Source: a virus. From it: DNA of 64,000 nt. A model generated the notes under the pieces. That model was not told the DNA's origin and ran no database searches. It saw only the letters and a program-made list of their open reading frames with translations. Where the stretch lies: positions 68,825 to 132,824 of the IMG/VR virus record IMGVR_UViG_3300047557_003310. The stretch is one strand, 5' to 3'. A program made the position numbers and the translations under genes. How positions within the stretch are numbered: position 1 is the first letter of the stretch; the number at the start of each line of letters is the position of its first letter. Below, in pieces: positions 1 through 64,000 of this stretch.

Positions 1-348
1 GGAATTGCAAGAGGTGGAGTACCACAGACACCAAAAGATGGACCAAAAGCACCTAGGGATCCAAGATTGGGTCCTACCAGACAACAAAGAGCATCGGATG
101 CTTCAGCTACTAGAATGGTAGGATCAGTTGAAAGGGGAGCAACAGTTGTTAGAAGAAATTCGGATGGAACAACAACTAGAGTTGCTGCTAATTTTACTAG
201 AGATCCTATTAATATCAGATCTGGTGCTACTAGAAAAGAAAGAAGATCTGATAGTAGCAGAACGACAGAGAGACCAGAAGTTGGTAGATGGAGAGGGGAT
301 CGTCCTGCAGAAAATGCACCAGATACATTTAAAAGAAAAAATAGGTAA
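1..348 (+). CDS. 3' part of a basic, Arg/Pro-rich hypothetical protein (5' end outside window)
   Basis: Frame 1 is open from base 1 (GIARGGVPQTPKDGPKAPRDPRLGPTRQQ...) to TAA at 346-348. Confidence 0.6.
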   Translation, partial: GIARGGVPQTPKDGPKAPRDPRLGPTRQQRASDASATRMVGSVERGATVVRRNSDGTTTRVAANFTRDPINIRSGATRKERRSDSSRTTERPEVGRWRGDRPAENAPDTFKRKNR

Positions 349-377
349 AATAAATAAATAAGGAATTCCTAACAAGA

Positions 378-1601
378 ATGAAAAAGTTTTCGCAATTTAT
401 ATTAGAATTTCGAGGATCGAGAGCATCAGAAAAGGCATATCGTCTTGGTCTCTCTTCGGATGGTCATGGCAACTGGGTAGATAGGAGTGGAAAAGTTGTA
501 GCCCAAACAGTTGGTGGTGATCTTGAAATGATTCGTAAAAAGAGTCCAACTCCAGAAAAAGCGGAGCCAGCTCCATCTGGACCAAAGACTCCACAGAGAG
601 TAATTGAACCGCCACCTGCTCCAGCTGAAAGAAAAGGTATTGCAGCACCAAAACAAGAACCAGCTCCACCAGAAATAGAGCAAGATCTCCCACTTACTAT
701 AGTATTTGCTAAATTCAACCCACCATCAGTAAAGCACGAAAAATTAATCCGAAAGGCAAAAGAAATTGCAGCTGGTGGTGAACTTAGGATATATCCATCT
801 AGAATGCAGGACAATGAAAAGAATCCACTTGATCCTGCTTCTAAGATTAAATATATGAGGAAGATGTTTCCAGACATCAAAGATAATATTGTCAATGATA
901 AAGATATGAAAACTATTTTTGATGTGTTGATGTCAGCAAACGAAGATGGATATGATAAAGTAAATATTATTGCTGGATTAGATAGGGTATCTGAATTTGA
1001 AAGACTTTCTGGTCAACATAATGGTAAACTTTACAATTTTGATGAAATAAATGTAATACCTTCTGGTCCAACTGATCCTGATGCAGAGAGTTCATCTTCA
1101 AATCTAAGAAAAGCTGCGATTGAAAATGATTTTAATAAATTTAAAGTTGGTATACCTAAAAAAATAAAAGATAAAGATGCTCAGGCTTTGTTCTTTGCTG
1201 TCCAAAGATCTATGTTGGGCAAAGGACAGGAAGCACAACAAGAACCACAAGATATAGCGGAAGTTTGGAAATATGCACCAGAACTTGATCTAAATGGTTT
1301 GAGAGAACAATATTATCAGGAAAATATTTTTAGAATTGGAGAAAGAGTTCAAAATTTAAATACTGGATTAATTGGACAGGTAATTCGTAGAGGTCCAAAC
1401 TATTTGATATGTGTAACTGAAGATAATATAATGTTTAAGTCTTGGATTAAAGATGTGACCGAATGGACTGATGTTTCTGGGGTTCCTGCAGATCAAAGAT
1501 TAGTTGGAACAGATCAACTCAGAAACTATACTATGAAAATGACAGGTACTACCACGATTAAAAACTTTATTCAAAAATATAAGAGAAGCGTAAAGAAATA
1601 A
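378..1601 (+). CDS. Cytidylyltransferase-like (HIGH-superfamily) protein, probable virion/internal head protein
   Basis: FAKFNPPSVKH (variant of FGRFNPPTxGH), KNPL, GxDR and SSSxxR motifs; N-terminus MKKFSQFILE; late-promoter-like TAAATA upstream. Confidence 0.7.
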   Translation: MKKFSQFILEFRGSRASEKAYRLGLSSDGHGNWVDRSGKVVAQTVGGDLEMIRKKSPTPEKAEPAPSGPKTPQRVIEPPPAPAERKGIAAPKQEPAPPEIEQDLPLTIVFAKFNPPSVKHEKLIRKAKEIAAGGELRIYPSRMQDNEKNPLDPASKIKYMRKMFPDIKDNIVNDKDMKTIFDVLMSANEDGYDKVNIIAGLDRVSEFERLSGQHNGKLYNFDEINVIPSGPTDPDAESSSSNLRKAAIENDFNKFKVGIPKKIKDKDAQALFFAVQRSMLGKGQEAQQEPQDIAEVWKYAPELDLNGLREQYYQENIFRIGERVQNLNTGLIGQVIRRGPNYLICVTEDNIMFKSWIKDVTEWTDVSGVPADQRLVGTDQLRNYTMKMTGTTTIKNFIQKYKRSVKK

Positions 1602-1634
1602 TAAATAAATGTATAGGTTTAAAAATTTATACAA

Positions 1635-2963
1635 ATGTCTGATCGTATCGTAGAAAGTCTAAATGAAATGAAACAGATTTATTTGGAATCTGTTTCAGGC
1701 AATGTCATTTCAAATAGAGATGAATATCTAGAGTATGTTGAAGAAAAGTATAAGACATCAAAAAAAGAAGACGAAGATAAAAAAGAAAGTGAGAAAGAAG
1801 AAAAAGACGACGACGAAAAAGATGAAGACGAAGATAAGGAAGGTGAAGAAGACGAAAAACCAAAAAGATGGTGGGATGATGATGGCGATGGAGTTGGATA
1901 TGAAAAAGACGAAGTAAAAAGTAGCTTCAAAAAGAAAACTAAAAAAGTTGATGAATCACTTTCAAACTGGAGAAGTGATCTATATGAAGCAATAGGAAAT
2001 ATTGATGATGAAATTGAAGGATCAAAGCAAAGACAAGTTAAAGAAAAAGCAAACATTCATAATAAAATAGACATTAATCCTAATGTTAATATTGGTGAGA
2101 GTGTAGAACTTTCAGAAGAATATATTGGAGAAGTTATTGATATTGCTGCTCAATATTTTTATGATAGGGGATTGAATGAGGAAGGTCTCGCCATGGTAAT
2201 TGAAGACCTTGGCCACGAAAAATTCATTGAGTATGTATTCTATATTTCTGAAGATTTTATGTTGAGTGAGGCAAGAACTTTACTTGGTAAAAAGTCAAAT
2301 CCAGCCACAGGAAAAGACAGAGGTATATCATTGAAAGCTGCTCCGGGAAAAACGACTCGAGCAGCGGCAGAAAAATATGGTACCACTAGAAGATTTTCAT
2401 CATCTAGACCAACTGGGACAGTACGAAAAAAAATTGTAAAAGATCAAGGTGATAATTCTGCTAAAACTGCAGCTGAAACTCAACCAAAAGGTATAGATAA
2501 AGTTGTTAGTCAGGTTAAAAACTTTGCTACCTCACCTGACACTAAAGCTAGATTAACTAATATGATTGGTGCGGCTGTAAATAAAGCAAAATCCGATATT
2601 GGTAGAACGGGAATGGCTGCAGTTCATGCTACTGATGCTGCCAAGAAAGCAAGACAAAGAGGTGCATCTGGAGCTGGTGCAGCAGGCGCAGCTGCTGGTA
2701 CATTTATTCGTGGTTTGATGCGTGGTTCTACTGCTACCGGAGTCAGAGAAGAAATCGAAGCATTTCTTCTAGAAAAATCAGAAAGTCAACAACAACAAAA
2801 ATTGTTTGGTCTTGCACTTTCAGTAAAAAGAGGTGAAACCCCAAGATCTGAAGTAAGTCAGGAAGTTCTTGATATTGTCGATAAAATGTCTGAAGCTGAG
2901 ATTCGCAAATTTGCGAAAACTTCACATGAAGGACTTCCCAAAAAAGTAGAAGAAAAGGACTGA
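1635..2963 (+). CDS. Hypothetical protein with acidic N-terminus, Ala/Gly/Lys-rich middle and DUF3008-like C-terminus
   Basis: 442-aa ORF; C-terminal KSESQQQQKLFGLALSVKRGE...FAKTSHEGLPKKV resembles DUF3008; several LxE sites. Confidence 0.6.
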   Translation: MSDRIVESLNEMKQIYLESVSGNVISNRDEYLEYVEEKYKTSKKEDEDKKESEKEEKDDDEKDEDEDKEGEEDEKPKRWWDDDGDGVGYEKDEVKSSFKKKTKKVDESLSNWRSDLYEAIGNIDDEIEGSKQRQVKEKANIHNKIDINPNVNIGESVELSEEYIGEVIDIAAQYFYDRGLNEEGLAMVIEDLGHEKFIEYVFYISEDFMLSEARTLLGKKSNPATGKDRGISLKAAPGKTTRAAAEKYGTTRRFSSSRPTGTVRKKIVKDQGDNSAKTAAETQPKGIDKVVSQVKNFATSPDTKARLTNMIGAAVNKAKSDIGRTGMAAVHATDAAKKARQRGASGAGAAGAAAGTFIRGLMRGSTATGVREEIEAFLLEKSESQQQQKLFGLALSVKRGETPRSEVSQEVLDIVDKMSEAEIRKFAKTSHEGLPKKVEEKD

Positions 2964-2964
2964 T

Positions 2965-3390
2965 ATGTCTATCACATTTAATCAATTTCTTGCTAGGATA
3001 GACGAGGCATACCCAACTTGGGGATCTAGCCCACGAAGAGATAGACCTACAGGACAATTGCCACAGAGATCATCTACTAGAGGTAGAACTGGACCACAAT
3101 TAGATTGGAGAGCACCAGAAACAAAACCTAAGGAATCAACACCCCCAAAACCTTCTGGTGGAATAACTTTTGATAGTCGTTCAAGTAATCGACGAGTTGT
3201 GACAAAACCAACTCCAGAAAAAGTTGAATTGGGATTGAAAAAACTTGGTGGAAACACATCTAAACCTTATCTACCATTTAATCGACGGATGCAAAAAGTA
3301 TTTGTTCCAACTTCCAATTCTGGTATAGAATTGACTGGCGCAGCAAAAAAATCAATGATACAAAAATTAAGAGCACAGAAAAATAATTAA
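2965..3390 (+). CDS. Basic low-complexity hypothetical protein
   Basis: 141-aa ORF right after upstream stop; N-terminus MSITFNQFLARIDEA. Confidence 0.6.
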   Translation: MSITFNQFLARIDEAYPTWGSSPRRDRPTGQLPQRSSTRGRTGPQLDWRAPETKPKESTPPKPSGGITFDSRSSNRRVVTKPTPEKVELGLKKLGGNTSKPYLPFNRRMQKVFVPTSNSGIELTGAAKKSMIQKLRAQKNN

Positions 3391-3463
3391 TTCTATACTA
3401 CCAAAGCATCATCGATTCATAAATATCTTTGGAGCATATCCAAAAATTATTAAGGAGGACATC

Positions 3464-3634
3464 ATGGGAGTATTAGTAGGAGTTGTAAAACCACTTCTTT
3501 TCGCAGCATTAAATTCTTGCCACACAAAAAGACTTGTATGCGAACTTCTAGATCGTTATGTACAAACTACAGACAATGATGTAGATAATCTGATTGCAAC
3601 CACAGTTAGAACTGCACTTCTAAAAAATTGCTGA
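3464..3634 (+). CDS. Small hypothetical protein (56 aa)
   Basis: Strong SD AAGGAGG, then MGVLVGVVKPLLFAALNSC...LLKNC; below ORF-track cutoff. Confidence 0.7.
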   Translation: MGVLVGVVKPLLFAALNSCHTKRLVCELLDRYVQTTDNDVDNLIATTVRTALLKNC

Positions 3635-3650
3635 TATTTAATTTCAACTA

Positions 3651-3685
3651 AAAAGGGAGAGGATATTTTTGCCTCTCCCTTTTTT
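3651..3685 (+). terminator. Intrinsic terminator
   Basis: AGGGAGAGG...CCTCTCCCT hairpin followed by a T run. Confidence 0.75.
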
Positions 3686-3745
3686 ATTAAACATCATAAC
3701 GACATAAATATTTTATAGATTAAATAGTTTTTAAAGGTAAAACGA

Positions 3746-4273
3746 ATGGCACTCTGGGGAAATAACGACAACATTTCATCCAATGGAAAAGTTTGGCTAA
3801 ATTATGTCACAAGAATTGTAACTGCCACTGGAACTAACTTTGGTGCAGTTGGTGCTGCATCAACTGGAGATGTTATTAGATTTGGAGTTGTTGGTGGAAC
3901 ATATTTTGGTGATGCAGTAATTGTTGGTATTGCCAGTACAACTCAACTATCTATTGCATCTACTGCAAACTTAAGTGGTGCAGCTATTGCTAACACAGAT
4001 TTTAGCGTATCACAACTTCCAAAGTACCTAACTCTTGATAGTCAGTATAGCCAGACTCATACAAATTACGAGCCATATGTGGCTGGTGTATCTACTGCTG
4101 GAATTGCTGCAGCTCAAAATACTAAATATTCTCCAGCTCACGGTGGCTGGGTAGGAATCATGACTTATGTTGATTCCCAAGGACAATATAGAGTTAAGAC
4201 AGAAACATTCGTAGCAATGTCTGGTATCCAAACAGGTAATACTCCTTTGTATGATGCAAATCCATTAGTGTGA
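3746..4273 (+). CDS. Probable virion structural protein
   Basis: MALWG N-terminus, Gly/Thr/Ala-rich, HGGWVG..RVKTETFVAMSGI motif typical of cyanomyovirus structural ORFs. Confidence 0.55.
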   Translation: MALWGNNDNISSNGKVWLNYVTRIVTATGTNFGAVGAASTGDVIRFGVVGGTYFGDAVIVGIASTTQLSIASTANLSGAAIANTDFSVSQLPKYLTLDSQYSQTHTNYEPYVAGVSTAGIAAAQNTKYSPAHGGWVGIMTYVDSQGQYRVKTETFVAMSGIQTGNTPLYDANPLV

Positions 4274-4279
4274 TATTAA

Positions 4280-4660
4280 ATGATATTTACTGAACTGAAT
4301 GAGGAAAATTTTCTCCTATTTGCTATTAAAAATTATGAGAATCCTCAGGCAGTGACGAAAGAAGATTTCGAAAAAGATTTGAATCATTTTAAGTATATAA
4401 AAAGATTACTTAGAAGATACAAAAATACAGGTGTGTTAAAAACACACCTTTTAATTAACCATTTTATAATACTTTATAATATTTTTGGTGATGCAACCAC
4501 ACCAATGCTATTTTTTAAAATTGATAAAGATCTTTGGTCTTACATGAAAACTTTTGTTGTTTTTCTGAACAGATTACCAGAATATCCAAAAGGATATATA
4601 CATGATATTCCAATAGATATTTTTTGTATGTCACAACTGGAAAGAATTACAAATGAGTAA
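4280..4660 (+). CDS. Conserved T4-like phage hypothetical protein
   Basis: FLLFAIKNYENP...FKYIKRLL...LLINH motif; position upstream of gp61. Confidence 0.7.
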   Translation: MIFTELNEENFLLFAIKNYENPQAVTKEDFEKDLNHFKYIKRLLRRYKNTGVLKTHLLINHFIILYNIFGDATTPMLFFKIDKDLWSYMKTFVVFLNRLPEYPKGYIHDIPIDIFCMSQLERITNE

Positions 4661-4886
4661 GTTAGATAAAATTATACAATTAATAAGAGAAAATATGGTT
4701 GCAAATGCAACAGGTAGTGGCGGCGGATTTGGGGGAAATTCTCCACAAGAAGGACCAACAGCTGGATTTGACCCAAAGGTTGAATTAGGAATGTTCCGTA
4801 GAACTATAGGTGGATTAGTTGATAGAAGGTCAAAGACATACAGTAAAAAATATGAATCTTGGTTGAAGTCAATGGGATTACTTTAA
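4653..4886 (+). CDS. Hypothetical protein
   Basis: 77-aa ORF overlapping upstream stop; Gly-rich, AGFDP motif. Confidence 0.6.
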   Translation: MSKLDKIIQLIRENMVANATGSGGGFGGNSPQEGPTAGFDPKVELGMFRRTIGGLVDRRSKTYSKKYESWLKSMGLL

Positions 4887-4947
4887 AATCTAAATAGTAA
4901 TATTAAAGGTTATTTGTTGGCGAGTTAACAAAAAAACTATACTAACA

Positions 4948-5370
4948 ATGTCAGAAGAATCAATAAAATTAGCGGTATTAGAGCAAAAACTTTTAGATTT
5001 TTCTAACATCGTACATAAGTTAGATGATGCCATTCAAAAGTTGAGTGAAGTAAATACGAATATAACCAGAATGCTTGCTGTTCATGATGAAAGAATTGAA
5101 CAGTGCAATAAATCTGATAGTATTCTAATAAAAATGATAGATGAAATCAAGAAAGAAAATCTTGAAGATCACCAACAAGTAATAAAAAGAATAGAATCCA
5201 TAGAAGAAAAAGTATTGGAAATTAATAAAATAAAGTGGATGACTGCAGGATGTGGGACTCTTCTTGTTGTTCTTGCTGCGGCCTTATCTAGCTTAGCTTC
5301 TGGTTGGTGGACGCCAAGTGAAATGCAGCAACACCACAGAATGCAGATGGAATCCAAAATGTTGGATTGA
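4948..5370 (+). CDS. Coiled-coil protein with C-terminal transmembrane segment
   Basis: MLAVHDERI motif, heptad pattern, hydrophobic stretch near C-terminus. Confidence 0.6.
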   Translation: MSEESIKLAVLEQKLLDFSNIVHKLDDAIQKLSEVNTNITRMLAVHDERIEQCNKSDSILIKMIDEIKKENLEDHQQVIKRIESIEEKVLEINKIKWMTAGCGTLLVVLAAALSSLASGWWTPSEMQQHHRMQMESKMLD

Positions 5371-5417
5371 CATACTGGGATTTACATGCTAGAATTGGGG
5401 ACGCTGAAACCTAGATT

Positions 5418-6392
5418 ATGGATTTGATTGACGACAAATATATTAATCTAATATCAACAAGATTAGAAAAATTCACTAAAAAGAATTCAAATCTCTATAA
5501 TTGTAGATGTAAAATTTGTGGTGACTCTCAGAAAAATAAATCAAGAGCACGAGGATATTTTTATTCTGTAAAAAATAATACAAATTACAAGTGTCACAAT
5601 TGTGGAGTGAATGTATCTTTAAACAATTATCTTAAACAAATAGATCCAATATTACACCAGCAATATTGTTTAGAGAAGTATTCAGCTGGATTCACCGGTA
5701 AAAATTTTACAGCCGAAGCACCAAAGTTTGACTTCAAAAAACCAGTATTCAAAAAAACTTTAAATTTACCAAGAGCAAGTGAAGTTTCTGTTGCTAAGTC
5801 TTATTTAGAAAATCGTAAATTGAATCCAGATAATTTTTATTATGCGGAAAAGTTTAAAGAATGGACAAATACAGTACAAAAAACATTTGATGAAAAAGGT
5901 TTAAAGTATGAAGAATCTAGGATTGTCATTCCACTTTATTATCAAAAAAAACTAATAGGATTTCAGGGCAGATCAATTGGTCCAAGTGAAATTAAGTATA
6001 TTACAATTATGTTGGAGGAAGATGCTCCAAAGATATATGGATATGATGAAATAAACTTGAACAAATCAGTTTACATTATAGAAGGTCCTTTTGACTCCAC
6101 ATTTATTCAAAATTCAGTTGCAATGTGTGGATCCGATTTAAATCTAAAAGATCTAAATATTTCTCACCCAGTATACGTCTATGATAATGAACCTAGAAAC
6201 CAAGAAATTCACAAAAGAATGGAATCTAGAATTGAATCTGGGGATTCAATTGTGATATGGCCAAGTTTAATTAAAGACAAAGACATAAACGACATGGTTT
6301 TGTCTGGACTTAATGTCCAATCTGTGATAGAATCAAATACTTACTCTGGACTAGTAGCAAAACTTAAATTTAACGAATGGAAGAAAGTATGA
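5418..6392 (+). CDS. gp61: DNA primase (T4 gp61 homolog)
   Basis: Zn ribbon CKICGDS...CHNC; TOPRIM EGPFDS, YDNEPRN, KDINDM. Confidence 0.95.
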   Translation: MDLIDDKYINLISTRLEKFTKKNSNLYNCRCKICGDSQKNKSRARGYFYSVKNNTNYKCHNCGVNVSLNNYLKQIDPILHQQYCLEKYSAGFTGKNFTAEAPKFDFKKPVFKKTLNLPRASEVSVAKSYLENRKLNPDNFYYAEKFKEWTNTVQKTFDEKGLKYEESRIVIPLYYQKKLIGFQGRSIGPSEIKYITIMLEEDAPKIYGYDEINLNKSVYIIEGPFDSTFIQNSVAMCGSDLNLKDLNISHPVYVYDNEPRNQEIHKRMESRIESGDSIVIWPSLIKDKDINDMVLSGLNVQSVIESNTYSGLVAKLKFNEWKKV

Positions 6393-8065
6393 CCGAAGGA
6401 ATTAGGGTTCAAAAAAGAAATGGCAACATTGAACCATTATATCTTGATAAGATACATTTGATGGTAGAAGAGGCTTGTAAGAATCTATCTGGAGTCTCTG
6501 CTTCTCAAGTTGAAATGCAGTCTGGTATTCAATTTTATAGTGGAATCACTACAGCTGAGATTCAGGAAATTCTAATTAGAAGTGCAAGTGATCTTATTGA
6601 TTTGGAGCACCCAAACTATCAATATGTTGCTGCTAGATTGTTGATGTATGCTACTAGGAAGAGCATCTTTGGTGGCATGAAAGATCTACCACACCTAGAA
6701 GATCATATCAATAATTGCGTGACTTCTAAAGTATATGATCATGAAGTATATGATCATTATTCAAAAGAAGAAATCGATAAGATCAATTCTATGATTGATC
6801 ACGATCGTGACTTTAACTTCACATATGCAGGACTCAGACAGGTTGTAGATAAGTATTTGGTTCAAGATCGTAGTACTGGGAAATTATATGAAACTCCCCA
6901 GTTCATGTATATCATGATTGCGCTAACAATGTTTTCTAGGTATCCAAAGGAAACACGCCTATCTTATATAAAAAAATATTACGATGCAACATCAAAGCAC
7001 AAAATCAACATCCCAACCCCAATCATGGCAGGAGTGCGGACGCCACTTCGACAATTTGCTAGTTGTGTTCTTGTTGATGTTGATGACACCCTCGATTCTA
7101 TCTTTAGCAGTGATATGGCTATTGGCAGATATGTCGCACAGAGGGCGGGAATCGGCATCAATGCAGGTAGAATCCGTGGCATCAACAGTAAAATCAGAGG
7201 TGGAGAAGTTCAACACACTGGTGTTGTACCGTTTCTCAAAAAGTTTGAAGCGACTGTCAGATGTTGCACGCAAAATGGCATACGAGGTGGATCCGCGACG
7301 GTCCACTTCCCCATCTGGCACCAAGAGATAGAAGATATTATTGTTTTGAAGAATAATAAAGGAACTGAGGATAATCGTGTTCGTAAACTAGATTATTCTA
7401 TTCAGTTTAGTAAGATTTTTTATGAGAGGTTCATCAAAAATGAAGAAATCACGCTTTTCTCTCCAAACGATGTACCTGGACTTTATGATAACTTCGGATT
7501 ACCTACATTTGATGACCTCTATGTATCTTATGAAAATAATCCATCTATTCCAAAGAAAAAAATCAAAGCACAAGAACTTATTCTGAATGTTCTCAAGGAA
7601 AGAGCAGAAACAGGACGAGTGTATATTATGAACATTGATCATTGTAATTCACATAGTTCTTATAAAGATCAAATTACAATGAGTAATCTTTGCGTTGCTG
7701 GAGACACAAAGATTAAAGTAAGAATTACTACTGCTAAAGAAGTTGATGGTAATAACACAACAACATACCGTCTTCCTCCTCTTGAAATTGAAATTCAACA
7801 ACTTCAAGAATTTATCGAAGAAGGTCTTTCATTGGAATGCGTAGAAGTGCTTTCTAAAAATATTGACTGTGCAAATCGTAAAAATGATTATCATCAAATT
7901 ACCGCATTTGCTCAAACGTCACCTAAAGCAAAAGTAATGAAAATTACTGATGAAAACAGTGGTAACAGTATTGTAGTCACGCCTGAACACAAAGTATTTA
8001 CTGAAAATCGTGGATATGTGATGGCGAAAGATTTGAAAGAGACTGATGAGTTAGTAATTAATTAG
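6389..8065 (+). CDS. nrdA: Ribonucleotide reductase alpha subunit, N-terminal fragment fused to N-half of a split intein
   Basis: ATP cone, PTPIMAG, FASCVL, TQNGIRGG; extein ends ...MSNL, then intein block A CVAGDTKI (7691) and block B VTPEHKVFT; start at 6389 overlaps primase stop (ATGA). Confidence 0.93.
   Translation: MTEGIRVQKRNGNIEPLYLDKIHLMVEEACKNLSGVSASQVEMQSGIQFYSGITTAEIQEILIRSASDLIDLEHPNYQYVAARLLMYATRKSIFGGMKDLPHLEDHINNCVTSKVYDHEVYDHYSKEEIDKINSMIDHDRDFNFTYAGLRQVVDKYLVQDRSTGKLYETPQFMYIMIALTMFSRYPKETRLSYIKKYYDATSKHKINIPTPIMAGVRTPLRQFASCVLVDVDDTLDSIFSSDMAIGRYVAQRAGIGINAGRIRGINSKIRGGEVQHTGVVPFLKKFEATVRCCTQNGIRGGSATVHFPIWHQEIEDIIVLKNNKGTEDNRVRKLDYSIQFSKIFYERFIKNEEITLFSPNDVPGLYDNFGLPTFDDLYVSYENNPSIPKKKIKAQELILNVLKERAETGRVYIMNIDHCNSHSSYKDQITMSNLCVAGDTKIKVRITTAKEVDGNNTTTYRLPPLEIEIQQLQEFIEEGLSLECVEVLSKNIDCANRKNDYHQITAFAQTSPKAKVMKITDENSGNSIVVTPEHKVFTENRGYVMAKDLKETDELVIN
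7691..8062 (+). mobile_element. Split intein, N-terminal half (124 aa)
   Basis: Starts with Cys1 (CVAGDT), has TxxH block B, ends AKDLKETDELVIN-stop. Confidence 0.9.
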
Positions 8066-8070
8066 TATGG

Positions 8071-8124
8071 TAGGAAGTGTAATTTTGTTATTTTTGATAA
8101 ATAGTCATGAGATTACACTTCCTA
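8071..8124 (+). promoter_or_regulatory. Hairpin enclosing a late-promoter-like element upstream of the endonuclease
   Basis: TAGGAAGTGTAAT/ATTACACTTCCTA 13-bp inverted repeat; GATAAATA in loop; ends 2 nt before ATG 8127. Confidence 0.7.
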
Positions 8125-8126
8125 TA

Positions 8127-8828
8127 ATGAAAACATATATTGTCTATAAAATTACCAATAAGAAAAACGGCAAAAATTACATAGGAAAAACTGAATACTC
8201 TTTGGAGCATCGTTGGAATCGTCATTTATCGTCAGCAAGAAATGGTTCAAAATTTAGATTTCATTCTGCGATTAGAAAATATGGTGAAGATTGTTGGGAC
8301 TTATCTGTGATTGAAACTTATCAAACTGAAGATGAAAACTTTATTAATGAAAAGGAAACTCACTTCATTAAACTCTTTGAGAGCGATACTAAAGGATATA
8401 ATGCTACTTCTGGTGGAACTGGTGGTTGGATGCTCCCAAGATGCCCACAGAAAGTCCAGGAAGAGTGGAAAAATGGTATTTCTACAAGAACTATAGGACA
8501 CAATAATCCAAATTATTCTGGTTATTCAGATGAAGAATTAATTGAATTTGGTATGAAATTTATTAAAAAATATAACTTTATACCTGGACTAAAAAGATTA
8601 ATTAAATTTTGTAATGACGAGTTGAATGTAAATTTTCCTAAAAGTTTTTCCAAAAATAGATTTGGAGGAAGTAGAAAAAATTACACTAAATTATTAGAAG
8701 AAGAAAGTGGATTGGTATTTGATCCAAATTATAGAACAGTAGAAGAAAGAAAGCTTATTGCCCAAAAGGCATCTATAAACTCAACTATTATGTGGAAACA
8801 AAGGAGAATTAAAAATGCTAAAGATTGA
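8127..8828 (+). CDS. Free-standing GIY-YIG homing endonuclease between the nrdA halves
   Basis: YIVYKITNKKNGKNYIGKT, RWxxH, AIRKYG, E..FI..F, GYNATSGG motifs. Confidence 0.88.
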   Translation: MKTYIVYKITNKKNGKNYIGKTEYSLEHRWNRHLSSARNGSKFRFHSAIRKYGEDCWDLSVIETYQTEDENFINEKETHFIKLFESDTKGYNATSGGTGGWMLPRCPQKVQEEWKNGISTRTIGHNNPNYSGYSDEELIEFGMKFIKKYNFIPGLKRLIKFCNDELNVNFPKSFSKNRFGGSRKNYTKLLEEESGLVFDPNYRTVEERKLIAQKASINSTIMWKQRRIKNAKD

Positions 8829-8913
8829 ATATCTAGAAGAAGAAATTCCAGTTTATGATATTACGGTAGAAGGAGCTCATAATTTTTTTGCTAATAATAT
8901 ATTAGTTCATAAT
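8815..8913 (+). mobile_element. Split intein, C-terminal half (33 aa)
   Basis: Blocks F/G VYDITV..HNFFAN.ILVHN followed by +1 Cys at 8914. Confidence 0.9.
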
Positions 8914-9915
8914 TGTCAAGAAATCACTGAACCTACTACTCCAATTCAACATATTGATGATGACAATTATTCCGAGATCGCAACTTGCATTCTTTCTGCG
9001 ATCAATGTGGGTAGAGTTAAGTCTGATGATGAACTAGAGGAACTCTGTGATCTTACGGTTCGTGCTCTAGATGAAATTATTGATTATCAACAATATCCAG
9101 TGAAAGCGGCAGAGAATTTCACAAAGCGTCGTAGATCTCTTGGAATTGGATATATTGGTCTTGCTCACTATTTGGCAAAACTTGGATTTAAGTATGATTC
9201 ACAAGAAGCATGGGATGCTGTTCATGGTCTTTCTGAGAGCTTCCAATACTATCTTCTAAAGGCATCTAATCAACTTGCCAAAGAAAAAGGATATTGTGAG
9301 TATTTTGGTCGTACTAAGTATTCTGATGGGATTTTACCAATTGATACATACAAAAAAGAAGTAGACGAAATCACATCAATTAAACTTCAACATGATTGGG
9401 AATCTCTTAGGTCATCTATCCTGGAACATGGACTCAGACACTCAACACTGTCCGCACAGATGCCATCGGAGAGCAGTTCCGTTGTGTCAAACGCAACCAA
9501 TGGAATCGAACCACCTAGAGGATACTTGTCCATTAAAAAATCAAAGAAAGGACCACTCAAACAAATTGTTCCACAATATCATACTCTTAAAAACAATTAT
9601 ACGCTACTTTGGGACATGGAGTCTAATCGTGGTTATATTAATGTTGTTTCTGTGATGCAAAAGTTCTTTGATCAGGCAATTTCTGGAAATTGGTCCTATA
9701 ATCCAGAGCATTATCCAGACAATGAGGTTCCAGTTTCTGTAATGGCGAATGACCTATTGACCACATACAAGTACGGTCACAAAACCGCATATTATCAAAA
9801 TACTTATGATATCAAGACCGATGAGGTAGTTGAACATCCAAAACAGGAACTTAATTCGCTTTTAGATGACATTATGAGTTCAGATGAAAGTGAATGTGAA
9901 AGTTGCACAGTTTAA
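8815..9915 (+). CDS. nrdA: Ribonucleotide reductase alpha subunit, C-terminal fragment preceded by C-half of the split intein
   Basis: SD AAGGAG; 33-aa IntC ending VYDITVEGAHNFFANNILVHN, then CQEITEP; later MPSESSS, TNGIEP, KTAYY, terminal CESC. Confidence 0.93.
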   Translation: MLKIEYLEEEIPVYDITVEGAHNFFANNILVHNCQEITEPTTPIQHIDDDNYSEIATCILSAINVGRVKSDDELEELCDLTVRALDEIIDYQQYPVKAAENFTKRRRSLGIGYIGLAHYLAKLGFKYDSQEAWDAVHGLSESFQYYLLKASNQLAKEKGYCEYFGRTKYSDGILPIDTYKKEVDEITSIKLQHDWESLRSSILEHGLRHSTLSAQMPSESSSVVSNATNGIEPPRGYLSIKKSKKGPLKQIVPQYHTLKNNYTLLWDMESNRGYINVVSVMQKFFDQAISGNWSYNPEHYPDNEVPVSVMANDLLTTYKYGHKTAYYQNTYDIKTDEVVEHPKQELNSLLDDIMSSDESECESCTV

Positions 9916-9948
9916 TTTGTTTAAATAATCAATGTGATGGAGACTAGT

Positions 9949-11127
9949 ATGGAATTTAAAATTTCTTCAGTTGAAGAAGAAACTAAAATTAAAGGTATGA
10001 CTGTTTTTAATACAGAAAAAGTTAATACGAAAAAACAACCAATGTTTTTTGGTCAGCCATTAGGAGTTCAAAGATATGATTCATACAAGTATCCAGTTTT
10101 TGATAGACTCACCACACAACAACTAGGTTATTTCTGGAGACCCGAAGAGGTCTCTCTCCAAAAAGATCGTGGTGACTATCATACTCTTCGTCCTGAACAG
10201 AAACATATCTATACTTCTAATTTGAAGTATCAGATCATGTTAGATTCTGTTCAAGGTCGTGGACCTGGTATGGCATTTATTCCATATTGTTCACTTCCTG
10301 AGTTGGAAGCATGTATGGAAGTATGGGGGTTCATGGAGATGATTCATAGTCGCTCATACACATACATTATTAAAAATGTATATTCAGACCCAACAGAGGT
10401 CTTTGATACTATTATCGGTGACGAACGCATTCTAGAGCGTGCTAGGAGCGTCACAGAGTCTTATGATGATTTTATTAATTCAGCACAAATTTATGGTACA
10501 TCTACTGATTGGATGTATAGACTTGAAGGAGTCACAAACGCAAAGGAAACACTCAACGATGTTAAACGAAAACTCTACAGAGCAGTCGCAAATGTTAATA
10601 TTCTTGAAGGTATTCGCTTCTACATTAGCTTTGCTTGTAGTTTCGCTTTTGGCGAACTTAAGCTCATGGAAGGATCCGCTAAAATCATCTCACTTATTGC
10701 AAGAGACGAAAACCAACACTTAGCACTTACTCAAAACATTCTGAATAAATGGAAAGAAGGTGACGATCCAGAAATGCAAAAAATTGCAAAAGAAGAGGAA
10801 GAATGGGTTTATAAAATGTTTGATCGTGCCGTAAACGAAGAAAAGAAGTGGGCAGATTATCTGTTCAAGGATGGCAGCATGATCGGACTTAACGATAAAC
10901 TTCTTCAGCAATATGTTGAATGGATTGCAAATCGTCGCATGAAAGCAATTGGTCTTAAGCCAGTTTATGATATTCCAGCAAAAAACAATCCACTTCCTTG
11001 GACCGAACATTGGATTTCTTCCAAAGGACTACAAGTCGCTCCACAAGAAACGGAGCAGGAAACATATATTGTCGGTGGACTGAAACAAGACATGAAAGAA
11101 GATACATTTGCTAGCTTCAAATTGTAA
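9949..11127 (+). CDS. nrdB: Ribonucleotide reductase beta subunit (class Ia)
   Basis: FWRPEEV, EMIHSRSY, LEGIRFY, RDENQH di-iron motifs, VAPQE tail; SD GGAG before 9949. Confidence 0.96.
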   Translation: MEFKISSVEEETKIKGMTVFNTEKVNTKKQPMFFGQPLGVQRYDSYKYPVFDRLTTQQLGYFWRPEEVSLQKDRGDYHTLRPEQKHIYTSNLKYQIMLDSVQGRGPGMAFIPYCSLPELEACMEVWGFMEMIHSRSYTYIIKNVYSDPTEVFDTIIGDERILERARSVTESYDDFINSAQIYGTSTDWMYRLEGVTNAKETLNDVKRKLYRAVANVNILEGIRFYISFACSFAFGELKLMEGSAKIISLIARDENQHLALTQNILNKWKEGDDPEMQKIAKEEEEWVYKMFDRAVNEEKKWADYLFKDGSMIGLNDKLLQQYVEWIANRRMKAIGLKPVYDIPAKNNPLPWTEHWISSKGLQVAPQETEQETYIVGGLKQDMKEDTFASFKL

Positions 11128-11131
11128 TTTA

Positions 11132-11181
11132 AAACTGAGGTTGAATGTTATATAAATAAATATAACATTCAACCTCAGTTT
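11132..11181 (+). promoter_or_regulatory. 21-bp perfect inverted repeat with T4-type late promoter at its apex
   Basis: AAACTGAGGTTGAATGTTATA/TATAACATTCAACCTCAGTTT; TATAAATA at 11151-11158; ATG at 11185. Confidence 0.8.
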
Positions 11182-11184
11182 CAA

Positions 11185-11703
11185 ATGGATAATTATATTC
11201 TTTATTATTATTTAAGGGAGGACTTTAGTTCTCCCTTTTATGTTGGTTATGGTAAACCAAGAAGAATACACGCAAAGCATTTGAGAAGTAATGGGGCAAA
11301 TCTATTGCCATCAAGAGAAAGAAGATGGATCGTAAAATCTGGATTAACTAAACAAGAAGCAATAGAACTTGAAGTAAAGCACATAGCACTTTGGAAAAGA
11401 GAATGTGATGGTGGAGTTTTATTAAATCAAAATCTTGGTGGAGAAGGAAAACCAGGAGGACAAAAAACTAAAGGATTTAGTGGTAGAAAACATAGCGAAG
11501 AAAGTAAAAAGAAAACTTCATTAAAAGTTGCTGGTAAAAATAATCCAAGAGCAAAGAAATATATCTTCATTTCTCCAGATGGTAAAAAATACATTATAGA
11601 AGGTGGTGTTAAAAAGTTTTGTAAAGAAATAGGAATAACTTATGATGCGGTTTTAGGAAAGAAGAGCAAGAATACAAAAGGTTGGACTATATTAAACGCA
11701 TAA
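11185..11703 (+). CDS. Putative homing endonuclease (GIY-YIG-like with NUMOD3 motif)
   Basis: YILYYYLRED..PFYVGYG, LLNQNLGGEG, GRKHSEESKKK. Confidence 0.75.
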   Translation: MDNYILYYYLREDFSSPFYVGYGKPRRIHAKHLRSNGANLLPSRERRWIVKSGLTKQEAIELEVKHIALWKRECDGGVLLNQNLGGEGKPGGQKTKGFSGRKHSEESKKKTSLKVAGKNNPRAKKYIFISPDGKKYIIEGGVKKFCKEIGITYDAVLGKKSKNTKGWTILNA

Positions 11704-11755
11704 GCTCCCTTTTTTAATAAATATATAAAGACAAACAAGAATTTTTTGTATAACA

Positions 11756-12985
11756 ATGTCAAAATACTACTTAACAGAAGCTTACGGTGAGCTATATAAC
11801 CCAAGAAAAGCTGATGAGACATTCTATGAGAATCTAAGATTCGTAGATTATCTCATGCAAGAAGAGATTGAGGAAGTCATGGAATCTCTTCTCTGGGAAT
11901 TTATGGATTATGGTAATAATCTTGATGAATCTTATGGTTTGATCAAAGGTGTATTTTCTGATGATGTGATTCTAGAAGAAGTATTAACTGAAGCTAGAAT
12001 GACTCCAAGACAAAAGGAAGAAAGAGCGGCACGCCAGAGAAGTAATTTGCAACTAGCTGCTGGTCAAGAAGCAACTAAAAGAAGAGAAGCTAGAAAGGCT
12101 GCTGTAACTGGAGCACTCAAACAAGCCAGGGAAACCGTAGGAAAAGTAGCTTCTGGTGTAGGATCTTCTGCTATGGGAGCGATGAGATCTGGTAAAAAGG
12201 CTGCTGCTGGCGCATATGATCGTGCTAAGGGTCTTCCTGGTAAAGCCATGGCTGCTCTTAAAGGACTTGCTCGTAAAGGTGCAGCTGCAGCTATTAAATC
12301 AGGTAGATCAACCGAAAGAGCAGGAAAAGAAGCAGAAAGAACTACAGTAACTACAACTTCCACTTCTGGTGGTGGTCGTGGCGCAGCTCCATCCACTCAA
12401 ACTACAGTAGAAAAGTCAGGTGGATCTAAGCGTAGAGCAATTGGTGGGTTACTACAAAGAGCTGGAAAGGCACTTGCTGGGAAACTAAAAGCCAAACCAG
12501 ATCGTATGACCAGAGGTGAATACGAAGAAAGAAAAGCTGGTAGAGCTGCTGCTGCCAGATCTGCTGTTGCTGGTACTGTCTCATCTACAGCACCAAAACC
12601 AGAAGCTAAAAAGCCTGAGCTTGGATTTAAGAAATTAGAAGCATCTGGTCAAAAGCCAGTATACAACCCAGCTGCAGCAAATCGTAGCGAAAAGAAAAGA
12701 ACAGGTGGAAAACTTCCTGCTTCTAGTGCTTTGACTCCCTGGAATAAAGGTCCAGATAAGAGCGGAAAGAAATCTACTGCTCCTAGTACAATTCAGGCAG
12801 AAAGAAGAAAGCAAATTAAATTAGCACGCACACAGAGAGAAGAATTTGAACTTCTAGCACAATATATCCTAGAAGACTTTATCAATGAAGGTTATGCTGA
12901 TACTTATGAGGATGCACTTGAAATTCTAGAAAATCTTTCAGAAAATTCTATTATAGAACTTACTGAAATGTATCTAGAAGGCTGA
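11756..12985 (+). CDS. Hypothetical protein: acidic terminal domains flanking a long basic Ala/Lys/Arg-rich core
   Basis: 409-aa ORF; LTEAY start, LTE-A before basic core, C-terminal EGYADTYEDALEIL domain. Confidence 0.7.
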   Translation: MSKYYLTEAYGELYNPRKADETFYENLRFVDYLMQEEIEEVMESLLWEFMDYGNNLDESYGLIKGVFSDDVILEEVLTEARMTPRQKEERAARQRSNLQLAAGQEATKRREARKAAVTGALKQARETVGKVASGVGSSAMGAMRSGKKAAAGAYDRAKGLPGKAMAALKGLARKGAAAAIKSGRSTERAGKEAERTTVTTTSTSGGGRGAAPSTQTTVEKSGGSKRRAIGGLLQRAGKALAGKLKAKPDRMTRGEYEERKAGRAAAARSAVAGTVSSTAPKPEAKKPELGFKKLEASGQKPVYNPAAANRSEKKRTGGKLPASSALTPWNKGPDKSGKKSTAPSTIQAERRKQIKLARTQREEFELLAQYILEDFINEGYADTYEDALEILENLSENSIIELTEMYLEG

Positions 12986-12997
12986 TCGCCAAAAGGA

Positions 12998-13021
12998 AAG
13001 GGAGCCTCGGCTCCCTTTTTT
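12998..13021. terminator. Bidirectional intrinsic terminator between convergent genes
   Basis: AAAGGGAGC-CTCG-GCTCCCTTTTT. Confidence 0.8.
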
Positions 13022-13436
13022 AGTCTTCTGATTTAATTACTATTCCGTAGATGTTATCTTTTTCAGAACTAAAGAATTTACCTTCTACATTAGTATTGTA
13101 ATAATCTTCTCTTAAAATTACATCTCGTTTAAATTGTTCCATGGTTTCATAGAAACTCATGGATTTTTTGTGTGGACAAAGATATAATATTTCACGAAGA
13201 AATTTATCTTTGCCTAATAACTTTACATCTGCTATTAATTCATCACAAGATCCAAAGTAATCTCTCCAGTTACTTTCCTTTTTCTTTCTTCTCCCTGTTT
13301 TTCTATCTTTTCTTCTTTCCCAAAAAGTTTTCTTTCCGATATATTTTTTTTCGTTTTCCAGATTCGTGATAAGATATACAAATCCTTCCATGCCATCTGG
13401 CACTTCATCAATAACTTTTCCTTTTATGTTCCACAC
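13020..13436 (-). CDS. GIY-YIG nuclease-like protein
   Basis: GFVYLITNLENEKKYIGKK, YFGS, REIL, YYNTN motifs. Confidence 0.75.
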   Translation of the reverse strand: MWNIKGKVIDEVPDGMEGFVYLITNLENEKKYIGKKTFWERRKDRKTGRRKKKESNWRDYFGSCDELIADVKLLGKDKFLREILYLCPHKKSMSFYETMEQFKRDVILREDYYNTNVEGKFFSSEKDNIYGIVIKSED

Positions 13437-13487
13437 TTGACATCCTCACGACTATGGCTTATTATGATTTCGAATCAAAAAGTATTT

Positions 13488-13670
13488 ATGATCAACGATC
13501 AAGACCCAATGGAAGTTCTAGTCACTGATATTAGGGATTGGAGCATCGAAAGGTTCTCTAAATTGACTAAAAAGAATCAATTTGAAAATGCAATCGCATT
13601 AGAAGAAGAATTTTCTGAGTGGCTATCTTCGGATTTGGATGATGATATTGAAATTATCACAGTCAATTGA
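13488..13670 (+). CDS. Small acidic hypothetical protein
   Basis: ORF MINDQDPMEVLV...; start uncertain. Confidence 0.5.
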   Translation: MINDQDPMEVLVTDIRDWSIERFSKLTKKNQFENAIALEEEFSEWLSSDLDDDIEIITVN

Positions 13671-13695
13671 CAAATTCTAAATAATCACTTATAAT
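13667..13695 (+). promoter_or_regulatory. Consensus sigma70-type promoter
   Basis: TTGACA-N17-TATAAT. Confidence 0.8.
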
Positions 13696-13747
13696 GTAAA
13701 ATCCCTATTATGAGTAGGGTCTTTGTTATGAGATTTTGAGTGCGATT

Positions 13748-13813
13748 TAGAGCCGTGGGTACTGCCCCTGAGAAGGGGAAATTCTCCTTTACCTATACGG
13801 ATGTAGAGTTCTA
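13748..13813 (+). ncRNA. Candidate structured 5' leader RNA
   Basis: Nested pairings TAGAGC/GTTCTA, CCGTGGGT/ACCTATACGG, CCCCT-GAGA-AGGGG (GNRA loop); GC-rich in AT-rich context. Confidence 0.45.
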
Positions 13814-13822
13814 TTAAAATTA

Positions 13823-14488
13823 ATGCAATTTATCTTTACAGTAGCCATGCCTCTATTGGCAACGGTTACAACCACTACGGCAACACTGCCATTCGTCAAC
13901 TATAAGATGCAAGGGCCACCTCCTCCTGTTACAGGACAAGTGCCCTTTTCTATTATCAAAGAGTTTGATCTTGTAGATGAAAAGAAGACAGCAATCCGCG
14001 AGGTTGCGCCACCAAAGCCAAAAGAGAACCGGCTAATTTGTAAAGGGTGTAATGAACATGAGAATGCTACCCTGGCATTTTTCCAGGATCGTGGTATTAA
14101 AGACAGAAACGCCCTTGCTACCATCATGGGTAATATCCGTCAGGAATCAACTTTTATTCCTAACATTTGTGAGGGTGGTAGTAGGACTCAGTATCATAAC
14201 TGCGGTCGTGGTTATGGTCTGATTCAATGGACATCTTCCGATCGTTATTATGGATTGGGTGATTTTGCTAAGAAGTTTGGTGGTTCTCCATCAGCACTTC
14301 CAACGCAACTTCGTTATCTAACAACTGAGGTTCAATGGAGACGAATCGAAGACAGGATGAAAGTCCCTGGAAAGTCTATCGATCGTTACATGGACTATGC
14401 ATATAGTTGGATTGGTTGGGGACATCATGGTGCTCGTACATCATATGCACATGACTACGCTAACCGACTGATCACAGTAAAAGTTTGA
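13823..14488 (+). CDS. Phage tail-lysozyme-like (muramidase) protein with N-terminal signal-like segment
   Basis: ALATIMGNIRQES and GYGLIQWT motifs. Confidence 0.7.
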   Translation: MQFIFTVAMPLLATVTTTTATLPFVNYKMQGPPPPVTGQVPFSIIKEFDLVDEKKTAIREVAPPKPKENRLICKGCNEHENATLAFFQDRGIKDRNALATIMGNIRQESTFIPNICEGGSRTQYHNCGRGYGLIQWTSSDRYYGLGDFAKKFGGSPSALPTQLRYLTTEVQWRRIEDRMKVPGKSIDRYMDYAYSWIGWGHHGARTSYAHDYANRLITVKV

Positions 14489-14521
14489 TATATAAAGGGA
14501 GTAATTCTACTCCCTTTTCTT

Positions 14522-14818
14522 ATGTCAATAGATAATCTTCCAGATTCGGAACAAGACGCAGTAGATATAATTGCTAAAGCAGGGTATTTAAAGGCATCTA
14601 ATGATAAATTGGAAGTATCATTAGAATCATCAAATACAATTAACATTCAACCTAAAGGGAATGTATTTGGTGCAAAAATTAAAGTAGAAGAAAATGGAGA
14701 TATAACACCTATATTAACATTTGACACAAAAAAACTTCGTGATAAAAAAGATAGAATTGATGTGGAAGGAACAGTAGATGCGGCTTTAAAAGATTTTTGG
14801 GAAAATCAAAATGTTTAA
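14522..14818 (+). CDS. Hypothetical protein
   Basis: 98-aa ORF in operon context. Confidence 0.55.
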   Translation: MSIDNLPDSEQDAVDIIAKAGYLKASNDKLEVSLESSNTINIQPKGNVFGAKIKVEENGDITPILTFDTKKLRDKKDRIDVEGTVDAALKDFWENQNV

Positions 14819-15251
14819 AATCTTTGAAGTTAAAGAAGGAAAATTAAAAGTTTTACCGTCCATACGAATAAAAAATATTAAAGGATTTTTTATTGGTTCT
14901 ATAGTTATTATAATAATTGCTTCTTTATCTGGTTGGATGAATATCAATGAAAAAGATTTGTGGAAGATATATCATCTTCTGATTGAAAGATTAAATTTAA
15001 AACAAGAGATCCCAGAAATAATTGATAATCAAAAAAGAATAGATGCAAAAGTAGAACTTGAAGTTGAATCAGCATTGACGAAAGTTACCCCAGAGTATGA
15101 TAGAATCATACAAGATGCAGACAAAAAGTACAAACCTATATACAGTGAACTTGACATAGATGAATCAGTGTGCTACACTGATGAATGTAAATCACTTGGT
15201 GGGGAAATGCGGTTATGTGCTCCATGGGTTGACAGCTGCACGAAACATTGA
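14811..15251 (+). CDS. Hypothetical membrane-anchored protein with Cys-rich C-terminus
   Basis: One hydrophobic helix; VCYTDEC...MRLCAPW. Confidence 0.6.
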   Translation: MFKIFEVKEGKLKVLPSIRIKNIKGFFIGSIVIIIIASLSGWMNINEKDLWKIYHLLIERLNLKQEIPEIIDNQKRIDAKVELEVESALTKVTPEYDRIIQDADKKYKPIYSELDIDESVCYTDECKSLGGEMRLCAPWVDSCTKH

Positions 15252-15265
15252 TATACTTCTTACAT

Positions 15266-15347
15266 CCTCGTTTGGCGTAATCGGTAGCCGCAGCGGTCTC
15301 AAAAACCGCTTCTGAAAGGAGTCCCAGTTCGAGTCTGGGAACGAGGA
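15266..15347 (+). tRNA. tRNA-Leu(CAA)
   Basis: Acceptor CCTCGTT/AACGAGG, anticodon arm GCGGT-CTCAAAA-ACCGC, long variable arm, T arm CCCAG-TTCGAGT-CTGGG. Confidence 0.85.
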
Positions 15348-15385
15348 CTTGACAATTTTGACTTTATGTCTTATGATTGTCTTAT

Positions 15386-15467
15386 GGGTAGGTGTCCGAG
15401 TGGTTAATGGAGGCGGACTGTAAATCCGCTGGCTCTGCCTACGGGGGTTCAAATCCCTCCCTGCCCA
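15386..15467 (+). tRNA. tRNA-Tyr(GTA)
   Basis: GCGGA-CTGTAAA-TCCGC anticodon arm, variable arm, GGTTCAAATCC. Confidence 0.93.
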
Positions 15468-15583
15468 CTTGACAATCAAATCCTTAACTGGTATGATTGT
15501 CTTATGAGCAACGGAGGTCCACACTTCGTATAAGTCTCACCCCTCCCATGCCTCTCAACGATGCACAAACAGGGAGGTCTCTT

Positions 15584-15656
15584 GGGCAAGTAGCATAATG
15601 GATAATGCAGCATCCTTCTAAGATGTCGATTGGGGGTTCGAGTCCCTCCTTGCCTG
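15584..15656 (+). tRNA. tRNA-Arg(TCT)
   Basis: GCATC-CTTCTAA-GATGT anticodon arm, GGTTCGAGTCC. Confidence 0.9.
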
Positions 15657-15766
15657 TTGGAGATTATCTCCATATATAAAAGTGATAGAGGGTAAGTCCC
15701 TGTTATATCCTTATGAGGTATATCACACTTACTCCATCTCATTTAAATATTGTATTTTCTTAAATC

Positions 15767-15958
15767 ATGGCAAAAAACAAAACAATCAACACTTCTTATG
15801 ATCTTGGTTATTCTGCCAGGAATGAAAATCATGATACAATTCGTGATATTCGAATTAATTTTGAAAATCCTGATAGTGAATTTCTTATGGAGAATCTAAA
15901 TACTTGGCTTCGAGCAATTGGTGTTGATCTTGAGGTTGTAGTAAAGAAGGTGGTTTGA
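15767..15958 (+). CDS. Small hypothetical protein within tRNA cluster
   Basis: 63-aa ATG ORF filling an intergenic gap. Confidence 0.55.
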   Translation: MAKNKTINTSYDLGYSARNENHDTIRDIRINFENPDSEFLMENLNTWLRAIGVDLEVVVKKVV

Positions 15959-15964
15959 TTTATC

Positions 15965-16084
15965 TAGTCCCAGCGACACCGTTGGTAACGGTCTTGCAGT
16001 GGTGGTGCCACGCGATCCAGAAGGAGATTAATCTCTGAGGTAGGCGTATCAAAACTTAAGGTTCGAATCCTTATGCTGGGACTA
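15965..16084 (+). ncRNA. Enlarged tRNA-like RNA of unknown class
   Basis: 10-bp terminal stem TAGTCCCAGC/GCTGGGACTA, canonical T arm TAAGG-TTCGAAT-CCTTA, non-canonical D and anticodon arms. Confidence 0.6.
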
Positions 16085-16143
16085 ATAAATGATTTTATTA
16101 ACACTTGACAATTAAACTTAAATAGTTTATAATTGTCTCATAA

Positions 16144-16214
16144 GCGGGTATAGTTTAGGGGTAAAATGCCATCCTTCCAAGTTGGAGTCACCGGTTCGAT
16201 TCCGGTTACCCGCT
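16144..16214 (+). tRNA. tRNA-Gly(TCC)
   Basis: GCGGGTA/TACCCGC acceptor, CTTCCAA loop, GGTTCGATTCC. Confidence 0.9.
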
Positions 16215-16265
16215 CTGAACCTTCGGGTTCTATAAATAATGGTAGAACAATAAAACTTCTACCAA

Positions 16266-16568
16266 ATGCCAAAAGAAACTAGAACTTATGCTGATCGTAG
16301 AGAAGCAAACAAAGCAAGCGTTATTAAACGACGCAAGCAAAACAAACTTCTTTTGGTAGAATATAAAGGTGGCAAGTGTGAAAGATGTGGATATGATAAG
16401 TGCGTCTCTGCCTTAGAATTTCATCATCTCGACCCCACTACCAAGGAAACTAAAAACCTTGGGACCACCGCTGCCATCGAAAAACAGAAGGCAGAAGCAG
16501 ATAAATGTATTCTTGTATGTGCTAACTGCCATCGAGAAATACATTACGAACAATATAATGGGGTGTAG
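16266..16568 (+). CDS. HNH endonuclease in tRNA cluster
   Basis: CERCG...LEFHHLDP...CILVCANCHREIH; TATAAATA at 16231-16238. Confidence 0.85.
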   Translation: MPKETRTYADRREANKASVIKRRKQNKLLLVEYKGGKCERCGYDKCVSALEFHHLDPTTKETKNLGTTAAIEKQKAEADKCILVCANCHREIHYEQYNGV

Positions 16569-16631
16569 CTCAGCGGTAGTAGCGGGATGCTGTTAACATC
16601 TAGGTCGCAGGTTCGATCCCTGCCGCCCCAG
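16559..16631 (+). tRNA. tRNA-Asn(GTT)
   Basis: GGATG-CTGTTAA-CATCT anticodon arm, GGTTCGATCCC. Confidence 0.9.
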
Positions 16632-16665
16632 TTGGAAGGTCTGGAAATGTCTGATTCTATCATAA

Positions 16666-16835
16666 GAGTCGGGATCATCATATCCGACTCACGAAATCCT
16701 AAGTTTTCTTAGGTCGGGGACTTGATCACCCCTGCTCGTATTGTAGGTGCCAAAACCTCTCCCCAGGTCGATGTTTAAACTGGTGCTTGGGTGAATGTCA
16801 AGAGTGGGGACATAGGTAAAGTTTCCAACACCTAC
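16666..16835 (+). ncRNA. Candidate multi-stem structured RNA(s) between tRNAs
   Basis: GAGTCGG/CCGACTC, CCTAAG/CTTAGG, GGGG/CCCC, GTAGGTG/CACCTAC, TCCCC/GGGGA stems; no credible ORF. Confidence 0.5.
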
Positions 16836-16840
16836 CACAA

Positions 16841-16912
16841 CCTCTGGTAGTCTATTGGTAAGGACGGGTGGACAACACACATGGAAACTAGGTTCGATTC
16901 CTAGACAGAGGC
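16841..16912 (+). ncRNA. tRNA-like RNA or pseudo-tRNA with collapsed anticodon arm
   Basis: Acceptor CCTCTG/CAGAGG, D arm with TGGTA, T arm CTAGG-TTCGATT-CCTAG; anticodon arm only GTG-GACAA-CAC. Confidence 0.65.
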
Positions 16913-16995
16913 TTAAGTATTTTTATAACTCACCTTGTAAAAGGTGAGTTTTTCTTGTATAAATAATAAGATCTAAAAATACATCATGAGAAAAA

Positions 16996-17247
16996 ATGTT
17001 AAAGATAAGATGCAAAGAGTGCAATACTGAAGTTTCTGCACATCCTGGACAATCCAAATCATGTGGATGTCCAAATATGGCTACAATCAAGGGAGATAAA
17101 ATATCTGCACTAGATTTGTCTAAGATAGTTATGTTGAATTCTTATGTACAAAAGGAATCCAACAGAGTTTTAACTAACGAAGATATTATGTGGCAAGAGG
17201 CAAGACGCCAAAGAAAAGTTCGTAAATTGGATTTTGAAGTTCGTTAA
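16996..17247 (+). CDS. Zn-ribbon-like conserved cyanophage hypothetical protein
   Basis: CKEC...CGCPN; C-terminal RKVRKLDFEVR; TATAAATA upstream. Confidence 0.7.
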   Translation: MLKIRCKECNTEVSAHPGQSKSCGCPNMATIKGDKISALDLSKIVMLNSYVQKESNRVLTNEDIMWQEARRQRKVRKLDFEVR

Positions 17248-17255
17248 TAGAGTAA

Positions 17256-17337
17256 AGAGGATAGCACTAATGGTTAGTAACACGCCTTGAAAGCGTGGCC
17301 AGGTTCACGCCTGATGGTTCGATTCCATTATTCTCTG
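17256..17337 (+). tRNA. tRNA-Ser(TGA)
   Basis: CACGC-CTTGAAA-GCGTG anticodon arm, long variable arm, GGTTCGATTCC; A at position 8 is atypical. Confidence 0.8.
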
Positions 17338-17359
17338 TTAATAAATAGCTAAAAAACTC

Positions 17360-17731
17360 ATGAGATTTAAAGAGTTTCTTGCTGAATCAAAAAAGGTTCA
17401 AGTTAAAGATTTTATGCATTTTGTAAAAGATGAACTTGGATTGCCATCATTACCAAAAGTAATTATAATAGATGACCCACAGTTTTCTATTGACAATAAG
17501 ACATTTGGTTGTTTTAATTTAGGTAGTGATGAAATTAAAGTTCAAATAGCACAGAGACATCCATTGGATGTGTACAGAACACTTGCACATGAACTTGTTC
17601 ATTATCACCAAAAACAAAGTGGTAAAGAAATGAGTGGTGAAGATGGATCTGAGTGTGAAAATGAAGCTAATTCTTTAGCAGGAGTTCTGTTAAGAAAGTA
17701 CACAAAAGGTATCAAAAATCACGGTTATTGA
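17360..17731 (+). CDS. Small zincin-like metallopeptidase (HExxH)
   Basis: RTLAHELVHYHQ...ENEAN; N-terminus MRFKEFLAE. Confidence 0.7.
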   Translation: MRFKEFLAESKKVQVKDFMHFVKDELGLPSLPKVIIIDDPQFSIDNKTFGCFNLGSDEIKVQIAQRHPLDVYRTLAHELVHYHQKQSGKEMSGEDGSECENEANSLAGVLLRKYTKGIKNHGY

Positions 17732-17813
17732 TTGATTTGTTTTTGTATCAAGACAAATAGTTGACATTAAGAAGTTACTAGTTATAATTACTTATTATGT
17801 GCCACTGTTTCAA

Positions 17814-17962
17814 TGGATAGTAGAACATTTGAAAACTGGGTTAAAATAAAAAATACATTTGAACAGTCTGGTAATACAGATAATATGTTTTATAAAAGAG
17901 CATGTGAAATTGTAAAAACTGGTAAGGATCCCTTAGCGAAATTTCTTGGAGATGAAAAATGA
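17814..17962 (+). CDS. Small hypothetical protein
   Basis: MDSRTFENWVKIK...SGNTDNMFYKRA; coordinates approximate. Confidence 0.55.
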
Positions 17963-18162
17963 TGGAACCTCCCGACGAATTTATTACTCGTTCAGAAGTT
18001 CAGGAGATGATTGATGCTGCTATACGAAGACACAACCGTAATGCTTCTATCATTAGCATGTGCGTCGGTTGGGTGGTTCTTGCTCTATTTGCTGAGGGAT
18101 TACTAAGACTTATTGGTGTTATTCCACCTTTATTTCCATGGTTTAATATTTCTTTAATCTAA
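17959..18162 (+). CDS. Small membrane protein
   Basis: EVQEMIDAAIRRHNRNASIISM followed by a hydrophobic helix. Confidence 0.65.
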   Translation: MMEPPDEFITRSEVQEMIDAAIRRHNRNASIISMCVGWVVLALFAEGLLRLIGVIPPLFPWFNISLI

Positions 18163-18353
18163 TGATAACAATTACAGAAAAAGATTTAAAACAACTACAA
18201 GAAATAATTTTAAGACAAAAAATGGAAGAACTTTTCGAAGAACCGTCATCTTATGAGGATGAAGAATATGAATAGTTTAATATTAAATACTATAATAATA
18301 TTTGGACTTGTTGGAATATTTCTTTATTGGGGACTCAATAGTGCGTATCAATA

Positions 18354-18560
18354 ATGAAAAAAGAACACGAATGCTGGAATTTTGTAATGTCATCATTTGC
18401 TAGGTTGTATGGGGTTAAGAAAGTTATAAGTGAAGAAAAGTTTCATGAGATTGCACTTCAGTGGTGTGATGATCATGATTATGTTTGCGATATTCACTTG
18501 GATAGTTTGGCTAAAGTTGATACATACTTCAGGAAAATTTACGAGGATTGGGAAAAATGA
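18354..18560 (+). CDS. Hypothetical protein
   Basis: 68-aa ORF, stop overlaps gnd start (ATGA). Confidence 0.6.
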   Translation: MKKEHECWNFVMSSFARLYGVKKVISEEKFHEIALQWCDDHDYVCDIHLDSLAKVDTYFRKIYEDWEK

Positions 18561-19579
18561 GAGTAGGATTGATTGGACTGGGACGAATGGGCGAAGGAAT
18601 GTCTCGTCGTATGATGAAAGCAGGAATAGAAGTTTGGGGGTATCGTAGAAACTATGAAAAAGCAAACAAAGCGTATGAAAACGGATATGTTAATGGTATT
18701 ACAACTTCTATACAAAGCCTTGTTCAAGTAGTTAAAGGAAATAATAAACCAGGCATTTTTCAAATGGTTGTGCCGGCAGAAACAGTAGAGGAAACGATTA
18801 ATGAGTTACTACGATATTGTAGTGAAGGAGATATTATTATTGATCATGGCAATAGCAATTTTAAAGACAGTCGGAAGAGAGCAGAACGTCTGGCAAAAGT
18901 TGGTATCGAATATATTGATTGTGGCACTAGCGGTGGTGTTTATGGTTTGGATCGTGGATACTGTCTTATGGTTGGAGGTGGAAATACTGCAGTCGCCACT
19001 TGTGCGAGCATTTTTGATGCCCTCGCTCCAGGAATCAATGCTGCCCCAAGGACTCAATTTAACTCGGATGTAACATCTGCAGAGTTTGGTTGGTTACATT
19101 GTGGGGGTCCAGGTGCAGGACATTTTGTAAAGATGGTGCATAATGGTATTGAGTATGGCATTATGCAAGCATATGCAGAAGGATTTAACATCATCAAGAA
19201 CGCTAATGCAGGTGCTCAGTATGTCAGAGAAGGAGATGCAGAGGTTGCCCCTATGGCAGATCCAGAAAGTTACTGCTATGATATTGACGTTGCTGAGGTT
19301 GCTGAGTTATGGCGTCGCGGTAGCGTGGTTGGGTCTTGGTTACTTGACCTTACTGCTGATGTGCTACGCAGGGATGGTAGCCTTAAACAGTTCTCTGGAG
19401 GTGTATCCGACAGCGGTGAGGGTCGTTGGACTGTTTCTGCCGCTGTGGACTTGGGGGTTCCCGCTCCTGTCATTACTACTGCACTATTTGAAAGATTTAA
19501 CTCACGCAATCTCGGATCGTTCGGAGCAAAGATTCTAAATGGTATGAGATATATGTTTGGCGGTCATCATGTAAGATAA
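18557..19579 (+). CDS. gnd: 6-phosphogluconate dehydrogenase (decarboxylating)
   Basis: GLIGLGRMG, IDHGNS, DCGTSGG, GHFVKMVHNGIEYG, DSGEGRW, MRYMFGGH. Confidence 0.95.
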   Translation: MRVGLIGLGRMGEGMSRRMMKAGIEVWGYRRNYEKANKAYENGYVNGITTSIQSLVQVVKGNNKPGIFQMVVPAETVEETINELLRYCSEGDIIIDHGNSNFKDSRKRAERLAKVGIEYIDCGTSGGVYGLDRGYCLMVGGGNTAVATCASIFDALAPGINAAPRTQFNSDVTSAEFGWLHCGGPGAGHFVKMVHNGIEYGIMQAYAEGFNIIKNANAGAQYVREGDAEVAPMADPESYCYDIDVAEVAELWRRGSVVGSWLLDLTADVLRRDGSLKQFSGGVSDSGEGRWTVSAAVDLGVPAPVITTALFERFNSRNLGSFGAKILNGMRYMFGGHHVR

Positions 19580-19710
19580 ACATAGGAATTAATAAAATGT
19601 TTCATTTAGTGGAAACTCTTGCGGCAAGCCCATTTTTTCTTTTTCTTTGTGGGATGGGGTTGACAGTCGTTCCTTTTGCCGGTATAATGTACATACATAA
19701 TAAGAAATAA

Positions 19711-19785
19711 CGGGATGTAGCTCAGCTTGGATAGAGTGTCGCTTTTGGGAAGCGAAAGTCGCAGATTCGAATTCTGTCATCCCGA
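19711..19785 (+). tRNA. tRNA-Pro(TGG)
   Basis: CGGGATG/CATCCCG acceptor, TCGCT-TTTGGGA-AGCGA; TTGACA-N17-TATAAT promoter upstream. Confidence 0.92.
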
Positions 19786-19809
19786 CTCATATAACCTCAC
19801 TTCATAAAA

Positions 19810-20028
19810 ATGAAAGAACTAGATCAATTACAATCATATACTGTGCAGCAATTCCAAGATGAATTTGATACTCTTATGGAGAGAGTAGAAAATGGTGAAT
19901 CTTTTATTATAAAAGATGGTAAAAACAGTGCCGTCATAGTTCCATATAATGAAACTATACTAATGTCTGTAGACTCAATTCATGATGATATTGTAAAAAT
20001 TCACACAGACCATGAAGAAGCAAGTTGA
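19810..20028 (+). CDS. Phd/YefM antitoxin-like small protein
   Basis: YTVQQFQDEFDTLMERVENGESFIIKDGKNSAVIVP fits the Phd/YefM pattern. Confidence 0.5.
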   Translation: MKELDQLQSYTVQQFQDEFDTLMERVENGESFIIKDGKNSAVIVPYNETILMSVDSIHDDIVKIHTDHEEAS

Positions 20029-20073
20029 AATGACTTGACAAACAAAACCTGATATGCTATATTAGGTTATATT

Positions 20074-20147
20074 GGGAGCGTAGCTCAACTGGTCAGAGCA
20101 CAGACCTTATAAGTCTGGGGTTCTGGGTTCAAGCCCCAGCGTTCCCA
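20074..20147 (+). tRNA. tRNA-Ile(TAT)
   Basis: CAGAC-CTTATAA-GTCTG anticodon arm, GGGAGCG/CGTTCCC acceptor, discriminator A. Confidence 0.9.
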
Positions 20148-20208
20148 TAGACAGTAAAAGCTGTCTTTCATTCACAATCAATTATAGTTACTAGATCAAT
20201 CAACTCAA

Positions 20209-20424
20209 ATGTCAATTACAGAAAAATTTAAAAAAGACATGCAAGCCATTCGTGGTGCAGCAAAAGGTGACTTTTATCTAGATGTAAAAAACCCTAAACT
20301 TTACAAAAAACTTTTTAAATTTTATGAAAATCAAGGCATTGTTTTTTCCGGTGATCCATTAGATGATTATGAAATTCTAATGGAATATGTTGCACAAGAT
20401 CTGGAAACTGTGGAAGCAGCTTAA
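20209..20424 (+). CDS. Conserved cyanophage hypothetical protein
   Basis: LDVKNPKLYKK...FSGDPLDDYE. Confidence 0.65.
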   Translation: MSITEKFKKDMQAIRGAAKGDFYLDVKNPKLYKKLFKFYENQGIVFSGDPLDDYEILMEYVAQDLETVEAA

Positions 20425-20489
20425 GTCACGGAGAGACTTTAAAAGTACTGGTCGGAGCATAGTCACGGAGAGACTTTAAAAGTACTGGT
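20424..20489 (+). repeat. Two identical 29-nt direct repeats (period 37)
   Basis: AGTCACGGAGAGACTTTAAAAGTACTGGT at 20424-20452 and 20461-20489. Confidence 0.95.
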
Positions 20490-20542
20490 GGAGTCAATTA
20501 TGACCCTATTGTCACACACAAACACACATATGGAGATTAATT

Positions 20543-20755
20543 ATGTCCAAAACACCTTACGAACTTCGTTTTGAAATCTTTAAGCAAGCATATAAGATGC
20601 TTAATGATAATTTCTGTGTTGAATATGATTATGTGCGAGAATGGAATGACAATTCCATGAATACTGTCAAGATGGATCTTCCAGAATTTCCAACTCTAAA
20701 CCAAGTTCTTCAGCAAGCACAAGTGATTAATGACTTTGTTTCTGAAACGAAATAG
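20543..20755 (+). CDS. Hypothetical protein lying between structured RNA segments
   Basis: SD GGAG; MSKTPYELRFEIFKQA...AQVINDFVS. Confidence 0.75.
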   Translation: MSKTPYELRFEIFKQAYKMLNDNFCVEYDYVREWNDNSMNTVKMDLPEFPTLNQVLQQAQVINDFVSETK

Positions 20756-20850
20756 GTTTCTTGCCATTCCTTAAAAAGGCAAGTGGTGCGGATGGAGATT
20801 ACTCCCGCCTGGTTTCCAATTTCCAGTCAAAGAATTGGTGGCGTGCATGG
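20753..20850 (+). ncRNA. manA-like structured RNA (tandem pseudoknot units)
   Basis: Two GGTTTC..TTCC..AAA..GTGGYG units with CTTGCC/GGCAAG and CCAATT/AATTGG pairings around GCGG..GGAG/CTCC..CCGC; near tRNAs and upstream of a mannose-6-P isomerase-like gene, the described context of manA RNAs; family named from memory. Confidence 0.55.
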
Positions 20851-20905
20851 CAGACCTAAATTTATAAGAGGAGTTGTTTGCTCCTCTTTTTTTATATGAT
20901 TTTAT

Positions 20906-21244
20906 ATGGAAAGAATTAATCGCCCTTGGGGCTGGTATGAAAATATACAGGAAGATACTGGATATAAAGTTAAAAGACTTTATGTTCAGCCAAATAAAAA
21001 AATATCTTTGCAATATCACATCCAGCGAAATGAACACTGGATTGTAGTGTCTGGTGACGGTAAGTTTGAACTAAATGAAATAGTTAAAGATGTTTCAATA
21101 GGCGATTATATTTTTGTTCCAATGACAGCTAAACATCGTATAGTTGGGGGAAGTTGTGGTATAATGATAATTGAAATCCAACTAGGAAAAATTTGTGATG
21201 AAGAAGATATTGTTAGACTTGAAGATGAGTATGGGAGAATTTAA
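20906..21244 (+). CDS. Cupin, mannose-6-phosphate isomerase type II C-terminal-like
   Basis: RPWGWY, SLQYHIQRNEHWIVVSG, EIQLG, EEDIVRLEDEYGR. Confidence 0.85.
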   Translation: MERINRPWGWYENIQEDTGYKVKRLYVQPNKKISLQYHIQRNEHWIVVSGDGKFELNEIVKDVSIGDYIFVPMTAKHRIVGGSCGIMIIEIQLGKICDEEDIVRLEDEYGRI

Positions 21245-21247
21245 GTC

Positions 21248-22249
21248 ATGAAAACAGCATTAATAACAGGAATTACAGGACAAGATGGGTCGTATCTCGC
21301 AGAATTATTACTTGAAAGGGGGTATCAAGTTCATGGAATTATTAGACGTGCTTCTTTAATTAATACACATAGGATTGACCATATTTACGATCAAATTAAG
21401 CTTCATTATGGAGATCTTACAGATTCGACAAATCTTGTAAGAGTCATTCAACAAGTTCAACCTGATGAGATTTATAATTTAGGGGCACAGAGTCATGTAA
21501 AGGTATCTTTTGAGATGCCTGAATATACAGGACAGACTGACGCTTTAGGGACACTTCGCATTCTTGAGGCAGTTCGTCTTCTGGGTATGGAAAATAAAAC
21601 TAGAATTTATCAAGCATCCACTTCAGAGATGTTTGGTAAAGTTCAGGAGATTCCACAAAAAGAAACTACACCTTTTTATCCTCGTTCACCTTATGGAGTT
21701 GCAAAAGTTTATGGATACTGGATTGTCAAAAACTACCGAGAGTCTTATGGATTACACGCAAGTTCTGGAATTCTTTTCAATCATGAATCCCCTAGAAGAG
21801 GAGAAACTTTTGTCACACGAAAAATCACTAGAGGATTATCATCTATTTCAACTGGGCAGCAAGATATACTATATCTCGGCAATCTGAACGCAAAACGAGA
21901 CTGGGGACACGCTAAGGACTTTGTAGAGGCTATGTGGTTGATGCTCCAACAGGATGAACCAGATGATTATGTCATAGCTACTGGAGAGCAGTATTCGGTG
22001 CGTGAGTTTGTTGAGGAAGCAGCACCATACTTTGGTATGAATATTGTATGGGAAGGTGAAGGACTTAATGAAGTTGGTATTGATAAGAATACTAAAAGAG
22101 AGGTTGTGAGAGTGAGTCCTAAATATTTCCGACCTGCTGAAGTAGAGACCTTATTAGGTGATGCCACTAAGGCAAAGGAGAAACTAGGTTGGGAACCTAA
22201 AATTTCTTTTAAACAATTAGTTGAGGATATGTGTATTAATGGACAGTGA
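21248..22249 (+). CDS. gmd: GDP-mannose 4,6-dehydratase
   Basis: [46 protein letters not shown]. Confidence 0.96.
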
Positions 22250-23198
22250 TTCTAAAGTATTAGTTTGTGGCGCCAACGGAATGGTTGGTTCGGCAATCGT
22301 GAGAAATCTTGAAAGTAAAGGTTATACCAACATCATCAAAGGGACTCGTAAATCTGTAGATTTTACAGATGAACTAATAACTGATGAGTATATTCAATCT
22401 GTAGAACCTGAGTATGTGTTTGTTGCTGCTGCCAAAGTTGGCGGTATTATGGCAAATAGCAACTATAAGGCAGATTTTTTAACTGAGAATCTTCGTATTC
22501 AAACTAACATTATTGATTCTGCTTATCGTTGTGGTGTAAAAAAACTTCTCTTTTTAGGATCTTCTTGTATATATCCGAAGTTTGCGACTCAACCTATTAC
22601 TGAAGATCAGTTGATGTGTGGTCCTCTAGAACCAACTAATGATGCCTATGCAATTGCTAAGATTGCTGGTATTATGATGTGTCAAGCATATCGTCAGCAG
22701 CACGGGTTTAATGCTATCTCATTGATGCCTACGAATCTTTATGGACCAAATGATAACTTTGATTTGGAAACCTCTCACGTTCTTCCAGCAATGATTGCAA
22801 AGTTTCATCATGCTAAGAAGAATCAATATACTATTGACATGGGAGGTCCTTGGTATGGTTCGGTAAAACTTTGGGGTGATGGTTCTGCGATGCGTGAATT
22901 TTTACACGTTGATGATCTTGCAGAAGCTTGTTATGTTTGTATGCAAAAATATGATGAACCAGAACATGTTAATGTTGGAACTGGAGAAGATATAACAATT
23001 AAAGAACTTGCGGAAACTATTTCTAGAGTAGTTGGGTTTATGGGTGATATTGAATGGGATACGACAAAACCAAATGGAACTCCTAGAAAAGTTTTGAATA
23101 TTAATAAGATTAAATCTCTTGGTTGGGAACCAAAAATTTCTCTTAATGCGGGAATTAAAAAAACTTATGAATGGGGTTTAAAAAATGATAGGATTTAA
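22239..23198 (+). CDS. fcl: GDP-L-fucose synthase (WcaG/Fcl)
   Basis: [44 protein letters not shown]. Confidence 0.93.
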
Positions 23199-23976
23199 TT
23201 ATCTTGGTAAGCAAGGTAGACTTGCCAATCAAATGTTTCAATATTCTGCTTTAAAAGGAATTGCCAGAAAACATGGATACACTTGGTGTATACCACCAAG
23301 TAACTTCAGTAATCCCTATTATGAACATCAATTATTTGAAATTTTTAATTTACCATCATTAACTAATATTTCGTATTTACCTCAAGATTTTCCTATAATA
23401 CAAGAAAGAGGATTTGAGTTTGATGAAAAACTATTTGAAACATGTCCAGATAATATTAATTTATATGGATATTTTCAAACAGAAAAATATTTTAAACATA
23501 TTGAAAATGAAATCCGAGAAGATTTTTCTTTCAAGGATGAAATAATCGATCCATGTAAAAAAATGATAGATGAACTTGGTGATTGTATATCGTTGCACGT
23601 AAGAAGAACGGATTATGTTTCTAACTGTATTGAACATCCTCCTTTAAGTTTAGATTACTATAGTCAAGCATTAAATTATTTTGATGAAAATGCTAGAGTA
23701 ATTATTTTTTCTGATGATGTTGATTGGTGTAAAGCTCAAGAAATTTTTAAATCAGACAGATTTTTAATATCAGAATCTAAAAATAATGCGATAGATTTAT
23801 GTTTGATGACATTATGTAATGGTCATATTATTGCTAATTCTTCGTATTCTTGGTGGGGATGTTGGTTATCTAACTCTATCGTAAAAATTGCCCCAACTAA
23901 ATGGTTTGGTACAACTGGAGATACAGCAAAAAACAATACGAAAGATCTTATTCCAAGTGATTGGATTGTAATTTAG
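23185..23976 (+). CDS. Alpha-1,2-fucosyltransferase-like (GT11)
   Basis: GRLANQMFQY, GYFQTEKYF, LHVRRTDY, IIANSSYSWW. Confidence 0.85.
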   Translation: MIGFNYLGKQGRLANQMFQYSALKGIARKHGYTWCIPPSNFSNPYYEHQLFEIFNLPSLTNISYLPQDFPIIQERGFEFDEKLFETCPDNINLYGYFQTEKYFKHIENEIREDFSFKDEIIDPCKKMIDELGDCISLHVRRTDYVSNCIEHPPLSLDYYSQALNYFDENARVIIFSDDVDWCKAQEIFKSDRFLISESKNNAIDLCLMTLCNGHIIANSSYSWWGCWLSNSIVKIAPTKWFGTTGDTAKNNTKDLIPSDWIVI

Positions 23977-23986
23977 GAGAATAAAC

Positions 23987-25573
23987 ATGAGTTGGAATTT
24001 AATTACTTTTTCATATGGGTCGAAACAATACTATGAAGCACAATTATTTTTATCCTCTTTTTTGGAAAAACATAACGTAAACTCGTATAATTATGATGAG
24101 TCTTATTTGAAAAATACTAAATTTTATGAGGATAATAAAAATTATTTACGTAGAGAAAATAAGTATGGGTGGTGTGCTTGGAAACCATTTCTTATCATTG
24201 AAACAATGAAAAAATTGAAAGAAGGTGATAAAATAGTACTTTGTGATGTAGATGATATTATTCATCCATATACATTTTCTTATGTAGATGAAATCATGGG
24301 AGATGACCCTTCATTGTTTGTGTTGGGTGGATCCAATCAAAAAATGCAAACGAAAAGAGATTGTTTCGTTTTTATGGATTGTGACGAAGAAGATTACTGG
24401 GATTCAGTGCAATTAGAGGCAGGAATTACATTTTGGAGAGTGTGCGAAGAATCTAAACAAATTCTTTCCGAATGGTTAAATTATTGTTTAGATGAAAGAA
24501 TTAATGGGGAAGACTCTAATTTTTCTGGAAAAGAAAATTTTAAAGAATTTACTGGATGGTCTGGTAAGGATCAAAGCATTTTAACTAACATAGCGATTAA
24601 GTATGGTCTATCCGTGGATGATGGCACAATTAGAAATTATATTGAATGTAATGCTGGAGCTTGGTATGATCGATACTTGGATTCTAAGGCTCCAATTTGT
24701 AGAGAAATTGATGTGTTACTTTTAGAATTAATTGATATATGTCCTTACATCAATAGAACTTTCCATAGCATTGTTCTTACCGTACATAACAAAGAATTTT
24801 TACTTGATAAAGTATTAAATGGGATACAGAAAAATACTATAGGTGAATATGAATTAATTATTGTCCTTGATGGTTGTATTGATAGATCTTGTGAGATTGT
24901 TGAAAAATTTGTTAACGAATACAAATCTATTCCTATTAAAGTATTAGAAACTCCAGACATTTATGAAACAAAAGCAAATAATGTTGGAATCAAAGAAGCA
25001 AATGGCGAATATGTAATCATTGTTCAAGATGACATGGTAATCGATGAAATTGGTTGGAATAGGAGACTAGAGAAGCCATTCAATTGTTTTGATGATGTTT
25101 TTGCCGTAACTGCTAGGACTTCCCATAACTGGATATATAATAAAGATTCAAAACATATTGGAATGAGTGAAGATCTTGATGATTGCTATTGTGACATATT
25201 AATACATTGCGATCATGCAGATAAAACTAATGTACCAAGAGATACTTTTGCTGTCAGGGGTTCTGTAAATAGAGGACCATTAATGATAAAACTAGATGAT
25301 CTTAAAACTCTAAATTATCTTGATGAGGAATATGCTCCTCTTGATATGGATGACCATGATCTTATGTTTAGAGCAAGAAAAGAACTTAATAAAGTTTGTG
25401 GATGTTATTGGATCAATTATCAATCTGAAAATGAATGGGGTGGAACCAGAATTAATGGATCTCCTGCTCCTTGGTACTTAAAATCTCAACATAAAAATGT
25501 TAAAATATTTTATGATAGATATAAAGACTTTTTAGATGCTTATCGAATCATAGAAAATAGGAAAGTTAGTTAA
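23987..25573 (+). CDS. Two-domain glycosyltransferase (C-terminal GT2)
   Basis: WKPFLI..D.D..DQSIL N-domain; IVLDGC.D, VQDD, DDHD C-domain. Confidence 0.7.
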   Translation: MSWNLITFSYGSKQYYEAQLFLSSFLEKHNVNSYNYDESYLKNTKFYEDNKNYLRRENKYGWCAWKPFLIIETMKKLKEGDKIVLCDVDDIIHPYTFSYVDEIMGDDPSLFVLGGSNQKMQTKRDCFVFMDCDEEDYWDSVQLEAGITFWRVCEESKQILSEWLNYCLDERINGEDSNFSGKENFKEFTGWSGKDQSILTNIAIKYGLSVDDGTIRNYIECNAGAWYDRYLDSKAPICREIDVLLLELIDICPYINRTFHSIVLTVHNKEFLLDKVLNGIQKNTIGEYELIIVLDGCIDRSCEIVEKFVNEYKSIPIKVLETPDIYETKANNVGIKEANGEYVIIVQDDMVIDEIGWNRRLEKPFNCFDDVFAVTARTSHNWIYNKDSKHIGMSEDLDDCYCDILIHCDHADKTNVPRDTFAVRGSVNRGPLMIKLDDLKTLNYLDEEYAPLDMDDHDLMFRARKELNKVCGCYWINYQSENEWGGTRINGSPAPWYLKSQHKNVKIFYDRYKDFLDAYRIIENRKVS

Positions 25574-26386
25574 ATGAGTAAACATAGAAGTTATTATTTA
25601 AATTTTATTAAAAATATATTTTCTCAAAATGGAGAAGATGGAATCATTGAAAAATTATTTGATGATTTAAAAATAAATGGAGGAGTATTATGTGAATTTG
25701 GCGCTTGGGATGGAATTTACTTGAGCAATATTGCAAATCTTTATTTAAAAAATAAAAATTATGATTCTATTTTGATTGAATCGGATTCATCCCGTGCAAA
25801 AGAATGCTTAGAATTATTATTAAATTACGACAATGTAGAAGTTTATAATATTTTAATTTCTTCTGATGTCAACAGTGAACATTCTATTGATAATATTTTA
25901 AGTAAATCATCTTTTGACTTGAGTGATGATAATTTTTCTTTAATTTCTATTGATGTCGATAGTTGTGATTACTATATTTTTGACTCTCTAAAAAAATACA
26001 ATCCAAAAGTAGTTGTTATTGAAACGGCGAATCAAAGTTTATATTATGGTTATAATTATGAATTAATAAGTTATGATTCTGGGTGTTCTCTGAAAAGTGC
26101 AGTGAATCTTGCTGAGGAAAAAGGATATACCCTTGTTGCACACACTGGTAATGCATTTTTTGTTAGAAATGATTTACTTGACAGATTGCCAAAAAATGAT
26201 TATAGTATAAAAAACTTATACGTTGATATTTCGGAAATTATATCCTATTGTGCTGCATCTAAATCTGATGGCACCATAGGAAAATATAATATTTCTAATG
26301 GTGATGTATATTTTACTTCTTCTGAGTATTCTGAATTTATTGACAGTGTAAAAAGTAAACTTCTAAGTGGGGGGAAATTATTATGA
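25574..26386 (+). CDS. FkbM-like SAM methyltransferase
   Basis: SQNGEDGII, EFGAWDG, ISIDVDS.D. Confidence 0.7.
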   Translation: MSKHRSYYLNFIKNIFSQNGEDGIIEKLFDDLKINGGVLCEFGAWDGIYLSNIANLYLKNKNYDSILIESDSSRAKECLELLLNYDNVEVYNILISSDVNSEHSIDNILSKSSFDLSDDNFSLISIDVDSCDYYIFDSLKKYNPKVVVIETANQSLYYGYNYELISYDSGCSLKSAVNLAEEKGYTLVAHTGNAFFVRNDLLDRLPKNDYSIKNLYVDISEIISYCAASKSDGTIGKYNISNGDVYFTSSEYSEFIDSVKSKLLSGGKLL

Positions 26387-26991
26387 AAATTTCTAGAGAA
26401 AGATGGGAAAAGGCTCAAATTGCCGAATATGCGGAATTAAATGAAACTACAGATCCCGGTGAAAGTGCTTACGAATATGCTGTAAGATCTACATTTGAAC
26501 TTTTAGGTGCTGACCTAGGTAATGATTTTGTGGATAAAGTATTAGTTGAAATTGGAACTGGATTTTATCCTGCTCTTCTTTGGGCTAAAAACTTCAAAAG
26601 AGGTATCGCAATTGATCCACTTTTTGATAAGTGGCCTAAGCAGTATAGTGATAGGTGTTTGAATGCAGGATTAGAAATGATTTCTCATCCTTATGAAGAT
26701 CTACAAATTGAAGAAGAAGTTGATGAAACATGGTTCTTTAATGTTCTTCAACATGTAATAGATCCAGAAGAACAATTAAAGAAAGCTATGCAAACTTCTA
26801 AAGTTGTTAGAATTTTTGAACCAATAGGCTGGGGAAATGGTATTCCACTAACTATTAATGAGGCGCATCCTCACATTATTTCAAAAGAAACTATTACTAA
26901 TGTAATGGGAGATTTTGGATTTATATATCAACCAAATCAAGTTGATAGATTTCATCAAGCTGAATGTTACTACGGAACTTGGAAAAAATGA
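26383..26991 (+). CDS. SAM-dependent methyltransferase-like protein (paralog 1)
   Basis: VEIGTG, IDPL, FNVLQHVIDP. Confidence 0.65.
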   Translation: MKISRERWEKAQIAEYAELNETTDPGESAYEYAVRSTFELLGADLGNDFVDKVLVEIGTGFYPALLWAKNFKRGIAIDPLFDKWPKQYSDRCLNAGLEMISHPYEDLQIEEEVDETWFFNVLQHVIDPEEQLKKAMQTSKVVRIFEPIGWGNGIPLTINEAHPHIISKETITNVMGDFGFIYQPNQVDRFHQAECYYGTWKK

Positions 26992-27581
26992 CTATTGCAA
27001 TTACAAAAGAACGTTGGAATCAAGCTCAAGAAGAAGAATTGAGACTTTCCTCTATTGATATTAATCCTAGGTACTATGAAAAAATGTATTTTACCATGGC
27101 AAAATTAATGAATATAAACTTTGCCATGGATTTTGTTGATAAATCAATTATTGAGATTGGTCCTGGTCCTTTAGGTGTAACTCTCCTGACTGAAAATTTT
27201 TCTAGTGCTATGATTGTGGAACCATTAATCTATAGGTGGGGTCAGGAATATGTTGACTATTATAATGAAAAAAATATTAAAATTGAAACGACGCCGTATG
27301 AAGATTTAGAAATTGAAGAAGAAGTTGATGAAACATGGTTCTTTAATGTTCTTCAACATGTAATCGATCCAGAAGAACAATTGAAGAAAGCAAAAAGAAC
27401 TTCTAAAGTTGTTAGAATTTTTGAACCAATTAACTACCCTGTTGAACTTGCTCACCCACATCTTTTAACACAGGAACTTTTTACTAATATTTTTGGCAAA
27501 GAATTTGGTACTCTTTACAAAGGGGGATCTATTATAGATTTTCATACTGCTGATTGTTATTATGGTACTTGGGTAAAATAA
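26988..27581 (+). CDS. SAM-dependent methyltransferase-like protein (paralog 2)
   Basis: IEIGPGP, VEPL, FNVLQHVIDP; ATGA overlap with paralog 1. Confidence 0.65.
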   Translation: MTIAITKERWNQAQEEELRLSSIDINPRYYEKMYFTMAKLMNINFAMDFVDKSIIEIGPGPLGVTLLTENFSSAMIVEPLIYRWGQEYVDYYNEKNIKIETTPYEDLEIEEEVDETWFFNVLQHVIDPEEQLKKAKRTSKVVRIFEPINYPVELAHPHLLTQELFTNIFGKEFGTLYKGGSIIDFHTADCYYGTWVK

Positions 27582-27593
27582 TTTTTTTTTAAA

Positions 27594-28421
27594 ATGAAAT
27601 ACGATTTATCGAATACTACTTTTATAATTCCATTGAGAATTGAATCTGACGATCGACTTAGAAATATAATTACAGTAGTTTGTTTTTTGTTAAACACATT
27701 TGATACTAATGTAATTATAAAGGAAGTTGACACTGAGTCTATATTTGAAAAGAGTGCTCTTCCTCAAATAAAAGAATTTTTTGGCGGCAATATTCAAGGA
27801 TTGAGTCATATTTTTGAAGAATCTGATGAAAAAGTTTTTTATAGAATGAGAATACTAAATCAAATGATTTCAATGTCCAAAACTGACATTGTAGTCAATT
27901 ATGATTGCGATGTATTATTGAAACCTGAAACTTACATTGAATCTTGTAGAATGATTGCAGAAGACAATTATGATGTAGTTTACCCCTATGGATTTGGTTC
28001 TTGGCAAAAGCAAATTTTTGCCGATGATGAATTAGTTTCTGAATTTCTTTCCAATGATTTTGATTTTTCTATTTTAGAGAAAAGACATATAGTGAATCTC
28101 TCTGAATATGGACATGTTCAATTTTTTAATAGGTCTTCGTATATTGAAGGTGGAATGGAAAATGAAAATTTTAAAGGGTCATCACCAGAAGACAAAGAAA
28201 GACATCATAGATTTACAACTCTTGAGTATAACGTAGGTAGATTGGACCATTGGATATATCATTTGGAGCATAGTAGAGGATCTAATTCTTGGCCGGTCTC
28301 CTATCAAACTAATCCACATATGCAAGAAAATATTGAATTGTGGGAGATGTTACAAAGATTAAATAAAAAGCAACTTGAATCATATTATAGTAATCAAAAA
28401 TACTTAAAAAAATATCAATAA
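27594..28421 (+). CDS. GT2/GT7-like glycosyltransferase
   Basis: FIIPLR..DRLRN, NYDCDV, GGMENENF...PED, YHLEH. Confidence 0.75.
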   Translation: MKYDLSNTTFIIPLRIESDDRLRNIITVVCFLLNTFDTNVIIKEVDTESIFEKSALPQIKEFFGGNIQGLSHIFEESDEKVFYRMRILNQMISMSKTDIVVNYDCDVLLKPETYIESCRMIAEDNYDVVYPYGFGSWQKQIFADDELVSEFLSNDFDFSILEKRHIVNLSEYGHVQFFNRSSYIEGGMENENFKGSSPEDKERHHRFTTLEYNVGRLDHWIYHLEHSRGSNSWPVSYQTNPHMQENIELWEMLQRLNKKQLESYYSNQKYLKKYQ

Positions 28422-28422
28422 A

Positions 28423-29370
28423 ATGTACGTTGCATCTTGCCCTTTGAGGGTTTCTTTATTTGGTGGCTCTACTGATAATCCATATTTTATTGAAAAATAT
28501 GGATATGGGTCTGTTATTAGTTTTACTTGTGATTTGAAAACTTATGTTTCATTACATGTAGACAAATTTGGCTATAATGTCCAGGGTAATAAGTACATTG
28601 TAAACTATTCTAGAAGAGAAGAAACTGAATACGTTAAAGATATTCGGAACGACCTTGTTAGAACTGTACTTAATTACTTTGGTAGTTTTCCTATTACGGT
28701 TAGTATGACAAGTGATGCTTATTCACAAGGAAGTGGCTTAGCATCTTCTTCATCTTATATGATTGGATTGATCAAGTGTATATCATTGTTTAATGATTTA
28801 CACTTGACAGATATTGAAATTTGTAAACTTGCATACCAATTAGAACTTGAATTTAATCCTTATTGTGGTTATCAAGATCCATATGGGTGTGGTATTGGTG
28901 GATTTAAGAGAATTGAATTTGAAAAGGGTGGAATCGTTAAATATGATTTTCTTTCTGCCAACTTTTTTAAAAATTTTGATGTACATTTAGTTTTTACTGG
29001 TGTTACTAGAAATTCTAAAAATGTTCTTAAAGACGTAACAAATAATATTGATAAATCAGTTCCTCTTCTTAAAACAGTAGATGATGCTTATTCATCTTTA
29101 ATTGAAGATGAATATGATAAATTTTTGTATTATTTAAATAAGAGTTGGATTCAGAAAAAAGAAACATCATCTACAATTACTGAATCTCAAATTATAAAGG
29201 ATATTGACAACGAATTGATTGAGAATAAAACTGTTCTTGCTCATAAACTTTGTGGAGCTGGAAATGGTGGGTTTTTCTTGACTTTTTCTAATTCTGGGGG
29301 CTTGAAAATTCCGTTTCCATCTGTTAAAATAGATGTGGAATCTAATGGAGTTATCGGAAAAAAACTATGA
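28423..29370 (+). CDS. GHMP kinase, HddA-like heptose-7-phosphate kinase
   Basis: PLRVSLFGGSTD, GSGLASSSS, GYQD, KLCGAGNGGF. Confidence 0.85.
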   Translation: MYVASCPLRVSLFGGSTDNPYFIEKYGYGSVISFTCDLKTYVSLHVDKFGYNVQGNKYIVNYSRREETEYVKDIRNDLVRTVLNYFGSFPITVSMTSDAYSQGSGLASSSSYMIGLIKCISLFNDLHLTDIEICKLAYQLELEFNPYCGYQDPYGCGIGGFKRIEFEKGGIVKYDFLSANFFKNFDVHLVFTGVTRNSKNVLKDVTNNIDKSVPLLKTVDDAYSSLIEDEYDKFLYYLNKSWIQKKETSSTITESQIIKDIDNELIENKTVLAHKLCGAGNGGFFLTFSNSGGLKIPFPSVKIDVESNGVIGKKL

Positions 29371-29873
29371 ATAATCCTTTCGCAGAGTATGTTGAAGCAC
29401 TTCAAGGAGCACATTTAGAAGAGCAGTTTCAAAAATTTCAAGATGCATTTACTAACCATAAGAATATTATTATTCTTGGTAATGGAGGTAGCAATTCAGT
29501 TGCTTCTCATATTTCTCAAGATTACGTGAAATTTCATAATAAAAATTCATTAGTGTTTTCTGATCCATCTATGTTGACTTGTTTCATCAATGATTTTGGG
29601 ATGGAAAATGCATACTGTAAATTTCTTGAATATTATGCGAAAAATGATACTCTTATTGTTTTAATTAGTTCCGGTGGGGAATCTAGAAATATCCTGAATT
29701 GTATTCAATGGTGCGAAGATACCAATAAACCATATGGAATTTTAACGGGATTTAACTCAGATAATTCCGCAAGAAGCATTGCAATAAATGCTTTATTTGA
29801 TTATCATATTAATAGTAAAAGTTATGGTATTGTTGAATGTGTACATCAAATTTTTCTTCATGGAGTAGTATGA
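29367..29873 (+). CDS. SIS-domain phosphoheptose isomerase (GmhA-like)
   Basis: GNGGSNSVASH, ISSGGESRNI, YGIVECVH. Confidence 0.8.
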   Translation: MNNPFAEYVEALQGAHLEEQFQKFQDAFTNHKNIIILGNGGSNSVASHISQDYVKFHNKNSLVFSDPSMLTCFINDFGMENAYCKFLEYYAKNDTLIVLISSGGESRNILNCIQWCEDTNKPYGILTGFNSDNSARSIAINALFDYHINSKSYGIVECVHQIFLHGVV

Positions 29874-30604
29874 TCTATTGTTTTGATATTGATGGTACAA
29901 TTTGTAGTTCTGTTAATGATAGTAAATATGAATTGGCTTTACCTGATATTACTGTTATAAATGAAATTAATCGTCTTTATGGTGAAGGTAATATAATAAA
30001 AATAATGACCGCTCGTGGATGTGTAAGTAAGATTGATCACACTGATATTACAAAAAAACAATTATCAGAGTGGGGAGTAAAATATCATGAACTTTTGATG
30101 CATATAAAACCACATGCGCATTTATTTGTTGATGATAAGGGAATTCATATTGATGAGTGGAAAAAACAAATCCCCCAAGTAAAAGGTATTATTGCTGGTG
30201 CATTTGATATTATTCACCCTGGTTACATTCGTATGTTTAAAGAGTGTAAACTGAATTGCACTCACTTGACTGTTGCCTTACATGAAGATCCTTCTTTTGA
30301 ACGACCACATAAACTTTCTCCTGTGCAAACTGTAGAAGAGAGAAAAGAAATATTACTTTCTTTGAAGGATGTCGATGAAGTTATTGAATATAAGACTGAA
30401 GATCAATTCCATGATTATTTAAAAAGTGATAGTTATGGAGTAAGGTTCTTGGGAACCGATTATAAGAAAGAACAATATACTGGATCTAATATACCAATAG
30501 ATATTGTATGGATTAATCGAAATCACGATTACTCTACTACAAAATTAAAAAACAAAATTCACAATAGTATTTTAAAAAAGGAGGAAAATAATTATTATGA
30601 TTAG
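29870..30604 (+). CDS. HAD phosphatase fused to a cytidylyltransferase domain
   Basis: FDIDGT, TARG, VDDK; then GAFDIIHPGY, RFLGTDY, YSTT. Confidence 0.8.
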   Translation: MIYCFDIDGTICSSVNDSKYELALPDITVINEINRLYGEGNIIKIMTARGCVSKIDHTDITKKQLSEWGVKYHELLMHIKPHAHLFVDDKGIHIDEWKKQIPQVKGIIAGAFDIIHPGYIRMFKECKLNCTHLTVALHEDPSFERPHKLSPVQTVEERKEILLSLKDVDEVIEYKTEDQFHDYLKSDSYGVRFLGTDYKKEQYTGSNIPIDIVWINRNHDYSTTKLKNKIHNSILKKEENNYYD

Positions 30605-31490
30605 GTCTTTGGTTACTGGTGCAGCAGGATTTATTGGTTCAAATCTTGTTGATGAATTGATCAAACAGGGACATGAAGTTGTCACGATTGACAATGAAAG
30701 TGCAGAATCTAATGAAAAATTTTATTGGAATGATAAAGCAGAAAATTATAAGTATGATATTTGCGATTATGAAAAAACTAGACCTCTTTATGATGGGGTC
30801 GATTATGTTTTTCATCTTGCAGCTGAATCTAGAATTCAGCCAGCAATTTTAAATCCAATTGAAGCAGTTACCAAAAATTGTGTTGGTACTTGTACTGTTC
30901 TCCAATGTGCTAGAGAAGCAGGAGTAAAAAAGGTAGTTTATTCTTCTACATCTTCTGGTTATGGATTTAATGAACCACCTAATGACGAAAATCAACCTGA
31001 TGATTGTTTGAATCCTTATTCGGTGTCAAAAGTTGCTGGTGAAAAACTTTGCAAAATGTATACTGACCTATTTGGTCTTAAGACAATTATTTTTAGGTAC
31101 TTTAATGTTTATGGGGAAAGGTCTCCAGTTAAAGGTCAATATGCTCCAGTAATTGGAATTTTCTTGCAACAAAAAAGAGATAATCAACCACTTACAATTG
31201 TTGGTGATGGCGAACAACGAAGAGATTTTACTCACGTATCTGATATAGTTCAAGCAAATATTCTTGCAGCAACAAAAAATATTGACGATGAATTTTATGG
31301 TCAACTTTATAATGTAGGTAATGGAGTAAATTATTCAATTAATGAAATTGCAGAAGCAATTTCAAATAATACAATAAATATTCCACCAAGAATTGGAGAA
31401 GCAAGAACTACTCTTGCAAACAATGAAAAATTGAAAACTGTTTTTGGATGGGAACCAAAAGTTGATCTTTTTGATTGGATTGGCGCATGA
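30597..31490 (+). CDS. NAD-dependent sugar epimerase/dehydratase
   Basis: VTGAAGFIGS, YSVSK, RYFNVYG, RDFTHVSD. Confidence 0.9.
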   Translation: MIRSLVTGAAGFIGSNLVDELIKQGHEVVTIDNESAESNEKFYWNDKAENYKYDICDYEKTRPLYDGVDYVFHLAAESRIQPAILNPIEAVTKNCVGTCTVLQCAREAGVKKVVYSSTSSGYGFNEPPNDENQPDDCLNPYSVSKVAGEKLCKMYTDLFGLKTIIFRYFNVYGERSPVKGQYAPVIGIFLQQKRDNQPLTIVGDGEQRRDFTHVSDIVQANILAATKNIDDEFYGQLYNVGNGVNYSINEIAEAISNNTINIPPRIGEARTTLANNEKLKTVFGWEPKVDLFDWIGA

Positions 31491-32311
31491 TGGATAAAAA
31501 TAAAGCAGTGTATAAACTCCAAGGTCTTCCTCCAATCTACTATATTAATCTGGATAGAAGTACAGATAGAAAAAAATATATGGAAGACCAATTTAAATAT
31601 TGGGAAATTGAAAATTATACTCGTGTTTCTGGATATGATGGAACTGACGATGATCTGAGTGATATTCTTAAGGGAAAATATCCAGATCAAATGAGTTCTA
31701 AAGATGTAGGATGTTGTACATCACATTTAAAAGCAATTCAACATTGGTATGAAACTTCCGATTCGCCGTGTGCGTTAATTATGGAAGATGACTGTGATTT
31801 AGAAGTAATTAGACATTGGCCTTTTACGTGGATGGATTTTATTTCAAAAATTCCATTTGATTACGATGTAGTTCAACTTGCAATAATTAATCCATCTCAA
31901 ATTTCCATGCAACTACATAGAAGATTTGCAAATGATTATTCTACAGCATGTTATTTGATTACTCGTCATCATGCTAAAAAACTCGTTCAATATTATTGTA
32001 AAAATGGTAAGTATAAATTAGATTACAATGTTAGACCAAGATGTTGTTCTGAACATGTAATTTATCAATCTGGTAGTTGCTATGCTATTCCTCTTCTTCT
32101 TTATTCTAAAGAAGAATTTGGTTCAATGATTCATGATGAAGATCATATTAATACATTTCATGTTCCTAGTCGTGATGGGTTATGGAATTTTTGGAAAACA
32201 CAGGCAGCAAAAATTTCGAATTGGTCCGATATGTTTGAATTTGATCCATATTATGGAACACTTCCTCCTGGGGTTCAACTTACAAGTGAGGAAACCCCAC
32301 CATCTACTTGA
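31487..32311 (+). CDS. GT25 (LPS biosynthesis) glycosyltransferase
   Basis: YINLDRSTDR, GCCTSH, LIMEDD, TACYLIT. Confidence 0.8.
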   Translation: MMDKNKAVYKLQGLPPIYYINLDRSTDRKKYMEDQFKYWEIENYTRVSGYDGTDDDLSDILKGKYPDQMSSKDVGCCTSHLKAIQHWYETSDSPCALIMEDDCDLEVIRHWPFTWMDFISKIPFDYDVVQLAIINPSQISMQLHRRFANDYSTACYLITRHHAKKLVQYYCKNGKYKLDYNVRPRCCSEHVIYQSGSCYAIPLLLYSKEEFGSMIHDEDHINTFHVPSRDGLWNFWKTQAAKISNWSDMFEFDPYYGTLPPGVQLTSEETPPST

Positions 32312-32405
32312 CAAGAAATCAAAACCAAGCTATACTAAATATTCAGTTAAGAATTTTGTTGTAATTCTTAACTTTTGTCCTATAGTACAAACAAAAAATA
32401 AATCT

Positions 32406-33875
32406 ATGAAATTTTTCAAACAACTGATGCTTGCACCTGTTGCTCTTGGAATGGTTGCTCCTGCTGCGATGTCAGCAGACCTTAATATGAATGGAGTAAA
32501 CCAATATGCATCCGCAGAGCAGGTAACAAGCGTCACTCAATTCTCTGATGTCCAACCTACCGATTGGGCATATCAGGCACTCAACAACCTTGTAGAGCGT
32601 TATGGTTGCGTTGCTGGTTATCCTAATGGCACCTATGGTGGCGGTAAGGCAATGACTCGTTATGAAGCAGCAGCACTTCTCAATTCCTGCCTGGATCGTG
32701 TGACTGAAGTTACCGATGAACTGAAGCGTCTTCAAACCGAATTTGCCGCCGAACTCGCTGTTCTTCGTGGTCGTGTAGATAAACTGGAAGCACAAGTTAG
32801 TGAACTTGAGGCAACTCAATTCTCCACCACAACCAAACTGCGTGGTGAAGCAAACTTCGTGATCGGTAATGTTGATGACTACAAAACCAAAGATGGTGAT
32901 GTAACTCACGCTGCATTCAACTATGATCTTCGTTTGAACCTGGATACTTCGTTTACTGGTAAGGATTTGCTTCGCACTCGTTTGCGTTCTGCTAATTTCA
33001 GTAGCGATCCTTTTGGTTCCAGTTCTTCACTATTCAAACTTGATAAAGCAGACAACACTTCCAGTGAAGTTGGTAACAACGTAGTTATCGACCGTCTGTA
33101 CTATCAGTTCCCTGCGTTCAATAACAGCACTACTATTACTGCTGGTGCTCTGGTTCGTAATACTGAAATTGCTTGGGTTCCTTCTGCTTATAACTCTAAG
33201 ATCCTTGACTTCTTCCAAGTTGGTGGTACTCCTGGAGTCTATAACAAGGCAGTTGGTGCTGGTTTCGGTGTCCAGTACGGTAAGAAAGGTCTTGTTGCTG
33301 GTGTAAACTATGTTGCCCAAGCAGGTCAAGATAGTGAGCGTGGTGAGTTTGATGAGTCTGGTGCTCTGAATACTCTGGCACAAATTGGCTATCGTGGTGA
33401 TAACTACGGTATTGCATTTGGTTACCGTTATGGTACTGAAGGCACTCGTGTTCGTACCTATAATGGTCTGAATGGTGCTTCTGGTGCTCTTGCTCCTGGT
33501 CAAACTTCTAACGGTTATGCTCTGAACGCATACTGGCAACCTTCTCAGTCTGGTTGGGTTCCCTCCATCTCTGCTGGTTATGGTTGGAATACCGTAAGTG
33601 GCACCAAGAGTGATGCTACCAACAGTCAGTCTTGGATGGCAGGTCTTCAGTGGGAAGATGTGTTTGTTGATGGTAATACTGCTGGTGTTGCTATTGGTCA
33701 AGCACCTACTGGAGAAGACCTTGAGAAGTCAACGATGCTTGAGTTCTTCTACAAGTATCAAGTGTCTGATAACATCAGCATTACTCCTGCAATCTTCTAC
33801 GCAAGCGACAATCAGCGTCTTGCTAAAGATTCCTCCAACTGGGGTGCTGTTATACAATCAACATTCAAATTCTAA
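32406..33875 (+). CDS. Cyanobacterial outer-membrane porin (Som type, SLH + OprB-like barrel)
   Basis: Signal peptide, FSDVQPTDWAYQAL..LVERYGCVAGYP SLH, TQFSTTTKL, terminal Phe; start set at ATG 32406. Confidence 0.92.
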   Translation: MKFFKQLMLAPVALGMVAPAAMSADLNMNGVNQYASAEQVTSVTQFSDVQPTDWAYQALNNLVERYGCVAGYPNGTYGGGKAMTRYEAAALLNSCLDRVTEVTDELKRLQTEFAAELAVLRGRVDKLEAQVSELEATQFSTTTKLRGEANFVIGNVDDYKTKDGDVTHAAFNYDLRLNLDTSFTGKDLLRTRLRSANFSSDPFGSSSSLFKLDKADNTSSEVGNNVVIDRLYYQFPAFNNSTTITAGALVRNTEIAWVPSAYNSKILDFFQVGGTPGVYNKAVGAGFGVQYGKKGLVAGVNYVAQAGQDSERGEFDESGALNTLAQIGYRGDNYGIAFGYRYGTEGTRVRTYNGLNGASGALAPGQTSNGYALNAYWQPSQSGWVPSISAGYGWNTVSGTKSDATNSQSWMAGLQWEDVFVDGNTAGVAIGQAPTGEDLEKSTMLEFFYKYQVSDNISITPAIFYASDNQRLAKDSSNWGAVIQSTFKF

Positions 33876-33921
33876 GGTATAAATATACTTACCTGGTTTG
33901 TGTGAGAACTCATCAGGTAAA

Positions 33922-33946
33922 GGGAGGTCTTTGGACCTCCTTTTTT
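33922..33946 (+). terminator. Intrinsic terminator
   Basis: GGAGGTC-TTTG-GACCTCC-TTTTTT. Confidence 0.85.
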
Positions 33947-33989
33947 ATGTTATAGTATAAATATTAATATCTCACACAAACCAAGGGTT

Positions 33990-34607
33990 ATGTCTAAAAG
34001 AAAGACTATTTATGGTGTCGGTATAAATGATGCCAACTATCCAGTAAAACCAAGAATATCTGGGACAAACCAAAGAATATCTTGTCCTTTTTATTTGAGG
34101 TGGAAAGAAATGATACGAAGATGTTATTCTGAAAAAGAACATTTAAGAAATCCAACTTATAAAGATTGTAAAGTTGTGGATGAATGGAAATATTTTTCTA
34201 ACTTCAAATCTTGGATGGAAGTGCAAGATTGGGAAGAAAAACATTTAGATAAAGATATACTTGTTCCTGGAAATAAAACATATGGACCAAATACTTGTAT
34301 CTTTGTTGAAGATAAGATAAATCTTTTACTTGTTAAGTGTGATTCCAAAAGAGGGAAATATCCTCTTGGTGTTTCTCCAGCAATAAGAGGTAATAAAACT
34401 TACTACCAGTCGCATATGGGTAGAAAGTATCTTGGATTTTTTGATAATATTTTTGAAGCACACCAGTGTTGGCAAGTAGAAAAATCTAATCATATTAAAG
34501 AAGTTGCATTACTTCAAACTGATGAGATATTAAAGAATGCACTTTTGGAAATATCCAATAAGTTGATGAAAGATTACAATACTAATACTGAAACTAAAAC
34601 ATATTGA
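33990..34607 (+). CDS. Putative HNH-family homing endonuclease
   Basis: YGVGIND, WKEMIRRCY, W..FSNF..W, LDKDIL..GNK.YGP.TC.FV...IN. Confidence 0.75.
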   Translation: MSKRKTIYGVGINDANYPVKPRISGTNQRISCPFYLRWKEMIRRCYSEKEHLRNPTYKDCKVVDEWKYFSNFKSWMEVQDWEEKHLDKDILVPGNKTYGPNTCIFVEDKINLLLVKCDSKRGKYPLGVSPAIRGNKTYYQSHMGRKYLGFFDNIFEAHQCWQVEKSNHIKEVALLQTDEILKNALLEISNKLMKDYNTNTETKTY

Positions 34608-34639
34608 GATTTATAAATAACTAAAAAGTATTTCATAAA

Positions 34640-35113
34640 ATGAACGCACAAGAACTTCGCAATCTTCAAGAAGCATATTTAGAAGTTGTTGAAAACCAGC
34701 AACTTAATGAAGCAGATAGAATAGACAAAGGATTGTCTCCTCTTGTAAAAAGACAAGTAAGAAATGATCGTATTAGAGATAAAGTTAGTTCAAGAGATCC
34801 TGATGCACATACTGAACCTGAATTGGAAAAATCACGAAGAGTGATGCATAAAGCAATGAGGGGACAAAAAAAACCAGAAGCAAAATCAAGACCTACGGGT
34901 CCTGGTAAATATGGTGCTATGCAAAGAAGAGGAATGTCTGTATCTGATAAGTTTAGAAAGGAAGTTTTGGAGAGAGGAATGAAAGAAGAAGTAGACATCT
35001 ATGACATTATCCTCTCACACCTACTTGATGAAGGTTATGCTGAAACACCAGAAGCAGCAGAAGCAATTATGGTGAATATGAGTGAAGAGTGGAAAGATAG
35101 TATTATTGGTTGA
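34640..35113 (+). CDS. Hypothetical protein: acidic terminal domains flanking a basic core
   Basis: LQEAYLEV N-terminus, LLDEGYAETPEAAEAIM C-terminus; TATAAATA upstream. Confidence 0.7.
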   Translation: MNAQELRNLQEAYLEVVENQQLNEADRIDKGLSPLVKRQVRNDRIRDKVSSRDPDAHTEPELEKSRRVMHKAMRGQKKPEAKSRPTGPGKYGAMQRRGMSVSDKFRKEVLERGMKEEVDIYDIILSHLLDEGYAETPEAAEAIMVNMSEEWKDSIIG

Positions 35114-35180
35114 TAAACTACTCATAAGTTGAGTTAGGTCACTCCAAAAGGGGTGACCTTTTTTATTAGGTAATGGAAAC

Positions 35181-35210
35181 CTTAACCTATTCTTAGTTGA
35201 CTTTAATTTA
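35181..35210 (+). promoter_or_regulatory. Putative cyanobacterial Pho box upstream of pstS
   Basis: CTTAACCT, CTTAGTTG, TTTAATTT at about 11-bp spacing, resembling PyTTAAPyPy(T/A) repeats. Confidence 0.55.
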
Positions 35211-35248
35211 CTGTTTTAGTAGAATTACTTTGTAGTTATTCACTTTTT

Positions 35249-36211
35249 ATGAAACTCAAAAATTTTATTGCTGTTGGTTTGGTTGCTGCTCCTGTTGCTG
35301 CTCTTGCTGGACCTGCTCTGAATGGTGCTGGTGCCACCTTCCCTGCACCAATTTATCAACGCTGGTTCCAAGATTATGCACGAACTTCTGGGAGTAGGGT
35401 TAATTATCAGTCCGTTGGTTCTGGTGCTGGTGTTCGTCAATTCATTGCGGGCACAGTTGACTTCGGAGCAAGTGACGAACCAATCAAACCAGCAGAAGCA
35501 GCAAAGGTGAAGCGTGGTGTCGTTCAAATCCCTATGGTGGGTGGAACGATTGCTGTTGCTTATAACAAACCTGGTTGCAAACTGAAACTAACGCAAAAGC
35601 AAACTGTCGATGTGTTCTCTGGACGAATTAAGGATTGGAAAGCACTTGGTTGTGCTGCTGGTCCTATTCGCACTGTATATCGTGCAGATGGTTCTGGAAC
35701 CACTTATGCATTTACTAATTCCCTAGATGCCTTTGGTGGTTGGACTGCTGGTGTAGGTAAGTCTGTAAAGTGGCCTACTGGTATTGGTGCTAAAGGTAAT
35801 GAGGGTGTGTCTGGTAGTATCCGACAAACTCCTGGATCTATTGGTTATGTGAATACTGGATTTGTGAAAGCAAACAAACTCCAAGCAGCAGCACTTCAAA
35901 ACAAGGCAGGTAAGTTTGTTCTTCCAACTGCTGCTTCTGGTTCTGCTGCACTGAATGGTATCAAACTGGATGCAAACCTTGCTGGTGAAAATCCAAATCC
36001 TGCTGGAGCAACTGCATATCCAATTTCCACTTTGACTTGGATTCTTGCTTATAAGACTGGCAATGGTGCCAAGACAAATGATATCCGTGCTGCTCTAAAT
36101 TATGCTCTGAGTTCTAAGGCACAATCAATTGCTGATGACCTTGGATATGTTCCTTTGAGTGGTTCTGTGCTTAACAAAGCACGTATCGCCGTAAACCGAA
36201 TCGGTCAATGA
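35249..36211 (+). CDS. pstS: Phosphate ABC transporter substrate-binding protein
   Basis: GAGATFPAP, YQSVGSGAG, DFGASD, RADGSGTT, YPISTLTW. Confidence 0.95.
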   Translation: MKLKNFIAVGLVAAPVAALAGPALNGAGATFPAPIYQRWFQDYARTSGSRVNYQSVGSGAGVRQFIAGTVDFGASDEPIKPAEAAKVKRGVVQIPMVGGTIAVAYNKPGCKLKLTQKQTVDVFSGRIKDWKALGCAAGPIRTVYRADGSGTTYAFTNSLDAFGGWTAGVGKSVKWPTGIGAKGNEGVSGSIRQTPGSIGYVNTGFVKANKLQAAALQNKAGKFVLPTAASGSAALNGIKLDANLAGENPNPAGATAYPISTLTWILAYKTGNGAKTNDIRAALNYALSSKAQSIADDLGYVPLSGSVLNKARIAVNRIGQ

Positions 36212-36323
36212 TATAAGTATTAATACTTATTAAAATCAGCATTTCCTGACAAGGGTGGGTTTCCCCCCTTGCTTTTTTATGATTCTTGCTATATAATCTG
36301 TAACAGTTCTTTACAAAACTATT

Positions 36324-36518
36324 ATGACTGTAACAACTAATGATCGTGGTCAACAAAATATGTGGGCCAAAGAACCTACCATGTACTACCATAATTACGG
36401 TATGCAAACCCCTAACGAATGGAAGGAGACCTATAATGGACGCTGGGCAATGGTCGGCATTATTGCTGGCGCTATTTCTTATGCTCTCACTGGTAACTTC
36501 TTCTTCGGGATCTTCTGA
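36324..36518 (+). CDS. hli: High-light-inducible protein
   Basis: ETYNGRWAMVG chlorophyll-binding motif plus hydrophobic helix. Confidence 0.85.
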   Translation: MTVTTNDRGQQNMWAKEPTMYYHNYGMQTPNEWKETYNGRWAMVGIIAGAISYALTGNFFFGIF

Positions 36519-36531
36519 CAATTGATTGACA

Positions 36532-36618
36532 ATGACTGAAATTATCTTTACAATCACTAGTGTTGCCTTTTTCGTTTTACTGGCACACTCTGTAAACCAA
36601 CTTTCCGAAACTTACTAA
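36532..36618 (+). CDS. 28-aa hydrophobic peptide
   Basis: [28 protein letters not shown]; stop overlaps petF start (TAATG). Confidence 0.5.
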
Positions 36619-36911
36619 TGGCTACTTATAACATTACTCTTCAACATCCTGATGGCACTGAGAATGTAATTCAGTGCGAAGACGATCAATATATCCTAGA
36701 AGCAGCAGAAGCAGCAGACCTGGATATGCTATATTCTTGCCGTGCTGGTGCCTGTAGTTCTTGTGCAGGTAAACTGGTAAGTGGTGAGGTAGATAACGAA
36801 GAACAATCATTTCTTGATGATGAACAGATTGCTGATGGGTTTATTCTGACCTGTGTGGCATATCCTAAGAGTGATTGCGTCATCCTCACTGAACAGGAAG
36901 AAAACCTGTGA
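36618..36911 (+). CDS. petF: Plant-type [2Fe-2S] ferredoxin
   Basis: [10 protein letters not shown]...LTCVAYP. Confidence 0.95.
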
Positions 36912-37183
36912 GTGCTGGGATGCTCGGGCAGTTTGCTATTGCCCTTGAGAAACTTGGGTGGGATGCCAACGATGAAATTTCTGTAGAAATCGGTGGTGTA
37001 GCAGTTACAGGAACTGCAACTCATCCAGATGCAAATCCAAAATGGGCAAAACCCTTTGGAACTGTGACTTATCAAAACGATGCTTTCATCGTTATTAAAA
37101 ATAAATCAAGGAATCCTGTGGTTCCTTCTCAACCTAATCCTGAACTCAAACAAAAACACATTTATCAAGGAGAACAAAAATGA
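36908..37183 (+). CDS. Hypothetical protein
   Basis: 91-aa ORF coupled by 4-nt overlaps on both sides. Confidence 0.65.
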
Positions 37184-37299
37184 AATTCGGATTTACCCCT
37201 GAGGCAGAGATCCTCAATGCTCGTCTAGCTATGCTAGGTTTTGTCATTGCTGTCGGAACTTATGCTACAACTGGTCAAGTAATTCCGGGAATCTGGTAA
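37180..37299 (+). CDS. hli: High-light-inducible protein (39 aa)
   Basis: [21 protein letters not shown]...TGQVIPGIW; SD AAGGAG; absent from ORF track. Confidence 0.9.
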   Translation: MKFGFTPEAEILNARLAMLGFVIAVGTYATTGQVIPGIW

Positions 37300-37357
37300 T
37301 ATACCAGGTCTATAAACCTGTTGTTTTATAAATAGTATAAGATAATAACAACAGGTT

Positions 37358-37744
37358 ATGACAAAAGGCAGAAAAAAAGGACTGTGTATAAAAACTTACA
37401 TTGCTCGTCCTGATGGAACAGTTTGGTCGCAAACCAAATATAAATGTACTAAACTAAATCCATCAAAACATTATAAAAAAGAATATTTACAGTTTGATAT
37501 GTTTATTGATGGAAAGAGAGTTAATAAACAGGTACATAGATTTATAGCAGAACAATTGCTACCAAATCCAGATCCAGAAAACTTAACTGTTGTTGATCAT
37601 ATCAATAGAAATAGAACTGATAATAGATTAGAAAATTTAAGATGGTCAACGAGACAAGATAATTGGTATAACTTTGAACTTTCTATTGAAAAATCTATTG
37701 AAACATTAGAAAGAGCGGGTTATACTATAATACCCCCTCAATAA
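37358..37744 (+). CDS. HNH endonuclease (HNH_3 type)
   Basis: VHRFIA, VDHINRNRTDNRLENLRW..N; hairpin with TATAAATA upstream. Confidence 0.85.
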   Translation: MTKGRKKGLCIKTYIARPDGTVWSQTKYKCTKLNPSKHYKKEYLQFDMFIDGKRVNKQVHRFIAEQLLPNPDPENLTVVDHINRNRTDNRLENLRWSTRQDNWYNFELSIEKSIETLERAGYTIIPPQ

Positions 37745-37776
37745 TATTAAGGAGAACAATTAAAATGGAGGTAAAA

Positions 37777-38304
37777 ATGCGTAAAGAACAATATCAGGTT
37801 CCTCAGGTTCAGTTTGTATTTCGTGAATCTGGTGAATTCGTAACTAAAACATCTGCAGATCTGTTCGATGGAAAACGTGTGGTCGTGTTTAGTTTGCCTG
37901 GTGCTTTCACTCCTACTTGCAGTGCCTATCAGCTACCTGGATTCGAAGAGAGATACGACGACTTTATTAGTCTTGGCATCGACGATATTTACTGCATCTC
38001 TGTTAATGATGGGTTTGTGATGAATGCCTGGGCACAAGACCAGAACATCGAAAAAGTAAAACTCATTCCAGATGGCAATGCTTACTTCACACGTTCTATG
38101 GGAATGCTTGTCAATAAGTCTAACCTTGGTTTCGGTGATCGGTCTTGGCGTTATGCTATGGTCGTGGATAACGGAATCATCACTAAACTTTTCCTTGAGG
38201 CAGGTATGCGTGACAACGCCGATTCGGATCCATATGTGGAGACTACTCCGGATAATGTTCTTGAGTATGTGAGGGATAAATTAAGAGAAGCAGTGATTGC
38301 TTGA
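37777..38304 (+). CDS. Peroxiredoxin (Prx5 type)
   Basis: FSLPGAFTPTCS, SVNDGFVMNAW, RSWRYAM. Confidence 0.92.
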   Translation: MRKEQYQVPQVQFVFRESGEFVTKTSADLFDGKRVVVFSLPGAFTPTCSAYQLPGFEERYDDFISLGIDDIYCISVNDGFVMNAWAQDQNIEKVKLIPDGNAYFTRSMGMLVNKSNLGFGDRSWRYAMVVDNGIITKLFLEAGMRDNADSDPYVETTPDNVLEYVRDKLREAVIA

Positions 38305-38538
38305 AATAATAATTAATATGATGATACTCTGTCCTAAATAATGGGCAGAGTTTTTTTGTTTATGCCTAGAAATTACATCACAAAAGATGAGATTAAAGTA
38401 TTGATATTGAAGCAAAAAAATAAAGTTGCGAATGAACATCATTTCACTTCAGATCCAAAAGCAATTGCAAATAAACATCTCAATGAATTGCTAGACAAGA
38501 TAGAAGAATTTAGATATTAAACATTTTTTTTTGATTTC

Positions 38539-39201
38539 ATGAAACTTCCAATACATACTTGTCAAATACCAAATTTAAATCAAATATATCAGTTTTATTT
38601 TCCTGGGAAATATGAAGGATTTTTTGTTGAAGTTGGAGCTTTTGATGGAGAAACGTATTCAAATACTTCACATTTAGCCGATTCAGGGTGGAGCGGAATA
38701 TACATTGAGCCAATACAAAACCACTATTTAAAGTGTGTAGATAGACATAAAGACAATGAAGTGAAAGTATTAAATTGCTCAGTTGGATCAGAAGAAAAAG
38801 AAGTGTCTTTATATGTTGGAGGATTTGCTGGTGAATTGACCACAGCAAATTCACAACAATTAGAAATTTATTCTAATACATGGTGGTCAAGTAATTATAA
38901 TTTTATCGAAGAAAAGTGTAATCAGGTAAGATTGGACACAATTTTAACTGAAGAAAATATAAAAGACATAGACATTCTTGTTGTAGATGTTGAAGGCAAT
39001 GAAAAAGATATATTTGATTCTTTCGATTTGAATATTTGGACACCCAAAATGATGATAATTGAGTTAGTTGATGATAATGTAGATTATGTGGGATATACAG
39101 AAAGAGTAGATGAATGCATACAATTGAGAGATAAATTTAAAAATTGTGGATATCATGAGATTTATCGAGATTGTATTAATACAATTTTTTACAGAAATTA
39201 A
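38539..39201 (+). CDS. FkbM family methyltransferase
   Basis: FVEVGAFDG..SN, IEP, LVVDVEGNE. Confidence 0.8.
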   Translation: MKLPIHTCQIPNLNQIYQFYFPGKYEGFFVEVGAFDGETYSNTSHLADSGWSGIYIEPIQNHYLKCVDRHKDNEVKVLNCSVGSEEKEVSLYVGGFAGELTTANSQQLEIYSNTWWSSNYNFIEEKCNQVRLDTILTEENIKDIDILVVDVEGNEKDIFDSFDLNIWTPKMMIIELVDDNVDYVGYTERVDECIQLRDKFKNCGYHEIYRDCINTIFYRN

Positions 39202-39272
39202 ATTTAAAAATTTTTTGATCAGGTACAATTTTAATAAACTACTAGATAAGATAGAAGAATTTAGGTACTAAA

Positions 39273-39953
39273 ATGAAAATAGATCTTCATAACTTTTTTG
39301 AATACTACGATCCTAATAATCCAAAGCATGTTGCAGCAGTTGAGCAACTGGAAGTTGATTTAAAGAATTCTCCACTTCTTGAAGATACTTCAAATTGGGT
39401 TAGAATTTTTAGAACAAAACCAACTGTTCCAGGAGTTTTATCTGTTCCTTATTATCCGCAGACAGATAATTACAGAGATGCTAATCGCACCTGCAATTCA
39501 TCTGCATGTGCTATGGTTTTAGAGTATTTAAAACCAGGTACACTCAAAGGAGCAAAGGGCGATGATGCCTATGTCCAAAAAGTTTTCGCAATTGGCGACA
39601 CAACTGATCATTTGGTTCAGACTAAAGTTCTTGCCTCTTATGGTATTAAGTCACACTTTAGTTACAGCCTTTCTTTTTCTGACCTTGATAATGAGCTTGC
39701 CGCTGGCAGACCTGTGGTTATCGGGATCCTTCATCGCGGTACTTTATCTGCACCTACTGGTGGGCACATGGTTGTAGTGATTGGTAAGAAAGGTGAAGAC
39801 TATGTTGTAAATGATCCTTATGGGTCTTTGAACGATGGCTATACTGGACCAGTTACAAATGGTAAAGGTGCTGTATACAAGAAATCAGATTTGAATTATC
39901 GTTGGTTAGAGAAAGGAAAAGATAAAACTGGTTGGGGTAGAATATTTACATGA
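39273..39953 (+). CDS. Peptidase C39-like putative cell-wall hydrolase
   Basis: VPYYPQTDN, CNSSACAM, GGHMVVVIG, VNDPYG. Confidence 0.8.
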   Translation: MKIDLHNFFEYYDPNNPKHVAAVEQLEVDLKNSPLLEDTSNWVRIFRTKPTVPGVLSVPYYPQTDNYRDANRTCNSSACAMVLEYLKPGTLKGAKGDDAYVQKVFAIGDTTDHLVQTKVLASYGIKSHFSYSLSFSDLDNELAAGRPVVIGILHRGTLSAPTGGHMVVVIGKKGEDYVVNDPYGSLNDGYTGPVTNGKGAVYKKSDLNYRWLEKGKDKTGWGRIFT

Positions 39954-40567
39954 GTATTAAATTTATTGATGCGGTGAAAAATCATAAAGATTTACCTCAC
40001 CAAAATGATGCCTGGACATTTCTTCAAGCAACTGTTCATAAAGAAATTTTAGATGAGTTCGCAAGAAGATTTCGTAATGAGAAGATAGAACCTACACTTG
40101 AGGGACTTCCAATTCCTGGTGTAGAATTAATAAAAAAATTCGAAGGATGTCATTTAAAGTCATATTATGATCCTCTTACTGGTGGTCTTCCAATTACGAT
40201 TGGGTGGGGAAGCACTCGCAGAAAAGATGGCACTCGCTTTATGATTGGAAATACTATTACTCAAGATGAAGCAGATGATCTTTTGTATTATCAACTTCGT
40301 CGTGAATTTTTGCCATCACTTTCAAAAATACCACATTGGGGAGAGATGAATGAAAATCAAAGGGGGGCTTTACTTTGCTTTGCTTATAATGTTGGTGCAG
40401 CTTTTTATGGAAGCCCTAACTTTAATACGATAACCAAAGTACTCAAGGAAAAGAGATGGGGCGATGTTCCTGCTGCTTTAGAACTCTACCGCAATCCTGG
40501 AACAAAGGTAGAGGCAGGATTACTTCGTAGAAGAAGAGCAGAAGGTGCTCTGTGGTCTAAAGTTTAG
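39950..40567 (+). CDS. Lysozyme/endolysin (GH24)
   Basis: IKKFEG..YYD..TIGWGST, AL..FAYNVG, GLLRRRRAE. Confidence 0.9.
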   Translation: MSIKFIDAVKNHKDLPHQNDAWTFLQATVHKEILDEFARRFRNEKIEPTLEGLPIPGVELIKKFEGCHLKSYYDPLTGGLPITIGWGSTRRKDGTRFMIGNTITQDEADDLLYYQLRREFLPSLSKIPHWGEMNENQRGALLCFAYNVGAAFYGSPNFNTITKVLKEKRWGDVPAALELYRNPGTKVEAGLLRRRRAEGALWSKV

Positions 40568-40886
40568 TCTTAAGAGCAATCAAAGTAGCGAGCAATCCAA
40601 CTAAAGTTTCTACTGATTTTGAATTGGTGTCATCACATTTACTTGGTGGAGTTCTATCTTTACTCAATCCATTTACAGTGTAGAGATATTGTAAGTTTAA
40701 TGGATGTTTGATATTACATACCAAGTAATTGAAAAATACTAAAGTAATAATTGCTGATACTACGGCACCCAATAATACACTAATCACCTTTTCTAAAGGT
40801 GATTTTTTTTCTGCCTCTTTTACATGGTCTGCGGATGAAGAGTCTAACTTCTCCTGGTTGGTTTTTGGGGATTGGTCTTCTGACAT
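40557..40886 (-). CDS. Small protein with two hydrophobic segments
   Basis: 109-aa ORF convergent on lysozyme. Confidence 0.5.
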   Translation of the reverse strand: MSEDQSPKTNQEKLDSSSADHVKEAEKKSPLEKVISVLLGAVVSAIITLVFFNYLVCNIKHPLNLQYLYTVNGLSKDRTPPSKCDDTNSKSVETLVGLLATLIALKTKL

Positions 40887-40954
40887 TTAAAAACACTCCA
40901 TCATTTGTGATTAATCTCATAATCAACATTCCGATGAGAAAATGTTTTTTCATT

Positions 40955-41293
40955 TTACATGAATGGTTTTACTATTCCTTCGTTTAACATTTTTTCATTC
41001 ACTGTAACTGGTTCTCCTACAAGATAAAGAGTTCCAAGCATTCTTCCATATTTATCTTCTTTGGTTGTTTCTATGATCCATTCACCTGATTTAGAAAGTT
41101 CTTTTTCCAACCAAAGTCTTGCCTGAATACCTTTATTCTTTTCTTCTAAATCTAATGTTTTTGTCTCAGGTGCATTGATACCTTTGAGACGAATTCTGTG
41201 AGATATTGTAATACCAAATCCTAAATCAATATCTACATCTACAGTATCGCCATCAACTACTCTAGTGATCTTCTTGATCCTGTATTGATACAT
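40955..41293 (-). CDS. Thermonuclease (SNase-like)
   Basis: RVVDGDTVD, RIRLKGINAPE, DKYGRMLG. Confidence 0.88.
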   Translation of the reverse strand: MYQYRIKKITRVVDGDTVDVDIDLGFGITISHRIRLKGINAPETKTLDLEEKNKGIQARLWLEKELSKSGEWIIETTKEDKYGRMLGTLYLVGEPVTVNEKMLNEGIVKPFM

Positions 41294-41392
41294 TTAATTC
41301 ATCTGTTGCTTCTTTAAGTATGTAGTAGATTATCCAAGCAACTCCAGACAATCCAATACCTAACATTATGATTATAGACCAAACAACTTCAT

Positions 41393-41584
41393 TCATCTTC
41401 CTTCTTGTTTATGAATCCAAGTTTTGAGTTCATGTAAATAATTTCTTAACATATCTGCTTTTTGTAGATGCCAAATATCACCACTCTTGAAGTACTCTTG
41501 AGTGTGATTATCTATTGCTTTGAGAATGTTATGAATAGGAGAATTCCAAGGCTCACGCTTTGGAGTATTCCATTCTCTTGGCAT
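41393..41584 (-). CDS. Hypothetical protein
   Basis: 63-aa ORF with SD GAGG. Confidence 0.6.
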   Translation of the reverse strand: MPREWNTPKREPWNSPIHNILKAIDNHTQEYFKSGDIWHLQKADMLRNYLHELKTWIHKQEGR

Positions 41585-41590
41585 ATTTCC

Positions 41591-41692
41591 TCACTTCTTC
41601 TTGCCGCCGTTCTTTGCTTTCTTCGCAGTCGCATTCCCAGAATTTTGTTTGGCATTTGCTGACTTGCCTTTTTTATTTTTGGGTTTTCCCAT
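41591..41692 (-). CDS. 33-aa Lys-rich peptide
   Basis: MGKPKNKKGKSANAKQNSGNATAKKAKNGGKKK. Confidence 0.5.
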   Translation of the reverse strand: MGKPKNKKGKSANAKQNSGNATAKKAKNGGKKK

Positions 41693-41760
41693 CTATTTGT
41701 ACTTGAATACTATGTATTTATGTGACTTCGATAAATAAAACATAAGAAAGTTTAACAAAT

Positions 41761-42090
41761 ATGAAAACTTATAAGCAATTTCTTTCTGAGGGAGTTAATA
41801 TTTCTGGTAATGCTTCTGTTGGTACTTTGATTATAAATGGTTCTGATTCTCAGCCGACTCCTGTTGGTGAGCAATTTTGTGCCGATTTTATGTGGGAAGG
41901 TAATCTTTATAGAATAGAATTAGTATCAGATTCTAATGTTCTGCCGAGCAGAGAAAAATTAGCAGAACAAATTCAAAATGAATATCCTGGTGCAATAGTT
42001 CATAACATTTATCCTTTGACTCCAACACAGAATTCATATAAAGTTTCAGAAGTAAAAAGATATCATCCATCAAAATTAGAGTGGATTTGA
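41761..42090 (+). CDS. Hypothetical protein with capsid-targeting-like N-terminus
   Basis: MKTYKQFLSE; GATAAATA upstream. Confidence 0.65.
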   Translation: MKTYKQFLSEGVNISGNASVGTLIINGSDSQPTPVGEQFCADFMWEGNLYRIELVSDSNVLPSREKLAEQIQNEYPGAIVHNIYPLTPTQNSYKVSEVKRYHPSKLEWI

Positions 42091-42098
42091 GGTAATAG

Positions 42099-43529
42099 AT
42101 GGCCCAATTTAATAAAATAAGTCAAGATTATTTGAATCAAGAGAGAAGTCTCTTTGAAGTGAATATGATCTCCAATAAAAATGGTGAAGTCGTTACACTC
42201 GATAACCCATTTCCAGTTACGGGAACGGTTGGAATTTCTTCTGAAACTCTTATAACTATCAATCCAGATACAAATGCTGTTGATGCATTTGGTAGAGGTA
42301 GAGTTTCTGAACCCTTTACTCTTGGTGATTATAAGCACCTGTATGCTATTGACCCAAACTTTTTAGATAGTGTTTCTGGAGCAGGTTCAACCGTATCATT
42401 TTTACAAAACCAAGCGTGTGCAAGATTACAAACTGGTATTGGAACAACAGCATTTAGTGTTCACCAAACAAAGTTTTATCATCATTATCAACCAGGAAAG
42501 GGACAACTAATTTTTAGTTCTTTTAATTTTTATGCACCCCAAAGGAATGCAACTAAAAGAACTGGATACTTTGATGATAGAGATGGAATTTATTTTGAGC
42601 AGGTTGGACTCAATACTTCTGATGGGATAAATCCAGGTATTGGAACTCATAACTGGGTAATTAGATCTTTTGTGAGTGGTATAGCAACAGAAACCAGAAT
42701 TGCACAATCACAATGGAACAGAGATAAATGTGATGGAACAGGTACTTCTGGGTTTAATTTAGATATTACAAAAACTCAACTTGCATTTATAGATTTTCAA
42801 TGGTTAGGTGTTGGTAGAGTTCGTTGTGGTTTTGCTCACGATGGACAACTTATTACAGCACACGAATTTTTTCATTCTAACAATAGCCCAACAGTCTATA
42901 TTTCAAACCCAAACCTACCAGTTCGTTGTGAAATCAGAAATACTGGTGTAGGTATTGGAGCATCATCTGACCAGATTTGTGCATCTGTGATGTCTGAAGG
43001 TGGATATGTAGAAAGTGGTATTGATTTTGCTTATACAATGCTTACCACAAGAACTACACCAACACCATCAGGAACAGAACTTCCTTTGGTTGCTATTCGT
43101 CTCAAAAATAGTTTTCAGGGATATCCAAATAGAATATCTGTCAAATTAAATAATATTTCATTATTCTGTGAGACAAATAGTATTGTTTATAAGGTTATAA
43201 AACTTCCAAGTTCTGCTTATTTGAGTAATGCAGGAACTCTAACTTGGAATTCTGCTTCTGCAAATAGTGGTGTTGAATATTGTATTGATGCTACAACTTA
43301 TAGTGATGGTGATGTTTTTGCATCAGGTTATGTTCCTTCTGGTGCATCACAAAACTCACTCTCACCAGTTTCTTCAGGAACATTAAGTCAGGCAAAGAAA
43401 AACATTATTGTTCAAAATATAGATTCATCAAACTCCGAGATTTATGTTCTTGTTGTAAGAACAATTACATCTACAGGTAATGTTAGTGCTAACGTTGCTG
43501 CTTCTCTTCAGTGGAGAGAGATTTATTGA
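42099..43529 (+). CDS. Probable virion structural protein
   Basis: 476 aa, beta-rich; DAFGRGRVS, YQPGK, FQWLGVGRVRCG motifs. Confidence 0.55.
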   Translation: MAQFNKISQDYLNQERSLFEVNMISNKNGEVVTLDNPFPVTGTVGISSETLITINPDTNAVDAFGRGRVSEPFTLGDYKHLYAIDPNFLDSVSGAGSTVSFLQNQACARLQTGIGTTAFSVHQTKFYHHYQPGKGQLIFSSFNFYAPQRNATKRTGYFDDRDGIYFEQVGLNTSDGINPGIGTHNWVIRSFVSGIATETRIAQSQWNRDKCDGTGTSGFNLDITKTQLAFIDFQWLGVGRVRCGFAHDGQLITAHEFFHSNNSPTVYISNPNLPVRCEIRNTGVGIGASSDQICASVMSEGGYVESGIDFAYTMLTTRTTPTPSGTELPLVAIRLKNSFQGYPNRISVKLNNISLFCETNSIVYKVIKLPSSAYLSNAGTLTWNSASANSGVEYCIDATTYSDGDVFASGYVPSGASQNSLSPVSSGTLSQAKKNIIVQNIDSSNSEIYVLVVRTITSTGNVSANVAASLQWREIY

Positions 43530-43546
43530 TCTTAGGGGGGGGGGGG

Positions 43547-43580
43547 TTGACAGCCCAGAGATTTCGTGGTACTATAAATA
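43547..43580 (+). promoter_or_regulatory. psbA promoter: sigma70 -35/-10 overlapped by T4 late promoter
   Basis: TTGACA-N17-TACTAT with TATAAATA at 43573-43580; G12 run immediately upstream. Confidence 0.8.
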
Positions 43581-43655
43581 AGTCGGTGAGAGAAGTCAGG
43601 GTTTCCTGACAAACTTTATCACCGAACATTGAAAATAGAATACTTTTCTTTTTAT

Positions 43656-43751
43656 CTTGCCCCACCGAGACTAATGGGCAAGTAAAATCCGTCTCTCATA
43701 TCTTCTCTAGGGGTGAGAAGAAATATCGAACCCTGTTCGTCCCCACGAACT
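43656..43751 (+). ncRNA. PhotoRC-II-like structured psbA leader
   Basis: CTTGCCC/GGGCAAG stem with loop GAGAC pairing downstream GTCTC; TCTTCTC/GAGAAGA stem with loop GGGG; GTTCGT/ACGAAC stem with loop CCCC. Confidence 0.6.
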
Positions 43752-43773
43752 ACTACTTAACCCTTTTTCAAAA

Positions 43774-44526
43774 ATGACTGCTTCAATCGCTTCACGCCGT
43801 TCTGGCGAAAATACCTGGGAACAATTCTGTAACTGGGTGACTTCAACCGATAACCGCCTTTATGTTGGTTGGTTCGGTGTTCTGATGATTCCTTGCCTAC
43901 TTGCTGCTACAACTTGTTTCATCATCGCATTCATCGGTGCTCCTCCTGTAGACATTGATGGTATCCGCGAACCAGTTGCTGGTTCTCTAATGTACGGAAA
44001 CAACATCATCTCTGGTGCTGTTATTCCTTCTTCTAACGCAATCGGACTTCACTTCTATCCCATCTGGGAAGCAGCAAGTCTTGATGAATGGCTTTACAAT
44101 GGTGGACCTTTCCAACTTGTTGTCTTCCACTTCCTTATTGGCATTTATGCTTATATGGGTCGTGAATGGGAACTCTCTTACCGTCTAGGTATGCGCCCTT
44201 GGATCTGTGTTGCTTACAGCGCACCTGTTGCTGCTGCTTCTGCAGTATTCCTGGTTTATCCTTTCGGTCAAGGTAGTTTTAGTGATGCAATGCCTCTAGG
44301 TATTAGCGGAACTTTCAACTACATGCTTGTGTTCCAGGCAGAACATAACATCCTTATGCATCCCTTCCATATGCTTGGTGTTGCTGGTGTATTCGGTGGT
44401 TCTCTATTCAGTGCTATGCACGGTTCACTGGTGACTTCTTCACTGGTTCGTGAAACCACTGAGAATGAATCACAGAATTATGGTTACAAGTTCGGACAAG
44501 AAGAAGAGACTTATAATATCGTGGCT
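43774..44526 (+). CDS. psbA: Photosystem II D1, exon 1 (251 codons)
   Basis: [19 protein letters not shown], ends EEETYNIVA. Confidence 0.97.
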
Positions 44527-44735
44527 TGACAGAGCGGGTCACGCTAAACTGGGTGAACTGCTGGAAACCTAAGTCCTTTGTGGATATGGCAATCAGCATC
44601 CAAGTCCTAGATACATCTAGGAAAGGTTCAGAGACTACCTGAGGGATACAGTTCTCTTAATAACAGGCAAGAGCGCCCAGCACCTTTAATAGGTGAAGAT
44701 ATAGTCCAACCCTTAAGGAAACTTTTGGATAATTG
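44527..44735 (+). mobile_element. Group I intron 1 in psbA (209 nt, no ORF)
   Basis: Exon ends in U, intron ends in G; P1 GTGGCT/GGTCAC with U-G pair; core motifs AACTGCTGGAAA, AATCAGCA, AGAGACTAC, GATATAGTCC. Confidence 0.92.
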
Positions 44736-44996
44736 GCTCACGGTTACTTCGGACGACTTATTTTCCAATATGCGTCCTTTAATAACTCCCGTTCACTACA
44801 CTTCTTTTTGGCCGCTTGGCCAGTAGTTGGTATTTGGTTTACTGCCCTTGGTGTTAGCACTATGGCATTTAACCTGAACGGATTTAATTTCAACCAGTCC
44901 ATTATGAGTTCTGAAGGAAAGGTAATTAATACCTGGGCTGATGTACTCAACCGAGCAGGTCTCGGAATGGAAGTAATGCACGAGAGAAATGCCCAT
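44736..44996 (+). CDS. psbA: Photosystem II D1, exon 2 (87 codons)
   Basis: [19 protein letters not shown]...[10 protein letters not shown]. Confidence 0.95.
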
Positions 44997-45228
44997 TAGA
45001 AATGGTGGCCTTATTGAGTAATCAATAAGTGTAAATCGGGTGAATTGCTGGAAACCCTCTAAAAAATAGGGCAATCAGCAGCCAAGTCTTAGATACATCT
45101 AAGAAAGGTTCAACGACTACCTGAGAAGTTCAGTCTTCTTAATAACAGGATTAAGCGCCCGACAACCTAATAACAAAGGTTGATGATATAGTCTGTGCCA
45201 TAAGGATAGTAAACTTATGGAGTTCACG
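44997..45228 (+). mobile_element. Group I intron 2 in psbA (232 nt, no ORF)
   Basis: Exon ends in U, intron ends in G; AATTGCTGGAAA, AATCAGCAG, ACGACTAC, GATATAGTC core motifs. Confidence 0.92.
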
Positions 45229-45297
45229 AATTTCCCTCTTGATTTGGCCAGCACTGAGGCAACACCAGTTGCTCTTACTGCTCCAGCAATCGGTTGA
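45229..45297 (+). CDS. psbA: Photosystem II D1, exon 3
   Basis: NFPLDLASTEATPVALTAPAIG-stop; spliced total 360 aa. Confidence 0.93.
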   Translation, partial: NFPLDLASTEATPVALTAPAIG

Positions 45298-45379
45298 TAT
45301 AAAAACTCAATAGTGTTATAATAAGGAGACCTGCAAAGGTCTCTTTTTTATAAATAATAGTAACTATGAGCAGACCATA

Positions 45380-45994
45380 ATGAATGTGAAATATACTGAG
45401 GACGATAAAAAACTTTGGGAGAAAATGTATTTGTCTGGTCTTTCTTCTTATGAGATTTCCAGACAATTAAAAGTTCCAAAACCAACGGTATATAAACACA
45501 TAAAATCTTGTGATATTTCTAGAAATTGGTCGGAATGGCAAATAGGAAAAGAACCTTGGAATAAGGGAGTAAAAGGAGCACAAGTATCTTGGAATAAAGG
45601 ATTAACCAAAGAAACTGATGAAAGAGTTAGAAAATATGGTGAAAAGTTAAAAGGAAATAACTATCAAAATCCTTGGAGCAAAAGATATTTCGATGTGGAT
45701 TATTTGTATTTGGTTATTGTTTATCTTGAGGGTAAATTGGTTTATAAGGTGGGTAGAAGTTTTAATAAGTTATCAAACCACACTAAAAATAAATTACATA
45801 GTGTAATTAAAATATGGAAAGGAATACATTATCAAGTACATCACCTTGAAAAGTTCATTCATCAAAAATATCAAGATTATAAAATTGATTTTGAGACCAC
45901 GGACAGTGGATATACGGAGTGTTATGTGGTAGAATTACCCATAACTGAAATCATCAACCTTACAGAAAAAACATTAAAACATTATGATTACTAA
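45380..45994 (+). CDS. Putative free-standing endonuclease (HTH, WNKG repeats, C-terminal GIY-YIG/T5orf172-like domain)
   Basis: SSYEISRQLKVPKPTVYKH; PWNKG/SWNKG; YLYL...YKVGRS...E..IH...GYTE; terminator and TATAAATA upstream. Confidence 0.65.
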   Translation: MNVKYTEDDKKLWEKMYLSGLSSYEISRQLKVPKPTVYKHIKSCDISRNWSEWQIGKEPWNKGVKGAQVSWNKGLTKETDERVRKYGEKLKGNNYQNPWSKRYFDVDYLYLVIVYLEGKLVYKVGRSFNKLSNHTKNKLHSVIKIWKGIHYQVHHLEKFIHQKYQDYKIDFETTDSGYTECYVVELPITEIINLTEKTLKHYDY

Positions 45995-46207
45995 AGAAGG
46001 ATTTATTCAATCAACTGGGCTTGAACCTGAAAAGGCAGAACAACTTTACAATCATTTAAACAAAAGATTTGATGGCGATTGGAATAAAGCGGCAGAGTAT
46101 CTGGAAAGTCTTTCTTCTTACCTTCAAGGACAAGAATGAGCACTAATACCCATTGACTCCTTTGTTAACTTATGTTAACATAAATATGAGAAATTACTTA
46201 GGAGGTT

Positions 46208-47269
46208 ATGACTTCTTCAACTCTTACAAAACCTATTCAACAAAGGGGGTGGTTTGATGTCTTGGACGACTGGGTTAAACGAGATCGTTTCATATTCGTT
46301 GGCTGGTCTGGACTTCTTCTTTTTCCCACTGCTTATCTTGCTCTTGGTGGTTGGCTTACTGGGACAACTTTCGTTACGAGTTGGTACACTCACGGCTTGG
46401 CAAGTTCCTATCTGGAGGGTGCAAACTTTCTTACTGCGGCAGTTAGTACTCCAGCAGATGCTATGGGTCATTCTCTTCTGCTTCTCTGGGGTCCTGAGGC
46501 TCAAGGGGATATCGTCAGGTGGTTCCAACTTGGGGGACTCTGGCCTTTTGTGGCGCTCCACGGCGCTTTCAGCCTGATTGGATTCATGCTTCGTCAGTTT
46601 GAGATTGCTCGTCTAGTCGGTATCAGACCCTACAATGCAATTGCATTTTCTGGTCCTATCGCAGTCTTTGTTTCTGTATTCCTGATGTATCCTCTGGGAC
46701 AATCCAGTTGGTTCTTTGCTCCATCTTTTGGAGTAGCAGCAATCTTCAGGTTCCTTTTATTCCTTCAGGGTTTCCACAACTGGACCCTGAACCCCTTCCA
46801 CATGATGGGAGTTGCTGGTATACTGGGAGGAGCACTGCTCTGTGCGATTCACGGAGCAACTGTAGAAAACACTCTATTTGAAGATGGACAACAAGCAAAT
46901 ACATTCAAAGCATTTGAACCAACTCAAGAGGAAGAGACCTACTCAATGGTTACGGCTAACAGATTCTGGTCTCAGATCTTCGGTATTGCTTTTAGTAATA
47001 AGCGTTGGTTGCACTTTTTTATGCTTTTCGTACCAGTTATGGGTCTCTGGACTTCTTCTATTGGTATCATCGGTCTTGCTCTCAACCTACGTGCATACGA
47101 CTTTGTATCTCAGGAAATTAGAGCGGCGGAGGACCCAGAGTTTGAGACGTTCTACACGAAGAATATCTTACTTAATGAAGGTCTTAGAGCGTGGATGGCA
47201 CCAGTAGATCAACCTCATGAGCAGTTTGTATTTCCAGAAGAGGTTCTACCTCGTGGAAATGCCTTGTGA
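46208..47269 (+). CDS. psbD: Photosystem II D2
   Basis: [31 protein letters not shown]; SD AGGAGG; uninterrupted. Confidence 0.98.
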
Positions 47270-47757
47270 TAAAATCTAAATAACTGACATAACTAAGAGG
47301 GTATAACAACCCTTTTTTTATGTCACATAATCCACAACATCATCCTATGGAACCTTGGATAATCTGGGCAGGCGTAGGAATTATGATGTTCACAGTTATC
47401 ATATTCGTCATATTCACTCTTTCGATGATGTACTTTTAACTTATGTTACTCATTCTCACACTTTTCATTCTCTTTGGTTTCTTTATGTTTATAATGTCCA
47501 TAACACAAGATCTTTAATATTACTACATAAAGATATGTTACTTTATAAGCATGAAAACTTTAACATTTACTGAAGATCAAATCAAACTCCTTGCTGATGC
47601 AGTATGGGTGCGTCAGCGTTGTTTTATTGCAGGAGATAGAAGATTTAGAGAATATGGAAAAATGCTTGACACTATTCTCAAGGATATTGACTACACGCCC
47701 AATAGGGTATAGTATATTGTATAAATTATAATAAGGTATTTTAATATAACTTGAATT

Positions 47758-48393
47758 ATGAAATATTATTACATATACATGATCAGATTTTGCGATGGTA
47801 GATTTTATATCGGAAAAAGAACTTCAAAAGTTGAACCACATAAGGATACCAGATACATGGGATCTCCAGTAACATTTAAGTATTTGTGGGAAGATACCAG
47901 CTTAACTAAAACTAAGCACATCTTAAAACTTTGTAAAACCGAAAAGGAAATGATTGATCTTGAAGTTGAGATGATTAAAACTGGATGGGAAAAATTTCCA
48001 GATTTAATCTTAAATCGAAATGCAGCTCCAGCATTCCACATAGAAGCATGTGTAAGTGGCGGCAAAAAAGCTAAAGAACTTGGATTGGGTATTCATGGGT
48101 TGACAAAAGAACAACTAAGTTGCATGGGTAAAAAAAACGGTACAAGATCTAAAGAATTAGGCACAGGCATTCATGGTATGTCACCTGAAGAAAGGCAAGC
48201 TGCTAGTAGAAAGGGAAATATGGTTATTGCGGAGAAGTACGCTAAAGATTTTGTTCTAAAATCACCAGAAGGAGAAATAGTGGAGTCAAGAAATATTAAA
48301 AAATTTGCAAGAAATAATAATTTAGATCCAAGTCACGTTAGAAAAGTACTTTATGGTAAACTTAATCACCACAAGGGATGGACATTACCATGA
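47758..48393 (+). CDS. Putative Seg-like GIY-YIG homing endonuclease
   Basis: YYIYMIRF.DGRFYIGKR..YMGS; GIHG repeats; C-terminal HTH and HHKGW. Confidence 0.75.
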   Translation: MKYYYIYMIRFCDGRFYIGKRTSKVEPHKDTRYMGSPVTFKYLWEDTSLTKTKHILKLCKTEKEMIDLEVEMIKTGWEKFPDLILNRNAAPAFHIEACVSGGKKAKELGLGIHGLTKEQLSCMGKKNGTRSKELGTGIHGMSPEERQAASRKGNMVIAEKYAKDFVLKSPEGEIVESRNIKKFARNNNLDPSHVRKVLYGKLNHHKGWTLP

Positions 48394-48498
48394 TAAATTC
48401 CACTACTCCTTATAAATATGCTGAAATCATAAGAGACACTTGGCCAGGTCTTTACAGACGACCACAAGTACCATATAATAATCAAAAGACATCTAAAA

Positions 48499-48810
48499 AT
48501 GAAAAAGTACAATAGTGAAGATTATTTCTCAGTTATCGACAAAAAAACTGGAAGGAAAATTGTAGATTGTGGTGATGAGCTAGATGCTATTGCAATGGTT
48601 TCATTTGATCCACAGAATCGCACCATCACAAGAAATAAGTTTATGATGGGTCCTGTGGTAGACCTTGAAATGCCAAAGGCACTTCCTACAAATGAGGTTG
48701 TTGCTGTTCATACAGTAAATGCAGAAAAATTTGATGAATATTTTGATAATTCACTGAAACCAAATCAATCTAAATTACCAGAAGGAAAACAAAAACCAGT
48801 GATTATATGA
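48499..48810 (+). CDS. Hypothetical protein
   Basis: 103-aa ORF. Confidence 0.6.
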   Translation: MKKYNSEDYFSVIDKKTGRKIVDCGDELDAIAMVSFDPQNRTITRNKFMMGPVVDLEMPKALPTNEVVAVHTVNAEKFDEYFDNSLKPNQSKLPEGKQKPVII

Positions 48811-49092
48811 ATCACTGCAAAAGAAAACAAGAAAAAAAAAATCAAAGAAAATGTATACTCCAGAAGGATACATTTCAGATCCACCAGATGCAGTATGTCC
48901 ACATTGTGGAAAAAAACAAAAGTCTTGTTCTTATTTAAATAATCTAAGCCGTATTTGGGCAAGGAGCGACTGTGCTAAAAAGAATTCAAAAATATCTTGA
49001 AAGAGATAAAGATATTTCATATCATATAGAGTTTATTTACATCTATATTACCATCAAAGAAACTATAGATATTATAAGTTCCCATTTAAAGA

Positions 49093-49461
49093 ATGCAACT
49101 TTACAATTCATCAGAAGACTATCTTTACAACCTAGAAACATCATCTCCATCAGAAGCGAGAAGATTGTGGAGAAAATCAATTAAAGAAAAATGGGAACAC
49201 AAATGTGCTTATTGTGAATCTGAAGAAAATCTAACAATAGATCACATCATACCACAAGCAAAAGGTGGAACAGATCACATCACAAATGTAGTTTGTGCAT
49301 GTGAGTCTTGCAATCGATCTAAGGCACATGATGATTTTTATGATTGGTTCTACAGACAGCAATTTTATTCAGATGCAAAACTTGATGAAATTGAAAAATG
49401 GAGAACACAATTATCAAGACAAGAATTAAAAGTTTATCGACCTCGTAAAAACATAGTATGA
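49093..49461 (+). CDS. HNH endonuclease (McrA-like)
   Basis: CAYC..LTIDHIIPQAKGG..NVVCACESCNRSK. Confidence 0.88.
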   Translation: MQLYNSSEDYLYNLETSSPSEARRLWRKSIKEKWEHKCAYCESEENLTIDHIIPQAKGGTDHITNVVCACESCNRSKAHDDFYDWFYRQQFYSDAKLDEIEKWRTQLSRQELKVYRPRKNIV

Positions 49462-49673
49462 AAGAAGGATTTGTTACACAAGATTATTATGCTGCAATTC
49501 CATTCGGTAAAAAGCAGCTAATGATAATCTTTAATGGGCAGCAATTAGAAGTTGTCAATACTGAACTACAAGCAAAAAAATTTATTGAAGCGCATAGATC
49601 AACATTAGCAGGAGTAGGTACAGTTTTTGTTGGAAGTGAAGATAAGCCTAAAAGTAAAAGAAAAGCCAGATAA
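49458..49673 (+). CDS. Hypothetical protein
   Basis: 71-aa ORF, ATGA overlap. Confidence 0.6.
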   Translation: MKEGFVTQDYYAAIPFGKKQLMIIFNGQQLEVVNTELQAKKFIEAHRSTLAGVGTVFVGSEDKPKSKRKAR

Positions 49674-49696
49674 ATACCTGTTAATAGGAGAATATT

Positions 49697-50008
49697 ATGC
49701 TCTCAACTCAAGTAAGACTTCGTTTGGAAAAAATTGCTGATTCCATTAAAAGGGGAGACGAAGTAAGTTTAGAAGATATGATTTTTGCTGAAAAATGGTC
49801 TAATGTAAATCGTTCTGCTGCGGAAATTATAAGAAAAGCAAGAAGAATAGCAATACAAGGTGAAGGCGAAAAAGGTAGTTTAGACGAATTTATGCAGATC
49901 ATGGATTTAGGTAATCCTGATCCATCTACTCATTTAGATTCAAGTATGGATGTTGATGATCTCTACAATTTTTTTAAAAGTGATGATGATTCCATGCGAA
50001 GAGACTAA
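49697..50008 (+). CDS. Conserved cyanophage hypothetical protein
   Basis: MLSTQVRLRLE...LDEFM..MDLG.PDP; SD GGAG. Confidence 0.7.
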   Translation: MLSTQVRLRLEKIADSIKRGDEVSLEDMIFAEKWSNVNRSAAEIIRKARRIAIQGEGEKGSLDEFMQIMDLGNPDPSTHLDSSMDVDDLYNFFKSDDDSMRRD

Positions 50009-50230
50009 ATGTTAGATATTACAAAACACATAAACTAAAATGGATTACCAAAATAAAAACCTAGCAGCGATTGATCTTCTTATAGAGGATCTTAAAACTC
50101 CACATAGTGATATTAGAATTCAAGCAAAAACTCAACAATGTGAAAATGAGTTGTCAATTTTTCAAAATCTTGTGCTAGAATATCTACACAATACTAGATT
50201 GACCCTTGATGGTCAATCTAAATTATAGTC

Positions 50231-50497
50231 ATGAACACATACCAATCAACTATTTTAATTGTATTTGGGATCATTGTTTACATGATGATCGTGGATAAAA
50301 ATGTATCCGATGGGATAAATTTGTCATTTAAATTAATTTTGGTTAAAATAGAAAGATTATATTGGATGATTCGTTTTCATCCACAGAATCCTATAACAAA
50401 TTTTATCATGAAGCGCAAATATGAAAAACTGGCACAAGAGCTACACGAGGAGTTGACAAATCAAAAAAAATCTGGTAAGGTAGAATCTGAAGTTTGA
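50231..50497 (+). CDS. Small membrane-associated hypothetical protein
   Basis: N-terminal hydrophobic helix; HPQNPI motif. Confidence 0.6.
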   Translation: MNTYQSTILIVFGIIVYMMIVDKNVSDGINLSFKLILVKIERLYWMIRFHPQNPITNFIMKRKYEKLAQELHEELTNQKKSGKVESEV

Positions 50498-50502
50498 AAA
50501 CC

Positions 50503-51105
50503 ATGAGTACCGATTCCAATTCGATTGACCTAAAGTCACTTCAATCGAGAATTAACGAAATTAAAAAGGAAGGAGAAGAGATCACCGATTTTACTTATGA
50601 TTTTCTTGAGTGTCTAATGGAAAGACATGATCTAAACGAGTGTCTTCCAGAAGATATTGAGTTAGAAGATATTCCAGACCATATCATTGACACTTTACGA
50701 AAAGGTAAAATCCCAACCAAAGAAGAACTAATTTTAATTTCTCCTGATGTTCAAAATTTTATGTGTTTTGAATTAATTTGGATTTGTGGTATGGGTGCAA
50801 TTGCCTCTTATGGTGCTGATGAGGATGGAAATGAAGAAGAAGGAATTCCTAGCACATTTGATACCATTCTTGCCATGAGAGATGTCAGTGCTGCACATAA
50901 TGTTGCCTCATATATTATTGCAGTTCTTGCTCTTTTAATGTCTCAAATTCCATCAGAAGAGATGATCGAAAGCATCACTAATAATTTTGATGATAGTGAG
51001 GCACAAGTCCAGGCTAACATGGATAATTTTGTTGAATTTGCATCTGCAATCATTACACGATACCGAGAGGATAAAGCTTATTATGGAACACCAAAAGAAT
51101 CCTGA
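50503..51105 (+). CDS. Acidic hypothetical protein
   Basis: About 200-aa ORF, Asp/Glu-rich. Confidence 0.65.
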   Translation: MSTDSNSIDLKSLQSRINEIKKEGEEITDFTYDFLECLMERHDLNECLPEDIELEDIPDHIIDTLRKGKIPTKEELILISPDVQNFMCFELIWICGMGAIASYGADEDGNEEEGIPSTFDTILAMRDVSAAHNVASYIIAVLALLMSQIPSEEMIESITNNFDDSEAQVQANMDNFVEFASAIITRYREDKAYYGTPKES

Positions 51106-51313
51106 AGAGATCAATTGGATTGACGATGCTTTTAAGGTAGAGAAAGCTCGTTGGGGAACCTGGAAAAGTACAGACAAAGAAGGTAACGGAGTTATTACTA
51201 GCCTTACCGAAGAGGATTGTATTCGAGCAACTCGATGGTATCTTAAAAAGAAACAAGAGGGTTGGGATGAGGAATCTACTGTACACCAAGGAAGTGTTGA
51301 ATATAAACTATGA
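51083..51313 (+). CDS. Conserved cyanophage hypothetical protein
   Basis: WIDDAF.VE...CIRATRWYLK..QE. Confidence 0.6.
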   Translation: MEHQKNPEEINWIDDAFKVEKARWGTWKSTDKEGNGVITSLTEEDCIRATRWYLKKKQEGWDEESTVHQGSVEYKL

Positions 51314-51439
51314 GCGATACGGATCCTACTGCTCCTTGGTTTGAGTTTGTATCTTATATTAGGTGTTGCGAATCTCTTGGTGTAACTCCTAGTATGAATA
51401 GATTTCTTGCTTACAACCGTTATTATAAATCAGTTTTAA

Positions 51440-52763
51440 ATGACAAAGAAAAAACCAGTTAAACTAAAACCACAGGCTAAAAGAGAAAAACCTAAAGAGG
51501 AAGTTGTAATTGAGACTTTGCCATTTCATGAAACCTTTCCTATAAAACTTGTACATAAGGATGGTAAAGAGGATAAAGTTTGTTACTTTGTTTGTAAAGA
51601 ACATCTAGACAAATACATGTCTCGTTACAAGTTAAATAAAAAGGGATGTCAAATTTCTAAAACTGAACCTAAAAAACCTGAATATGACTAGCTATAAAGA
51701 TTTTGATGATTGGTTTTATGAAGAAGGAGAATACATCAATAGATCAGATAAGTTCTTTAATGATACCCAGTGCCCAGATCCATTTGTAAAAAGAAAAGTT
51801 TTAACAGAATGGTTACAGACCGCATGGAAACTAGGACATGAATCAAGAGAAAAAACAAAAATCTAAAAATGCCTGGAGATGGTGGGCAAAAGCATTGGGA
51901 GAAAAGGCATCAAAATGCGATCGTGAGTCTGATAAAATTGCAGTCATAAGATCTATAATCTTTTTTACTTATCTTATTACAAATTGTTTTATTATTGCTG
52001 GAGTAGTTCGACATTGGAATGATGTAGAGTATACTGTACCAACAATCAACAAAAACCAATGAAATACCGAGTAGTAGAACAAGCAGATTTATCGGGAGAA
52101 GTCTGCTTCTTTCCTCAATATAAAAAATTTTTTATTTGGTGGAACTTCATGGAAATGGAAGTTTTCCCAAAAATGGTTAAATTTTATTCATTAGAATCGG
52201 CAACAAAATTTATTAAAAAGCAACTAAAAAACCCTGAAAAAAAATTTTACTATATTGAAAATGATTGAAGAATTAATTGACTTGGTTGTAAATGATCCAA
52301 CTGAGAATAATAAAAACCAGTTTGAAGTTCAGTTAAATTCATTAGAATATTCTTTGTTGGTAGAGGCAGAAAATTTCCCAAAAAAATCTCAGGAGTATTT
52401 TGATTGTAGGAGAAAAGCATTTTCAGTTCGTCCTGAATATGCTAAAATCATGTTAAACAAATGGGTGTCTAAGTATAAATCAACGAATGGATGTCCAGTT
52501 AATTATGAGATGACATTAAATATTCCATTTAGACAGATTAAAAAACCATGAATTTTTTTGATAAGTTTTTAAAAGATTATGAGGATGTAAATCTAAAAAT
52601 TACTGATGAAGTAACTGGAGTTGAATATTCTTTAATGGATACTATTGTAAATATCATTCGAAGACTTGATGAACAAGAAAAAAGAATTACAACTCTCGAA
52701 TCAGAATCAGTTGAAACTTCTAATGTAATATACGAAATATATAATACAATTGAAAAATATTAG
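51440..52763 (+). other. Run of six small overlapping hypothetical ORFs (51440-51691, 51684-51866, 51838-52062, 52059-52268, about 52261-52551, 52548-52763)
   Basis: Head-to-tail ORFs of 60-98 aa with overlapping starts and stops. Confidence 0.6.
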
Positions 52764-52830
52764 GTACGGATTTCTCGACTAGGATTTATTTGTAAATCTG
52801 CTAAAATAATAGTATACAAAAAGGAGAATT

Positions 52831-53070
52831 ATGGCATTATCTAAAAATGTTATTGAAAATTTAGAAGAAGCAAAGGGATCTTTGAGAGCTGCTCTTGCAC
52901 ATGCTGCTCGATCTGAAAAATCCACAGTAAATTATAATATTTCTGAACTTCTTGTAGCTATCGATAGAATTATTAAATCTGAAGAGTTTTCAGATAAATT
53001 AGAAGAAATGATGGAAAAAATGAAAAAGGATGGTAATGGTGGACCGTCTTTTCTAGGGGGAATGTTTTAG
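52831..53070 (+). CDS. Conserved cyanophage hypothetical protein
   Basis: MALSKNV.E.L.EA...LRAALAHAARSE; SD AGGAG. Confidence 0.7.
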   Translation: MALSKNVIENLEEAKGSLRAALAHAARSEKSTVNYNISELLVAIDRIIKSEEFSDKLEEMMEKMKKDGNGGPSFLGGMF

Positions 53071-53294
53071 TAGTTAAATAAAATTGTAATAATAGAGTAC
53101 AAGATTTTATGTTAAGTGTTGAAGAATGGGATGAGCTAAATTCATTAAAAAATGCAATTGATGAATATCCTGCTACTGTACATCCAGAAAAGATGGAAAG
53201 ATTCACTGAACTATTTGTAAAAACATTGGAAGGGAAAGGAGATTTAGTACAAAAAGACGAACCAACTAATTATTAATAGACGAGGTTTAAAAAT

Positions 53295-53531
53295 ATGAAA
53301 TTTACAGTTTATTCAAAAAAAGGTTGTCCATACTGCGATAAGATTAAACAAGTTATGAAATTGTCTAATCTTGATCACGTTGTATATACATTGGATGAAA
53401 ATTTCACAAGAGATGAATTTTATTCTGAATTTGGAAAAGGATCAACATTTCCGCAAGTTATAATGAATGAGCATCATCTTGGTGGATGTACAGATACTGT
53501 TCAATACCTAAAAGAAAAAGGAATTGTTTAA
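53295..53531 (+). CDS. nrdC: Glutaredoxin
   Basis: CPYC, TFPQV, LGGCTD. Confidence 0.92.
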   Translation: MKFTVYSKKGCPYCDKIKQVMKLSNLDHVVYTLDENFTRDEFYSEFGKGSTFPQVIMNEHHLGGCTDTVQYLKEKGIV

Positions 53532-53876
53532 ATGTACGAATATTGTTATGATGTAGAAAAAGCAATTGATTATGCTTTTGTTGAGCAAAAATTTGTAATG
53601 AATTTCTATCAGTATTTGAAAGGCAAAGATGCAAAAAGAATTGAAACTCAACAATTCTTGAACAGTATCACAGCAATTAATTTAAAATATCTAATACTTG
53701 AATTAGATGAATATTTAGAGGGAGGTCAAGATAATTCCCATAAGCAACTTAGAGAAGCATATGGGCATTTATCCAAGCCTTTTGTCAGAAAGATTCGTAA
53801 TTATGTTAATTCAATTCTAATTGATGCTGAAAAATACATACATGACAAAAAACCAGGAAGAAAGAAAAAGACCTAA
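53532..53876 (+). CDS. Conserved cyanophage hypothetical protein
   Basis: DVEKAIDYAF...QLREAYGHL. Confidence 0.7.
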   Translation: MYEYCYDVEKAIDYAFVEQKFVMNFYQYLKGKDAKRIETQQFLNSITAINLKYLILELDEYLEGGQDNSHKQLREAYGHLSKPFVRKIRNYVNSILIDAEKYIHDKKPGRKKKT

Positions 53877-54040
53877 AATAAATAGAGGTATGGAGCTAAT
53901 GCTCCGAAATATAAAAAAAATAGAGGAGGAACCAAAATTTTTTAGTTTTATCTATGCTAAAATGGTTTCACTTTTTAGGAGAGAACTTCATTTTCGCGTA
54001 GAGATTCACTTAAAGAAAAGAAGTTCTTAGGAGAAAGAAT

Positions 54041-54268
54041 ATGTTGGCAACAAGTTTAGTTTTTGGTTCATTTTTAATCGTTATGTTTTTTATTGTTGGG
54101 ATGATGGGAGGATGGATAGCTAGAGAATATATGATGAATTATCGTGAGATTCCAAAACTTCATCCAGAGTTCTATGATGACAATGGTAATATAATCCCAG
54201 ATGAAGTTGTTGCGATATCATTTAATCCCGAATATTTTGATGATGAATTTGATGAAGATGACGACTAA
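54041..54268 (+). CDS. Small membrane protein
   Basis: Hydrophobic helix then HPEFYDDNG. Confidence 0.7.
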   Translation: MLATSLVFGSFLIVMFFIVGMMGGWIAREYMMNYREIPKLHPEFYDDNGNIIPDEVVAISFNPEYFDDEFDEDDD

Positions 54269-54312
54269 ATAAAATTGCCTATTTTAATGTATATTAATAT
54301 TACTTGATTGAT

Positions 54313-54870
54313 ATGACAACTACTAAAATGAAAAAGACTGAGCAACAGTTACCAAAATTACAGCCAAATCCATTTCAACATGAAATTCTTGAATTAGTTT
54401 CAAAGCAAAGAACAAAAGAAAAAAAGATAGAAGTTCTTAGAGAGTATCGCAATGATGCTCTCGTTTCTATTTTGATTTGGAATTTTGATGATAGTATTCG
54501 TTCTTCGTTACCTGAAGGTCCTGTTCCATATTCAAGCGTACAAGATCAGACTTCTGGTAATGATACGTTATCTAATACTATAGATAAACAACTTAATAAT
54601 CCCCAAGTTATAGATTCATATAGTAATGGACAAAGAACTTCTCTTAGAAGAGAAGCTGGTATTTTTTATAACTTTATTGAAGGTGGTAATAATGATATTT
54701 CAAAAATTAGAAGAGAAACTATGTTTATCAATCTTCTAGAAGGATTACATCCTCTAGAAGCGGAAATTTTAATTTTAACAAAAGATAAACAACTTGCATC
54801 TAAATATAAAATATCTCTTCCTATTATTAGTGAAGCATATCCTGACATTCAATGGGGAGGAAGATCATGA
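54313..54870 (+). CDS. Conserved T4-like phage hypothetical protein
   Basis: LIWNFD...LPEG.VPY...RRETMFINLLEGLHP.EAE. Confidence 0.75.
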   Translation: MTTTKMKKTEQQLPKLQPNPFQHEILELVSKQRTKEKKIEVLREYRNDALVSILIWNFDDSIRSSLPEGPVPYSSVQDQTSGNDTLSNTIDKQLNNPQVIDSYSNGQRTSLRREAGIFYNFIEGGNNDISKIRRETMFINLLEGLHPLEAEILILTKDKQLASKYKISLPIISEAYPDIQWGGRS

Positions 54871-55202
54871 AAACCATTGCTAAGAAGGATAAGATGGAAG
54901 AATGGACAAAGGAAGAAAAACAACAAATAAATTTATTTTATGGTTGCGAAATTCTTTATGAAAAGGCAACTATTGAGCAAATTAAAGATTCTTCTTCTCC
55001 CAGTGATGCATATCTTGTTTACTATGAAACTGATAGTAAAAAATATGTAGATGTCTGTAGGGGAAGAAAACGAGCAGATATTTTCGATTTATATTATGAT
55101 AAATATAAAGAAAAAAAATTGAAGAAGATAGATTTTGGATATGGTAAAGTCAATCCAAGAATCTGGGGATATAAGCCATCTGAAAATAAAAAAAGGAAAT
55201 GA
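54867..55202 (+). CDS. Conserved cyanophage hypothetical protein
   Basis: IFDLYYDKY...GKVNPRIWG. Confidence 0.65.
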   Translation: MKTIAKKDKMEEWTKEEKQQINLFYGCEILYEKATIEQIKDSSSPSDAYLVYYETDSKKYVDVCRGRKRADIFDLYYDKYKEKKLKKIDFGYGKVNPRIWGYKPSENKKRK

Positions 55203-55387
55203 GTAACGGTTTTAATAATAAAGAGCCTAATATAATAATCTATAAAGATGAAGTAAACGAGCTCTTAAAAAAATATAAAAAAATTAAAAAATATATGAAG
55301 TCTTCTTTATATCAAGTTAAAACTATGGATGGAACTGAATCATTAGTTTCTGATCTTATAAAAGAATATGAAGAGGATCCAATGTAA
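55199..55387 (+). CDS. Hypothetical protein
   Basis: 62-aa ORF coupled to speD (TAATG). Confidence 0.6.
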   Translation: MSNGFNNKEPNIIIYKDEVNELLKKYKKIKKYMKSSLYQVKTMDGTESLVSDLIKEYEEDPM

Positions 55388-55713
55388 TGGGAAAGCATTA
55401 TCTACTTAATTTGTATGGATGCTCGTTTGTTCTTTTGGACGACGAGCGTTGTCTTATAGATTTATTAGAAAACGCAGCAGAAGCGAGTGGTGCAACTGTA
55501 GTTCAAACAATTTCTAAAAAATTTGAACCGCAAGGAGTTACTGTATTGTGCCTATTGTCAGAAAGTCATATATCAATTCACACTTGGCCTGAAGAAGGTA
55601 AAGCAGCAGTAGATGTTTATACTTGTGGAGATTGCAATCCAAAGATTGGTTGTGATATAATTATCCAGCAATTGTATGCTAATAACCATACACTAAGTTA
55701 TATTGAAAGATAA
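55387..55713 (+). CDS. speD: S-adenosylmethionine decarboxylase proenzyme
   Basis: MGKH, FEPQGVT, LSESHISIHTWPE, DVYTCG. Confidence 0.92.
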   Translation: MGKHYLLNLYGCSFVLLDDERCLIDLLENAAEASGATVVQTISKKFEPQGVTVLCLLSESHISIHTWPEEGKAAVDVYTCGDCNPKIGCDIIIQQLYANNHTLSYIER

Positions 55714-55715
55714 AT

Positions 55716-55731
55716 TGTAACAAAAGTTACA
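55716..55731. promoter_or_regulatory. Putative NtcA binding site
   Basis: TGTA-ACAAAAGT-TACA matches TGTA-N8-TACA. Confidence 0.55.
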
Positions 55732-55773
55732 AAAGAACTTTACTATATAACCTAACAGGTCTATAATGACCTT

Positions 55774-55870
55774 ACGTTCATCCCAAATGGGACGGAAGTA
55801 AGCCGACGCGGAACGGAACGTTCATTCGCTATTCGCAAATAGCGAACGCAAACGCCGACTGAAGGAACGC
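55774..55870 (+). ncRNA. Glutamine riboswitch-like RNA (glnA/Downstream-peptide class), two CGTTCA units
   Basis: CGTTCA-TCCC..GGGA-CGGAAGTAAG...GGAACG and CGTTCA-TTCGCTATT..AATAGCGAA-CGCAA.CGCCGACTGAAGGAACGC; TATAAT just upstream; YRG-peptide gene downstream. Confidence 0.75.
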
Positions 55871-55901
55871 TCTTTAACCTAAAAAACTAAGGAGAACCCT
55901 A

Positions 55902-56039
55902 ATGTCTAAAGTAGTATATCGTGGTGTAGAATATGACACCCAAAAGCGTCTTGAATATCAACAACAAATGATGCAACAACCTCAACAATACAACGAAACC
56001 TATCGTGGTGTTAAGTTTGTAAAGGAGGGGCACAAATGA
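55902..56039 (+). CDS. DUF4278-like peptide (45 aa)
   Basis: SD AAGGAG; MSKVVYRGVEY...TYRGVKF with two YRG motifs; absent from ORF track. Confidence 0.8.
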   Translation: MSKVVYRGVEYDTQKRLEYQQQMMQQPQQYNETYRGVKFVKEGHK

Positions 56040-56137
56040 ATACTTACTTTGTTCGCTATCTTAAGAAAAAAGCAAAGAAGGAAAAACTTCTTAAAGATGC
56101 ACAATTAAATATGGCAAAACAGCCACAAGTTGCATAA
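56036..56137 (+). CDS. 33-aa basic peptide
   Basis: SD AAGGAGG, ATGA overlap; MNTYFVRYLKKKAKKEKLLKDAQLNMAKQPQVA. Confidence 0.55.
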   Translation: MNTYFVRYLKKKAKKEKLLKDAQLNMAKQPQVA

Positions 56138-56201
56138 ATTACTGGAGGATTGACAATCCTCCTTTTTTTGTGTAAAATGGGTAGACAAACTCATAGGATA
56201 A

Positions 56202-56575
56202 ATGAATCGAAAGAAAATAGAACTCATCATAAAAAATATGGAGTTACTCATTGAATCTTTGAAATTAGAATTAAAAGAGCCTAAACAATATAAAGAGGAT
56301 AATGTAATTAAGATAGAAGATATTTTAAAATCCTCTCAAATTCCAGTTGACGAATATGACCCAGATTATTATGAGGAACCCTAATGTACGAAGAATTAAC
56401 TGCATTTGAAAGAGCACTTGCTAGGTTTGGAGATAAAGTTCAATATGTAGTTGGACTTGAGATCTCTGATAAAATGTCTCCAGAGGTTGCATATCAGGAG
56501 ATTAAAGAGATGATGAAGGAACTTAAAAAACTTCGTAAAAAAGAAAAAGATACTTGGGAGAACGAAAAAGAATGA
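56202..56575 (+). other. Two small hypothetical ORFs (56202-56384, 56384-56575)
   Basis: Coupled 60- and 63-aa ORFs upstream of thyX. Confidence 0.6.
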
Positions 56576-57324
56576 AACCAATTAAAGCAAAAGACCTACT
56601 TGAGCTAGATAAAAATCTTGAAGTTGTAATGCTTCAATGTTATACATTACCAGAACAAGTCATTTATCAGGCAGGAAAATGTGATTATTCTGAAACACCT
56701 ATTCACAATCAGCAAATTCCAAAACCAAGTGAATGTGGTGAATGGGTGGTAGAGCGTCTTCTAAGCAACGAAAAAGGCCACTGGGGGCCGCTAGAACACC
56801 CTTCCATTACCTTTTCCGTTTCTGGGTATGTTCACAATGTTGCAATGCAAGCAAGGACTCATAGAGTTGGAGTTAGCTTTGATGTTCAATCGCAACGTTA
56901 TACTGGAAAACGAGTTATTAAAGTTGCTAGTGGAGAACTAAAACCAGAAGATGTGTTTTTCGTTCGCCCTCCAGGATTCTATACAAATCGTTATGGTAAG
57001 AAATATGATTGGACTCAAGAAGATTATGATGACGAATTGAGTTGGATTGTAGAAGGTTGTAAGCGTTATGCAACAAAATACGAAAAAGGAATGTGTGAAG
57101 AACACATTAGGGACTATCTTGCACAAGCAATTCGTCAGAACTTTGTGGTTTCTTTTAACCTACGCTCTGTTCTTCACATTATGGATCTTCGAGCAAAGAT
57201 GGATGCACAATTAGAAATTCAAGCACTATGTGAACAATTTGTTCCCCACCTTGAAAAGTGGGCACCTAATGTTTGGAAATATTACCAAGAAAAGCGTCTA
57301 CATAAAGCAAGACTATCTCCATAA
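56572..57324 (+). CDS. thyX: Flavin-dependent thymidylate synthase
   Basis: GHWGPLEH, QARTHRVGVSFDVQSQRY, NLRS..H..DLR...AQLEI. Confidence 0.9.
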   Translation: MKPIKAKDLLELDKNLEVVMLQCYTLPEQVIYQAGKCDYSETPIHNQQIPKPSECGEWVVERLLSNEKGHWGPLEHPSITFSVSGYVHNVAMQARTHRVGVSFDVQSQRYTGKRVIKVASGELKPEDVFFVRPPGFYTNRYGKKYDWTQEDYDDELSWIVEGCKRYATKYEKGMCEEHIRDYLAQAIRQNFVVSFNLRSVLHIMDLRAKMDAQLEIQALCEQFVPHLEKWAPNVWKYYQEKRLHKARLSP

Positions 57325-57513
57325 ACAACAATGAAAAGTTGGTGCGTCAAAGACCATTTAACAGGTCATGTATTTAAGGTTCTTTTTACTGAAGAAGAAT
57401 TTCAAGATTTTCTAAAAAAATACCCTGATATTGATGAATGCATTGATTGTGCTGAGTGTGATGATGCACCTTCTCTTTGCATAGAATAAATATAAAAGAT
57501 ATTATACGGAGTT

Positions 57514-57771
57514 TTGATTTTGCCCATATATCCAATAATTAATAAAAAGACTGGTGAACAAAAGGAAATCACTTTGAGTATCCATGATTGGGATCAATGG
57601 AAACTAGATAATTCTGATTGGGAACGAGATTGGTCGGATCCCTCAACATGTCCAGGTTCTGGTGAAGTTGGCGATTGGAAGAATCGTTTGGTAAATAAGC
57701 ATCCTGGTTGGGGAGAAGTTTTGAAAAAAGCTGACAGATCAGGTGGAAGTAAATCAAAAATGCAATATTGA
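57514..57771 (+). CDS. Conserved T4-like hypothetical protein upstream of phoH
   Basis: PIYPIINKKTGE...GWGEVLKK; TTG start uncertain. Confidence 0.65.
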   Translation: MILPIYPIINKKTGEQKEITLSIHDWDQWKLDNSDWERDWSDPSTCPGSGEVGDWKNRLVNKHPGWGEVLKKADRSGGSKSKMQY

Positions 57772-57772
57772 T

Positions 57773-58534
57773 ATGGCAAGAAGAAGAAAGACCTCTGACG
57801 AATACCAACCTATTGGAGTTGGTATGACAGCAAAGCAGATGAAAAGAAGAAAACCAATTAATTCTGATTTGCTATTAGATATAGAACCACTTACAGAAAA
57901 TCAAAAAAAATTATTTGATTTTTATGATGAAGGAAAACATTTAGTTGCATATGGTGCTGCTGGAACTGGCAAAACATTTGTGATCTTATATAAGGCATTA
58001 CAAGAAGTATTGAATGACAAAACTCCATATGAAAAAATTTATATTATTCGTTCTCTAGTTCAAACTCGTGAGATTGGATTTTTGCCTGGTGGACACGAAG
58101 ATAAAAGTGCATTATTTGAAATTCCATATAAGAACATGGTAAAATACATGTTCCAACTTCCATCAGATGAAGACTTTGAAATGCTATATGGCAATTTGAA
58201 ATCACAAGAAACTATTAAATTCTGGTCTTCTAGTTTTTTGAGGGGAACTACATTTGATAATTGTATTATCATTGTAGATGAATTCCAAAATATGAATGGA
58301 CACGAAAATGACTCCATTATTACCAGAGTTGGAGAAAACTGTAAGATTATGTTTAGTGGAGACGCTACTCAAAGTGATCTAGTTCGTCAAAATGAAAGAA
58401 ACGGAATTCATGATTTCATGAAAGTTCTCAACATTATGCCATCATTTGAATGCGTAGAATTTGGGATTGATGATGTCGTTAGATCTGGTTTGGTTAAAGA
58501 ATATTTGGTTGCAAAACACTCTCTTGGCCTTTGA
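57773..58534 (+). CDS. phoH: PhoH-like ATPase
   Basis: GAAGTGKT, REIGFLPG, LRGTTFD, VDEFQN, GDATQSD. Confidence 0.95.
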   Translation: MARRRKTSDEYQPIGVGMTAKQMKRRKPINSDLLLDIEPLTENQKKLFDFYDEGKHLVAYGAAGTGKTFVILYKALQEVLNDKTPYEKIYIIRSLVQTREIGFLPGGHEDKSALFEIPYKNMVKYMFQLPSDEDFEMLYGNLKSQETIKFWSSSFLRGTTFDNCIIIVDEFQNMNGHENDSIITRVGENCKIMFSGDATQSDLVRQNERNGIHDFMKVLNIMPSFECVEFGIDDVVRSGLVKEYLVAKHSLGL

Positions 58535-58582
58535 CACAGAAAATTTCCTGTGGTATAATATGAGTATCAATTTTTATTTGGA

Positions 58583-59293
58583 ATGTTAAATATTAAACCC
58601 GATAGAAAAAATTTCAATCACATTGACATTGAATTCCCAATACTGCAAAGAGAAACTATTGATGGTTCTAGGTATTATAAAATTGTAGGTGACGAATCGC
58701 CAAGAAAATTTATTTCTGTTACAACTGTAACTTCTCATTATAATAAAGAAAAGTTTGCTCAGTGGAGAAAACGAGTAGGAGAAGAAAAAGCTAATTTAAT
58801 CACAAAAGCTGCCACTTCTCGTGGAACTGGTATGCACTTCTTGGTTGAAAATTATCTTTTGAATTTAGACATTCCCACATCTTTTGCTCCTCTTCCAAAA
58901 ATGTTATTTGATGTAGCAAAAACAGAGTTGAATAAGATTGATAATATCATAGCAATTGAGCGTTCAATGTATAGTGAATATTTTCAATTGGCTGGTACAG
59001 TTGATACTATTGCAGAATATGATGGAAAATTAAGTGTTATTGATTATAAAACATCAGAAAAACCAAAGCCAAGAGAATGGATTGAAAACTACTTTGTTCA
59101 AGCTGCAGCATATTGCTTTATGCTAAAAGAGTTGACTGGCAAAGAAGTAGAACAACTTGTAATTATCATGGCATGTGAGAATGGTGAAGTTAAGACGTAT
59201 ATTGAAACTGACATCCCCAAATATATTAAATTACTTGTAAAATATGTAAAAAAATTCACTCAAGATAAGTTAAAAGAATATGAATCCGTCTGA
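58583..59293 (+). CDS. PD-(D/E)XK exonuclease
   Basis: SVTTV, RGTGMH, AGTVD, IDYKTS, QAAAY. Confidence 0.85.
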   Translation: MLNIKPDRKNFNHIDIEFPILQRETIDGSRYYKIVGDESPRKFISVTTVTSHYNKEKFAQWRKRVGEEKANLITKAATSRGTGMHFLVENYLLNLDIPTSFAPLPKMLFDVAKTELNKIDNIIAIERSMYSEYFQLAGTVDTIAEYDGKLSVIDYKTSEKPKPREWIENYFVQAAAYCFMLKELTGKEVEQLVIIMACENGEVKTYIETDIPKYIKLLVKYVKKFTQDKLKEYESV

Positions 59294-59543
59294 AGAATTA
59301 AAAAAGGAACTACAGAAAAAGTTTTTATGTCAAGATAAATTTGCACAAGAAATAGAAACTCTTGTGCAAAAAAATCCAGAATATAACTATATCAATGCAA
59401 TAGTAGAATATTGTGAACGAAATAATATTGACATAGAATCTGTGTCTAAGCTAATTTCCAAACCATTAAAAGAAAAATTAAGATGGGATGCTATTCAATT
59501 AAATTTTCTTAAAAAAACTTCTAGAGCAAAATTACCATTATAA
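59280..59543 (+). CDS. gp33: Late transcription coactivator (gp33)
   Basis: YINAIVEYCE...LISKPLKEKL..A..LNFL; synteny with gp59 and gp32. Confidence 0.85.
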   Translation: MNPSEELKKELQKKFLCQDKFAQEIETLVQKNPEYNYINAIVEYCERNNIDIESVSKLISKPLKEKLRWDAIQLNFLKKTSRAKLPL

Positions 59544-59550
59544 TAATTTA

Positions 59551-60147
59551 ATGAAAGTGACACCACATGAAACATACAAAACATATCTTGCTATTAAGCA
59601 ACATTTTACTAATGATACATATGATTTCATAAAATATAATGGGAAAATAAAAGCTTCAGTTGAATCGTTTCATAAAAGAAAAGACAGATTGTTTTTCGAA
59701 AAACTATCTAGAAAAAATAAAGACGAAGAAATTGTAGATTTTTTTGTTTCTAATTTTATATCTTCACATGATCCATCTTCTTTATGGATTGGTGATATAA
59801 TTAAAAATGGAAATGAAAATTATTTAGATTGGCAGAAAAAAACACAATCATTAAGTTATTTGTTTGAGCAAGATCTGAGAAAAGTATTTGAAGGAAAAAA
59901 TTTCCTTGAGTTTCTTAATATAGAAAATAACAAACATCCTAAGATTTTAAAAGAATACTTGTCTGATAATCTGATGTTAGAGACCATGGTAATTTTAGAT
60001 CAAATGTTAAATTATAGAGAAAAATTTGATTTAAAATTAATTGATCCAGTTTGGGAATTAGTGTCTAAAAAGATAAAAAAATATTCTCCATTTTTAAAAG
60101 TAGATATGGATAAATACAAAAATATTCTACGAAAAGTATTATTGTGA
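59551..60147 (+). CDS. gp59: Helicase loader (gp59)
   Basis: YLAIKQHFT..YDF.KYNGK, FHKRKDRLFFEKL. Confidence 0.88.
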   Translation: MKVTPHETYKTYLAIKQHFTNDTYDFIKYNGKIKASVESFHKRKDRLFFEKLSRKNKDEEIVDFFVSNFISSHDPSSLWIGDIIKNGNENYLDWQKKTQSLSYLFEQDLRKVFEGKNFLEFLNIENNKHPKILKEYLSDNLMLETMVILDQMLNYREKFDLKLIDPVWELVSKKIKKYSPFLKVDMDKYKNILRKVLL

Positions 60148-60476
60148 GTTTTTTTGAATCAGATATAGTAAAAGCAGAATTAAAAGAAATTGGCCATTTG
60201 CAAGAAAAGATAGCCTCAAATGTTATTTCTTTTGGTTCGATGTCAAAAGAAATTAAATTAGAACATATAAAAACATTAGAGTCTTTACTTGAAAAACAAA
60301 AAGTTTTATATACTAGATTGAGTCTTTCTGACGATCCAGATGCAATCGATATGAAACAAAAATTAAATGAATCTGTTAAAATAATTGGAATTGATTCCAA
60401 GTCAGATATAAATCAAGTCTTTAGTAATATTACAACCTTAATTAAAACAATCAAAATGCAGTTGCAGGATGACTGA
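60144..60476 (+). CDS. Conserved cyanophage hypothetical protein
   Basis: FFESDIV...LLEKQ..YTRLSLSDDP. Confidence 0.7.
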   Translation: MSFFESDIVKAELKEIGHLQEKIASNVISFGSMSKEIKLEHIKTLESLLEKQKVLYTRLSLSDDPDAIDMKQKLNESVKIIGIDSKSDINQVFSNITTLIKTIKMQLQDD

Positions 60477-60547
60477 GGTTGTGCTATAATGTGAATGGGC
60501 TTTGGAACCCTAAAGTCGCCAATCGTATAAATCGTATCTAGCGTAAC

Positions 60548-61486
60548 ATGAATTTTAAAGATCTAAAAAAACAGTCTTCACTTGGTAGCCTCACTGAAAA
60601 ACTTCTAAAAGAAGCAGAAAAAATGGGTGCTGCAAATGCTGGAGACAACCCAAATCTGTTCAAATTAGAGACAGACAAAGCAGGAAATGGTCGTGCAGTC
60701 ATTCGTTTTCTTCCTGCTCCACAAAACGAAGATCTTCCTTTTGTGAAACTGTATAACCACGGGTTTCAGGTAAACAATCGTTGGTTTATTGAAAATTGTC
60801 CAACAACACTTGGAGAAGAGTGTTGTGTTTGTTCTTTGAATGGTCAACTCTGGAACTCCGGACTAGATTCGGATAAAGAAATTGCTCGTGCAAGGAAGCG
60901 CAAGCTTAGCTATTACGCAAATGTTTACATTGTAAGTAATCCAGCTGACCCTTCACTTGAAGGTCAAGTTAAAATTTTCAGGTTTGGCGCAAAAGTATTT
61001 GATAAAATCAAATCTGCAATGAAACCAGAATTTGAAGATGATCCAGTAATTGATCCATTTGATTTCTGGGGAGGTGCTAATTTCCGACTTCGCGTAAAGC
61101 AAGTTGCTGGCTATCCAAATTATGATGATAGTGTATTTGAGTCTCCATCAGCACTATTAAATGGGGATGATGATGAGCTAGAAAAACTTTGGAAATCAGA
61201 GTTTTCACTACAAGAACTGATCTCTCGTGATAAATTTAAGTCCTCTGATGATCTACAGAAACGACTTAATTATGTTCTAGGAACAAGTTCTGCCTTAAGT
61301 TCCATTCGTGAGCAAGAAGATGAACTAGAATCTCTAGTTGAAAGTACATCTAAAGAAGATGATATCATGAAAGAACTAGAAGAATCATACTCTAGAATTA
61401 AATCTACTTCTACTCAAATTCCAGTTCAACAAGAAGATGAGGACGAAGAAGATGCATTAGCTTATTTTAGTAAACTAGCTGAATAA
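60548..61486 (+). CDS. gp32: Single-stranded DNA-binding protein (gp32)
   Basis: GNGRAVIRFLP, IENCPTT, PFDFW.GANF, acidic tail. Confidence 0.95.
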   Translation: MNFKDLKKQSSLGSLTEKLLKEAEKMGAANAGDNPNLFKLETDKAGNGRAVIRFLPAPQNEDLPFVKLYNHGFQVNNRWFIENCPTTLGEECCVCSLNGQLWNSGLDSDKEIARARKRKLSYYANVYIVSNPADPSLEGQVKIFRFGAKVFDKIKSAMKPEFEDDPVIDPFDFWGGANFRLRVKQVAGYPNYDDSVFESPSALLNGDDDELEKLWKSEFSLQELISRDKFKSSDDLQKRLNYVLGTSSALSSIREQEDELESLVESTSKEDDIMKELEESYSRIKSTSTQIPVQQEDEDEEDALAYFSKLAE

Positions 61487-61491
61487 TTTAC

Positions 61492-61515
61492 AAGGAGCCG
61501 AAAGGCTCCTTTTTT
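61492..61515. terminator. Intrinsic terminator between convergent gp32 and gp53
   Basis: AAGGAGCC-GAAA-GGCTCCTTTTTT. Confidence 0.85.
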
Positions 61516-62509
61516 AATTCATTAATCTTATATTTTCTCCTTTCTTCAACGTTTCATTTATATATTGTTGTCCACCTTCTTTGTATGGATAATTTACTTC
61601 AACGTCATTTAGAATTACATTCAGATAATTTTGTTTTAGTAAAAATATATTTCTTTTATCATCTTCAATTTTAGATTCATATTCGTAGTTAGTTACTGGT
61701 ACAGTAAATTCAGATGATGGTATATTAATTACTTCTCCTTTTTTGCTGTCATAATATTGATAATAATATACGTTACTATTTGTGTATTTTTGTTCTGGAG
61801 TATAGATGATTTTTTCTTTCCCAGTTAGAATTGGCTCTTGCGTAGTATTTGGAATTTCACACTGTAAATAATTTACAAGAGATGTACCAGGATTAACTAT
61901 CACATATTTGACAGTAAATTTACCATTAAAGGAGTTATTATCAAAATTTTTGAGTTCTATTTCATCATTTACATTAATATTATTAATAGGAACTTGTGGA
62001 ATTATTGTTAAAGTTCTAGTTGGTGCATCATAAATTGTAAATGATATTAATGTTTCAAATCCATAGATAAAATTACCATTTTGAGACCACGAATTATTGA
62101 TAATGATTCCTTCTTCGAGTAATATTTCCCCAGAAGAAGTTTTTAATTCGGTAGTTTCGTAATGGTGAATTCCACTATAAAGATTTTCATAAGATCCATA
62201 TCTTTCTAATAATATTCTATCAAATGCAGTTTGCGGTAATGGCCACTCCGTTTGAATGTTTAAAATATTATTTGAAAGAAGTATCACCCAATCAAGAGTT
62301 TCATCGCCATAAATTTTGTAAGCTACATTATCTGGCCTTTCGTCTCCGATAATTTTGTATTTGGTGAAGTATTGTAGATCACCAAATATATCTTCACGGA
62401 GTTTTCCTCTTTTGAATAAATTTTTTACTGTGATATAGTCTGATATTTTTGCGTCGGGTAAGCGACTCACATAATCAAAATCTGGTATACCTCTAAAATA
62501 AGATGCCAT
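61514..62509 (-). CDS. gp53: Baseplate wedge subunit (gp53)
   Basis: ERPDNVA..YG...DWVILL.NNI, IHHYET, VTNYEYE. Confidence 0.85.
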   Translation of the reverse strand: MASYFRGIPDFDYVSRLPDAKISDYITVKNLFKRGKLREDIFGDLQYFTKYKIIGDERPDNVAYKIYGDETLDWVILLSNNILNIQTEWPLPQTAFDRILLERYGSYENLYSGIHHYETTELKTSSGEILLEEGIIINNSWSQNGNFIYGFETLISFTIYDAPTRTLTIIPQVPINNINVNDEIELKNFDNNSFNGKFTVKYVIVNPGTSLVNYLQCEIPNTTQEPILTGKEKIIYTPEQKYTNSNVYYYQYYDSKKGEVINIPSSEFTVPVTNYEYESKIEDDKRNIFLLKQNYLNVILNDVEVNYPYKEGGQQYINETLKKGENIRLMN

Positions 62510-62511
62510 TT

Positions 62512-63891
62512 TTAGTAACCTATTTGATCGTCTGCTATGTCCTTATCTTGATAGTCATTCCAATATACTGGTTCTAGTTCTGTAAACGACATTGTTAAAT
62601 CATATGATGACATAGTACCAGCAGTATCATTATATGTCATATATGTACCAGATGGAGTATAATTAACACCAAAACTTCTTAGAGCGCAAGTTTTAAATAA
62701 ATTCAATGATTTATGTGTCGTATTATCTGCATTATTTTTTTCGTCTTTTCCTCTAATATATTTTATGTTGAATACATCTGGAGTTTCTAGAAATAAATTT
62801 CCGACAGATTTCTGAGCTGCCATGTGTTCTTTAAATTTTCTTATTATTCTTCTTACTATTTTACCTTCTCTTTCAGTTCTAGGAGTAAGTTTGAAATTGA
62901 AAGTAAAATTTCTCAGGTCCGGTGATTCAAATAATAAATTCAAATTTGGATTTGTTATTGCTCCTGCAGTTCTGGATAATAAATTAGTATTTGAACTCAC
63001 TGCCATTTTTGCTATGTATTTTTGAACTGCAGTTACTACTGCTGGGCTTACTGGTTCTCCTTCTACTCCTCTTATTGTTTCACCAAATTTATTTGCCATT
63101 TGAGTCATGTAATCAGTTCCAGTTGAATTCATTACGCCGAGACTAATATTTGCTCCCATCATTTCCAATATTCCCATTTTAGAATCATTCCATGTAACTG
63201 TGTTTGTATCATTTATAGTTGGTTGAATTGGGAGAACTATCGTTCCGATGGGCTTTTTGGGATACGAACTTCTCTGTTCAAATAATAAATTGTTGTCTGA
63301 TAGTGTCTGTGAAATATATTCAAATACTTCAAATTTTATATAATCTTGGCCATTTTCAGCAATTTTTTCTGGATATCTTAATATTTCAAATGTTTTCTCT
63401 GGCGAACCTGACTTTGCAAAATTAATTTCTTCTGGTGATGAAATTGATCTTATGTCTGTTGGGGACTCATCATCTCCGCTGCCTGTGTTATTATCTGGTG
63501 GTGGTGGTGGTGGTGGAGTCCAATCTATAGACTTTGCTTTATCTGCCAGTATTTTTTGTGTTGATTCTTGTATTAATAAAGTAGTTGTATTACTATACCC
63601 AAAATTAGCCACATATAAACTATCATCAGCTATTTCTTGTACACTATCTGCAGTTGCGCACTGCCCTGATCCATCACGACATCCATTTGGATTTGAAGTA
63701 GTGGGATATCTAAATTCAATTGTATCCACATCATTGACTCTCATCTCTAAGTTTTTTACTGCTTGATTTGCACTATTTACTTTTAGTTCAGTCCAATCTA
63801 ATTGCATAGATTTTCCATTAGGGGGTTTGTTTATCTTCACCCTTCCTGTTGGAATTGTTGTAGATTTTACTGACCAAGTACCATTAGCCAT
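62512..63891 (-). CDS. gp48: Baseplate tail-tube cap (gp48-like)
   Basis: LRYP, NPNLNLLF..P.LR.F.F.FKL.P, VNYTP, MSFTELEP. Confidence 0.75.
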   Translation of the reverse strand: MANGTWSVKSTTIPTGRVKINKPPNGKSMQLDWTELKVNSANQAVKNLEMRVNDVDTIEFRYPTTSNPNGCRDGSGQCATADSVQEIADDSLYVANFGYSNTTTLLIQESTQKILADKAKSIDWTPPPPPPPDNNTGSGDDESPTDIRSISSPEEINFAKSGSPEKTFEILRYPEKIAENGQDYIKFEVFEYISQTLSDNNLLFEQRSSYPKKPIGTIVLPIQPTINDTNTVTWNDSKMGILEMMGANISLGVMNSTGTDYMTQMANKFGETIRGVEGEPVSPAVVTAVQKYIAKMAVSSNTNLLSRTAGAITNPNLNLLFESPDLRNFTFNFKLTPRTEREGKIVRRIIRKFKEHMAAQKSVGNLFLETPDVFNIKYIRGKDEKNNADNTTHKSLNLFKTCALRSFGVNYTPSGTYMTYNDTAGTMSSYDLTMSFTELEPVYWNDYQDKDIADDQIGY

Positions 63892-64000
63892 CAGAAATCC
63901 TCCCCAAATACAGGAAGATTAATCATCTCAATTTTTCGTAGAGTATGAGACATTTATATTAGTTTTATATTTATTTATCTCTTTGAGATGAATACTGGAT

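Follow-up and report, generated by a model that had tools for sequence, protein, structure and literature searches.

A twice-interrupted psbA gene in a T4-like cyanophage and a proposed second case of collaborative homing in psbA

In a 64,000-nt stretch of viral DNA (positions 68,825 to 132,824 of IMG/VR record IMGVR_UViG_3300047557_003310, hereafter the window) psbA is split by two group I introns and followed by a free-standing nuclease-like gene, and sequence comparisons suggest that intron 1 and this nuclease form a second collaborative-homing pair, with intron 2 as a separate passenger. The probability of this reading is put at roughly 0.55. Collaborative homing calls for an ORF-less intron beside a free-standing nuclease gene and for signs that the intron has spread horizontally with respect to the gene that hosts it; the former was found at the window locus and the latter for intron 1. 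Worked examples are few, those given in PMC10448857 being the S-PM2 psbA intron with F-CphI and the DNA polymerase introns of T3/T7-like phages.

Under the proposed scheme the nuclease would, in a mixed infection, cut an intron-less psbA either at the Ala-Ala site (psbA nt 750) or close to it, and donor-templated repair would then copy intron 1, at times together with the nuclease gene. Either intron 1 or a changed target sequence would shield the carrier from its own enzyme, which may be expressed from its own late-promoter-like motif and has putative DNA-binding modules at its N-terminus. Intron 2 would be of the same large intron family yet independent; its acquisition was most likely a separate event, or else it was carried along by virtue of its position between intron 1 and the nuclease gene.

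Organisation of the locus

The source of the window is a T4-like cyanophage of the Kyanoviridae type; among isolates, the freshwater phage S-SRM01 has the closest psbA (89% over the stretch that matches). The features of the locus are as follows.

43573-43580, + strand: TATAAATA, T4-type late-promoter-like motif 5' of psbA
43645-43734, + strand: PhotoRC-II RNA motif in the psbA leader (RF01717, 63.5 bits; gathering score 39)
43774-45297, + strand: psbA, a two-intron gene
43774-44526, + strand: psbA exon 1, codons 1-251, ending GUGGCU
44527-44735, + strand: intron 1, group I, ORF-less, 209 nt (Rfam, 92.4 bits)
44736-44996, + strand: psbA exon 2, codons 252-338
44997-45228, + strand: intron 2, group I, ORF-less, 232 nt (Rfam, 104.7 bits)
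45229-45297, + strand: psbA exon 3, codons 339-360 and stop
45326-45349, + strand: terminator-like hairpin GAGACC-TGCAA-GGTCTC and T run
45349-45356, + strand: TATAAATA, late-promoter-like motif ending 23 nt 5' of the nuclease start codon
45380-45994, + strand: free-standing nuclease-like gene, 204 aa (from the ORF list)

An earlier note on this DNA had placed introns after codons 251 and 338 and predicted a D1 protein of 360 aa on their removal; the joined exons do encode 360 aa and a stop, with no internal stop codon, and the frame that it reported at 45380 is open for 204 aa. The hairpin behind psbA (45326-45343) was listed by the hairpin search on the - strand only, and its T run on the + strand was read directly. 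The order of hairpin and then TATAAATA is common to the window, S-PM2 and S-SRM01. Function of the motif as a promoter is our assumption from T4-like late promoters; all 10 of its matches in the window lie on the + strand, a count that is not above chance (mean of 8.4 in shuffles). The PhotoRC-II motif also precedes psbA in S-SRM01, S-RIM32 and many related loci.

The introns as group I ribozymes

Both introns match the group I model RF00028 over its full length (model positions 1-253 of 253), with E values of 2.1e-22 for intron 1 and 4.2e-26 for intron 2 against a gathering score of 50 bits, and they are the sole group I matches in the 132.8-kb record. No ORF of at least 60 aa in the ORF list falls wholly inside either, and the description of both as ORF-less group I introns stands. 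They belong to the phage type, in which additional helices lie between P7 and P3. In each case an exon U precedes the intron and the terminal base is G. For intron 1, GGUCAC pairs with exon GUGGCU in P1, giving a U.G pair at the splice site (U44526.G44537), and GAGC with 3' exon GCUC in P10, the last base being G44735; for intron 2, GUGG pairs with exon CCAU in P1 (U44996.G45005) and GAAAU with AUUUC at exon positions +2 to +6 in P10, ending at G45228. The guides previously proposed, GAGC/GCTC and GAAAT/ATTTC, are thus real pairings, but their role is that of P10 with the 3' exons and not that of P1 guides. The shared core with compensatory changes was also recovered, the hairpins CCTAGATACATCTAGG and CTTAGATACATCTAAG both being present and compensatory, and in a set of eight introns from three sites two-sided changes have preserved the pairing at 20 of 46 predicted pairs. 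Intron 1 lacks the P2 hairpin and the longer P8 of intron 2.

Intron 1 lies between two Ala codons ahead of the HGYF motif, after nt 753 in the window psbA, which corresponds to nt 750 in psbA genes of 359 codons. Intron 2 separates NAH from NFPLD and is inserted 9 nt further downstream than the S-PM2 intron, not at the same site. Each intron opens with an in-frame stop (TGA in intron 1, TAG in intron 2), so D1 requires the removal of both, as had been claimed. Both are presumably spliced in vivo. The RNA data were assembled metatranscriptome contigs only, matched at 90% likeness. One of these joins 44526 to 44736 exactly (depth 4.3, with 35 nt on the shorter side), which is how an intron-less allele would also look; the exact 209-nt skip is a hint of splicing and nothing more. 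Contigs with unspliced junctions also occur, and no joint across intron 2 was seen in the metatranscriptome contigs. A 454-nt "joint" was rejected as a splice, being a site-109 intron aligned onto the shared core of intron 1. Most of the nuclease gene is without cover in these contigs outside X1, which says nothing on its expression.

The nuclease-like protein behind psbA

The gene after psbA is best explained as coding for a free-standing endonuclease of homing type that belongs to the T5orf172 branch of the GIY-YIG superfamily, an assignment made from sequence and predicted fold. The 204 residues divide into a helix-turn-helix (HTH) at residues 1-46, two WNKG/NUMOD3-like motifs at about 59-74 and a T5orf172/GIY-YIG-like domain at about 105-204. 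The protein matches phrog_681, "endonuclease", at E 5.8e-12. With the Pfam T5orf172 model (PF10544) the window protein scores 15.6 bits (E 0.023), under the cut-off of 20, and matches at E <= 0.01 were obtained for seven of the 22 family members aligned (best 2.8e-6). NUMOD3 (PF07460) gave no Pfam match in the window protein at E <= 1; three of the 22 family members do match it (best 1.1e-9), and many of the matches to the WNKG region carry PF07460. The clusters of the ESM Atlas nearest to residues 98-204 are T5orf172 and GIY-YIG (score 0.92). In a fold search the N-terminal HTH resembled the GcrA DNA-binding domain (Z 6.5), and residues 106-203 gave weak matches to two GIY-YIG nucleases, At-HIGLE (85 residues aligned, Z 4.6, rmsd 3.6) and Slx1 (87 residues aligned, Z 4.4, rmsd 4.2). 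Foldseek against the PDB gave no match at E <= 0.001, a profile search of PDB sequences matched HTH domains only, and the single-sequence AlphaFold model of the C-terminal domain (pLDDT 53.7) was too poor for use.

The GIY...YIG-like strand pair is LYLV...YKVGRS, in which K123 and G125 are nearly invariant across 22 sequences; E180 is invariant and by analogy may be the catalytic Glu. The column after the YIG motif holds R or RR in distant members and N-H-T-K in the psbA-linked subfamily, within a loop whose alignment is uncertain, and catalytic competence is for that reason not assured. Against nine relatives the gene has a dN/dS of 0.06-0.22 at dS up to 0.91, and is under purifying selection.

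The earlier note had assigned the protein to a different family from that of F-CphI, and this agrees with the T5orf172/GIY-YIG-like character of the gene and with the searches: the protein has no Endonuclease_7 match in Pfam and an F-CphI query found nothing in the whole record. The gene is single-copy in the record. As a tblastn search of 50,697 phage records gave no match, the family is known only from uncultured contigs. The nuclease profile matched nothing but a NUMOD3-like stretch, in a single unrelated MAG, and a protein search with residues 98-204 for named relatives, such as algal ones, gave only the 28 close family members.

It is quite unlikely, in our estimate, that the protein is not directed at psbA at all, being instead a regulator, an inactive domesticated T5orf172 protein or a cutter of rival phage DNA or of another gene, with the linkage to psbA introns then reflecting the shared ancestry of a hypervariable slot. 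In other phages the slot 3' of psbA does hold unrelated genes: S-SRM01 has an Endonuclease_7-type gene there, where S-PM2 has F-CphI, S-RIM32 has a restriction enzyme and a methylase, and the loci L042 and L048 have a phrog_314 nuclease. At least four unrelated nuclease genes occupy this slot. Domesticated T5orf172 proteins appear in the literature, and the missing Arg of the psbA-linked subfamily and the sub-threshold Pfam score would fit such a fate. These points are countered by the strength of the purifying selection, which holds over dS up to 0.9, by the invariance or near-invariance of E180 and the YKVG motif across the family, by islands of near-identity that fall exactly on intron 1 and the catalytic domain, and by the rare substitutions at site 251 in carriers that lack the intron.

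Spread of the introns and their linkage to the nuclease

A survey of intron positions in viral psbA had been proposed, and when run on related contigs it found the same intron family at about 11 sites of the gene, with up to six introns per gene. Intron 1 occurs in 19 loci with an identity of 96-98.5%. The flanking coding sequence in these loci is less alike, exon 2 being 77-80% identical in 16 of the 19 and 91-97% in the other three (L007, L008 and L010), exon 1b 84-93% and the nuclease gene 83-98%. Because an intron identical at 96-98.5% sits between exons identical at 77-93%, the comparison points to recent horizontal spread of intron 1. In a sliding comparison of the window with one such locus, L012, identity rises to peaks over intron 1 and over the catalytic half of the nuclease gene. 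The exact 20-mer of the intron 1 junction is present in 23 IMG/VR contigs and absent from 185,579 prokaryote species genomes; one phage isolate has the intron among 130 records matching the psbA region.

Linkage was examined in 32 loci, namely 16 from IMG/VR, 15 close metagenome loci and the window; the distant or NUMOD3-only matches (L067-L093) were left out of the tally. The nuclease gene lies directly 3' of psbA in all 16 IMG/VR and all 15 close metagenome loci. Dropping duplicates with identical nuclease genes left 19 distinct genes, for which site states were assigned by hand. Site 251 is visible for 16, with intron 1 in 13 and no intron in three, and an intron near site 338 accompanies 9 of the 19; the loci are related, and these counts are not of independent events. 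The nuclease gene is thus found with intron 1 more consistently than with an intron near site 338, which suggests that the nuclease is the travelling partner of intron 1 and not of intron 2. Intron 1 is also found without the window-type nuclease, in S-SRM01 with its Endonuclease_7-type gene downstream and in L042 and L048 with a phrog_314 "homing endonuclease".

The exact 22-mer of intron 2 occurs in four IMG/VR contigs. Intron 2 is nearly confined to nuclease carriers (seven of the eight loci with a window-type intron 2) and is 96.6-99.5% identical in L007, L008, L048 and L066, and for these reasons it is mobile too and could be a target-site partner of the nuclease. Codons 331-343 form a crowded insertion zone around the S-PM2/F-CphI site. 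The nuclease might therefore target this 3' zone of psbA as F-CphI does, with intron 2 protective and intron 1 mobilised in some other way, a reading that we consider unlikely. In its favour are the closeness of the nuclease start to site 338 (only about 150 spliced nt), the introns at 337, 338 and 343 among nuclease-bearing loci, the seven loci just mentioned, and L066, whose intron 2 is nearly identical to that of the window though the adjoining nuclease is only 69% identical. However, 10 of the 19 nuclease genes adjoin a psbA that has no intron in the 3' zone and retains the canonical HERNAHNFPLDLA with synonymous differences only, and L048 carries intron 2 alongside a different downstream nuclease. 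The Ulva intron with a T5orf172 domain is, moreover, reported at nt 750 and not at codons 331-343 (PMC10151680).

Relationship of the two introns

The introns had been described as siblings, one lineage retargeted to a second site. They proved not to be close siblings, with an identity of only 68.3% over 202 profile columns. Each has nearer relatives among the psbA introns of sites 62, 184 and 219 (79-89%) than in the other, the distance between them being about that of either to introns of unrelated phages. Phylogenetic analysis recovered site-specific clades and did not join those of sites 251 and 338. Forcing introns 1 and 2 into one clade costs 23.6 lnL (p-AU 0.066), an arrangement that is disfavoured and not formally rejected. 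Recent copying of one into the other's site, with a changed guide, has in its favour their common core with compensatory changes, and in L008 the P6 hairpin of intron 2 and its 5' neighbour are identical to those of intron 1. This identity indicates that the two can exchange sequence. Such copying within the gene is nevertheless very unlikely in view of the identities and the separate clades; in addition, the P2 hairpin and longer P8 of intron 2 are absent from intron 1, and site 338 in L042, L067 and L069 holds a second intron type that is 75% identical.

Intron-less carriers of the nuclease

The three nuclease carriers without intron 1 all have rare D1 substitutions at most three codons from site 251, V250C once (L009) and G253A with Y254F twice on diverged backgrounds, and a more distant nuclease homologue adjoins an N248S allele of psbA. 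Of the 120 nearest D1 clusters, 114 have the 16-residue D1 motif concerned without any change, and the alleles of the intron-less carriers keep the canonical HERNAHNFPLDLA around site 338. If escape from the target drives G253A/Y254F or V250C, a selfish nuclease would be shaping the quinone-binding region of a photosystem protein. V250C was downgraded as an escape mutation specific to nuclease carriers, since some IMG/VR psbA genes whose stored locus shows no match to the nuclease have it as well (L095, L096 and L119); L103 has V250C and no nuclease match, but less than 1 kb is stored after its psbA. A pattern back-translated from AAHAFFGR occurred in one stretch of IMG/VR, which was not psbA. 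Natural alleles with the intron, canonical alleles without it and intron-less variants of three kinds form a series in which the target can be tested directly.

Comparison with known systems

F-CphI was reportedly the subject of a study of collaborative homing by Zeng, Bonocora and Shub in 2009. The psbA group I intron of S-PM2 and S-RSM88, together with the free-standing F-CphI, is cited as "collaborative homing" by Fang et al. 2018 (PMC6083498). S-PM2 and the window both have an ORF-less group I intron in psbA and a nuclease gene directly after the psbA terminator, behind TATAAATA, and the S-PM2 intron core is homologous to both window introns (85% over 126 nt for intron 1, 79% over 162 nt for intron 2). 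S-PM2 has a single intron, after HER (codon 335 in window numbering), whereas the window has two, neither of them there. F-CphI is Endonuclease VII-like and its cleavage has been demonstrated, whereas the window protein is a putative nuclease with HTH, NUMOD3-like and T5orf172-like parts. The window would thus add a second psbA example, in which both the nuclease family and the site are others.

A comparison with I-TevI shows the same modular "beads on a string" construction, with a GIY-YIG-type domain, NUMOD3-like minor-groove motifs and an HTH. The domain order of the window nuclease is, however, reversed, its predicted catalytic domain being C-terminal and of the T5orf172 branch, and it is free-standing whereas I-TevI is intron-encoded. 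The I-TevI-type GIY-YIG homing endonucleases of T4 are described by Barth et al. 2023 (PMC10448857), who also report that in phage ICP1 the large terminase gene has an ORF-less intron with a free-standing T5orf172 gene next to it, and read the pair as possible collaborative homing or nuclease-gene turnover. In ICP1 as in the window, a free-standing nuclease gene of the T5orf172 family adjoins a gene that an ORF-less intron interrupts. The two cases differ in phage, host gene and intron, and the ICP1 account comes without population evidence of escape alleles.

A literature search for published multi-intron cyanophage psbA genes or psbA/T5orf172 pairs found only the S-PM2 work, S-SRM01, Ulva and S-CBWM1, the last cited in the S-SRM01 paper. 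That paper discusses one intron, around ORF320 (Zhang et al. 2021, PMC8557907). The S-SRM01 record (MW015081), which annotates psbA as two partial CDSs, has three introns as against two in the window: an ORF-containing one after about codon 93, one at site 251 that is 98.1% identical to intron 1, and one at the S-PM2 site 335. The S-SRM01 gene after psbA matches PF02945 at 2.3e-26; the window gene has no such match.

By standard D1 numbering, nt 750 of Ulva psbA is presumably the same junction as that of intron 1. The Ulva chloroplast intron psbA-750 is described as "group I derived, B1", with a mean length of 752 nt and an ORF that carries a T5orf172 domain (Liu et al. 2023, PMC10151680). As far as the published description goes, it shares with the window the host gene, the apparent insertion point (after nt 750) and the nuclease domain family, but the Ulva nuclease ORF is inside the intron whereas the 209-nt window intron is ORF-less and its nuclease free-standing.

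Implications

A tentative, somewhat doubtful extension is that the psbA Ala-Ala site (nt 750) and T5orf172 nucleases make up one mobile system in two states. The split state would be that of freshwater-type cyanophages, with the ORF-less 209-nt intron and a free-standing nuclease, and the fused state that of Ulva chloroplasts, with the nuclease ORF within the intron. In the Bonocora-Shub pathway a free-standing nuclease that targets an intron insertion site later moves into the intron. If the extension is true, the two states would be a natural before-and-after pair for that pathway, and psbA parasites would have been exchanged between phages and plastids. Carriers of the nuclease that lack the intron would in that case display another way to immunity, by amino-acid changes beside the QB-site histidine of D1.

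It is also clear that cyanophage psbA is heavily contested, with its roughly 11 insertion points and the several unrelated nuclease genes behind it. The D1 yield in such phages would depend on two or more ribozyme reactions, and splicing of the S-PM2 psbA intron is reported to be light-responsive (Puxty et al. 2018, PMC5931967).

Anatomy of psbA and its introns

The features of the psbA region of the window, by position, are as follows. Intron sites are given throughout as psbA codon numbers in the window's numbering.

Upstream of psbA: PhotoRC-II motif
43573, plus strand: TATAAATA motif upstream of psbA
43774-45297, plus strand: psbA in three exons (43774-44526, 44736-44996 and 45229-45297)
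44527-44735, plus strand: intron 1 (site 251), a full-length Rfam group I intron match (92.4 bits; gathering score 50)
44997-45228, plus strand: intron 2 (site 338), a full-length Rfam group I intron match (104.7 bits; gathering score 50)
Downstream of psbA: hairpin and T run
45349, plus strand: second TATAAATA motif, ending 23 nt ahead of the nuclease-like gene
45380-45994, plus strand: nuclease-like ORF of 204 residues
46208-47269: psbD, 353 aa

The two-intron anatomy of psbA is solid. When the exons were joined and translated they gave a D1 of 360 residues with no internal stops, as the earlier note had stated, and it was also right that both introns start with an in-frame stop (TGA in intron 1 and TAG in intron 2) and that neither contains an ORF of note. 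Each intron is preceded by an exon U and ends in G, and the Rfam group I model matched nothing else in the 132,824-base viral record. Pairings read from the sequence form P1 of intron 1 from intron GGUCAC and exon GUGGCU, with a U.G at the splice site, and P10 from GAGC in the P1 loop and bases 1-4 of exon 2; the helices of intron 2 are GUGG with exon CCAU (P1) and GAAAU with exon 3 positions +2 to +6 (P10). The exon pairings described in the earlier note as guides are thus present, but they are P10 and not P1. An RNAalifold consensus of eight introns from three psbA sites contained 46 pairs, 20 of them with changes on both sides that keep the pairing, and the hairpin previously quoted for its compensatory changes is among these covarying pairs. 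In the related locus L008 the site-338 intron (3617-3848) was found to have a P6 hairpin and preceding base in the form seen in intron 1 (CAGCATCCAAGTCCTAGATACATCTAGG), from which the window's intron 2 differs (alignment A1, columns 88-115); gene conversion between the two introns of one gene may account for this.

Parts of the stretch occurred in 20 metatranscriptome runs, in all cases as assembled contigs, and four runs were examined. One contig from run X1 joins 44526 to 44736 exactly, lacking the 209 nt of intron 1, a junction that would look identical in an intron-less allele. None of the contigs in the four runs skipped intron 2. Contigs spanning exon-intron borders were also present, and one, 757 nt long, takes in intron 2 and continues halfway into the nuclease gene.

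Relationship of the two introns

A search with a nucleotide profile built from eight introns, run on the loci compared, gave 120 matches, with psbA sites at 61/62, 93, 109, 184, 219, 251, 331, 335, 337, 338 and 343. The psbA of L048 (6085-9825, minus strand) has six Rfam group I matches, at sites 61, 109, 184, 219, 251 and 338, and that of L042 has four. In L042 a 19-nt exon (2986-3004, minus strand; G CAT GAA CGT AAC GCC CAT) is flanked by two introns, one interrupting the Met331 codon and the other, diverged, at site 338. Insertions were also observed inside the Leu343 codon of the nuclease-linked locus L057 (650-720) and, near exon 3, inside the His337 codon of L054, which has a T5orf172-type gene, and L110, which has a gene like F-CphI, the free-standing partner of the S-PM2 psbA intron.

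Sequence comparison indicates that introns 1 and 2 are members of one family, yet not close within it. They are 68.3% identical over 202 columns; site-62 introns are 87-89% identical to intron 1 and 80-84% to intron 2, and introns at sites 184 and 219 are 75-80% and 79-81% identical, respectively. Either of the two is 66-75% identical to introns from a Vibrio phage, a crAss-like phage and a megaphage. A maximum-likelihood tree recovered site-specific clades and left their branching order open, and constraining the site-251 and site-338 clades together cost 23.6 log-likelihood units (p-AU 0.066). The view of the introns as siblings holds for family membership but not for close kinship, each being nearer to introns at sites 62, 184 and 219. 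On these identities, the tree and the p-AU value, direct retargeting of one intron into the other, which had been proposed as a single lineage moving to a second site, appears unsupported.

The putative downstream nuclease

The ORF following psbA, correctly picked out before as a free-standing nuclease-like gene, matched phrog_681 'endonuclease' in PHROGs (5.8e-12, residues 94-199). Its Pfam matches were all sub-threshold and comprised several HTH families, T5orf172 (15.6 bits, below the cut-off of 20) and MUG113. An exhaustive profile-free protein search recovered 700 proteins (E <= 0.001), the majority aligning to the WNKG repeat region only, with a handful of end-to-end relatives at 28-37% identity. 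Within a family alignment of 22 sequences T5orf172 was matched by seven (best 2.8e-6) and NUMOD3 by three; the family conserves an LYLV...YKVGRS motif and an invariant glutamate (E180), and the psbA-linked subfamily has N-H-T-K instead of the arginine expected after the YIG motif. The AlphaFold model based on this alignment (mean pLDDT 75) begins with a three-helix domain and ends in a beta-beta-beta-alpha-beta-alpha domain, the stretch between them being poorly ordered. A Foldseek search returned no significant match; a wide structural search gave matches to HTH DNA-binding domains for residues 1-46 (GcrA, Z 6.5) and weak ones for residues 106-203, to the GIY-YIG nucleases At-HIGLE (Z 4.6) and Slx1 (Z 4.4), and the ESM Atlas placed the C-terminal part beside T5orf172 and GIY-YIG clusters (score 0.92). 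Every copy of the gene is open, with dN/dS of 0.06-0.22 against nine relatives and dS up to 0.91. The product is likely to be a working T5orf172-type nuclease with N-terminal DNA-binding modules. An F-CphI query found no match anywhere in the 132,824-base record, in agreement with the earlier assignment to another family, and the protein does not belong with F-CphI. Between the nuclease gene, whose final 11 nt it overlaps, and psbD there is a 51-aa ORF (45984-46139), partly conserved in the closest loci.

The nuclease gene was not found in any isolate of the phage collection. Sixteen IMG/VR loci encode it at 80-98% identity, directly after psbA in 16/16, and a metagenome scan added 15 further close loci and three distant ones. 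The site-251 intron is present in 15 of the 16 IMG/VR loci, L009 being without any intron, while a site-338 intron occurs in three and an intron of 800 nt, inserted after codon 109, in four. An exact search for the intron-1 junction 20-mer returned 23 IMG/VR contigs, of which 15 are nuclease contigs, two have a homologue from that nuclease family (38% identical), and four end too near the intron to show the downstream gene. The other two (L042 and L048) have a different nuclease-like gene downstream, of the phrog_314 'homing endonuclease' type, with an N-terminal GIY..YIG-like motif by eye and, in L042, NUMOD3 repeats. The intron-2 22-mer occurred in four IMG/VR contigs, each of them with intron 1 as well. 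Among isolates only S-SRM01 carries intron 1 (98.1% identity).

Candidate psbA sites of the nuclease

Collapsing identical nuclease genes reduced 32 loci to 19 distinct genes. Site 251 was visible in the loci of 16, with intron 1 in 13 and no intron in three, whereas the 331-343 zone, visible for all 19, was empty in 10 and held an intron in nine (site 338 in six, 337 in one, 343 in one and one cut off). Site 251 is favoured by these counts. The carrier of a homing nuclease needs protection from the enzyme it encodes, and amino-acid changes near the junction in intron-less carriers therefore count for the same site. All three distinct intron-less carriers have such changes within three codons of the site-251 junction: V250C in the L009/L053 allele, and G253A with Y254F in those of L059 and L065, two alleles separated by synonymous differences. 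A distant nuclease homologue in L068 stands beside an N248S allele. The D1 segment at site 251 was unchanged in 114 of the 120 clusters nearest L059, with AHAFF in two and NICAAH in one. Around site 338 the variant alleles have the canonical protein sequence.

The nuclease might instead serve the 3' zone of psbA (codons 331-343), where synonymous differences could equally confer immunity and where introns occupy three different positions among carriers, as if some target there had been broken up repeatedly; intron 2 is moreover nearly restricted to nuclease carriers. These points count against site 251, as does the occurrence of V250C in psbA genes whose stored locus shows no nuclease match. 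The 3' zone is judged unlikely to be the target, and that the downstream protein is not a psbA homing enzyme seems a slightly smaller chance again. A further point for site 251 comes from the Ulva chloroplast intron psbA-750, compared by description only, for which Liu et al. (2023, PMC10151680) report an ORF that has a T5orf172 domain and does not resemble the common homing endonuclease families; where psbA has 359 codons, intron 1 lies after nt 750. From co-occurrence, variant alleles and the Ulva parallel we infer, with moderate support, that the nuclease serves site 251 with intron 1 as its partner, at odds slightly better than even (about 0.55).

Identity patterns that suggest mobility

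Comparison of the window with 19 loci gave 96.1-98.5% identity in intron 1, 84-93% in exon 1b and 83-98% in the nuclease gene; for exon 2 the figure was 91-97% in L007, L008 and L010 and 77-80% in the other 16. A 60-nt sliding comparison with L012 gave 98% in intron 1, 90-95% just upstream and a fall from 86% to 70% along exon 2. Across the nuclease gene (L012:4001-4612) identity was 60-78% in the DNA-binding half and 91-100% in the catalytic half, and similarity ended with the gene, with none beyond. The profile thus resolves two islands of near-identity, the ribozyme and the catalytic domain. The C-terminal 107 residues of the nuclease are 90-96% identical in protein clusters that are ~80% identical overall, and the mosaic gene suggests that domains have been exchanged or that specificity evolves fast. 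Intron 2 resembles intron 1 in its high identity, within a smaller set of loci (96.6-99.5% in L007, L008, L048 and L066), and in L066 it is near-identical although the nuclease there is only 69% identical.

Comparison with known systems

The arrangement would operate in the manner of the S-PM2 psbA/F-CphI pair (PMC6083498) and is similar to the ICP1 terminase intron with its adjoining T5orf172 gene (PMC10448857). It differs in its insertion sites, nuclease family, two introns and natural intron-less carrier alleles. Intron 2 occupies a site other than that of S-PM2: in S-PM2, S-RSM88 and S-SRM01 psbA is split after HER, whereas intron 2 lies three codons later, after NAH. The S-SRM01 gene (L001, MW015081; 1815-4220) has four exons and three introns, at about codon 93 (with an ORF), 251 and 335, and the slot after it is taken by an Endonuclease_7-type gene (2.3e-26). 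The GenBank record of this phage has two partial 'D1' CDSs with an endonuclease between, and its paper, in the part dealing with psbA, treats one intron (PMC8557907), whereas three are present in the sequence analysed here. Neither a two-intron cyanophage psbA nor a psbA-linked T5orf172 nuclease in phages was described in the literature searched.

Flanking signals and other elements

Matches to TATAAATA in the window lie at 11151, 16231, 16958, 33878, 33956, 34612, 37327, 43573, 45349 and 48411, a total not above chance, and all ten are on the plus strand, a bias that fits late promoters in a region transcribed one way. A sigma-70-like TTGATA-17-TATAAT (11/12, with TG) lies at 45294-45322, a little ahead of the terminator hairpin and overlapping the stop codon of psbA. 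Elsewhere in the window, six tRNA matches form one cluster at 15386-20852, together with two RNA-family matches:

15542-15578: 'abiF RNA' match, 53.8 bits, between two tRNA matches
20752-20852: wcaG RNA motif, 91.2 bits
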